64,000 nucleotides of DNA. Source: Balamuthia mandrillaris. Lineage: Eukaryota. Shown in pieces: positions 1-64,000 of this stretch. The stretch is from positions 62,001-126,000 of the forward strand of contig JAVKOQ020000083.1 of the NCBI GenBank assembly GCA_031835245.2, in the 5' to 3' direction. A program made the translations under genes and the position numbers. The notes below the pieces were generated by a model. It was not told the origin of the DNA, made no database searches, and saw nothing but the letters and a program-made list of their open reading frames with translations. Each line of letters opens with the position of its first letter. Positions within the stretch are counted from its first letter, which is position 1.

Positions 1-120
1 ATCGTTGACCACCACTTTGGCGCCTCTTTTGGCAAAGAGCAAGGCGTAGGCCCTTCCAAGGCCTCCCCCAGCCCCCGTTACGACGACCACACGCCCATCG
101 AATCTGATTTCCTCAGCCAT
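1..120 (-). CDS. HSD17B4: Peroxisomal multifunctional enzyme type 2 (HSD17B4/MFE-2-like SDR), N-terminus; continues beyond window start
   Basis: Reverse strand from ATG at 118-120 reads [40 protein letters not shown]: the SDR TGxxxGxG motif in the MFE-2-typical context. Not in the ORF track. Confidence 0.85.
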
Positions 121-196
121 TGCGTGCGCTGCTCTTCTCTTCTTCTTTCTTTGCGTTTAAAAAATTGAATTTATTTTCTCTCCGCGGCGGATTGTT

Positions 197-445
197 TTGT
201 GCACAATTCTCCGTTTTTTACCAAAAACGGGGTATGGCACGTCATGCAGCACAAAGCACGAAATGTTTCTTATTGCTTGCCGAACCAAGGCCAAGGAAGG
301 GAGCGCAGCGCGCGTTGCCCCGGGCGGAGCTCGACGTCCAGGGCGCTGTGGTCCTCTGAGCGAGAGTCTGGGCAGCGTCAAGGTCTTTCGTTGCTCCGAG
401 TGCGGGCTGGAAGCGGATAGGGACATCCACACGGCCAGTAGTAGC
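197..445 (+). pseudogene. Decayed C-terminal fragment of a TnpB/Fanzor2-type RNA-guided nuclease (zinc ribbon + RuvC-III)
   Basis: GRCGPLSESLGSVKVFRCSECGLEADRDIHTA matches the family pattern CGxCG..LGxxKxFxCxxCGxxxDRDxxAA. Upstream HEMFLIACRTKAKE resembles HYxFxxxLxxKAxE. A TSR motif lies in another frame (indels). Confidence 0.7.
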
Positions 446-581
446 ATCGGCTTCGCGATTCCGGGTCCATCAAAGCTCGCTTCCTACCACCGCGAAACAA
501 GAGCGGTTCCCTGAGGGCGATTTGTTAGGCGTTGGATCCTGCTCACCCATAAATGCAAGATTTACAAGTTAAATGTAGGCG

Positions 582-3212
582 TTATTGGGGCAAATAAACG
601 GGGTGGTAAATTTGGTGAGGGACGAATTTGAGAGAAGACCGGGTGGTGTTGGGGATGCCAGCGGTGGTGGAGAGGGAGTGGCTGCGGGCAAGGGAATAGT
701 GGTTCGGAAGAGGTGGCGCCGGAGGAGCAGAGGACTGGTGAGGTTGGGCTTTAGATATCTGTACACAAGGTTGAGACTGAACATGAGAGCGAGCTTGTGG
801 AGGAAGAGCTTTAGTTGCTTGTACAAGAGATTGGGATGGAGCGTGAGAGTGATTTTGAGGAGGAACATTGGAGGGGTGAATATACGACTGAGTTTGTGCT
901 GAGGAAGAAGAAGGAGGAGGAGGAGAAGGAGAAGAAGAAGAAGAGGTTGCAGGAGGGGTGTGAGGGCGCTCACTAGAGGCGGTGTTTTGCTTCGTCTGGT
1001 CCTCCTCATCGTCTAGCACAATGGGGCTGGCAGGGCTTGGGATGGGCATGTGGTGGGATCGAGCAAAGGTGATGCGAGCCCCCGCCATGTTGAGGGAATG
1101 CACCAAACGGTCCAGCAGGGTGCGGTAGTAGTGCACTTCAGCATTTTTCTGAGCAAGAAGCTTCTCGTTGACCAAGGCGTTCACCTCCTTGTTTCTTTCC
1201 ATGGCGAGCATTGCTCGGAGGGTGGCGTTCTCCTGCTCTTTTTGCAGCAAAAGCTCTTTCTCAAACCCACTGCTGCCTTGCATGATTGTGCTGCACAGCT
1301 TGTCGTAGTTGGCACGCACTAACTTGAGCATCTCTTCCAGCTCCACGTTAGTCACACGAAGGTTGATGTTCTCTTCTTTCAGTTGCAGAATCTCTGCGCT
1401 CTTTGCAGCCTCGGACTGAAGATAGGAAAGATCTTTGGCATGCTCGGGAGGAAAGTGGCCATTTCCTGAGTCGTCACCCTGTTGACGGTGGTAGCTATGT
1501 TCAGAGGAAGAGGCCACATGGGTAGGCGTTGGAGTTGCACGCGCTGAAACACCACCGGATAACATCTGCGTAGGGGTCGCTATCCCTCTGGCAAGTTTCT
1601 GACGATGTGCAGTGGCGGGTTGGAAGCCTGCTGTAATCTGCTGGAAGTGGGATTGCGAGCCAAGACGAGCGGAGTGTCTGGGGGAAGAGAACCGGTGGGA
1701 AGAGAACCGGTACTTGGTCGGAGCTGGGCTGGGTTTGTTGTCCTGGGCTTTGCTGTTCCACATAGTGACAAGAGGTTGCATAGAAGAGGAACTATACAGA
1801 GGTGGAGACGAAGACACTTGTGGTGGAACTTCAGTTGTGGATGATACCAAAGTAGAGGAACAGAGACCAGTAGAAGGAACAGCGGTAGCAGCCGCCGCCG
1901 CAGAAGAAGAAGCAGAAGAAGAAGGTGATGATGATGTTGTAGAGGAAGAAAAAGACGAAGATGAAAAGGAAAGAGAAGGAGAAGAAGCAGAAGAAGAAGC
2001 AGAAAGTGATGATGGAGGAGGTTGAGAAAGTAAGGAAGACAGTGGTGGGGACTGACAGAACAAATCTAAGGATGCAGCCGAGGAATTCGATAAAGTGGAA
2101 GAAGATAAAGAATAAACTGAAGATGACGAAGGTGAGGATGAAGAGGGTGACGTAGATGTGGAAATAGATGAGGAGGGGAGAGAAGGTGGAGGAGAAGGAG
2201 CAAGTGCAACAGGAAGTTGCGCTGTTTGCGTTGGAGAAGGTGGAGCTGGGAATTGAACCATAGTGCTTGATGGAATAGGGTCAATTGGTAATTTCTTTTG
2301 GACCACAGCCTGCACTTCCTGTAGTTGCTGCAGCCAGCGACGCTTGCCCTCTTTCAACCGTTTTTGACTCTCTACAATAAACTGGGCCTTACGTGCCGAA
2401 GAGGGTTTGGTATTAGTTGCATTTGTGGTGCCCTCTTTATCAGCACTTTCCTCTGACACCATGTTATCAGTTGATACGGAGAGTTGTTGAGGTGGCTGTG
2501 CTTGGAGAGTTGGTGGTAGTTTATCAGGTAATTGGGTATCGGCCACAGGTTGGGGCGATCTTGGAAGTGGCGGTTTGCGATAATCAAGAACGAGGTCTTG
2601 TTGTATGGCTGACATTTGTTGGGCACTTGGTTGCGTTGCTGGTTTGGCCTCATCTGTGCAGTAGAAAGGCTGCGTAGAAGTGGAGAGAGGACGCTCAGGT
2701 TCTGCCATTTGAGTTATTATTCGTTCTGTTTCTGTTTCTGTTTCTGTTTCTGTTTCTGTTTCTGTTTGTTTTGAGGTGGTGGGCGTGTTGTTAATGGTAA
2801 TTGAAGAGGCTGGAGAAGTGGGACAAACATGAGCCTCTTTCTCATTTGTGGGGGCAGAGGAAGCTTCATCACGAGTTAAAGAGGCGGCTGTTGCTGATTG
2901 CAGAATTTTGGAAGTATCAGTGATGGGCGGATTAGCAATGGGGTTAGAAGATTGTGAGCTACGCTCTACGGTAGGGCTGGAAGTTGATGAATCAGAAGGA
3001 GGAGAAGATTGGGGTTTTTCGCTGCAGAGTGAAATGGGGGAGGAGTTATCGATAGAAGTCTTCTGGCCAGACGTGAGGGGTGAAAGTGACGGAGGTGCTT
3101 CGTAGAACAGTTTCCTTTTTCGGGTGGGCGCTACTGGCACCGTAGGTGCTGTAGGCACAGGCATGGCCAAAGAACCTTCGGTTGTCGAAGCGGCAGTTGT
3201 TCTCGTGGTTGT

Positions 3213-3248
<36 letters not shown>

Positions 3249-4463
3249 GGTTGCTCCAGTTACTGCAATCGTTGGTGCTGTTGCAGTTGTTGACGAAGGT
3301 TCTGTTGTGGCAGGAACAGATTTGGGAGCTGCATTTGTACCCAAGGAGGCTTTTCGTTGACTCTTCAACCGCAGCCTCTTTTTAGCATTGCGTTGGATTG
3401 CAGCACCCGCTTCTAGCTCGGAAAGTTCAAAATCATCTTGGTTTTTTTCCAAACGTTCAACCTCTTCTTTGCATTCTTTTTCCTCTTTAGCGCGAAGTAG
3501 TGTCTCTCGTTTTCTTTTCGGAGCCCTCAGGCTCTTTAATTTGCTTTTTGACCGCTTTTCTGGGGAAGAAGACCGTTTGCCATCACTCGACCTTTTCAAC
3601 ACCCTTCGACCCTCACTATCTTCCTGTGGTGAGGCATCTGTATCTGGAGGTTGCAACAGCGCTTTGTCAAAGAGGGTGCTTCCGCCGTATGGTGACAATA
3701 AACTCGCCTTTCTTTGAAGAAAAAGGTTCATCTCCAATAGTTTTCTCACTCCAAAGTCGAGCAAATTGGCGATGCGATGTTTAACTTCAGCTTTCCCATC
3801 AGGACTCCGGGTGTGGTAAAACATAGCGTTTGTACATGCCATTTTGAAGTGATGCTAGGCACAAGAAAGATCAGTTTATAAATAAGGCAGTCTTGAAACG
3901 CAAGAGAGAATATACCTCAAATAGTGGAATATTTCTATATTCATTCACCAGTAACATTTGCTTGATGGATTTATAATTGATGGGATTGGTAACGTAGTCC
4001 TTGTAGTCCTTCTGCTGACACGTTTGGCTTAGCAGCCTATCCGTGTCCTGTCTGCGTAGAGAGAAAGAGTGAAGAAAGGTGAGCATGCGAGCAAGGCTTC
4101 AATACCACGTGACGTACTTTGCAATCATTTCCATGTATTCCTTTAGCATCGCTCGCACTGATCGCGGCACATGTCAGTTTAGAAAGCAATAACAACATTG
4201 AGGGCAAGAATGATGTTTCTACTTACCCACGGCAGTGCATCTTGCGCAGTACCAGTTATTAGGAAAAGCTTGTCCAGGCCCAGCTCCAACACAAGAGAAG
4301 CAATACTCGGCAGGGCATAAGTCACAGCATATTATCTCTCCTCCGCCTCTGCACTTCCAGCAGGTATCTTTCCACGATTTAATATCCAAGTTCTCCAACT
4401 TTAACAAAGCGTAAAGAAAGAAGCAAACACGTGAAGGAGATAAACAGAGAGGAGAACATTAAT

Positions 4464-4500
<37 letters not shown>

Positions 4501-5289
4501 AGGCGAAGCATGAGAAGGAACAAACTTGAGTTTCATAGGCGGCGTAGGCAGCATGCGTGGCACGAATGAAGAGTTGATAAGCCTTCGGTTGACGTTTACT
4601 GAAGCTTCCTCTGCCTGGGTTCCGCTTTACGAATATCTTTGGCAACATAGGGAGCCTTGGATCATGGAAAGGCATGATATGCAACTCTCGCACCCAACCA
4701 CTGAAAAAATATGAACGTTAAGAAAAGACAAGAGGACAAGTTTAAATAGCGATACACGAGCTTACGTTTTGTCTTCTCCGAAAAAGTGGGTAAGCACTGA
4801 ATTGGGAGACGTAGGAGGAGGAATATCAAGCCGCTCCATGTCCACTTCGCACTCATCCAGCACCTAAACGAATATGCAAGAAGGACGGGTAGCAGTGTGT
4901 CAACATCCAGAAAAGAAAGAGGCATCTGGCAGCAAAACGTCTTTTTGACAAAAAGCAAAACGTACATAAGCGGGCCAATAGGGGTCCGTTCCAAACTTGG
5001 CCCAAACGACTTGACCAGCGACCCATGCTGGCTTGAAGCTGCATTCCTCCGCGCCTGCGGTGCTACCCAAGGAGGAGGATGTACCAGCGCTCATGTCCAC
5101 CACAAACTTACACGATCCGAACTCCGCGGCGGACTTCCTCGCAAACAACTGCTGCTTCAAGCTGGCTAATCAAGGTTGCAAAAGCGTGTAGTGCTACGTT
5201 CCGCTACGTAAATGAACCCGTGCCGCAACGCTCCCCTTTCTTTCTTTTTTTTTCGAGCGAGGCATGGAATTAAGGGGTCGGGTCGTCAT
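582..5289 (-). CDS. Multi-exon chromatin reader: PWWP + PHD finger + bromodomain, long low-complexity tail with coiled coil
   Basis: PWWP GQVVWAKFGTDPYWPA (~4970-5020); PHD CWKCRGGGEIICCDLCPAEYCFSC..WYCARC (4219-4407); bromodomain DYKDYVTNPINYKSIKQML / ACTNAMFYH (3800-4020); 1086-aa terminal ORF 582-3842. Start codon uncertain. Confidence 0.8.
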
Positions 5290-5367
5290 GAGAATATAGA
5301 AAGTGGATCCTGATGAGATCTGTCGTGTCGTCCTTGAAAAAAAAAAAGAAGAAGAAGGGAAGACAAA

Positions 5368-5815
5368 ATGAGCACTGCGGCGGCCGTACAGAGCACATCA
5401 ACTGAGGAGGAAGCACAGTGTGTTCAGCTTATTTTTAAGGCTTCTGCGGTTCCTTTCATATGTGGTCCGTATGTAGTATTGGAGCGGCAAACAATAGTGC
5501 AAATAGTGCAAGACACCGTCGGCCCAGCGCTCAAAAAGCGAGTAACAAGGAAACCACGGGATTTACCTCTCCGATTCTCAGTTGAGCTCAGCAGTGCCCT
5601 CCATCAACTGTTTTTCGGTGAGTTTGAGACCACCCTTTCTTCCTTGCAACAGATCGAGGAGATCTTTGGAGAGAATAGCTGCATCACCTATGAGCGTGGT
5701 TCTTATGCGAAGCTGCAGCCCCCTTTACATATCAAACGTCTGAAGAACAAAACAAAGTTCACCATATTTTATGCAGTGTACAATCGATCACATGTTCTCC
5801 AATGGCCCGAAGCAG
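5368..5815 (+). CDS. Hypothetical ~150-aa protein convergent with the RAG1-like gene (3' end unresolved)
   Basis: ATG in an A-rich context and 150 codons of normal complexity, then a likely splice donor G|GTACAA at 5816 leading into a CT-rich tract. No recognisable motif. Confidence 0.5.
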
Positions 5816-5819
5816 GTAC

Positions 5820-6326
5820 AAAATCCTTTCTTCTATCCTTTCTCCTCTCTCCTCTTATTCCTCTCTCTTCCTCTCTTTTCTTTTCGCTCCTCTTTCTCCT
5901 TGCTCTCTTCTGTCTCTTCTCTCTTCCTTTTCTCTCCTCTCTCTCCTATCTTCTTCTTTTCCTCTCTTCCTCTCTTCTTCTTCTTTCTCTTCTCTCTCCT
6001 TTCTCGTTTCTGCTTCTCTTCTATTCTCTCTTCTCTCCTGTCTTCTTCTTCCTCTCTTTTTCTCTTCCTCTCTTCCTCTCTTCCTCTTCCTTTCTCCTGT
6101 TTTCCTTTCTCCTGTTTTCCTCTCTCTTTTCTTCTCTCTTTTCTCTTGTGTTGGTCTTTGGTACTGATCTTTATTTTTCCTTTTCTTTACATCTCTTCTT
6201 CCTTTTCTTTCTCCTTCTCCACTTCTTCTTCTTTTTCTTCTTCTTCTTCTTTCTCTTCTTCTTCTTCTTCTTCTTTTTCTTTTTCTTCTTCTTTTTCTTC
6301 TTCTTCTTCTTCTTCTTCTTCTTCTT
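5820..6326. repeat. CT-rich low-complexity / (CTT)n tract
   Basis: Almost pure pyrimidine on +; encodes the poly-E tail of the minus-strand ORF. Confidence 0.9.
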
Positions 6327-8561
6327 GAAGCTGAGCTGAGCCAACATACTGCTGCATCTCTGGATGTAAACAAATATTCCGTGATGCCCAGTTGACATTG
6401 GGCTTCTGTGTTCGTTGCCTTTTCCGTTGAGGCTCAGGCAATGTCTTGTCGAAGAGGTACTTTTCTTGGCGGAAGGCAAAGGCTAGTTGTTGATAACATA
6501 CCTTCCTCTCTCCTTTTCTCCCTCCATATCCACTAGTTGGTGCTTTCTTGTTTCTGGAGTGGCGACTCTCGTCTGCATAGTTGGCGAACTTTTCCACCGA
6601 TCCGTACTTGTGCAAATAAAATCCAATGTGGTAAACAAAAACGTGTATGTATGGCGTTACCTCCTCTTCTCCATATCGCTTGCTAAACATGAAACCAAAC
6701 TCACGCGCCATCTTTAGCCATTCCTCCTCTGTTATTATGACTTGTGGCTGGGCAGCAAGGGTATAAAGTTTCGCAAACAGTTCCCATATTTCTTCTGTTT
6801 GTTGTGTCCTTGTCCCATCTCCCACTGACCTTCTTAGTGCTGCCATAAACAAAGCTCGTTGCTCGAGAATACGCAAATAGTCTGAACGGCCAAATCTTGC
6901 TTTCTTTACCCGTTGCTCCAAGGTTTTGACCTTCTTCTTCTTCTTGGTTTCTTTCGGTAACTTCATCTTCAACGTCTCAAAGCATTTCTCGAAGCCTTCA
7001 GCAAGGGGTGAATCGTTAGGTGCTTGCTCCATTAGCAGTTCCAACAGCTTGCGCATGACTCCCATGAAGCAGTGTAGCATGCAGGGGATGATGTGGTCAA
7101 GAAGAATGTTGATCAAAGGTTTGTTTTGCACCCCAAAGTGTTTCTGGGCAAAACGATCTTTTCCACTCTTAGATTCACACTTCTCTGCTTGCTCACCATC
7201 TCTCCACATTTCTGCTTCGTTTCGCAAGGGCCAGCACTCGATGGCAAAGTTCGCGATTGAATGCTTGTCAACGCAGCACCAAGGACACTTCCACTTCGAG
7301 TTTGGATGATAGCAACTGTAGAGTCCAAGCAAATGTACCAACGCTGCCATGTCGCACACAAGCACAGGCTCGAGAGCATACTCGGTACCGTTGGCACAAA
7401 TAGTTCCTCCGTTAGCAAGGTATTCTATCCCTTTCACTGCATTCTGTAGTTCCAGCTGTAGTGCTTCTCTGTCTTCCTCACCGAGGAAAATGAGATACTG
7501 GTGTGCGTTGTTTACAGACTTGGCTTTTGCTAACTCGAGGCCATCAAAAAGGAAGTTGAAGGTGCCGATCTCTTGCTTTTTCCGTTTGCCCTGGGTCATG
7601 GTGGCTCCATCAAAGGCAAACTTCACCAAGTGCTTTTGTCCTGGTTTGTTTTCTGGAGGAGGATTGTGTGCTAACACCCAGCTCATGTATTGCAAAAGGG
7701 GCAATTCGTAGCCATTCCCTCCGAGGGTTACTCTTGGTTCCATGGATTCCATAAGTGCTGCTTTTTGCTTGTTGAGGTGATGAATGGAGGTGGAGTCATC
7801 GAGGTTGAAAACAGACATGGTGTATCTCCAGTTCTTGTCTGTTATACCAACTGTTTCTTTGTAGGCAAGTAACACTGAAAGTGCAGGTTGGTGGCGTGGC
7901 TGTTGAAGCTCTTGAAATTCGCTAATATGCTCTTTCAGATAGTGGATCGTAGCTGGATCGCTTTTTACAAGCTCTCCAAGGGCCATCATGAATGATTGTT
8001 GGGGACAGAGACATCGCAACAAGGCCTTTGCTTGCTCTTTGAGGTACACTTCTTCCCTTTCTTTTTTGTTTTCTTCCAACACACTTTGCCAGTCTCTGTT
8101 GCTATCCATCGTTCCTTCATTTCCTCCAGCTCTTTTTTGCGTTGATACATGACGTTTTCTTGTCTCTTTTCTTCTTCTTTTTCTCGCTCCATTTGCAGGA
8201 AGGCTGTTGTGTGTCTCGAATCTTCGCACCGTTGGCAGTCCTCAGAGCAATTAACGTGGTCATCATGAAGCTCATGGGTTGAGCGGGTGCAAGCAACCTT
8301 GAACAGACGGATACATCCATTGGTATGTCGGCACTGAAAGAATGCTTCTGTTGGTTGTGCTTTGCCCTTTGTTTTGCCCTCCCAACGCAAGCAAGAGGGA
8401 CAACCAGCATCGCAACCATGATAGCGCTGCATTCTTTCATGTTTCCACATGGCTTTTGCAGAGGCATAGAGGACTCGTTGGCCATCTTTTCCGGTGTGAT
8501 GGCAGCGTTGGTGCTCGCACTCCCACTTTTTTTCTTGCCCTGCTTCTCCACTTCGCTCCAT
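6187..8561 (-). CDS. RAG1/Transib-like DDE transposase with N-terminal Cys/His repeats; one apparent 1-nt frameshift near 8111
   Basis: Collinear RAG1-core-like motifs: VKFAFDGA, LGEEDREAL, VCDMAALVHLLGL..KCPWC, GVQNKPLI..IPCMLHCFMG, VTPYIHVFVYH..KYGSVEKFANYADESRHS. ORFs 7986-8561 and 6187-8229 join (..EEMKER/MDSNRDW..) with one extra base. Confidence 0.8.
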
Positions 8562-8625
8562 TTTTTTTCCTTTTTTTTTTCTTTTTTGGTTTTTTTGTTT
8601 TGTAAATATTTTCGGGGAAAAATTT

Positions 8626-8720
8626 GGCTCTAGTTTCTAACGACGTGAGAGGTGCTAGTGAACCACTCGCACTTTTTCCTTTTTTGTTGATCTAGATTCA
8701 CGTCGTTAGAAAGTGGATCC
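8626..8720. repeat. Back-to-back 22-bp CAC-initiated inverted repeat (candidate TIR or promoter motif)
   Basis: 8626-8647 reverse = CACGTCGTTAGAAACTAGAGCC; 8699-8720 = CACGTCGTTAGAAAGTGGATCC (19/22). The inner 14 bp TAGAAAGTGGATCC recurs at 5297-5310. Confidence 0.75.
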
Positions 8721-9140
8721 GTCCAAGTGTCCTGGAGCTTGCGATGTCGACAAAAAAAGAAAAATTGAGGAGTCATCACGGAATCAATTCTGGTACTTTT
8801 GGCGGGAAGCGTTCCGCAAAACAAAGAAAGGCCTTTTTGGCGGGAACGAACGCCGAGCGGATGCTCCTCAAGCGAACCAACAGCCAATCCCACCCAAAAC
8901 GGCTAATTACCGTTAACGTGCGCGCAACAAAAGCGGAAGGAGGGAAGAAAAAAAGAGGGGAGAGCCTGGTTTGGGGGATCATCAGTGTTTGCCGAGGGAA
9001 ACGCTTTGATGTTTTTGTGATCGATTTTTTTTTTCCAACGAACCACAGCAGAGAAGGAGTTTTTTGGTTGATCTGGAGAATTTTTTTTTTAAAAAAAACA
9101 AATCGGAAATAAAGAAAAGAAAAAACGAAAAGAGAAAACG

Positions 9141-10440
9141 ATGAGCACGGGCACGCTGACCTACTTCACCACGAACAAAAACGCGCCGATCACCCCGGTC
9201 TCTGGCCCCAGCAACCAAGGCGGCCGTAAGAGAAAAGCGATCCGCAAAAAATCTTTTGCGGCGGTTCGAAAGAAAGTGGCCGACGAGGCAGAGTTTGACG
9301 ACACGCTAAACTTCAACTACTCCTCCAAGCAGCTCGATCCTCCTTCCTCCAATCACAGCGTTGTGAAAGAAAAACGTGCCTCCAAACGACAGCGAAGGGA
9401 TGAGACTGCCAACGTTAGCAAGCAAGGGGCTGCTACCGCAGCCGCCACGGCCGCCAAAACCTCCAACCCTCCTCCCTCTCCTTCTTCTTCCTCTCGACAG
9501 AATGGAGCACAAGCCAAACCCTCTCAAGCAAAAACTGCAGCCACCGCGGCCGCCATCTCTTCCTCAAAGAAAACCACAACAGCAACAACGGCAAGGACAA
9601 AAACGGAAGAGCAGGAATTTCTGCTGGGGCTAAGGTCCAACACCAAAGACCGGATAGACAAAATCATCGCAAATCTCTCCCTCTCCGATAAGAACAAAAC
9701 CAACGGTTCTCTCTCCCTCCCCCTCTCTGCTCTGCTCTGCTCTGTTCTTCCACCGCTTACCTTTTTATGACAGCAATGCAACTCTGCAAAAAGTTTTCGG
9801 ATCCGCTGTCCCAGCCGGAGCTACAAAAGGAGCTGATAAGAGACAAACGGAAGCAAGAAGCACAAGCGGCCAAGCAAAGAACGCAAGTGATAAGCCAACA
9901 AAAACAACTAGAGACCACGAACCACCTCCTTAAGGAGCGAGAACGTTTGCTGCGGGCAGAGCTCGACAAACAAAAGGAAGAGCTCTCCGGATGGAGAGAG
10001 GTCCGACAAAACCTTCAACAACTACAAAAGGACGCATCCTACAATAACAACAAGAGCAACAAGACAAAGACGAAGACGAAGCAAAAAGGAAAGATGGGGG
10101 CGAGCAAAGAAGAGAAAGAAGAACGACAGGCAGGCAAACAAACAGAAGAAGAGCTGCGGTTACTTATCTCAGAGGAAGACCGTCAGTTCTTGGAGCAGGT
10201 GAAGAGTGCTCCCATGAAGAAGGACATAACGAAGCAACTGGAGGTGTTGTCTCTGCAAGCAGATCAGCTGCAGAGCACAGCCAGAGACATTCGCCGCTTT
10301 GACCATTGGGTGAGCACCTGCCTCAACCGTGTCTCTCTCCGTTATCACCAACACCAATTCGTGGAGAATGCTGCTGATCCGCAAGCCTTGATTAAGGGCA
10401 TTCTTCGTCCTGTCACCTCTTCGTCTTCCTCATCAACATA
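9141..10440 (+). CDS. Two-exon coiled-coil protein, possibly kinetochore Dsn1/Mis13-like
   Basis: ORFs 9141-9770 and 9767-10441 are bridged by a likely short intron (~9705-9773). Basic N-terminus with RKKSF; C-terminal LEVLSLQADQL..DPQALIKGIL is reminiscent of Dsn1. The gene looks real; the identity is weak. Confidence 0.35.
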
Positions 10441-10573
10441 GCAGACACTTCTCTTTGTTTTGTTCGGTCAATTTTATCTTCAAAAATGTGTCTTTGTTGC
10501 TTGTACAGTAATAACGTTATCACTCCGCATGTTGCTGCTCTTCCTCCTATTACCAACGATACCAAACACAGGT

Positions 10574-11986
10574 TTAACATCGCAAACCACGTATGCAATA
10601 AAAACGAGAGAAGAAAAGAAGAGAGTGACGTACCAACGCCTGCTGCTGTTGTTCGATGGCAAGTAGCTTGGCGTGTTTCCGAGCAAGGTAAGCCTGCCGC
10701 CATTTCGGCACGTGGGCAATGAGACTGATGACAACCTCTATGAAGATGAGCCCGATGATGATCCACTCGAGGCGGTGGCTCTGGAACTTGTCCTTCTCGG
10801 ACTGCATGGTGTCGTAGATGCGGTTGAGCACCTCGAGCTGCTTCTCGAGGACGCGGAGGCGGCCCTGTAGGTCCAGGTAGCGACAAAACTGGCCCCATAT
10901 CATCTCCTGGCGGTCAAAGTCCCAAAAGATGTCGGGATGGAAGCTGAACTCGGCGTTGTTGATGTTGATGGTCATGAGGCCGACGAGGATGTTGCCCATG
11001 GTGCGGCCGACTTGGAGGGGCGGCATGACGGCCTTGCCGTGGGTGGCCAGCTCGTGGGGAAACTGCTGGGAGGAGGACCAGCTCTCCTCCAGCGTGGACT
11101 CGAAGAGGCCCAGCTTGACGCTCTGCCCGAGGGCGTAGGCCACGGGCAGCTTGACCTCCAGGCGGTCGCTCTCGAGGGTGATGGTGTCGCCAGAGGGTCC
11201 ACCCACGCCCGTCTTGTCCCCGTAGGTGAACTCGAACTCCTCCTCGTCGGGCGTTAAGTAGCGGGAGGGTCCCAGGCGGTACTCCGCCACACGCTCCAGG
11301 AAGCGGCTGTAGGCCTCCGAGGTGATGCCCCACGTCACGAAGCTGCCAAAGTTGAAGACGAAGATCTCCTCCCCAGCCCCGTTCTTCAGCTGCAACACGT
11401 TGCGGTGCGTGAAGCCCACCTTGAAGTCCAGGAAGGGCTCCTCCTGCAGGCTGCGCTGCAGGCTCTTCAGCGCGTAGCTCTGCGCCGTGCAGATGGCGAT
11501 GCATTTCTGCGGCATGAACTTGAACTTTTCATCCTGGTTCAGCTCGAAGCCCAGGGACTCCTCGAACTCTTGCTCCGCCTTGTCCCGCGTCTCCATCGGA
11601 GGTACTGGCACGTTGTTGTTGTGGTTGCTGCTCACTTTGGCGCCTTCCACGGAAGAGTGTTGTTGTGAGTAGCGCCTGACCGGTGAAGAGCGGCGGGGAG
11701 GTAAGAGGGGCAGCGTGCGAGATAAAGCGGGTGGTTGGTTGGCAGAGATGAAGAGAGGTTGGTGATGGAGGTTGCGCCGAGCAAAAGAGGGCAGAAGCAG
11801 CAAGCCCGTTCGGTTTGAGGACGAAAAGGATGAAAAAGCGGAGAAGAAAGAGAGTCGAACATTGTGGGATGTCCGTCTTACGGACCCACCACAAGGCCAC
11901 CAGTGCTGCTGGACCTTTGCGAAAAAACTTGGCGACGGCCGCCTCAGCGCCGAGGCCGACTCTGCAGCAGCCGGAACAAAGCTCAT
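10574..11986 (-). CDS. RMND1: RMND1/RMD1/Sif2 (DUF155) family protein with mitochondrial-type presequence
   Basis: CIAICTAQSY, IFVFNFGSFVTWG, YALGQSVKLGLFE, PDIFWD, YLDLQGRLRVL, SHRLEWIIIGLIFIEV. Likely start MSFVPAA at 11986; a small last exon probably lies below 10574. Confidence 0.85.
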   Translation of the reverse strand: MSFVPAAAESASALRRPSPSFFAKVQQHWWPCGGSVRRTSHNVRLSFFSAFSSFSSSNRTGLLLLPSFARRNLHHQPLFISANQPPALSRTLPLLPPRRSSPVRRYSQQHSSVEGAKVSSNHNNNVPVPPMETRDKAEQEFEESLGFELNQDEKFKFMPQKCIAICTAQSYALKSLQRSLQEEPFLDFKVGFTHRNVLQLKNGAGEEIFVFNFGSFVTWGITSEAYSRFLERVAEYRLGPSRYLTPDEEEFEFTYGDKTGVGGPSGDTITLESDRLEVKLPVAYALGQSVKLGLFESTLEESWSSSQQFPHELATHGKAVMPPLQVGRTMGNILVGLMTININNAEFSFHPDIFWDFDRQEMIWGQFCRYLDLQGRLRVLEKQLEVLNRIYDTMQSEKDKFQSHRLEWIIIGLIFIEVVISLIAHVPKWRQAYLARKHAKLLAIEQQQQALVRHSLLFFSRFYCIRGLRC

Positions 11987-12165
11987 CCCCGCTCTCCCGT
12001 GGTCTCCTCTCCCGCTACTTTTTTTTTTGGTTTGGCAGAGGGGAATGGCAAGAATGTTTGGAATGTTTTCTTCGAAAAATGAATTTTTTTTGCACAAATA
12101 TCAAAAAAAATTTGGTGGTGGTCGGAGGATCAGCAAAAGGGACAGTCAGGCGGCAAGTCGGTCCT

Positions 12166-14893
<2,728 letters not shown>

Positions 14894-15853
14894 CTTTTAT
14901 TTTCCTTTTAATTGATTATTGTTAATTTTTGGTGAGGTGTTTGCTTCTCCACTCACCAAAGCTGATGCATTTAAAAAGCTGAGTGTGTGCTGCTTACTTT
15001 TTCCACAATAGAAGTCCTTCTCATCTACAATAGTTGGCTTGGCTATTGGGCAACAAGTACAGCCAACACAACAAGATGGAGATAATATATCTTGGGCTTT
15101 CACAACAACATTTCCTTTGGATGCTTTACTTTCTTGGGTTTATCCAACAGATGATCAAGCAAGTGCAGTGCTTCAAGTTGACTGAAAAACATTCCCGTTG
15201 AAACAGGCCCTCTCTCATCTTCGTGCAAGCCAAGCAGACCACGATAAGCTCTTGGTCAAGCAGGCTAGTGATGCTTCCTCTTTGTCTGACCACATCAACC
15301 ATCTTGATCAGAAGTGGGAAACTTTTGCAGACTTGCTCTCTAATGACATCAAAGAAGATAGGAAAAAGAATGATGCAGCTCTTGCGGCCCTTAAGGATTC
15401 AATCTCTCAATTACAAGATCTACTAAAGGCCCAACTTGCAGATAATAGATGGAAGGACAATGGTTGTGGCTCTGGGTCTAGCTCTTCGTTGTCTAACGAA
15501 GAGGAGGAAGAAGAGGAGAAGGAGAAGAGAAAACCTATGCTCAATCTAACAGCACGCCATCAAGACTTACAACAATGTACTGCCAAACACAACACTGGTG
15601 ACAGCTTGGGTGATGTTCGGCGATGCAGAGTCTGCTTACTGCAGAAACGCTGCCAACCTTCCATGGCAAGCCAAGCGAGGATCCAAACATCTTTTTGACC
15701 TTGTTTGACTGCTGTTGGCGGGATTAGAGCTTAATGAGAGCCCTAAATAAGACTTTCAGGTTCGTTCAGTACTACCAAGCCACTCAGAGATTAATGTATC
15801 CCAACTATGAAGATGTTGCCTATTTTCAATAATAGACCTGAGGGAACGAAGGT

Positions 15854-16398
15854 TTATTTGCGAGTCAAAGGAAAAAAACATAAATCAATGTTTACAATAC
15901 AAACAATAAGGGTAAAGCATGAAGAATGAAACTCTAATGAGTGACGCCAAGTGGTATGTAAGTGGTTGAAAACTTTTAGACGACGAATCGCCCTCTCCAC
16001 TTCCACTCGTTCTGCTCCCAACAGCCGGTTAAACACTTGAGCCAACTCGCCCAAGCTTTGTCCTCGCTCTCTCTTGATGGGAGTAAAAAAACTTGGCTCG
16101 CCTCAGTAAGCAAGGTCGCCTAAAAGGATCTCACGAATGGAAAGGTAATTGAGAACGCCTTGACGAGCAATTGTGAGGTCATGTACTGAACCTGGAAAAG
16201 GGCCGTTGACCCAGGAAAAGAGCTCCGTCGCCAAGTCCCACACGAGTTCGTATTTGACTGTGTGCTGCTTTTTTTTGCCAGAATAAAATGTACGTTGAGT
16301 GTTGGCATTCATAGAACGCTGAACAGGACACTCTGTAGTGTCTATGATGCCTGTGACTAAAGGTCGGTGGAGAACTTGGCCGTGACACCGATCAAAGT
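15854..16398 (-). pseudogene. PIF/Harbinger-ISL2EU type transposase (DDE_Tnp_4), truncated, internal stop at ~16103
   Basis: GIIDTTECPVQR, YSGKKKQHTVKYE, GPFPGSVHD, LLGDLAY*GE, FNRLLGAERVEVERAIRRLKVF. Confidence 0.85.
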
Positions 16399-17891
16399 GC
16401 TTTACAAGCAAAAAAAAAAAAAAAATGAAAAAAAATGAAAAAGAAAAAACAAGAAAAAAGATTAGAGCAAGGAAAGAAGAATGACAGTAAAGAGAAAAAG
16501 AAAAGAAGAAAGAAAAAAATGGAGAAACAAGAAGAAGTACAACAACAAAAAGAAAGAGCAAAAGTGAAAAGGAGAGAGAGAAAGGGAGAGGAGGAGAGGG
16601 AAGGGGAAGTAATAAAAAACCTTGAACATAGTGACGAGTGGTTCCAATAATGCTTCAACGACATGATGAACCCAAAATCGAAATGGAAAGAACTAGAAAA
16701 ACAGATGAAGCCAAAAAAAAAAGGTAATGGTAGTTGCTCTTTGCCTTTAAGTGCTCTTGCTAACAACTTTTGTTTACAAGCACCCCCACCCTCAACCTCC
16801 GTGATTAATGACCTTTTTGCGTTGAGAAACAACACAAGACGAACTGCTGAGCCTTTCTTAGTTCAGGAAGCAGAAGAAGCAATGGGCTTTTCTGAAGAGG
16901 AGGAAAAGGAAGAAGAAGAGGAAGAAGAAGAAGAACCGCCTGAGCCACAATACTAAAAGGTGGCTGTACAGCAACCAAACAACACTCATCACACTTCACC
17001 AACACAAAGGCTCAAGCGCAAACGCCTTTCTTCTTCATCACCACTACCACATCAACTCACTCCATCACCACAACAAGACATCTGGTTTTGGCGTGCTCAG
17101 ATGACTGATGCTGTGGTCTTGGTTCTGCGAAATCTTCCAGGCTACCGGGCGGAAGTAAAATGAGATGAAACCGACCAAAACAAAATATGGGTGATCATCA
17201 AAAGGCTTCCATTGTTGGAAGTTGAACTGCAGGCCATATTTTCTGCGATGCAACTGCATGGTGTTGGGCAAGATGCATGGCGGTCAGCGAACCAAGCTAA
17301 GACCTTTCAATTTCCTCTTATATTTTCAAATAGGTTAGAATGGTCATCTACATGGCATATGATAGAGAAAGGAGGATTTTATTTTTGGACCATTCCCTTT
17401 CAACTTGATAACAATGAAGAAGAAAGTGTGCAAGTGTTTTAAATAAAATAAAAACACATTTAAAGTGAGTAGAATAAACTCTCGTTCCCTCAGGTCTAAT
17501 TATTGCAGTAGAAAGAATAAAAAATTTACTAACTTTGTGGGTCATGAATTTGCTATGTTCATATTTGTGGCTTGTGAGGTATTTTGTGGTTTGTGTGGTT
17601 TGTAATTTTAGAAAAAGGTACACCATTTCTTCAGTTTTGTAGCAACCAATTGGAGTTTATAAAAAAACTCCACACCAATAAAAACGTGCCAACAAATACT
17701 ACAAACTGAGCCACAAACTACATGATTCTTGAATTTGTGGTTTGTAGTTTTGTTTGTGGTTTGTTTGTGGTTTGTGATTTTGCTATGTTTCTTTTTGGTT
17801 TTTTGATAATAATCACAATTGTAACGATAATTTTATTTTTTGCCTTTTTTTTGTTGACTTATTACTTCCAAGCCAACAAGCCTTTGTTACT

Positions 17892-18115
17892 ATGGAGAAA
17901 AAGACGAAAAAAGAAACAAAGGCAACACCACCAAGAAAAACAAAAAAAACGTGGAACAACAATGAAGTGGAGAAGCTACTTGCAGGCTTAGAAGCAAACA
18001 AATCTTATGAAGAGTTAGCAGCTGAACTTCAGGTAACTCCAGCACAAGTTTGCTCAAAAGTCTCTAGTATTCAAAAACAACAAAAAATGCACAATATTCC
18101 ATCTCAAAAAGAACG
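17892..18115 (+). CDS. Myb/SANT-like helix-turn-helix fragment, possible Harbinger accessory ORF
   Basis: KTWNNNEVEKLLAGLEANKSYEELAAELQVTPAQVCSKV; lies 1.5 kb from the Harbinger transposase. Confidence 0.5.
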
Positions 18116-18361
18116 TAAAATTATTAATCTCTCTTCTCCTTCATTGTTTTTTCTATTTTCCTTTCACTTTCTTTCTTTTTTAAAAGACTTACTTTTATGC
18201 TTGTTGTTGGTTGATTTAGTTACTATTCTTTCAAGAGAAGGAAAATCACCATGAAAGCGACACTGTGTTGTAGATGAAGCAGGTGAGGATGAGGAAAGTG
18301 AGGAAGAGGAAACAGAAAACGAGTGGGAAGAACCTGTTTATACGTGTGTACCATTGCAATA

Positions 18362-18482
18362 TGTTGGAAAACCAACAATTCGCATCATTGTGACTTCCTG
18401 TCGACACTCTCCCTGGATACCCCAAATTCTCTCACCCCTTTTTATTTTCCCTTTTTCCTTACAACACATTCAAAGCACACAC
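18362..18482 (+). repeat. Partial LTR, family B
   Basis: Matches the first ~120 bp of 53837-54047. Confidence 0.8.
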
Positions 18483-19237
18483 CACCAAATAAAAAGTTAT
18501 AAAATATAATTATGATGCTTTTAAAAGTTAATTTTTTACAAAACACTTTAAACTAAGGGAGATCCTGAAAAGAATAAATGGAAATATTAGTATAAAACTT
18601 AAAAAAAAGAAAAGTCTAAAAAAAAGAGTGAACTGCATAAACAATGATGAAAAGCTTATTTCAGAACTTACCTTGTATTGGGTAGTAAGGGTACTATCTG
18701 ACTTTAATCCAGACCTGTCTACAAATAATCTTGCACAACCTTCTCCATGAAATTCTGTCCAAATCACATCCCCTGGGCTCATACTCACTCATTAGGGAAA
18801 TTTTCCTTTCATTTCACTTTTTGTTTTTGTTGATGGAGACTGTTGTCTTTCTGACTCCTCCAGCAGAAATTGGTATTCTCTTCTCCTTTCTTTCTCCTCT
18901 CTCATCTCTGGCAGCTATATCTACTGGACATAACAAAAGCTGAGAAAGACCCAACTGCTGGAAATGGAACATGTACTAGGGTCTGTCTTTTAAAAACCCC
19001 AAAGGTGTTGGACATGAGACCTACTACCACAGGGGACCTTGGCATCAAGTCCAATGACCAAGTCAACAAGAACTAAGGATGGATCAGCTACCCTTTCATT
19101 GGCTGCAAGGACAACAACAAAGCAAATTTTCCAAAAGTAGAGCATTGCTTGGACCTCCTCTATACTACGTCTCAGCCTCTTGGCTTTCTCTTGCTTCTTA
19201 GTATAAGTGAGGGTCCTAGTGATGGCAGGAGCTATTT

Positions 19238-19443
19238 CATTGGTAAAATCACTGACACTTATCTGAAGACTCCTCATGTAACAATGTTATATCCCTTCAT
19301 CAGTCTTTTTTCTTTTCCCTTTCTCCTAGTGTACTTTGAAGCAACATCAGAGATTCACTTTCCTTGGCCTTTCTCTATTCTCTTGAATACACTTCTTGTC
19401 TCATCATAAACTCTTTTATTTCTATAGTTGGATGCAACCAATA
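19238..19443 (+). repeat. Degenerate solo LTR, family A
   Basis: Homologous to 37004-37238 with an internal deletion. Confidence 0.8.
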
Positions 19444-20700
19444 AGTTTTCTGGAGTTGATATAAATGATGTTTCTACAATAGAGCTAGACTTCTTAAACT
19501 ATCTTTAGTTCTGTAGGTCTATGGTAAGGCAAATAGGGAAACTTTGCTTCAAAAAGAATTAAATATAATTTTTTTGTGAATATTTTGATTAAAGAAAAAA
19601 TAATTTCCAATAAGGGGTGCCCTTTTTTGTTTAGAATGTGTAAATATAAGTAAAAGTAGAAACAAGGCAAGCAATGTGGCAACAGAAATGGTTGGTCCAT
19701 ATCACAGATTTCAACAAGAGAAGGGCAAATAAAGAGGCAATGGAGCTATTATATTGAACAGGCATTATTACAAATTTTGTACTCAAAGAGAACCATTACA
19801 TTGCTTTCTCATAATACCAATCCCTATCTTTCCTTGTTTATATGTTTCTTTCTTTCATTTTATTAAAGGTTTTTTTCCTTTGCCCATTGAGTTGGTGTCT
19901 ATTAGGTTGTTTTCCTACTGGCCTTATCACAATTATTTACATTTTGTTAAATAAATGCAACTACTTAACAAATTGAAATAACCAATAAAATAACAAATGA
20001 ATTCAAACAAAAACAATAGAAGCATGTATTTAAAATGACTATAATAAGGCTGATAAAGAAACAACCTAACTGACACCAACTTGAAGAATGAAGCAAAAGA
20101 CCTTTATTAAAATGAAAGAAAGCATAAAAAAAAGGAGGATCTATACTAATAATCAAAAAGCTGCTTTTCTGTGTGTTGATTGTTTGTGAAGAACAGATTT
20201 TAATAATCTTATAAGGTCTTCCTTTTCAACTACATCAAAGTTTCTTAAACTCACCCATTGACATCATCTTGAAGTGAATGAGTACCAAGTTGCTAACCTT
20301 AGACTCTTCCTTTAGTTTTCTATGTTACTTCTAAATCTTTTTTTGCATTGCAGGAAGCAACATTAAATGTATCCTTCTTTCTTGCTTCCATCAACACATT
20401 TCTTTTCTAAATACTTTCTCATTCTTGACTTGTATTTAAAGTGTTTGTGAAATGTAACTTATTCTAGAAAAAACGAAGAAAACAAGAAGGAATCTCTGTC
20501 ATTGCTTGAAAGTACACCAAGAGAAAGGGAAAACGTGAAAAGGAAAGAAAGGAAAATGTAAGCACAGGTGCTGAGTAGTCATAACACCTGTGAAAGAAAA
20601 GAGCTGTTGAAAGAAAGGTTAGAACCAACGACTAGTATGGGTTTCATCCCATGAAGTCTTGTTGTTATCAAAGAGGTGTTGGCTTTGTGTTATCAACATT

Positions 20701-21250
20701 TGTTAAAAGTATACAGATTGAAAGAAAAACAAAATGATTTGTTGAAAGTGAAAAACAAAAAGATGAGGAAAGACAATGATTTAAAGGAAGTGTGCACATA
20801 TGCACAAATCAAAGAATAACAAAAAGATGGAGAAGAGAAAATGATTTGTTGGAAGTGTGCATGCATGTGTAGATTGAAAAAAAAAGATGGGGAAGAGAAA
20901 ATGATTTATTAGATTTGTTAGAAGTGCGCACACATGCACAGATTGAAGATGGAAGAGAAAATGATTTGTTAGAAATGTACACAAGTGTACAGAGTGAAGA
21001 TGAGGAGAGAAAATGATTTATAACAAGTGCTCACAAGTGCACAAACTGAAGCAATGAGGATAAAAAGATTTATAGGAAGTAAGCACACATGTGCAGATTG
21101 AAGAAAAACGAAAAAATGGAGAAGAGAAAATGATTTGAGGAAGTGTGTACACAAGCACAGATTGAAGAAAAACAAAAAGATGGCGGAGAGAAATGATTTA
21201 TAGGAAGTGCGCACACATGTACAGATTGAAGAAAAACGAAAGTGCATATA
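20701..21250. repeat. ~60-bp imperfect tandem repeat (minisatellite); inverted copy at ~58810-59410
   Basis: Unit approx. AAGTGTGCACACATGCACAGATTGAAGAAAAACAAAAAGATGGGGAAGAGAAAATGATTT. Confidence 0.85.
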
Positions 21251-21643
21251 TATAGCTTGCAGATAAAGATTACCTCACCAACTTGAAGTTTGCAGCAGGC
21301 AGCAGACAACTGAAGCATGTTTCCTGTTTTCTTCTTTCCTTTCTTTTCTTTCCTTACCTCCTTTTTTCTTCTGTTTATGTCGACAAAAATCCAACTGGAC
21401 ACTGTAGCAATCTGCCAATCCTTTATTTCTTTATGATGGCATTCATCAGTGAGCTTCATGACTATGACACTGATGGTGGTACCAGCACTCCTCATTCTTC
21501 TTATAGTTTGTGTTCTTTTCTCTTTTTTCTCTGTTTCTCTTTCTCATTTTTTCTTTTTCTCTCTCTTATTTTCTTGCTCTTGCCATATTCTCTCCTATAT
21601 CTCAAGCATTTACTATGTTTTCCCTGCGCATGACCAGGAGGAG

Positions 21644-21995
21644 TGTTGTAAAATAAGAATGGGAATGATGGCGGAGACAAAGTAAGTACGAGACCCAAAC
21701 TTAATTTACTAAAAGTGAAGAGTACAAGTGATAGTAAAGTATCTTGTGTTTTGTTGTAAGTTGTCCCGAGAGGAAAAAGAAGAAGAAGCAAGGAGAGGCA
21801 GTATTTAAGCTAGAACAATTATCCAAAAAAGAAGAACAGAGAATATCAGCATAAAAGGGCAGAGAGAGAAAACAACAAAAAAGGAGAAGTTCAAGAAAGG
21901 AGAAGTTGGACACCGAGAGGTTTCCTCAGGTCAACAGGCATGAGGGAGAGGTCGACAGGAAGAGAAGAAGGGCTATTTTTTGGAGTTTTCCAACA
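21644..21995 (-). mobile_element. Solo LTR, family E, with 4-bp TSD GGAG
   Basis: TG..CA termini with GGAG on both sides; the empty site is seen in the paralogous segment at ~58390-58410. Confidence 0.8.
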
Positions 21996-22887
21996 GGAGG
22001 TCAGCAGTGGTAAGAGAGCATGAGCACACTCTGGTACAAGGACCTGCCCTGAGGAAGCAAAGGGCCTACTGTAGAGTCTCTAAGGGCCTTGCTACCAGAA
22101 AGGAAAGGGTAGGAGAAGGGTCCGGGATAAATCCAACATGAGGAGTTTTGAGATAAGTGTTGGTGATTTTACCAACAACAAGTTAAGTATTATCCCTTTT
22201 GATAATATTTGTGTATAAAACAATGGTCAAGGCTTTTATGTATAACACTGAGCTGGGCCAAAATGCTAGTTTTTATAACATTTTCTAGGATGCAAATTGT
22301 AAAACCTTCAAAGATAATACTACCAGTGTAGTTCCCTTCAGCAGTTTTTCACTGGGATGTTGGATAGAATCAGAAGTCCTGGTCTGTGTTGTACTAGTTG
22401 ATAGAGTCACTGCACTTAAAAAAATGTAGGTCACTGCTTTTCTCCTGGTGGAACCACTTTAGCTATCAACACCCTCAGCTCTCCTTTCTTTTGTATCTCC
22501 TATCCTTCCTTTCCTTTTTTTGTTTAGAATGTATTTATTATTCTTGAGTTTTTATTACTCTCATCAACAGGAAATAAGGACACCAGTTGATATCTGGTCA
22601 TTTGACAACAGTTACTATAGTTTTTAGCAAGTTTGATGTCAAAAAACAGATGTCAACTGATATAACCAAACTTACTTTCATATAGTAAGGAGGACCTCTT
22701 CTATTTACCATTTTCTATCAACGAGATAGATATATTAAAAATAATTTTGAATTTATTTCCTTTTCTACCTCTTTTTCTTGCTAAGCAAAGATGGCACTTT
22801 TCCCACAATGTAGGTAACAAGATGTCCTATTGGAAATGATTAGTTTCATGATGTTCTTATGTGGAAGAATTTTGTCCTTAAAAAGAT

Positions 22888-23092
22888 TGTTGATAGGGAA
22901 TAACCCTGTGGATCAAGAAAGGGATGGCATATAAGCAACTCTGGGTTTAGTTACATAAAAAAAGGTCCAAAGTGTATACATTGAATGTATCACAAAAAAA
23001 AGGGGAAAATAAAAAGGGCAAGAAAATTTGGAGGTATCCAGGGAAAGTGTCGACAGGAAGTCATAATGAGAGAAATAGTTGATTTTCTAACA
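22888..23092 (-). repeat. Degenerate solo LTR, family B
   Basis: Reverse-complement homolog of 53837-54047. Confidence 0.8.
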
Positions 23093-23781
23093 GATAGTTG
23101 TACATACTGTAACACTATAGTAGAAAACAGTGTTTTAACCAAAAAATCAAGATAACATAGCCTTATCACTACAATGTCATTAGGGAAAAGCTTGGCTAAT
23201 GCTCAGCTAACATCAACCAATCATTGATATCTGTATACCTCTGCTGAACTCCAACTTTACTAATCTACATTATGGATTCCTAGTGGTGTTTATTTATTTT
23301 TTCTTACTTTAATTTTTTTATTTTAGCAACTATCAACATACACAACCAACAAGTAGATTCATTTCTCATTCTGTCTTAGCTTTTATCAGCACCTAGCTCA
23401 TGTTTGCTTCTTGTTATTTCTCATAGTTCTTTCTCATGAAATTAGGAACTTTCTTGTTTTCCTTTTGACACATGTTTGGATCTTTCTCATTTCTTTTCTT
23501 TTATCTTTTCCATATTTTTCTCTTGAAACAAGGAACACAGAGCAGGAACATATACATACACACACTTTGTTATGACACTTTCCTCCATTAAAGCCTATTT
23601 CTAGTCTTATTTATTTGCATACATTCTTTTATTATTCGTTTAAGTTAACAATTAGAGCTCTTTGAACTGATAATAACAAAATTAAATGTTAGTATAGTTT
23701 TTATATTGTAGAATAACAACTTTTTCAGAGATACCAGTGTCTATGCAAGTTAAGCCAACCTTCAGTCTGTAATAACAAGCA

Positions 23782-26700
23782 ATCCCTATGCACATGCATA
23801 TCACTCAATCTATGGGACCACAGTCATCACTAATGGCAAGCACATCTTATGCTGTCTTTATTCATAAGCATTCCACTCTCTACTCCACCAAGTCCTGGCC
23901 CTTTCACCATGCAAAGAAGCTGATAGAAGTGTGCTCCCTCCTCAGGAGCCTTCATTACACTCAATAAAGGCACCTACAGGCGTATACACATTGGCCTAAC
24001 CACAATGAACCTATGCATCTCCAGAATTCTGCACTGCAGAATCATAGATTCCCATGGACATCCTCATCACTCGCTCTATGGGACCACAGACATCACTAAC
24101 TGCAAGCAAATGCAGAAGGTGAGTCTCACAGACCCATCCACTTGCTCATGTTGGCTGACACTGCTGCACTGCCCATAGATATACTAACACCACTTCCAAC
24201 CGCCAGCCACCCATTGCCTGTATGACTGGTAGCTGAACACCTGCAGCCGCCATTGCCATTGCTCCCTCAATCTGGAGGCTGTGAGTGCCAAACAGGCCCT
24301 TTTAACTTGTCAGCTCTGTCATTCGTCATATGATCGCATGTACATCATCAGTAGTTAGACGTTCTTTTGTCGAGGGGGAGCACCTGGGCCTCTGTTCTAC
24401 AAGCGAGGAGGAAAACGTCTAACTACTGATGATGTACATGCGATCATCTTCCCAGGTAGTCCTGCAACACATGCAGGAGGGACATAAGAGGATTGTCCAT
24501 CTCTTCTAGCGGCACCACATCCTTCTTCTCCTCCTTTTGCACCTTGGACTCGTTAAAGCCAATTCAGACCCACTTCTGTTCATCATCAAACACCAGGTCC
24601 GTAGTGTTGAGGTCCTTTAAGTCTTTCCCTCTGGCCATCATCCATAATTTAACCACTACAATAGCTGCATCTCGGTGCCACTTGAAAGTAGTGACCTCCT
24701 CTGGCTTTTTCAAGCACCACCTCCTCAAGATCTCCACCAGGAAGGGATGCTGCTCCCTCATGAAGCCTGTCGCCCTCACATGCTCCCGTTTCATGCCTCA
24801 GACAAGCAACCATACCCTCTGAGACAAGCATAGATTGGTCCATCCACAGTCCAGATGAAGCTGAGAAAGCACAGAACACGCCTTTCTGGCAGAGCCACCT
24901 CTCCCTGAGAGGAATACCAGATCCTCTGTGGCTGGGAGAGGCGCAGCCACCCCTGCTTCTCTGGCAAATGACTGGTACTCCACAATCCACCACTTGTATA
25001 CCGCCCAGGTGCCAGGCGTGCATGCTTCTTGAATGAGAGTGGTGCTCACACCGCTGAGGAACTCTTGTATCTGAGTCCCTCCAAACTCCTGTCTCTGCTC
25101 CCATTGAGCCTTATAATCCAAAACTTCCATGATGGATTCCCCCAGGGCTCCATGTAGCCAGATGGGCCTGGTAGGAACGCGTTGGCTGTGATCAGAAAGT
25201 GGTCCACCATCAAGGCTAGCAGCCTTAGCCCACCAGAACCTTCCAGGCCACACCAATATGACCATGGTAGCCAAAGCTCCATCCTCAGCAATGAGCCTCA
25301 GCACTTGCTCCAGCAGGCACCAGGGAGGCGCTGCCCAGTTGTTCTCTCCCCACCATTGTTGGGACAGTGCATCTACCCCCTCCGAACCGCTGTTGAACTG
25401 TTACATCTTCGTGTTCTCATTGCTGGCAAACCGGTCCACTGTGTGGGGTCCTCACTGTTGTTCTGCTTCCATAAACGAAGCATCGGAGACTGTCTAGTCT
25501 CCTGTATCTATCATTCTGCTTGCCCAGTCTGCCTGTACATTGTCCTCTGACCAAATGTACACCGGTTTGAGCAACAGTGAACTCCTTTCCAAACAGAAGG
25601 TCCACACCTGGCAAGCCACCTCGTTGAGCATCACCACCTTTCCTCCTGCCTTCTTGATATAGGCCAGGGTGACTTGATTGTCTATCAGCAGTCGCACCTG
25701 CTTGCCAGCCAGCAGCTGTTCCAAGGCCTAGAAGCCATACTGCACCACCAGCAATTCTTTGTGGTTGATGTGAAGCCTCTGCTCCTCCTTGGTGAAGCTT
25801 CCCCGAGCAGTATGGCTCCCACATACCACTCCCCACCCCTTGGTGGATGCATCCATGGCCACCATTACCTTCTCCAGCATCCACAGGGGCCAGCCATTCC
25901 ATCTATCGATGTTGTCCAGGAGCCAGCATGTATTCACCACCGTCCTGTCAGTCAGCTCCACCAGCTTGTTCCATGAACCTGCTGGCCTGGTCTTGGCACC
26001 CACCAGCCAGGACCATTCCATCAAGATATACTTTGCTATGCCAAACGCCTTTCACATGTTGACTATCTGTCCCACCAGTCATGCTAGCCACTGTGCAGAG
26101 ACAGACCCCCCTTGCTCCATTCATTGCACTAACTTTTTTGTCATCTTCTTGATACGTAGCACTTTTGAAGGCGATATGAAGCACATGACCTAGGATCTTC
26201 ACCCTCTGGGATGGCTCCCAGTGGCACTTGGAGTCCTCACACTCAAAGCCCAAGCGATGCAGGTCCTCCTTCATCCTGGCCACCATCTCTAGTGCTTCCT
26301 CCTGTGTTCTTGTTGCTGCAAAGAAATCATCCACATAAATGCCCACCACCATCCCGTTCCTCCTTCATCACATGATGACTGATTTCATTATCCGTGTGAA
26401 GATGTACAGCGATGTTGTGCAGCTGAATGTCAGGACGGTGTACTCATACCACCGCCCTCTCTACTGAAAGCCCTGGCATGGCTGTGCCTCCAGCATGACC
26501 CGGATGTGCTGGTACCCATCCTTCAAGTCCACTGTGACCACCCACCAGCCTTTGCCAATTGCTTGAATGAACTCCTTGAGCCTGTCATACTTCCCCCACA
26601 ATTTCCTCATGGCTGTATTCACTCATCGGTTTAAGCTGAAACCGCCATGGGCCTTTCTTCAGTGCCAACCTGACAGGGGAGAGGAACCTTGGGTGAAGGA

Positions 26701-27519
26701 AGACCTCCATTACTATGCCTTTCACCACAATCCTCGCTACCTCCTCATCCATCCACTCCATCTGCTCTCCCTCCTCCACTCCATTTGTTACTATCCACTT
26801 CTGCAACTAACTCATGATGCACTCCAAACCAGATCCATTCTATCACCTCTGCTGATGCTCCAATTAGTCCCCACTCTTCCCAAGACTCGTGCACCCTGCC
26901 CACCACACTCCTTGGCACCATCTGGAGTCCATGGACTGGCGCACCGAGCACTTCCTCAAGTCAGTTGGGGCAATTCCTGGCAAAGTGTCCTGGCAGCTGG
27001 TACCAATGGCAGAGCCTCCTGTTTGATTTCGCCCCTCCAGCAGCTGCCACTAGGGCCAGGGTAGGCAATGATGCTGGAGCTGCCAGTGGCCCAGCTGCCA
27101 CCAGGAACCTGCCAGCCGCTCCTTGGCCAGCCCACTTTCGTGATGATGAGGAAAAGGCCTCCACAGAGGAAGACAGCCCCTTTGTTCTGGCCGTCCTTGC
27201 TGCATATGCCATATGCAGCCTATCCAGGTTGATCACATCGAAGATCATACCCTCTCTTGCTGGTTCCTCCAAGTGGGCCACTATCTTCCAGCCCTCCAAG
27301 TCCACCATAGCCACCACTGCTGATCTTTGCTTGAGAATCTCCAGCACCCGTCCCAATTCAAGACTCGCCAAGTCCCAATTAGAGGTGTGCAGCACTTCCA
27401 GGATTATCTCTTCCACCTGCTGCAAGACCAGGAACTCATGCTTGTTCCTCTCTTTTCTGATGGCCCACGGGCTCCCTGGTCGCATTGGCCCCGGGTCCCC
27501 TCAATGCAGCCAAGGCAAG
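23782..27519 (-). mobile_element. Older, decayed DIRS/PAT-type tyrosine-recombinase retrotransposon, 5' truncated
   Basis: gag with degenerate CCHC (CHWYQLPGHFARNC), RT GIYVDDF (~26340), RNase H MDASTKGWG/HINHKEL, methyltransferase-like region, YR remnant (THSLQIEGAMAM..AMGGWRL) at ~24125-24300. Many stops and frameshifts. Confidence 0.88.
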
Positions 27520-28070
27520 TTCCACTCCCCACTATGCCGAGCCCTGGCCCTCTCACCATGCAGAGAAACTGAGAAACTGATAGAAGCGCGCTCCCTCCCC
27601 AGGAGCCTTTATTACACTCAATAAAGGCACCTACAGGCCTATACACATTGGCCTAACCTCAATGAACCTACGCATCTCCAGAGATGGGCAGAGAGGGTGG
27701 GTGGGTGGGAAGAACCTCACCCACAAGTTGAGCCAAACGCCAACTACGTCCGTCTAAACTTCAGAAAAACGCGCACTAAGAATAAACTTCTTAGAGCGCC
27801 CAAGAAACCACCTCTCCTCAAAAATTGCGACCAGAACTCCAAAGGAGTTCCTCCAATCCACTGTCGCAATTTTACCACAACACCACAACTCCGTACTCAC
27901 CCTCAAACACTAACTAGCACAGAGAGGGCACAGGGCTCGAGCTCCATTCGTGGAACTAACCTTCCGCAAGCAGAAGGCAAGTTCCACTCCCCACTACGCC
28001 AAGCCCTGGCCCTCTCACCATGCAGAGAAACTGATAGCTCCAGAGGGGAACGAAGACCAATCATCGCCAA

Positions 28071-29059
28071 TCACAGACCCATTTTGCTCGAGGTACCAGC
28101 TGCTGCCACTGCTACAGCTCGAAGATACAGTAGCACAGCCTCCGAACGCCATCCTCCCACCGCCTGAATGGTCGAAATCTGCATACCCACAGACGCCATG
28201 GCAGTAGCTCCTCCAATTCGAAGGCTATGGCCTCCTAACAGCAGTCCTTTCCAGCCCGTCTTGTCCGCCATTAGGCGAACGATGTCCCGAACCTTGTCCG
28301 TGTTCAGTCTCGCTCCGCTAGCATCGCTGAACAGAGGACCCGGGGCATCGCCTCGGACCTCCAAGTAGCGCCGAATTATGGTCACAGGGTCAGTAGGAGA
28401 CCTGACTGACGCTTCCACTGGTATGGCGTCCCTCAAGGACGCCTTCACCGTCTTAGACTCCTTCCCCTGAATCCAAAACATACCTCCCGTGGCGTCCTAC
28501 GAAACGTCCGTCCTGTCCAATTTGCAAGGTCCCCGCCACGGAGCATAGTGCGCAGCCCCACTACCACAAGGGCCGCATGGTGCCGCCACTCCCACTCTGA
28601 AACACCCACTGGACAGGCGACCAGCCACTGCGCCAGAATCTCCACCAGGAATGGCGCCCTACGACGGGCAAAGCCCTTTGCCAGCCTGACCTCTCTCTTG
28701 ATGCCACGGACCAGCAACATAACTGCGTTATTGCTGGTAGGGTTGGGCCAAGAGAGATCCTCGTGAAGCTGGGAGATAGCCGAACGAGCCACGTCCACAC
28801 TTCCCCCCCTGCCTGCCAAGAACACGGCCACCAAAAACCGTGACACCAGATTAGGAGATGCTGGCAACGGTTGAGCCACCTGCATGTCCCAACAGAAATC
28901 AAAGAACATGGCCACCCAGCGCTCATATCTGCGCCAAGTGTCAGGCATCCTGGCCTCCCGGATGAGAGCTCCACCCACGTCCGTCAAGTAGCGATCCACC
29001 TCCGCGCCATTGACGGCCTTCCTCTCAACCCGTCCACATGTGCCATCCAAAAAGACCAA
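28071..29059 (-). pseudogene. Tyrosine recombinase of the PAT-like element (frameshift at ~28500)
   Basis: LRTMLRGGDL (catalytic R), GHSLRIGGAT (HxxR), GGWRSEAVLLYLR (W, Y). Confidence 0.9.
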
Positions 29060-30900
29060 CTGTCATTTCCCCAAGCCTCCACCTGGCCTGAGGGGCCGGG
29101 GGGAAAATCCTCGGCCGTCATTACAAAGTGGTCCACCATCAACTCCAGCAGCTGCAGCCACCAAGGTTGTCCAGTCCACACCGGAACTACAATAGAAGCT
29201 CTTGCCCCATGCTCTAAGACCAGCTGAAGCACCATCGGGAGGAGAGCAAAAGGGCATGCAACGTAATTGACCTCGCCGGACCAGTTCTGCACCAGTGCAT
29301 CCACACCCTCCCCACCACCACCGAAATTCACGCAATTGAACCTGCTCAGCTTCATATTGTCTCTTGAGGCAAACCTGTCTATCATATGGGGTCCCCAGCA
29401 AGCCTCTGCCTCCGAAAATGCTCTGCCGGAGACGGTCCAGTCCCCCACAGCTATCGCCCTGCTGTCGAGATCTGCCAGCCAATTCTCGTCCGATGGCACC
29501 CACACTGCCTCGTGGATGACCACCTTGAAATCGAACGTCAGCAGCCAAAGCTTCTGGGCCTCCAGCCAGAGCTCGGGAACTCTTCCTGCTCCACGCTCGA
29601 TGTACGACCGCGCCACCTGGCTGTCCACCTGAATGCGAACAGTGTGGCCTTCCAAGAGATCACTGCACGCCTTCAACACCTTCCGTGCTGCAATCACCTC
29701 CAACACGTTGATGTGCTTGCCCAGATGCTTGGCCGACCAAGTGCCACCCACCGTCCTGCCCAGGCAACACCCGCCCCAGCCCAAGAGGGATGCATCCGGA
29801 GCCACCCAAGTGATCCTCTCTGGCCTCCACAGGGGCCATCCATTGTACTTGTTGAAGTTGCGAACAATCCACTCTAAACGGTTCACTGCCAGCTCGCTCA
29901 GCAATACTTCCATGTCCCACGCCCATGCAGGGCGGTCAGCAATAACGTCATACCATGGCCTGGCGACCCAACAGGCCAGCCCGAAGCCCCTCTTCACGGA
30001 AATCACCCGACCAGCCAATCTCGCCAACTTCTTGACTGGGACCCTTCCACCTGAGACCCCCTGTTGGCGCAACAGCCGTTTTGCACCCACAAGGATCCGC
30101 TTCCGTTTGTTTGAAGGAACAAAGCATACCCCCAAGATGGTATCTATTCCCATGCCCAAGACAATGCCCCATTGCGTTGGTTTCCACTTGGTTTTTTCTG
30201 AAGGAACAAGGCCCAGCCAGTCAATGTCTCTTCTGACGTCCACTATTGCTGGATCCAACTTCGGAACTGTCTCTTCTGCCAACATAAAGTCGTCCACGTA
30301 GACGCTTGCGACTTTGCCCTCCCAGCACCACTTGGCCACTGGGACTCTCGTTGTCTTGGTGAATGTCCAAGGGGAGAGGGTACAGCTGAATGTTAGCACC
30401 CAGTACTCGTAGTATTTCCCTTCCCAGATGAACCCTTGGTACCGCTGAGACTCTGGAGTGACCCACACATGCTGGTAGCCCGCCTCCAAGTCGATCGTGA
30501 TGAACCACCACCCTCTTTCTATCATACGAATGAATTTGTCCAACGTATCCAACTTGCTCCTTTGTTTTGGCAGGAAGTTGTTGACCTTGATCATATTGAT
30601 CACCATTCAATACTTCTTCAGGCCTTTCTTTGGGGCACAACGCACTGGAGAAACTGCCAATGGAGGAAAGCGAGGCATGTCCACAATCCTGTTTGTTGAC
30701 AGCTGAGCTACCTTGTTCCACAAGAACTGATGTTCCTCCTTGTTCCTCACTGTGTTTTGTGCTCACCTTGGCAGCTGTCCTGGCTGAGGCTGAATGACTG
30801 CCCTGTCCTGGATCCAACTCAGCACCAATGCAGGGGCTCCAAAGGCCACCCAGACATCCAGGCGCTGATGAATACACCCCACCACCGACTCCAAACCAGG
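28984..30900 (-). CDS. RT-RNase H-adenine methyltransferase-like ORF of the PAT-like element (5' part frameshifted)
   Basis: IDLEAGYQH, VYVDDF, PDASLLGWGG, HINVLE, QVDSQVA, NWLADLDSR, then WGPHMIDRFAS..VDALVQNW..VVPVWTGQPWW. Confidence 0.9.
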
Positions 30901-32165
30901 GTTGCTGCCTGACCACTTGGTGATTGGTGGAGGGGTAAAGCCTTCAGTTGCCACTGGTGAAAGAGGATGCTCCACCAGAAGCACCACTCCCACCACCTCC
31001 CCTCTGCTGCTGAAAGCGAGAGGGGCAGAAAGGGGAAATGTGGCCGAGCTGGCCACAAACGTAGCAGGACGGCTGCCTTTTACCCTTCCTGGCTCCAGAG
31101 GAGCCCGAAACTGAACCATCCCCTGCTACAGCAGGGGCAGCCGCTGAAGAAGCAGCTGCCAAAGCCTTAGACGCCCTTCCCGTGGATGCCTTCTTAGGCT
31201 TAGAAGCTGCTGATGCTCTAGCCCAGCAGATCTGCTCGGAAAACTTCATCCGTAGCCCCGCGTCCTGCAACTGGACCTCTTCAGCAAAAGCTGAAGCAAC
31301 CACCCAGCTGTCTGAGTCTGCCAGTTCCAACATAACAACGCAGGCTTCCAACAAAGCAAGAGCCTCTTCAATCTCTCTAGTGACCGCCTGTGGAGAACTG
31401 GCCTGTCAAGCCCTTTCCAAACACCAAGCTACTGCCACTAATAAGGAATACTCGTTTGTATTCCTATCCTGGGCGAAAGTGTGGTCCCTCCACCAAGACT
31501 CAGCCTGGGCGACTGCGGCCTCAGCCCGAAGGGGATTATTCTCAAACACGAGCTGATCCAAACGGTCGAACGTGGCCTCCGCCCACAAGGGAACTGACTC
31601 CTCCGCCACCTCCATCTCCTGCTCCTCCAGCTCCTCAAACCAGGCAGTCCGCAATTCACCACCAGCCACCAAGCCACGCTATATAGGTACCACTCCAGTC
31701 CTCCTTTTCGCTGGACGCACTTTTTCTTTCCCTTTGTCCCGGACCCCAGATGAATGTTGAGAAGCAGCGCCCGGGGCAGGCTGAGAAGATGGGGGCAAAA
31801 CAGCTCCACCAGCAACCACCGAATGAGAGGCCTCCTGGTCAGGAGCCCTGCTGCTGCTAGGCTCCTCCGTCTGCACCACATCCTCGTCCTCGTACTCCAT
31901 CTCGTCTTCCACTGGAGGGATAGCCAGCTTATCCTGAACCGCAGCCCAGTGTCTCCGGGTCCAACCTTTTGGCTCCAGCCATCGCCAGAGCCGACTTGTA
32001 GAGTTGCGCCTCCACCGCAGCATGATGCTCCGAGATTGAAAACTCCCCAGGACCATTCAAGAGCTCGCTTGAGCCTGAAAGGCGCACGACCTGACTATCA
32101 GTCAAGTCCGCAACAAACTGCTTCACCAACTCTCTCAGACGTTGCTGGCTCTTAGCCACCATCAC
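30900..32165 (-). pseudogene. gag-like ORF of the PAT-like element, fragmented
   Basis: Zinc knuckle CYVCGQLGHISPFC at ~31020-31070; several overlapping ORF pieces. Confidence 0.75.
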
Positions 32166-32498
32166 AAATCAAGAGAAAAACAAACAAAGGAAACAAAACA
32201 AACCAAAAACCCAAAAAGAGGTACAAAGAACCTCACCCACAAGTTGAGCCGAACTCCAACTACGTCCGTCTAAACTTCAGAAAAACGCGCACTAAGAATA
32301 AACTTCTTAGAGCGCCCAAGAAACTACCTCTCCTCAAAAATTGCGACCAGAACTCCGAAGGAGTTCCTCCAATCCACTATCGCAATTTTACCACAACACC
32401 ACAACTCCGTACTCACCCTCAAACACTAACTAGCACAGAGAGGGCACAGGGCTCGAGCTCCGTTCGTGGAACTAACCTTCCGCAAGCAGAAGGCAAGA

Positions 32499-32570
32499 TC
32501 CGCTGTGGTGTAGTCGGTAACACTGTTGGCTTTCACCCAGCTACCCCGGGTTCGATTCCCGGCAGCGGAG
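32499..32570 (+). tRNA. tRNA-Glu (TTC)
   Basis: TCCGCTG..CAGCGGA acceptor stem, anticodon arm GTTGG-CTTTCAC-CCAGC, T-arm CCGGG-TTCGATT-CCCGG, followed by a T5 Pol III terminator. Confidence 0.95.
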
Positions 32571-35149
32571 ATTATTTTTGTTATTTTTCATAATAATTAA
32601 AATAAACCCAACCCATGCTGTCACAACTCTATTCTACTAACTCCTCATGTTAGGTCTCTTCCTGGACCCTCAGCTTCCCTTTTTCATATTTTTCCCCTTT
32701 TTTCTATTTTTCTTTTCCCTTTGTGCAACCGTGGTCCTCTGCAGCATAAGAGCATAAAAGCTGCCCTTCAATAAAACTCTTCTCAGTTTGGGCACCTCCT
32801 TAGCACTTCTCACTTGCTGTCCTCTGCAGTGTGAGAGCACAAAAGCTGCACCTCAATACAACCCTTCTCAGTTTGTGCACATCCTCAGCACAAATGAATT
32901 ATTCTAAAACGCCCTTCAAGTATGGGACAAACCTGAGCAGGTTCCCTTAATGGATTGGAGAAGAACTCAGCCAAATGCTTCTTCTGGCCCTCCTTGATGG
33001 AATTGCCCTTATAGGTCATGAAGAGGTTAAAGAGAATGATTTGTGCCTTAAGTGCCTTCCCTTGGAGCTTGCTCACCTCTTCAACTGTGGACACTTTAGC
33101 AATGAAAAGATCAAGTGCAGTTTTTTGCTTCTTTTGCTTCTTCTTCTTTGTGTATGTGTCCTCTTTGAAGACTGGAGCAAGGCTCTTTTGATGCTTGTCC
33201 GAGTAAGCGTTTCCCTTTTTTTTGATATTTTTTACTCTTGCTCTGCTTTTGCCTTTTGTTGTTGATGCAACTCTTGCTCTCTTTTCTTGAAGGCCTTACT
33301 TTGTTTCCTTTTTTGATTTCATGTCTCCTGTTCATCCAAGTTGTCCAAATGTTGCTGGACACCAGTAGTCATGTTCAATCCTAGTTCTCCAAATGTGCTT
33401 GCAGTTGTGCTTCCCTTTCTTCCAAGGTTTCTTCATAATGTAGAGGGAAATGCTTGGTCTCCAAAGGTAGGCAGGTTTTTGTCCTTTAGTGTGTCTTTTG
33501 TATGACACATATTTAAATTTTTGTTGTAGCAGGTATGGTAGTCATGCATGAAAACATTTGCCTTCGCCACAATGCTGTCTATCTTCTTTTTGACTTTTTG
33601 GATTTTTTTGATCCACATTACCATTATCACAGTACTCCTTTTTGCAATGATCACATACTTCCTCCTCTTCAATGTTGTCAACTTCCTTTGTCTCACAATT
33701 ACATCCTTTTTTTCACTTCAAAAGTGTTAGGTGACGGCTGATTACAGCAAGAAGTTTACAAGAAGATAAAAGCAAGCACAGCTTTTTTCCTTTCCTGACT
33801 TGGGTGATGATGTAGAAAAGGATTTCTGGGGAAAGAGCAGTGAAGGGTGTGGAATGATCCATTGAATCAAGATCCACAATCCTTTTCAGAAGGGGACAGT
33901 GGTCATTGTACTCCTTTTCAAAGTAGTGAGCCTTGGCAAACTTCATTTGCTGTTGGAATTCCTCAACTATCTCCTGTTGAAGCCTTTCTTCATACTCTGT
34001 CACAGTCTCTTTAGTTTGCTTCTTGGTAAACATCTTTGCCCATTGTTCACTTTCTTTGATGGCTGTCATTAACCATGCTTTAATTTTGGCCATGTACTTC
34101 TTTCCTTTTTGGCTTTCTCCAAGTATTTTGCAGGTCTTTTTGAAAGTTGTTTTTCAAATGCCCTGGATCATACACAATCTTTGCCTCGCTAAGTCTGGCA
34201 TCCTCATTCAAGATCTTCAAGACTGATGAATCTTGGTCATATACAAAGGTTCATAACTGAGGTAGTAGCTTCTTCTTCTCAAGCCAATCTATTGCTTGTT
34301 GAAATTCCTCTGCCTCAATTCCTTCGAATGTGCCTTCATAGTTTCCCTTCACAACCCAGACCTGTTTCCTACTCTTCAGGACCTTTGCTTTGCTCTTTGA
34401 CAGAACAACCTGGTAAAGCACCTTGTTGTTCCTGGTGTTAATTAGTGAATACACTCCATGGTTTGCATTCCTTCTATGGCTTCATGCTCCATCACCAGCC
34501 AAGGCAAGTAGTAAATCAGATGCTTCAATATACATTGCTTGCTCATCAACTGTTTTTTTGACCAAATTTTTGATCACATACTACACCATTTTCTCTACTT
34601 ATTGTACAAAGTTGCTCAACACATGTGTGTCAATCCTTGAGTACATTTTTTGTTGAAATAGCTTCTTTATGTACCTTCAGAAATCACCATTGATGCAACT
34701 AGGTTGATACTCTTTATACCAGGACCTGTTTGTTGCTTCTTTGGTGATCAAATAGAGCTACAGACCACATTTGAGTAAATTCTGCTTGAACCTCTAGTAC
34801 ATTCCGTGATTGTAATTACACATTCTCCCCCTTGCTTTAAACTCATGGCTTTCTGGGTCCCACTACATGTCTCTCCTTTCTCCTCATATCACTTTCATAT
34901 AGCCTTTATCTAACACTCCTTATCTACTATAGCTCTATTCCCATTTAATTTAATTTTTGGTATAGGCCTTAATGAGGAGATTGGCAAAGAAGAGGTTAGC
35001 AAAGAGGAAGTTGGTGATGTGATAAGGCTGGTGAGGGAACAACCCAATGGATACCAACCAACTCATTGTGTGCAGGGAAAAGACCTTTAATAGAATGAAA
35101 GAAAAGCTTACTTTCACATGGCATGACGTACCTTTGACACCAAAAGGTG

Positions 35150-38100
35150 CGCCCAGGAACAAAGTCATCAATGCCCTCACTGTTGCAGGCCTCCGTCTCC
35201 ACCTCGAAAAATGCCAGTTTGGTTATACATGAGTGTGACTCCTTGGTCATATCATATCAAGAGATGGCCGCCTACCCGACCTAGAGAAAATCTCTACCTT
35301 CGCCACTCTATCTACTCCCACCACAGGCAAGCAAATACAGAGCATCCTAGGTTTCATCAACTTCCTTTGGGACTACTTTCCTTGCTATGCAGAGATCGTG
35401 GCACCTTTTGAGCCTCTCCAGAACGTCCCTGATATCCGACCTTATTGGAATGACGACTGTCAGCAAGCACTTGATACTTTCAAGCACGGCATCTCCAGTC
35501 CAACCATCCTAAGCACACCAGATTGCGACAAACCCTTTTGTATTGGCACCGATGCTTCTCAGCATGGTGTTGGTGCTGTATTTTACCAAGAAGATGACAA
35601 CGGCAAGCATAGTTACATTTGCTTAGCCAGCAAGGCTCTCAACCCCGCTCAACACAATTATCCTTCCATCAAAAGAGAGCTGCTTGCCATCATCTTCGCC
35701 CTCCGCAGGTTCCATTACTACCTCATCGGCTGACGCTTCTTACTCTACACCAACCACAGACCTCTTGTGCATCTTTTCAACACGAAAGACCTCAATAGCA
35801 TGCTTGCGCACTGGGCTCTTGTGATCCTTCACTACGATTTCGAAGTTTTCCATCGGCCTGGCATTCACCATATCCTGGAAGACTCCCCTTCATGGTTGTA
35901 CACCCCTTCCATCCTCAGCAATACACCACTGAATGTTCCTCAAGTTCCTCAGGATGCCAAAACTCTGGCCCCAAAGCCCAAAATCAATAACATCAAACTT
36001 GATGACAGCCAACACTCGGCTCCCTCATGTACATCAAATGACTTCATCAAGGACCTTCTCAGCAAAACAGTTCCTCCACCTAATGAACATCAACAAATCT
36101 TGGAATGACTCCACTCCATCGGTCACGAAGGCGCAGAAAGCCTTCTTCGCAAAGTTCTTAAGGAAGGTTTCTTCTGGCCCAACATTCGCAATGACTGTCA
36201 CAACACAGCATGCCTTTGCAAGGAATGCCTTCGCTTCAACGTCACGCAACTTGGCTTCCACCCTCTCAAGTTGATACATGCTACTTTTCCCTTCAAGCAT
36301 ATCACCATTGACCTTACCAGCCCCTTGCAAACAGACTTTATGGGCTATCAATACATCTTCATCATCACGGACATCGCCACACATTTTATGATTCTCCGCC
36401 CTCTCAAGGACAAATCCGCAGAATAGTCTCCCATGAATTTGTCAAGATCATCTGCGAACTCGGCTTCCCCAAAATCGTCCAGTCTGACAACAGCTCTGAA
36501 TTCATCAACAAAATCATGTTTGCAGTACATGACCAGGCAGGTTTTGACCACCAGTTCATCTCTTCATACCACTCACGAGCCAACGGAGCTGCAGAAAGCC
36601 ACGTCAAGCTCACCAAATCCATGCTTCTGAAATCTCTTAAAGGTGACCTCGGACACTGGTCTACCTTCCTCCCCACCGCACAATTCGCCTTAAATCAGCG
36701 AATATCCCGCCGCTCAGACTCCAAACCCTTTGAGCTCTTCTTTGGCAGGCCTCTTTCTTACCCAGACAACTACTTTAATAGCATATCCAAGCTAAAAACT
36801 CCACGTGAGATCATTTCTCTCACCAAGGTCATGCTGCAAATCGTCTACCCTTCCATCTACAAAAAGGTTGCCAAATACTCTGCCAATGTAGAAAAACACT
36901 TCAACGCCAACAACAAAATCATTTATTTCTCTCCTGAGGACAAGGTGATGCTGAAAAACTCGTCAGCAAACTCCAAAACCAATCCCAAATTTCTTGGTCC
37001 CTTTGTTGGTAAAATCACCAACACTTATCTCAAGACTCCTCATGTTGGATCCATCCCGGACCCTCAGCTCTCCTTTCTTTTGTATCCCCCATCCTTCCTT
37101 TCTCCCTTTTCCCTTTTCTCTCGGTGTACTTTGAAGCAATGTTGAAGATTCACTCTCATTGTCCTTCCTTTATTCTCTTGAATACACTCCTTGTCTCGTC
37201 ACCGACTCTTTCCTTCCTAAGGTTGGATTCAACCAACATTTTTTTTGACTTACATAAGTGATTCAAATCCCCTCTTGCGCTACGCACATCATGGAAGCCA
37301 CAGCCACTCTTGACACCCTCCGTGAACAGCTTCACAAGGCACAACAGGAGTACCTCCGCATGCTCCAACAATCTTTTCAACTTGAGCTCGACATCCCCAG
37401 CTGTCCCGAGACTGAACGCTTCGCCAAAGAAGAAGAACAGCGCAAGTTAAATGAAGTCGTAGAACACATTAGAAAGGCCATGGAACGGTTACAACAACGT
37501 ATAGACAGCTTTGCTATTTTCCTCGCATCCACCTCGGCCACACTAGGCAATTCTTCCACATGCAACACTTCCGCTGCCGCTGTTTCTCCTCCCTTGCCGT
37601 TCCACAGATCTCTCCCATACAGTTACCTCATTCGAGTTCACCCTCTCCCGTTGACATTTCCATCAACAACACAACGCTTCCAACAGCACACACGTTGCCT
37701 CTGTCCCAGAACAACACAACTACTCCTTCCCCTTCTACTCAGAAGAAAATGCCTCGCCTTCCCCCCAGACTACCTAAGTTCGACGTCAGCAAGCGCCAGG
37801 ACCCTGCTCTTCACACCATGGAACTGAAGTATCACCTCAACGCCTACAACTACCCTGAGGATAGATGGACGCAATGCCCTCATCACCACCCTTGTTGGAG
37901 ACGGACGTCTTTGGGCCATTAGCGCTCTACGAGACCAACCGTGGAACGTTGCCCGAGACCTCTTCCATCGGCACTACCGCCTTCCAGACATCAAGGCTAC
38001 AATGATTGAGGCCGTCATGTTGTTTTGACAGAAGCCTGGCGAAAGCATTTATCAACTTATCAATCAGTATTCTATACTCTGTAATCGTCTTCCTGACACC

Positions 38101-64000: not shown

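What the first reader, a model, noticed from the sequence alone, without database searches (positions are those of the whole stretch)
5279..8647. ProtoRAG-like architecture: RAG1-like gene tail-to-tail with an unknown partner inside CAC-type ends
Seen: a ~3.4-kb cassette between two host genes with two convergent ORFs (5368+ and 8561-). Each ATG lies about 60 bp inside an inward-facing copy of the same motif (5297-5310; 8626-8647 ending GTG). Known: ProtoRAG/RAGL transposons carry convergent RAG1L and RAG2L between CAC-starting TIRs, whereas Transib has a single gene. The partner shows no kelch repeats, so it is not recognisably RAG2. Inference: an amoebozoan two-gene RAG1-like element with a different accessory protein, possibly undescribed, or a domesticated derivative. 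The left end is degenerate and no TSD is visible.
Basis: partly seen in the sequence, partly recalled or inferred. Interest (0 to 1): 0.85.

Follow-up and report, generated by a model that had tools for sequence, protein, structure and literature searches.

The report
RAG1-like amoeba transposon, new partner gene
An amoeba carries a likely disabled copy of a two-gene jumping element whose cutting enzyme is predicted to fold like RAG1, the antibody-gene recombinase, and whose second gene, which faces it in related environmental elements too, encodes a small protein unlike RAG2 that likely helps or controls the enzyme.

Summary
The two convergent genes are real and belong together. The large one is a Balamuthia mandrillaris RAG1/Transib-type transposase: its family profile hits amphioxus RAG1L (E 2e-8), its model matches RAG1 (Z 25.6), and the DDE and zinc residues are intact. 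The window's copy has a frame break near 8095.

The partner is a purifying-selected, basic, ~120-residue alpha/beta protein, not a kelch propeller, with no structural match found. It lies tail-to-tail with the transposase in 4 of 6 testable distinct metagenome loci (the 2 without it are decayed). Two of these, L002 and L004, look like whole elements with CACT ends.

The transposase-side terminus is 8729 (18/20 identical to L002's end); 8626-8647 is one arm of an internal inverted pair; 5297-5310 repeats the other arm directly. No left terminus or target duplication was found.

Verdict: a new variant of the RAG1/Transib (CMCT) kind, not a ProtoRAG. The partner's role, most likely a DNA-binding helper or regulator, is inferred. 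This scan earlier noted RAG1-like elements with other non-RAG2 partners on other DNA; none resembled this partner by sequence look-up.

The parts
5279..5310 (+). Left box: copy of the transposase-end outer arm, pointing at the partner ATG; not a terminus
   Evidence: 14/14 identical to 8707-8720; 77% over 35 nt to the L002 transposase-side subterminal region
5368..5815 (+). Partner gene, exon 1 (149 codons; conserved domain about residues 30-147, ending at a Trp-Pro)
   Evidence: P0014 exact match; homologues in L001, L002, L004, L005/6; codon-position test; model pLDDT 81
5816..6330 (+). CT-rich low-complexity tract; predicted intron of the partner; on the other strand it holds the transposase's poly-Glu tail and stop (6187)
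   Evidence: GT donor at 5816, first AG at 6329-6330, same join as P0014; tail shared by P0001/P0009/P0011; no RNA evidence
6331..6395 (+). Predicted short second exon of the partner (about 21 codons, then a stop), antisense to the transposase tail
   Evidence: mapping; stop; predicted only
6187..8097 (-). Transposase core: D167 (7611-7609), D253 (7353-7351), E514 (6570-6568), SxxxCxxC (C275 7287, C278 7278), H346 (7074), H489 (6645), H494 (6630); numbering from the ATG at 8109
8093..8097 (-). Frame break in a short AG run between the N-terminal part and the core
   Evidence: P0001, P0010 and P0011 read through here in one frame; P0009's gene model changes frame across the same region
8098..8561 (-). 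Transposase N-terminal part: two Cys/His repeats (likely zinc-binding) and a charged helix
   Evidence: aligned with L001, L002, L004 and P0007; Atlas lead only, zf-C2H2 at 0.85
8626..8648 (-).
   Evidence: 87% complementary to 8698-8720; a like pair lies in L001 and L002
8698..8720 (+). Outer arm of the subterminal inverted pair, overlapping the terminal 20-30 nt
8710..8729 (-). Transposase-side terminus, reading CACTTGGACGGATCCACTTT inward
   Evidence: 18/20 identical to the L002 terminus, next best place in the window 14/20; 13/20 to the L001 counterpart

Best explanation
This is a likely defective copy of a two-gene cut-and-paste DNA transposon of the RAG1/Transib kind, whose transposase is predicted to cut at CAC-starting ends as RAG1 does and whose small basic partner likely binds DNA boxes near the ends to assist or regulate it. 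Shown: the RAG1/Transib sequence and predicted-fold relationship, intact catalytic and zinc residues, a conserved convergent partner under protein-level selection, CACT termini bounding both genes in relatives L002 and L004, and a homologous terminus at 8729. Inferred from RAG1 and Transib chemistry: the enzyme pairs the two ends, nicks and hairpins the flanks and inserts with a short duplication. Inferred by analogy to En/Spm TnpA: the partner recognises the repeated subterminal boxes (the arms at 8626-8648 and 8698-8720, the copy at 5279-5310), which also sit about 60 nt before both start codons, so one protein could help hold the ends and tune both promoters. The window's copy sits between the heads of two divergent host genes and has a frame break and no recognisable left terminus, so it would be immobile. 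Odds: two-gene mobile element 0.85; partner acting mainly through DNA binding about 0.45.
For: Profile of 112 relatives hits BbRAG1L (E 2.2e-8) and zebrafish and mouse RAG1. Model pLDDT 91; Foldseek RAG1 E 3.6e-15; VIA Z 25.6 RAG1, 23.7 BbRAG1L, 23.3 HzTransib, 12.8 P element, 7.9 Hermes. D167 is kept in 63 of 76 spanning rows, D253 in 68 of 84, E514 in 56 of 80, most other rows being gaps. Partner homologues are convergent in L001, L002, L004, L005, L006 (tblastn E 3e-21 to 3e-6, 25-36% identity); stop codons lie 3-38 nt apart in L001, L002 and L004. Codon identity is 0.47-0.77 at position 2 and 0.23-0.35 at position 3 in all 10 pairs; pI 8.0-9.9. L002 has inverted ends 11/12 identical at 20 and 3178 and a spliced 758-aa transposase without stops; L004 has CACTTC ends at 15 and 3729. 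Five near-identical transposase records on five contigs and two partner records on two contigs. TnpA precedent: PMC2613891, passages.
Against: No left terminus (best local score 3.9 against 11.2 at 8729) and no target duplication in the window or in L002/L004, whose flanks are only 3-19 nt. No empty site and no RNA data. Two distinct decayed relatives (L007/L008; L009-L011) show no partner. The linked loci were found through the transposase, so a partner that stands alone was barely tested. Balamuthia is diploid-like and only 33% of its proteins have a single counterpart (bioRxiv 2025.02.25.640156, passages), so seven records need not mean seven insertions; P0014 matches the window exactly and may be this locus. 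The full box AAAGTGGATCC is absent from L002's partner-side end and from L001 and L004, and L004's ends share only 5-7 of the first 13 nt with the window's, so a shared binding site is not evident across the family. Nothing tests DNA binding directly.
Confidence: 0.6

Rival explanations
1. Same element, but the partner is a RAG2-like subunit in function: it docks on the transposase and is needed for efficient cutting, an independent solution to the RAG2 role.
For: Tail-to-tail layout as in ProtoRAG, kept across 25-36% partner identity. The transposase keeps a RAG1-length zinc-domain insert: the profile aligns to BbRAG1L through this region, D-to-E spacing is 261 aa against 253 in RAG1 and 206-214 in insect Transib (PMC1131882). 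Tao et al. call this region RAG2-binding (PMC9435367).
Against: Subgroup I Transibs keep the same region without any RAG2, so it does not imply a partner. The partner shares neither size nor predicted fold with RAG2.
Confidence: 0.2
2. Same element, but the partner is an anti-silencing or chromatin cargo protein that protects the element from host methylation or RNA silencing and plays no part in cutting.
For: A TET/JBP-like oxygenase ORF lies head-to-head beside the partner in L001 (Pfam Tet_JBP E 0.034, below cut-off). TET-carrying CMCT-clade elements in fungi encode extra proteins (PMC12730594, passages). The partner frame stays open where the transposase is broken (window; L005/L006).
Against: No chromatin-reader or nuclease family or fold was recognised; the TET ORF is seen in 1 of 4 partner-bearing elements and may lie outside L001's end (candidate end 8/12 at 3286).
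Confidence: 0.15
3. The window's cassette is a domesticated, fixed host locus, or the partner is an ordinary host gene beside a dead transposase.
For: No left terminus or target duplication; G+C of the two genes (0.47-0.48) is near that of the left flank gene (0.50); host genes are often multi-copy in this genome.
Against: Partner and transposase lie together inside CACT ends in unrelated contigs; the transposase is frame-broken here and the records differ in their apparent lesions; several further transposase families occur in Balamuthia.
Confidence: 0.05

Closest known systems
ProtoRAG / RAGL transposons (BbRAGL, PDB 6b40; AanRAGL of Aureococcus)
   Same: RAG1-type core by profile (E 2.2e-8) and fold (Z 23.7); second gene; convergent layout; short CAC-starting, otherwise unlike ends in relatives.
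   Different: Partner is a ~120-residue alpha/beta domain, not a six-bladed kelch with PHD; about 11-16% structural identity to RAG1 proteins; the N-terminus is two Cys/His repeats with no RING family hit; no Cys-rich C-terminal tail is evident in the sequence; 5-bp duplication not seen.
Transib transposons (HzTransib, PDB 6pqx; Subgroup I Transib of Tao et al. 2022)
   Same: Same fold (Z 23.3), DDE, SxxxCxxC and HxxxxH motifs, CAC ends, 3-4 kb size (L002 3159 nt, L004 3715 nt).
   Different: Transibs are described as single-gene elements; the profile did not hit HzTransib at E<=10; D-to-E spacing is 261, RAG1-like; no AAAAAAATC nonamer at heptamer+23 was evident by eye.
CMCT clade (EnSpm/CACTA, Mirage, Chapaev, Transib, Plavaka, ESTA, Lanisha; PMC12730594)
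   Same: [quoted passage not shown]
   Different: None of 112 family members hit an EnSpm, Plavaka or KDZ Pfam model at E<=0.01; 1 hit RAG1 (E 0.0085) and 1 DUF1280. TnpA is a 67-kDa splice product of the same transcript, not a convergent small gene.

Membership tests
RAGL / ProtoRAG | RAG1-like core with DDE triad and zinc site | tested here: met
RAGL / ProtoRAG | RAG2-like gene with a six-bladed kelch core | tested here: not met
   The conserved partner domain is about 120 residues and four homologues stop 2-6 residues after the final Trp-Pro; the confident model has three helices and seven short strands: too small for a six-bladed propeller. No kelch or RAG2 Pfam hit.
RAGL / ProtoRAG | Two genes between the ends, usually convergent | tested here: met
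   L002 and L004; window layout
RAGL / ProtoRAG | Bipartite RSS-like terminal repeats with asymmetric spacers | tested here: inconclusive
   CACT-starting 9-12 nt repeats, unlike beyond that; no second conserved block shared by both ends was found; the window has one end only
RAGL / Transib | 5-bp target site duplication | tested here: inconclusive
   None in the window; L002 and L004 flanks are 3-19 nt and do not match, as expected if the contigs collapse several copies
Transib | Transposase with the RAG1/Transib fold and motifs | tested here: met
Transib | Single gene between the ends | tested here: not met
   A second conserved gene lies inside the ends of L002 and L004
Transib | Falls inside the Transib or RAG1L clade in a tree | not testable with these tools
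   No named Transib or RAG1L sequences were available as stored proteins; the tree holds family members only
CMCT clade | DDE with C(2)C and H(3-4)H motifs; CA..TG termini | tested here: met
   C275/C278, H489/H494; ends; definition from PMC12730594
EnSpm / Chapaev / Mirage / Plavaka / ESTA | Closer kinship to these transposases than to RAG1/Transib | tested here: inconclusive
   No such Pfam hit among 112 members, but none of these appeared in the solved-structure lists, so the fold comparison cannot rank them
RAGL / Transib | Nick-hairpin cleavage and transposition activity | not testable with these tools
   needs an assay

The most novel reading that the evidence does not exclude
A protist lineage of RAG1-type transposons independently recruited an obligatory second subunit of a new fold, in the same tail-to-tail layout as RAG1-RAG2, that docks on the transposase and licenses cutting: a second, convergent invention of the RAG2 role, with intact elements (L002, L004) available to test it.
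Probability: 0.2. Interest if true: 0.88.

Novelty: new variant of a known kind. Interest (0 to 1): 0.68.

Why it matters
Current models say that the RAG ancestor arose when a single-gene Transib gained RAG2L (PMC9435367; bioRxiv 2023.08.20.553239). Here a RAG1-type transposase with the RAG1-length zinc domain travels with a different, structurally unmatched partner in the same convergent layout, across elements whose transposases are only 36-50% identical. This suggests that gaining a partner happened more than once, and it supplies a natural comparison for the open question of what RAG2 first contributed. L002 (3.2 kb, both ends, open spliced frames) is a ready test substrate. The family is also large and mis-annotated: 953 representative proteins at E<=0.001, and the Balamuthia records are named myosin-VIIb-like or caldesmon.

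Tried and rejected
No whole genome is held for the window, so other copies, their ends and empty sites could not be read; no sequencing runs were obtained, so expression, splicing and the frame break are unchecked by reads.

Single-sequence searches of the transposase found no Pfam family and no solved structure; the 9-row profile also missed RAG1; only the 112-row profile reached it.

Partner: no longer homologue among 231 candidates; one near-length hit among 13 candidates; Atlas best 0.75, not held; no solved-sequence hit below E 0.47; Foldseek PDB and viral libraries gave nothing at E<=0.001; VIA against 48,161 chains gave a best Z of 4.2 and none at 5 or more. This does not show that the fold is new.

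Co-folding of partner with transposase gave no answer (score 0.00, alignments not used, partner fold uncertain); it counts neither way.

The idea that the partner is a split-off or duplicated piece of the transposase was rejected: weak HMM hits to P0125/P0076 were not borne out by profile comparison (probability 0.1%).

A larger element that includes the PWWP gene was considered: no match to the 8729 end on the + strand with up to 4 mismatches.

No relatives in viral contigs (0 of 29 and 0 of 9 candidate stretches), prokaryote genome contigs (0 of 14) or phage records.

The residue aligned with RAG1 R848 is Arg in 55 of 96 spanning rows, but the alignment there is too loose to argue domestication from it.

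The careful tree did not finish; the quick tree was used.
Full report
Observation. The window shows an ORF at 5368(+) and, opposite, two overlapping ORFs, 8561-7986 (191 aa, Cys/His-rich) and 8241-6187. The closest protein record, P0001 (782 aa, 98% identical, Balamuthia mandrillaris), joins the two in one frame, so the window's copy has a frame break near 8095. Its cluster holds five records on five contigs, named myosin-VIIb-like, caldesmon or hypothetical. All differ slightly from the window. P0009's gene model changes frame across the same region, which suggests a real lesion and not a one-off sequencing error; this is inferred from gene models only. The cassette lies between two outward-facing genes (PWWP start at 5094-; ORF at 9141+).

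The large protein. Single-sequence searches found nothing. A profile search returned 953 representative proteins at E<=0.001 and 95 at 1e-30. Of 10 looked up, 4 were named: Balamuthia (2), Planoprotostelium and Heterostelium. A 112-row alignment (111 of the hits plus the window) hit amphioxus RAG1L at E 2.2e-8 and zebrafish and mouse RAG1 at 7e-5 to 0.16, but not HzTransib at E<=10. The model (pLDDT 91, pTM 0.87) matched RAG1 at E 3.6e-15. VIA Z-scores were 25.6 for RAG1 (455 aligned, rmsd 4.1), 23.7 for BbRAG1L, 23.3 for HzTransib, 12.8 for P element and 7.9 for Hermes. RAG1 and Transib are therefore barely separated by fold, and no EnSpm-, Chapaev- or ESTA-type structure appeared for comparison. 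D167, D253, E514, C275/C278, H346 and H489/H494 are present and conserved. The D-to-E spacing, 261 aa, is RAG1-like (253) and longer than in insect Transib (206-214; PMC1131882, passages). The N-terminal Cys/His repeats are shared with L001, L002, L004 and P0007.

The partner. The only database hit is P0014, on two contigs. Its later predicted exons lie antisense inside the transposase and match the window exactly, so those records are linked to the transposase but may include this very locus. A metagenome scan confirmed 11 loci from 38 candidates. Partner homologues lie on the opposite strand just beyond the transposase stop in 5 of the 11 (L001, L002, L004, L005, L006). L005 and L006 are versions of one element (both match P0007), giving 4 distinct elements. 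L003 lies wholly inside the transposase and cannot be tested. L007/L008 and L009-L011 appear to be two decayed, distant loci seen repeatedly, and show no partner. The count is 4 of 6 testable distinct loci. Third codon positions are near random (0.23-0.35) while second positions are kept (0.47-0.77) in all 10 pairs, and the domain is basic. Invariant residues include K57, R61, L66-P67, G111-S112 and W146-P147. The model from five rows is confident over residues 31-150 (mean pLDDT 81): three helices and seven short strands, not a propeller. No library gave a credible match (see Tried and rejected). In a quick tree of 30 rows the five partner-bearing rows fall in one 10-row group (SH-aLRT 90, below the 95 mark) that also holds another Balamuthia family and three rows of unknown context. 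I left out near-duplicates, five internally deleted or multi-stretch rows (P0004, P0047, P0081, P0147, P0153, P0156 class) and rows not spanning the core. Whether the rest of the family has this partner is unknown.

The ends. The copies at 8626-8648 and 8698-8720 form a back-to-back inverted pair, and L001 and L002 carry a like pair at the same place, L004 a 69-nt palindrome. L002 has inverted CACTGCG ends, 11/12 identical, 19 and 3 nt from its contig ends, and a two-intron 758-aa transposase frame without stops. L004 has CACTTC ends 14 and 10 nt from its contig ends, though an internal site scores as well (8/12). L002's transposase-side 20-mer matches the window at 8729 with 18/20, the next best place scoring 14/20. 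So 8729 is the terminus. On the left, no comparable end exists and no flank duplication was found. The box at 5279-5310 is a direct copy of the outer arm (1 of 1000 shuffles), 57 nt before the partner ATG. It may be an internal binding site whose terminus has decayed, or a remnant of a neighbouring copy; I cannot tell which.

Mechanism. Shown: kinship, intact active-site residues, gene linkage, ends in relatives. Inferred from RAG1, BbRAGL and HzTransib (bioRxiv 2023.08.20.553239, passages): end pairing, nick-hairpin cleavage and insertion with a short duplication. Inferred by analogy: the partner binds the subterminal boxes, as En/Spm TnpA does (PMC2613891, passages), and so aids end pairing or regulates both promoters. 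Against this, the full box is not shared by all family members or by both ends of L002; the transposase's own Cys/His repeats could equally be the binder. Rivals are a RAG2-like subunit role, an anti-silencing cargo and a fixed host locus. Copy number is weak evidence, because the genome is diploid-like with many multi-copy genes (bioRxiv 2025.02.25.640156, passages).

Literature. Ten searches (listings and abstract starts) showed no paper describing an amoebozoan RAG1-like element or this partner. Tao et al. (PMC9435367; whole text) report RAG1L fragments in unnamed 'primitive eukaryotes' and a RAG2L-bearing element in Aureococcus. One supplement file held none of six amoebozoan names, but figures and abbreviated names could hide them. 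Kojima (PMC12730594; passages) defines the CMCT clade, with no occurrence of 'amoeb'. Also read as passages: bioRxiv 2021.09.26.461848 and PMC10471605; neither passage set describes this family. Supplements of the bioRxiv papers were not seen. Repbase could not be searched. I recall, without a source, that Dictyostelium DDT elements are two-gene DNA transposons; the paper was not held, so kinship with them is open and could lower the novelty. Earlier notes of this scan describe RAG1-like elements with other non-RAG2 partners in Naegleria and marine animals (unchecked AI notes). Sequence look-ups with this transposase, this partner and this region found no real look-alike.

Verdict. A real, apparently undescribed two-gene variant of the RAG1/Transib (CMCT) transposons, not a member of RAGL because the RAG2 criterion fails. 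The window holds a likely dead copy. Interest 0.68: the pairing is surprising and testable with L002, but the partner's role is unshown and the theme of RAG1-like enzymes with other partners has recurred in this scan.

Noticed in passing
L001:3314-4111 (+): A TET/JBP-like 2OG-Fe(II) oxygenase ORF lies head-to-head with the partner (Pfam Tet_JBP E 0.034, below cut-off). An 18-nt direct repeat and a weak end candidate (3286) lie between them, so cargo versus neighbour is unresolved.
   Followed up: partly
L005 and L006: The transposase is reduced to at least nine near-identical pieces of P0007 by internal deletions while the partner frame (238 codons) is open: a non-autonomous derivative or an assembly artefact.
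   Followed up: partly
L009:3600-7450: A decayed distant relative is interrupted by ORFs that look by eye like Tc1/mariner and another DDE transposase; motifs recalled, not scanned.
   Followed up: no
P0015, P0025 and their clusters; P0004, P0008: At least three further families of this transposase occur in Balamuthia records, with 3-4 members in two of the clusters; relatives also in Planoprotostelium (P0018) and Heterostelium (P0089).
   Followed up: partly
P0016: A family member carries a Ulp1-type peptidase domain after the transposase core (Pfam Peptidase_C48, E 9e-19); two others carry SAP domains.
   Followed up: no
window 28984-30606 (-) and 36516-41148 (+): Retroelement remains: two reverse transcriptase ORFs (RVT_1 E 1e-9 and 4e-17) with neighbouring fragments.
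   Followed up: no
window 10574-11986 (-): Host gene with an RMND1/Sif2-Sif3 (DUF155) domain, E 4e-31.
   Followed up: no
L004:24-92 and 3543-3565: A 69-nt imperfect palindrome near the transposase-side end and a 23-nt near-perfect one on the partner side: subterminal palindromes recur in the family with unlike sequences.
   Followed up: partly

What the first reader, a model, noticed from the sequence alone, without database searches (positions are those of the whole stretch)
6187..8229. RAG1-core-like recombinase with intact DDE triad and zinc ligands in an amoeba
Seen motifs line up in order with the RAG1 core as I recall it: VKFAFDGA ~ VKESCDGM (D600; codon 7609-7611); GEEDREAL ~ DESDHETL; CDMAALVHLLGL..CPWC ~ YDEKLVREVEGL..CTLC (D708, C727/C730; codon 7351-7353); GVQNKPLI..MLHCFMG ~ GVSAKPFI..ALHCDIG; TPYIHVFVYH..GSVEKFANYADES ~ TNYFHKTLAH..GSIGAWASEGNES (H937/H942, E962; codon 6568-6570). 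The core is an uninterrupted ORF in gene-dense DNA, unlike the decayed TEs nearby, which suggests recent activity or domestication. Whether it is closer to RAG1L, Transib or another related DDE clade cannot be decided by eye.
Basis: partly seen in the sequence, partly recalled or inferred. Interest (0 to 1): 0.82.

Follow-up and report, generated by a model that had tools for sequence, protein, structure and literature searches.

The report
RAG1-fold amoeba transposon, non-RAG2 partner
A likely young jumping gene of the amoeba Balamuthia encodes a DNA-cutting enzyme predicted to fold like RAG1, the enzyme that shuffles antibody genes, and faces it with a small conserved gene unrelated to RAG2, whose likely RNA runs spliced and backwards across the enzyme gene and would help keep it in check.

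Summary
Observation confirmed; interpretation partly supported. The three acidic codons and four zinc ligands are at the stated places and conserved across relatives. The predicted core matches RAG1 (Z 25.0) and BbRAG1L (24.3) far better than HzTransib (14.9). These motifs, however, are shared by the whole CMCT transposase clade, so they do not make it a RAG1L.

It is not a lone or domesticated gene. It is a roughly 3.4-kb, likely multicopy transposon of Balamuthia mandrillaris with:
- a CAC left end shared with environmental relatives;
- two C2H2-type fingers, cut off from the core by a 2-nt frameshift in this copy;
- a conserved, convergent 150-aa gene, present in 5 of 7 related elements.

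That gene sits where RAG2 sits in ProtoRAG but is a mixed alpha/beta protein with no fold match. Two runs show a spliced + strand RNA across the whole transposase gene. RAG1L's C-terminal zinc motif and RING are absent. The right end, target duplication, phylogenetic position and partner binding are untested or unresolved. The scan has noted other RAG1-fold two-gene protist elements on other DNA, with no sequence overlap. Verdict: an apparently undescribed lineage of a known clade.

The parts
8710..8729 (-). Left terminus of the element, beginning CAC
   Evidence: 18 of 20 nt identical to the left end of locus L002 and 12 of 16 to L001; the 2429-nt contig of run X1 ends exactly at 8729
8634..8712 (.). 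Subterminal inverted repeat, 15-nt perfect arms at 8698-8712 and 8634-8648
   Evidence: arms of 6, 9 and 13 nt lie in the same zone of L001, L002 and L004
8095..8561 (-). N-terminal part of the transposase: two Cys/His modules (about 8391-8519 and 8226-8333) and a charged stretch
   Evidence: profile hits YY1 (E 4.1e-5) and GLI (E 3e-4) C2H2 fingers
8092..8097 (-). Two extra nucleotides relative to four of five annotated copies; they put the finger module out of frame with the core
   Evidence: contigs of X1 and X2 span the site with no gap, so it is not an error of this assembly alone
6187..8109 (-). Transposase core with RAG1-type fold: D 7609-7611, D 7351-7353, E 6568-6570; Cys 7285-7287 and 7276-7278; His 7072-7074, 6643-6645 and 6628-6630; poly-Glu tail at about 6190-6325
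5368..5815 (+). ORF2, the convergent partner gene: conserved part of about 150 aa, mixed alpha/beta, no known family or fold match
5816..6330 (+). Inferred first intron of the ORF2 transcript (pyrimidine tract)
   Evidence: donor and acceptor in the sequence agree with NCBI model P0163; not checked with reads
6340..8558 (+). Spliced RNA antisense to the transposase gene; likely the 3' part of the ORF2 mRNA
   Evidence: 10 joints in runs X2 and X5, none in X1; all 10 are canonical on + (9 GT-AG, 1 GC-AG) and none on -
5297..5310 (.). 14-nt copy of the left subterminal sequence (8707-8720) upstream of ORF2; likely marks the right-end region. No CAC terminus found beside it
   Evidence: 0 of 1000 random 268-nt windows share a 14-mer with the left end

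Best explanation
This is a likely young, multicopy cut-and-paste DNA transposon of Balamuthia whose transposase is predicted to have the RAG1 fold and which carries a conserved, convergent second gene unrelated to RAG2, likely an accessory or regulatory factor. Shown: the DDE and zinc residues, the CAC left end, the conserved gene pair, and spliced + strand RNA over the transposase gene. Inferred from RAG1 and Transib chemistry (recalled): the enzyme would bind the CAC ends, with the C2H2 fingers reading the subterminal repeats, cut by nicking and hairpin formation, and insert elsewhere. Inferred for ORF2: its mRNA reads through the transposase gene in antisense and would damp sense expression. 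Its protein most likely acts on transposition itself. My odds for it: cofactor on transposase or ends 0.4, counter-silencing or other regulator 0.35, passenger 0.25. This copy probably cannot make full-length enzyme and would need another copy to move it, if its right end still works.
For: Fold: Foldseek RAG1 E 7.6e-16, BbRAG1L 4.6e-11, HzTransib 9.6e-11 to 1.7e-7, P element 4.5e-4. VIA Z 25.0 (rmsd 4.1, 453 aligned), 24.3, 14.9, 12.7. ESM Atlas top three hits are RAG1 clusters, score 0.96-0.97. Mobility: five accessions in the 90% cluster of one annotation, plus two ORF2 accessions not adjacent to them; the X1 contig stops exactly at the CAC; the left end is conserved in L001 and L002, and L002 has an 11-of-12 inverted copy at its right end. 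Partner: window ORF2 finds convergent homologs in 6 of 11 loci, which are 5 of 7 distinct elements; synonymous sites are saturated (pS 0.75-0.83) against pN 0.32-0.50; its four database homologs are the Balamuthia model and three matching ORF2 of L001, L002 and L004. Antisense RNA; NCBI model P0163 joins ORF2 to antisense exons.
Against: No right terminus or target duplication was found in the window. The flanks of L002 and L004 give no duplication either. Five accessions could be alleles on homologous contigs of a complex genome (10.1101/2025.02.25.640156, passages), and the accession test with neighbouring genes failed. Two of seven related elements, both fragmented, lack ORF2. RNA strand rests on intron direction in contigs, and X5 is labelled DNA by guess. 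Raw-read run X16 (about 3% read) gave 2 partial reads. No Pfam transposase or RAG1 family hits any of 110 members. ORF2 function has no direct evidence.
Confidence: 0.75

Rival explanations
1. It is a true RAG-like (RAGL) transposon: the transposase falls inside the RAG1L clade and RAG2L was lost or replaced by ORF2.
For: Fold and Atlas features are nearest RAG1 and RAG1L. The second-Asp-to-Glu distance is 260, near RAG1's 253 and above Transib's 206-214 (PMC1131882). The layout is convergent, and the left end fits the first five letters of the protostome RAGL consensus (PMC7204232).
Against: Structural identity is only 11-15%, against an average 36.75% among RAG1L cores (PMC9435367). The CTT1 zinc motif and a RING pattern are in 0 of 162 stored proteins, many of them fragments. 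The N-terminus is C2H2. There is no kelch gene.
Confidence: 0.08
2. It is a domesticated single-locus host gene; the copies are alleles and the antisense RNA belongs to a host gene.
For: The core is uninterrupted and lies between host-type genes. No right end or duplication was found.
Against: This copy has a frameshift, and each of the five annotated models shows a gap or frame irregularity against the window. The terminus is conserved, and the contig break falls at it. The same gene pair occurs in unrelated environmental contigs.
Confidence: 0.07
3. It belongs to another, already named CMCT lineage (EnSpm, Chapaev, Mirage, Plavaka, ESTA, Lanisha) and resembles RAG1 only because RAG1 is the solved member.
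For: The Cys and His motifs and CA..TG ends are common to all of these, and ESTA was also recognised through RAG1. Two of four left ends begin CACTG. 17 of 30 Atlas hits are unnamed clusters.
Against: The Atlas list shows RAG1 families on top and no EnSpm or Plavaka family. None of six flanks ends in TA. The N-terminus matches C2H2 fingers, and no RING pattern was found.
Confidence: 0.1

Closest known systems
RAG1 core (PDB 4wwx, 6dbi, 6cg0) and ProtoRAG BbRAG1L (6b40)
   Same: Whole-core fold (Z 24-25, about 455 residues aligned), DDE, Cys2 and His2 zinc ligands, long insertion domain; convergent two-gene layout and CAC end as in ProtoRAG
   Different: 11-15% identity; the partner is a 150-aa alpha/beta protein, not a kelch propeller; C2H2 fingers instead of RING; no CTT1 motif; no target duplication shown
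Transib (HzTransib 6pqx, 6pqn; Subgroups I and II of Tao et al. 2022, PMC9435367)
   Same: Fold (Z 14.9), DDE, CAC termini
   Different: Second gene present; longer Asp-Glu spacing (243-318 in 15 of 16 rows against 206-214); lacks the CTT1 motif of Subgroup I; N-terminal fingers
AanRAGL of Aureococcus (PMC9435367)
   Same: RAG1-related two-gene transposon in a protist, with short asymmetric ends
   Different: There the second gene is a RAG2L in tandem orientation; here it is unrelated and convergent
[quoted passage not shown]
   Same: C(2)C and H(3-4)H motifs, DDE, CA..TG ends; Tet/JBP-like cargo in two related loci (weak hits)
   Different: No match to a named lineage was found; the C2H2 module and ORF2 did not appear in the passages read

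Membership tests
CMCT clade | [quoted passage not shown] | tested here: met
   definition
CMCT clade | CA..TG termini | tested here: met
   CAC at four left ends; right ends in L002 (11 of 12 match) and L004 (8 of 12, weaker); window right end not found
CMCT clade | 2-5 bp target site duplication | tested here: inconclusive
   no duplication in L002 or L004, whose flanks may come from different copies; no right end in the window
RAGL transposon (RAG1L + RAG2L) | RAG1-type core fold with catalytic and zinc residues | tested here: met
   residue-level superposition of the two Asp was not available
RAGL transposon (RAG1L + RAG2L) | Second gene in convergent orientation | tested here: met
   in L001 the two stop codons lie about a dozen bases apart
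RAGL transposon (RAG1L + RAG2L) | Second gene encodes a six-bladed kelch propeller | tested here: not met
   ORF2 homologs end after about 140-160 aa; the model (pLDDT 82.9) has four helices and mixed strands
RAGL transposon (RAG1L + RAG2L) | CTT1 (CTT*) zinc motif Cx2Cx3GHx4C at the C-terminus | tested here: not met
   absent from the complete window protein and from 0 of 162 stored proteins matched; motif
RAGL transposon (RAG1L + RAG2L) | 5-bp target duplication | tested here: inconclusive
RAGL transposon (RAG1L + RAG2L) | Phylogenetic position inside the RAG1L clade | not testable with these tools
   no RAG1L or Transib sequence came back as a stored protein; the tree holds family members only
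Transib (strict) | Second Asp to Glu spacing of 206-214 aa | tested here: not met
   260 here; 243-318 in 15 of the 16 rows with all three residues, one 698; range
Transib (strict) | Single transposase gene without extra domains | tested here: not met
   second gene and C2H2 module; definition
Transib (strict) | RSS-like heptamer-spacer-nonamer ends | tested here: inconclusive
   the first three bases match; no conserved second block across four left ends by eye
ESTA | TA target duplication | tested here: not met
   0 of 6 flanks end in TA; rests on my placing of the termini
Chapaev | Chapa domain, with RING in two subgroups | tested here: inconclusive
   no RING pattern; N-terminus matches C2H2 fingers; no Chapa profile was available
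EnSpm/CACTA and Plavaka | Sequence similarity to their transposase domains | tested here: inconclusive
   no such family among Pfam hits of 110 members or among listed Atlas sets
Domesticated host gene | Single copy, intact frame, no transposon ends | tested here: not met
   frameshift, CAC end, five near-identical accessions

The most novel reading that the evidence does not exclude
A third branch beside RAG1L and Transib, centred on Amoebozoa, in which a 150-aa protein of new fold occupies the RAG2 slot and is the transposase's obligate cofactor. The convergent two-subunit design of the V(D)J recombinase would then have arisen twice with different partners, here coupled to built-in antisense control.
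Probability: 0.25. Interest if true: 0.85.

Novelty: new variant of a known kind. Interest (0 to 1): 0.6.

Why it matters
How a RAG1-type transposase came to need RAG2 is an open question, and the protist examples in the papers I read are few. This family keeps the long RAG1-like core yet pairs it with a different small gene in the ProtoRAG position. That makes it testable whether such cores work alone or recruit partners repeatedly. It is large (570 clusters at 50% identity), has named members in three amoebozoans, and is mis-annotated as myosin-like or caldesmon in NCBI. ORF2 may be a new fold.

Tried and rejected
Single-sequence Pfam and PDB searches of the core gave nothing. Pfam on 110 and on 36 members gave no RAG1 or transposase family. 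No relatives were confirmed in viral contigs (0 of 8 pattern matches) or prokaryote genomes (0 of 24).

ORF2 had no significant match in Pfam, PDB sequences, ESM Atlas (best 0.75), Foldseek PDB or viral (0 at E 0.001), or VIA (best Z 4.2). This does not prove a new fold. Complex prediction of transposase with ORF2 was not available, so there is no verdict.

Repeat and terminus searches found no right end or duplication in the window, nor clear ends in L003, L009 or L010.

Sequencing error as the cause of the frameshift was rejected. An intron that restores the frame was considered: no such joint appears in X2, whose contig spans the site. Telling alleles from dispersed copies by neighbouring accessions failed, as 0 of 6 window proteins were in the collection. 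No whole genome was held.

No RNA holder was on record; X16 gave 2 partial reads. The first tree did not finish. The FastTree of 29 rows has long-branch warnings and no outside references, so I use it only to say that Balamuthia holds two separate subfamilies.

Literature: RAG1 + Transib + Balamuthia gave 0 papers. The listings showed no description of this element. Term searches of two supplements found no amoeba names, but 5 of 21 pages of one PDF are pictures, and Repbase was not searchable.

Full report
Observation. The nearest named protein is a 782-aa Balamuthia mandrillaris model at 98% identity, labelled myosin-like, so the window most likely comes from that amoeba.

The core is a RAG1-type transposase. 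Single-sequence searches found nothing, but 570 clusters at 50% identity are related at E 0.001 or better. In an alignment of the window core with 109 relatives, chosen for length and score, the DDE residues, both Cys and three His are among the most conserved columns. A profile of 36 long members finds BbRAG1L at E 5.2e-6 and RAG1 at E 0.14-0.27, and aligns the Cys pair, His pair and Glu. The model (pLDDT 90.8) matches RAG1 at Z 25.0 (rmsd 4.1, 453 aligned), BbRAG1L at 24.3, HzTransib at 14.9, P at 12.7, ISCth4 at 9.2 and Hermes at 8.6. Foldseek gives the same order for RAG1, BbRAG1L, HzTransib and P. In the ESM Atlas the top three of 30 hits are RAG1 clusters, and 17 are unnamed.

Limits of that match. 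Only RAG1, RAG1L and Transib are solved, as far as I recall, so any member would hit them. The Asp-Glu spacing (260) is RAG1-like and not Transib-like. But identity to RAG1 is 11-15%, and the CTT1 motif and a RING pattern are in 0 of 162 stored proteins. No tree with reference sequences could be built, so the position within the clade is open.

The gene is longer than reported, and broken in this copy. An overlapping frame from ATG 8561 encodes two Cys/His modules that match C2H2 fingers. The module is in 16 of 27 selected proteins scanned. Four of five annotated Balamuthia copies read through from fingers to core; the window and one copy (P0011) have two extra bases at about 8095. Contigs of X1 and X2 carry the window's form without gaps; X1 may be the window's own source.

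It is a transposon. The sequence from 8729 inward begins CAC and is 18 of 20 identical to the left end of L002 and 12 of 16 to L001. The X1 contig covering the gene ends exactly at 8729. That is what a de Bruijn assembly gives when copies have different flanks (inference). L002 carries an inverted copy of its left end (11 of 12) about 100 nt before ORF2. Five accessions share the 90% cluster, and two ORF2 accessions are adjacent to none of them. The window differs from X1, X2 and X5 at two bases. Against this, the right end and a target duplication were not found, and alleles on homologous contigs are not excluded. A 14-mer of the left end recurs at 5297-5310, and 0 of 1000 random windows reach that length; it likely marks the right-end region.

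The partner gene. ORF2 (5368-5815, +) faces the transposase tail to tail. The window protein finds convergent homologs in 6 of 11 metagenome loci (E 4e-6 to 2e-21). The 11 loci are 7 distinct elements: 5 have ORF2, and the 2 without are fragmented remnants. Synonymous sites are saturated while replacements are not, so it is a selected protein gene. It folds with pLDDT 82.9 into a mixed alpha/beta domain. This is not a kelch propeller, the defining form of RAG2 (PMC7204232, passages). No family or fold match was found. Binding to the transposase is untested.

Antisense RNA. Runs X2 and X5 show 10 joints within 6340-8558 and X1 shows none. All 10 are canonical introns on the + strand and none on the - strand, with alternative donors at two introns. 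One X5 contig strings five exons together, and X5 has no depth in three bins that fall in introns. Contigs show presence only, the strand is inferred from intron direction, and X5 is labelled DNA by guess. NCBI model P0163 joins ORF2 to these exons. X16 raw reads gave 2 partial reads.

Distribution. Of 19 transposase clusters looked up or named, the named members are Balamuthia (5 clusters, two subfamilies), Planoprotostelium and Heterostelium, plus a distant Rhizophagus protein. The rest are unnamed assemblies. No viral or prokaryote relative was confirmed.

Mechanism. Shown: catalytic and zinc residues, left end, gene pair, spliced + strand RNA. Inferred from RAG1 and Transib chemistry (recalled): end binding, nick-and-hairpin cleavage at CAC, strand transfer. 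Inferred: the fingers read the subterminal repeats, the ORF2 mRNA damps the transposase by antisense overlap, and the ORF2 protein acts on transposition. This copy is probably non-autonomous.

What is known. Tao 2022 (PMC9435367: whole main text, supplement parts 1 and 22 of 25, term searches) reports a RAG1L-RAG2L transposon in Aureococcus and RAG1L fragments in other protists. The supplement's picture pages could not be read and may list amoebae. PMC1131882, PMC4411706, PMC7204232, PMC12730594 and two bioRxiv preprints were read as passages only. Eight literature searches showed no description of this element. Earlier notes of this scan describe RAG1-fold multi-gene elements in Naegleria and marine protists; sequence look-ups found no related overlap with them, and I did not test them.

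Verdict. A real, apparently undescribed lineage of RAG1-fold CMCT transposons with a ProtoRAG-like layout and a non-RAG2 partner. It works like RAG1 or Transib by inference, but fails membership tests for RAGL and for strict Transib. New variant of a known kind; interest 0.6.

Noticed in passing
L003:6658-7026 (-) and L001:3212-4111 (+): Tet/JBP-like ORFs lie just beyond ORF2 in two related elements (Pfam PF12851, E 0.0011 and 0.043, both under the curated cut-off). The Balamuthia copy has none. Some family members may carry a base-modifying third gene.
   Followed up: partly
proteins P0016, P0084, P0089: Family members with an added Ulp1 protease (E 8.9e-19), SAP (E 6.6e-6) or SWIM (E 0.0014) domain.
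   Followed up: no
L001:768 and L002:727: The finger module and the core are also in separate frames in these two elements, about 20 codons downstream of the window's break; probably an intron there.
   Followed up: no
window 4966-5094 (-) and 582-3842 (-): Host gene with a PWWP-like start (E 0.0077) lies head to head with ORF2 and limits where the right end can be.
   Followed up: partly
window 16106-16654 (-), 28987-30606 (-), 39304-40194 (+): A DDE_Tnp_4 transposase fragment and two reverse transcriptase ORFs.
   Followed up: no
window 10577-11986 (-) and 12314-12955 (-): Ordinary host genes: RMND1/DUF155 and an NAD-binding oxidoreductase exon.
   Followed up: no
window 6850-6829 region (-): Three annotated copies (P0003 twice, P0013) lack seven residues here, at a 21-nt GT..AG stretch; either a deletion or a model skipping a lesion.
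   Followed up: partly
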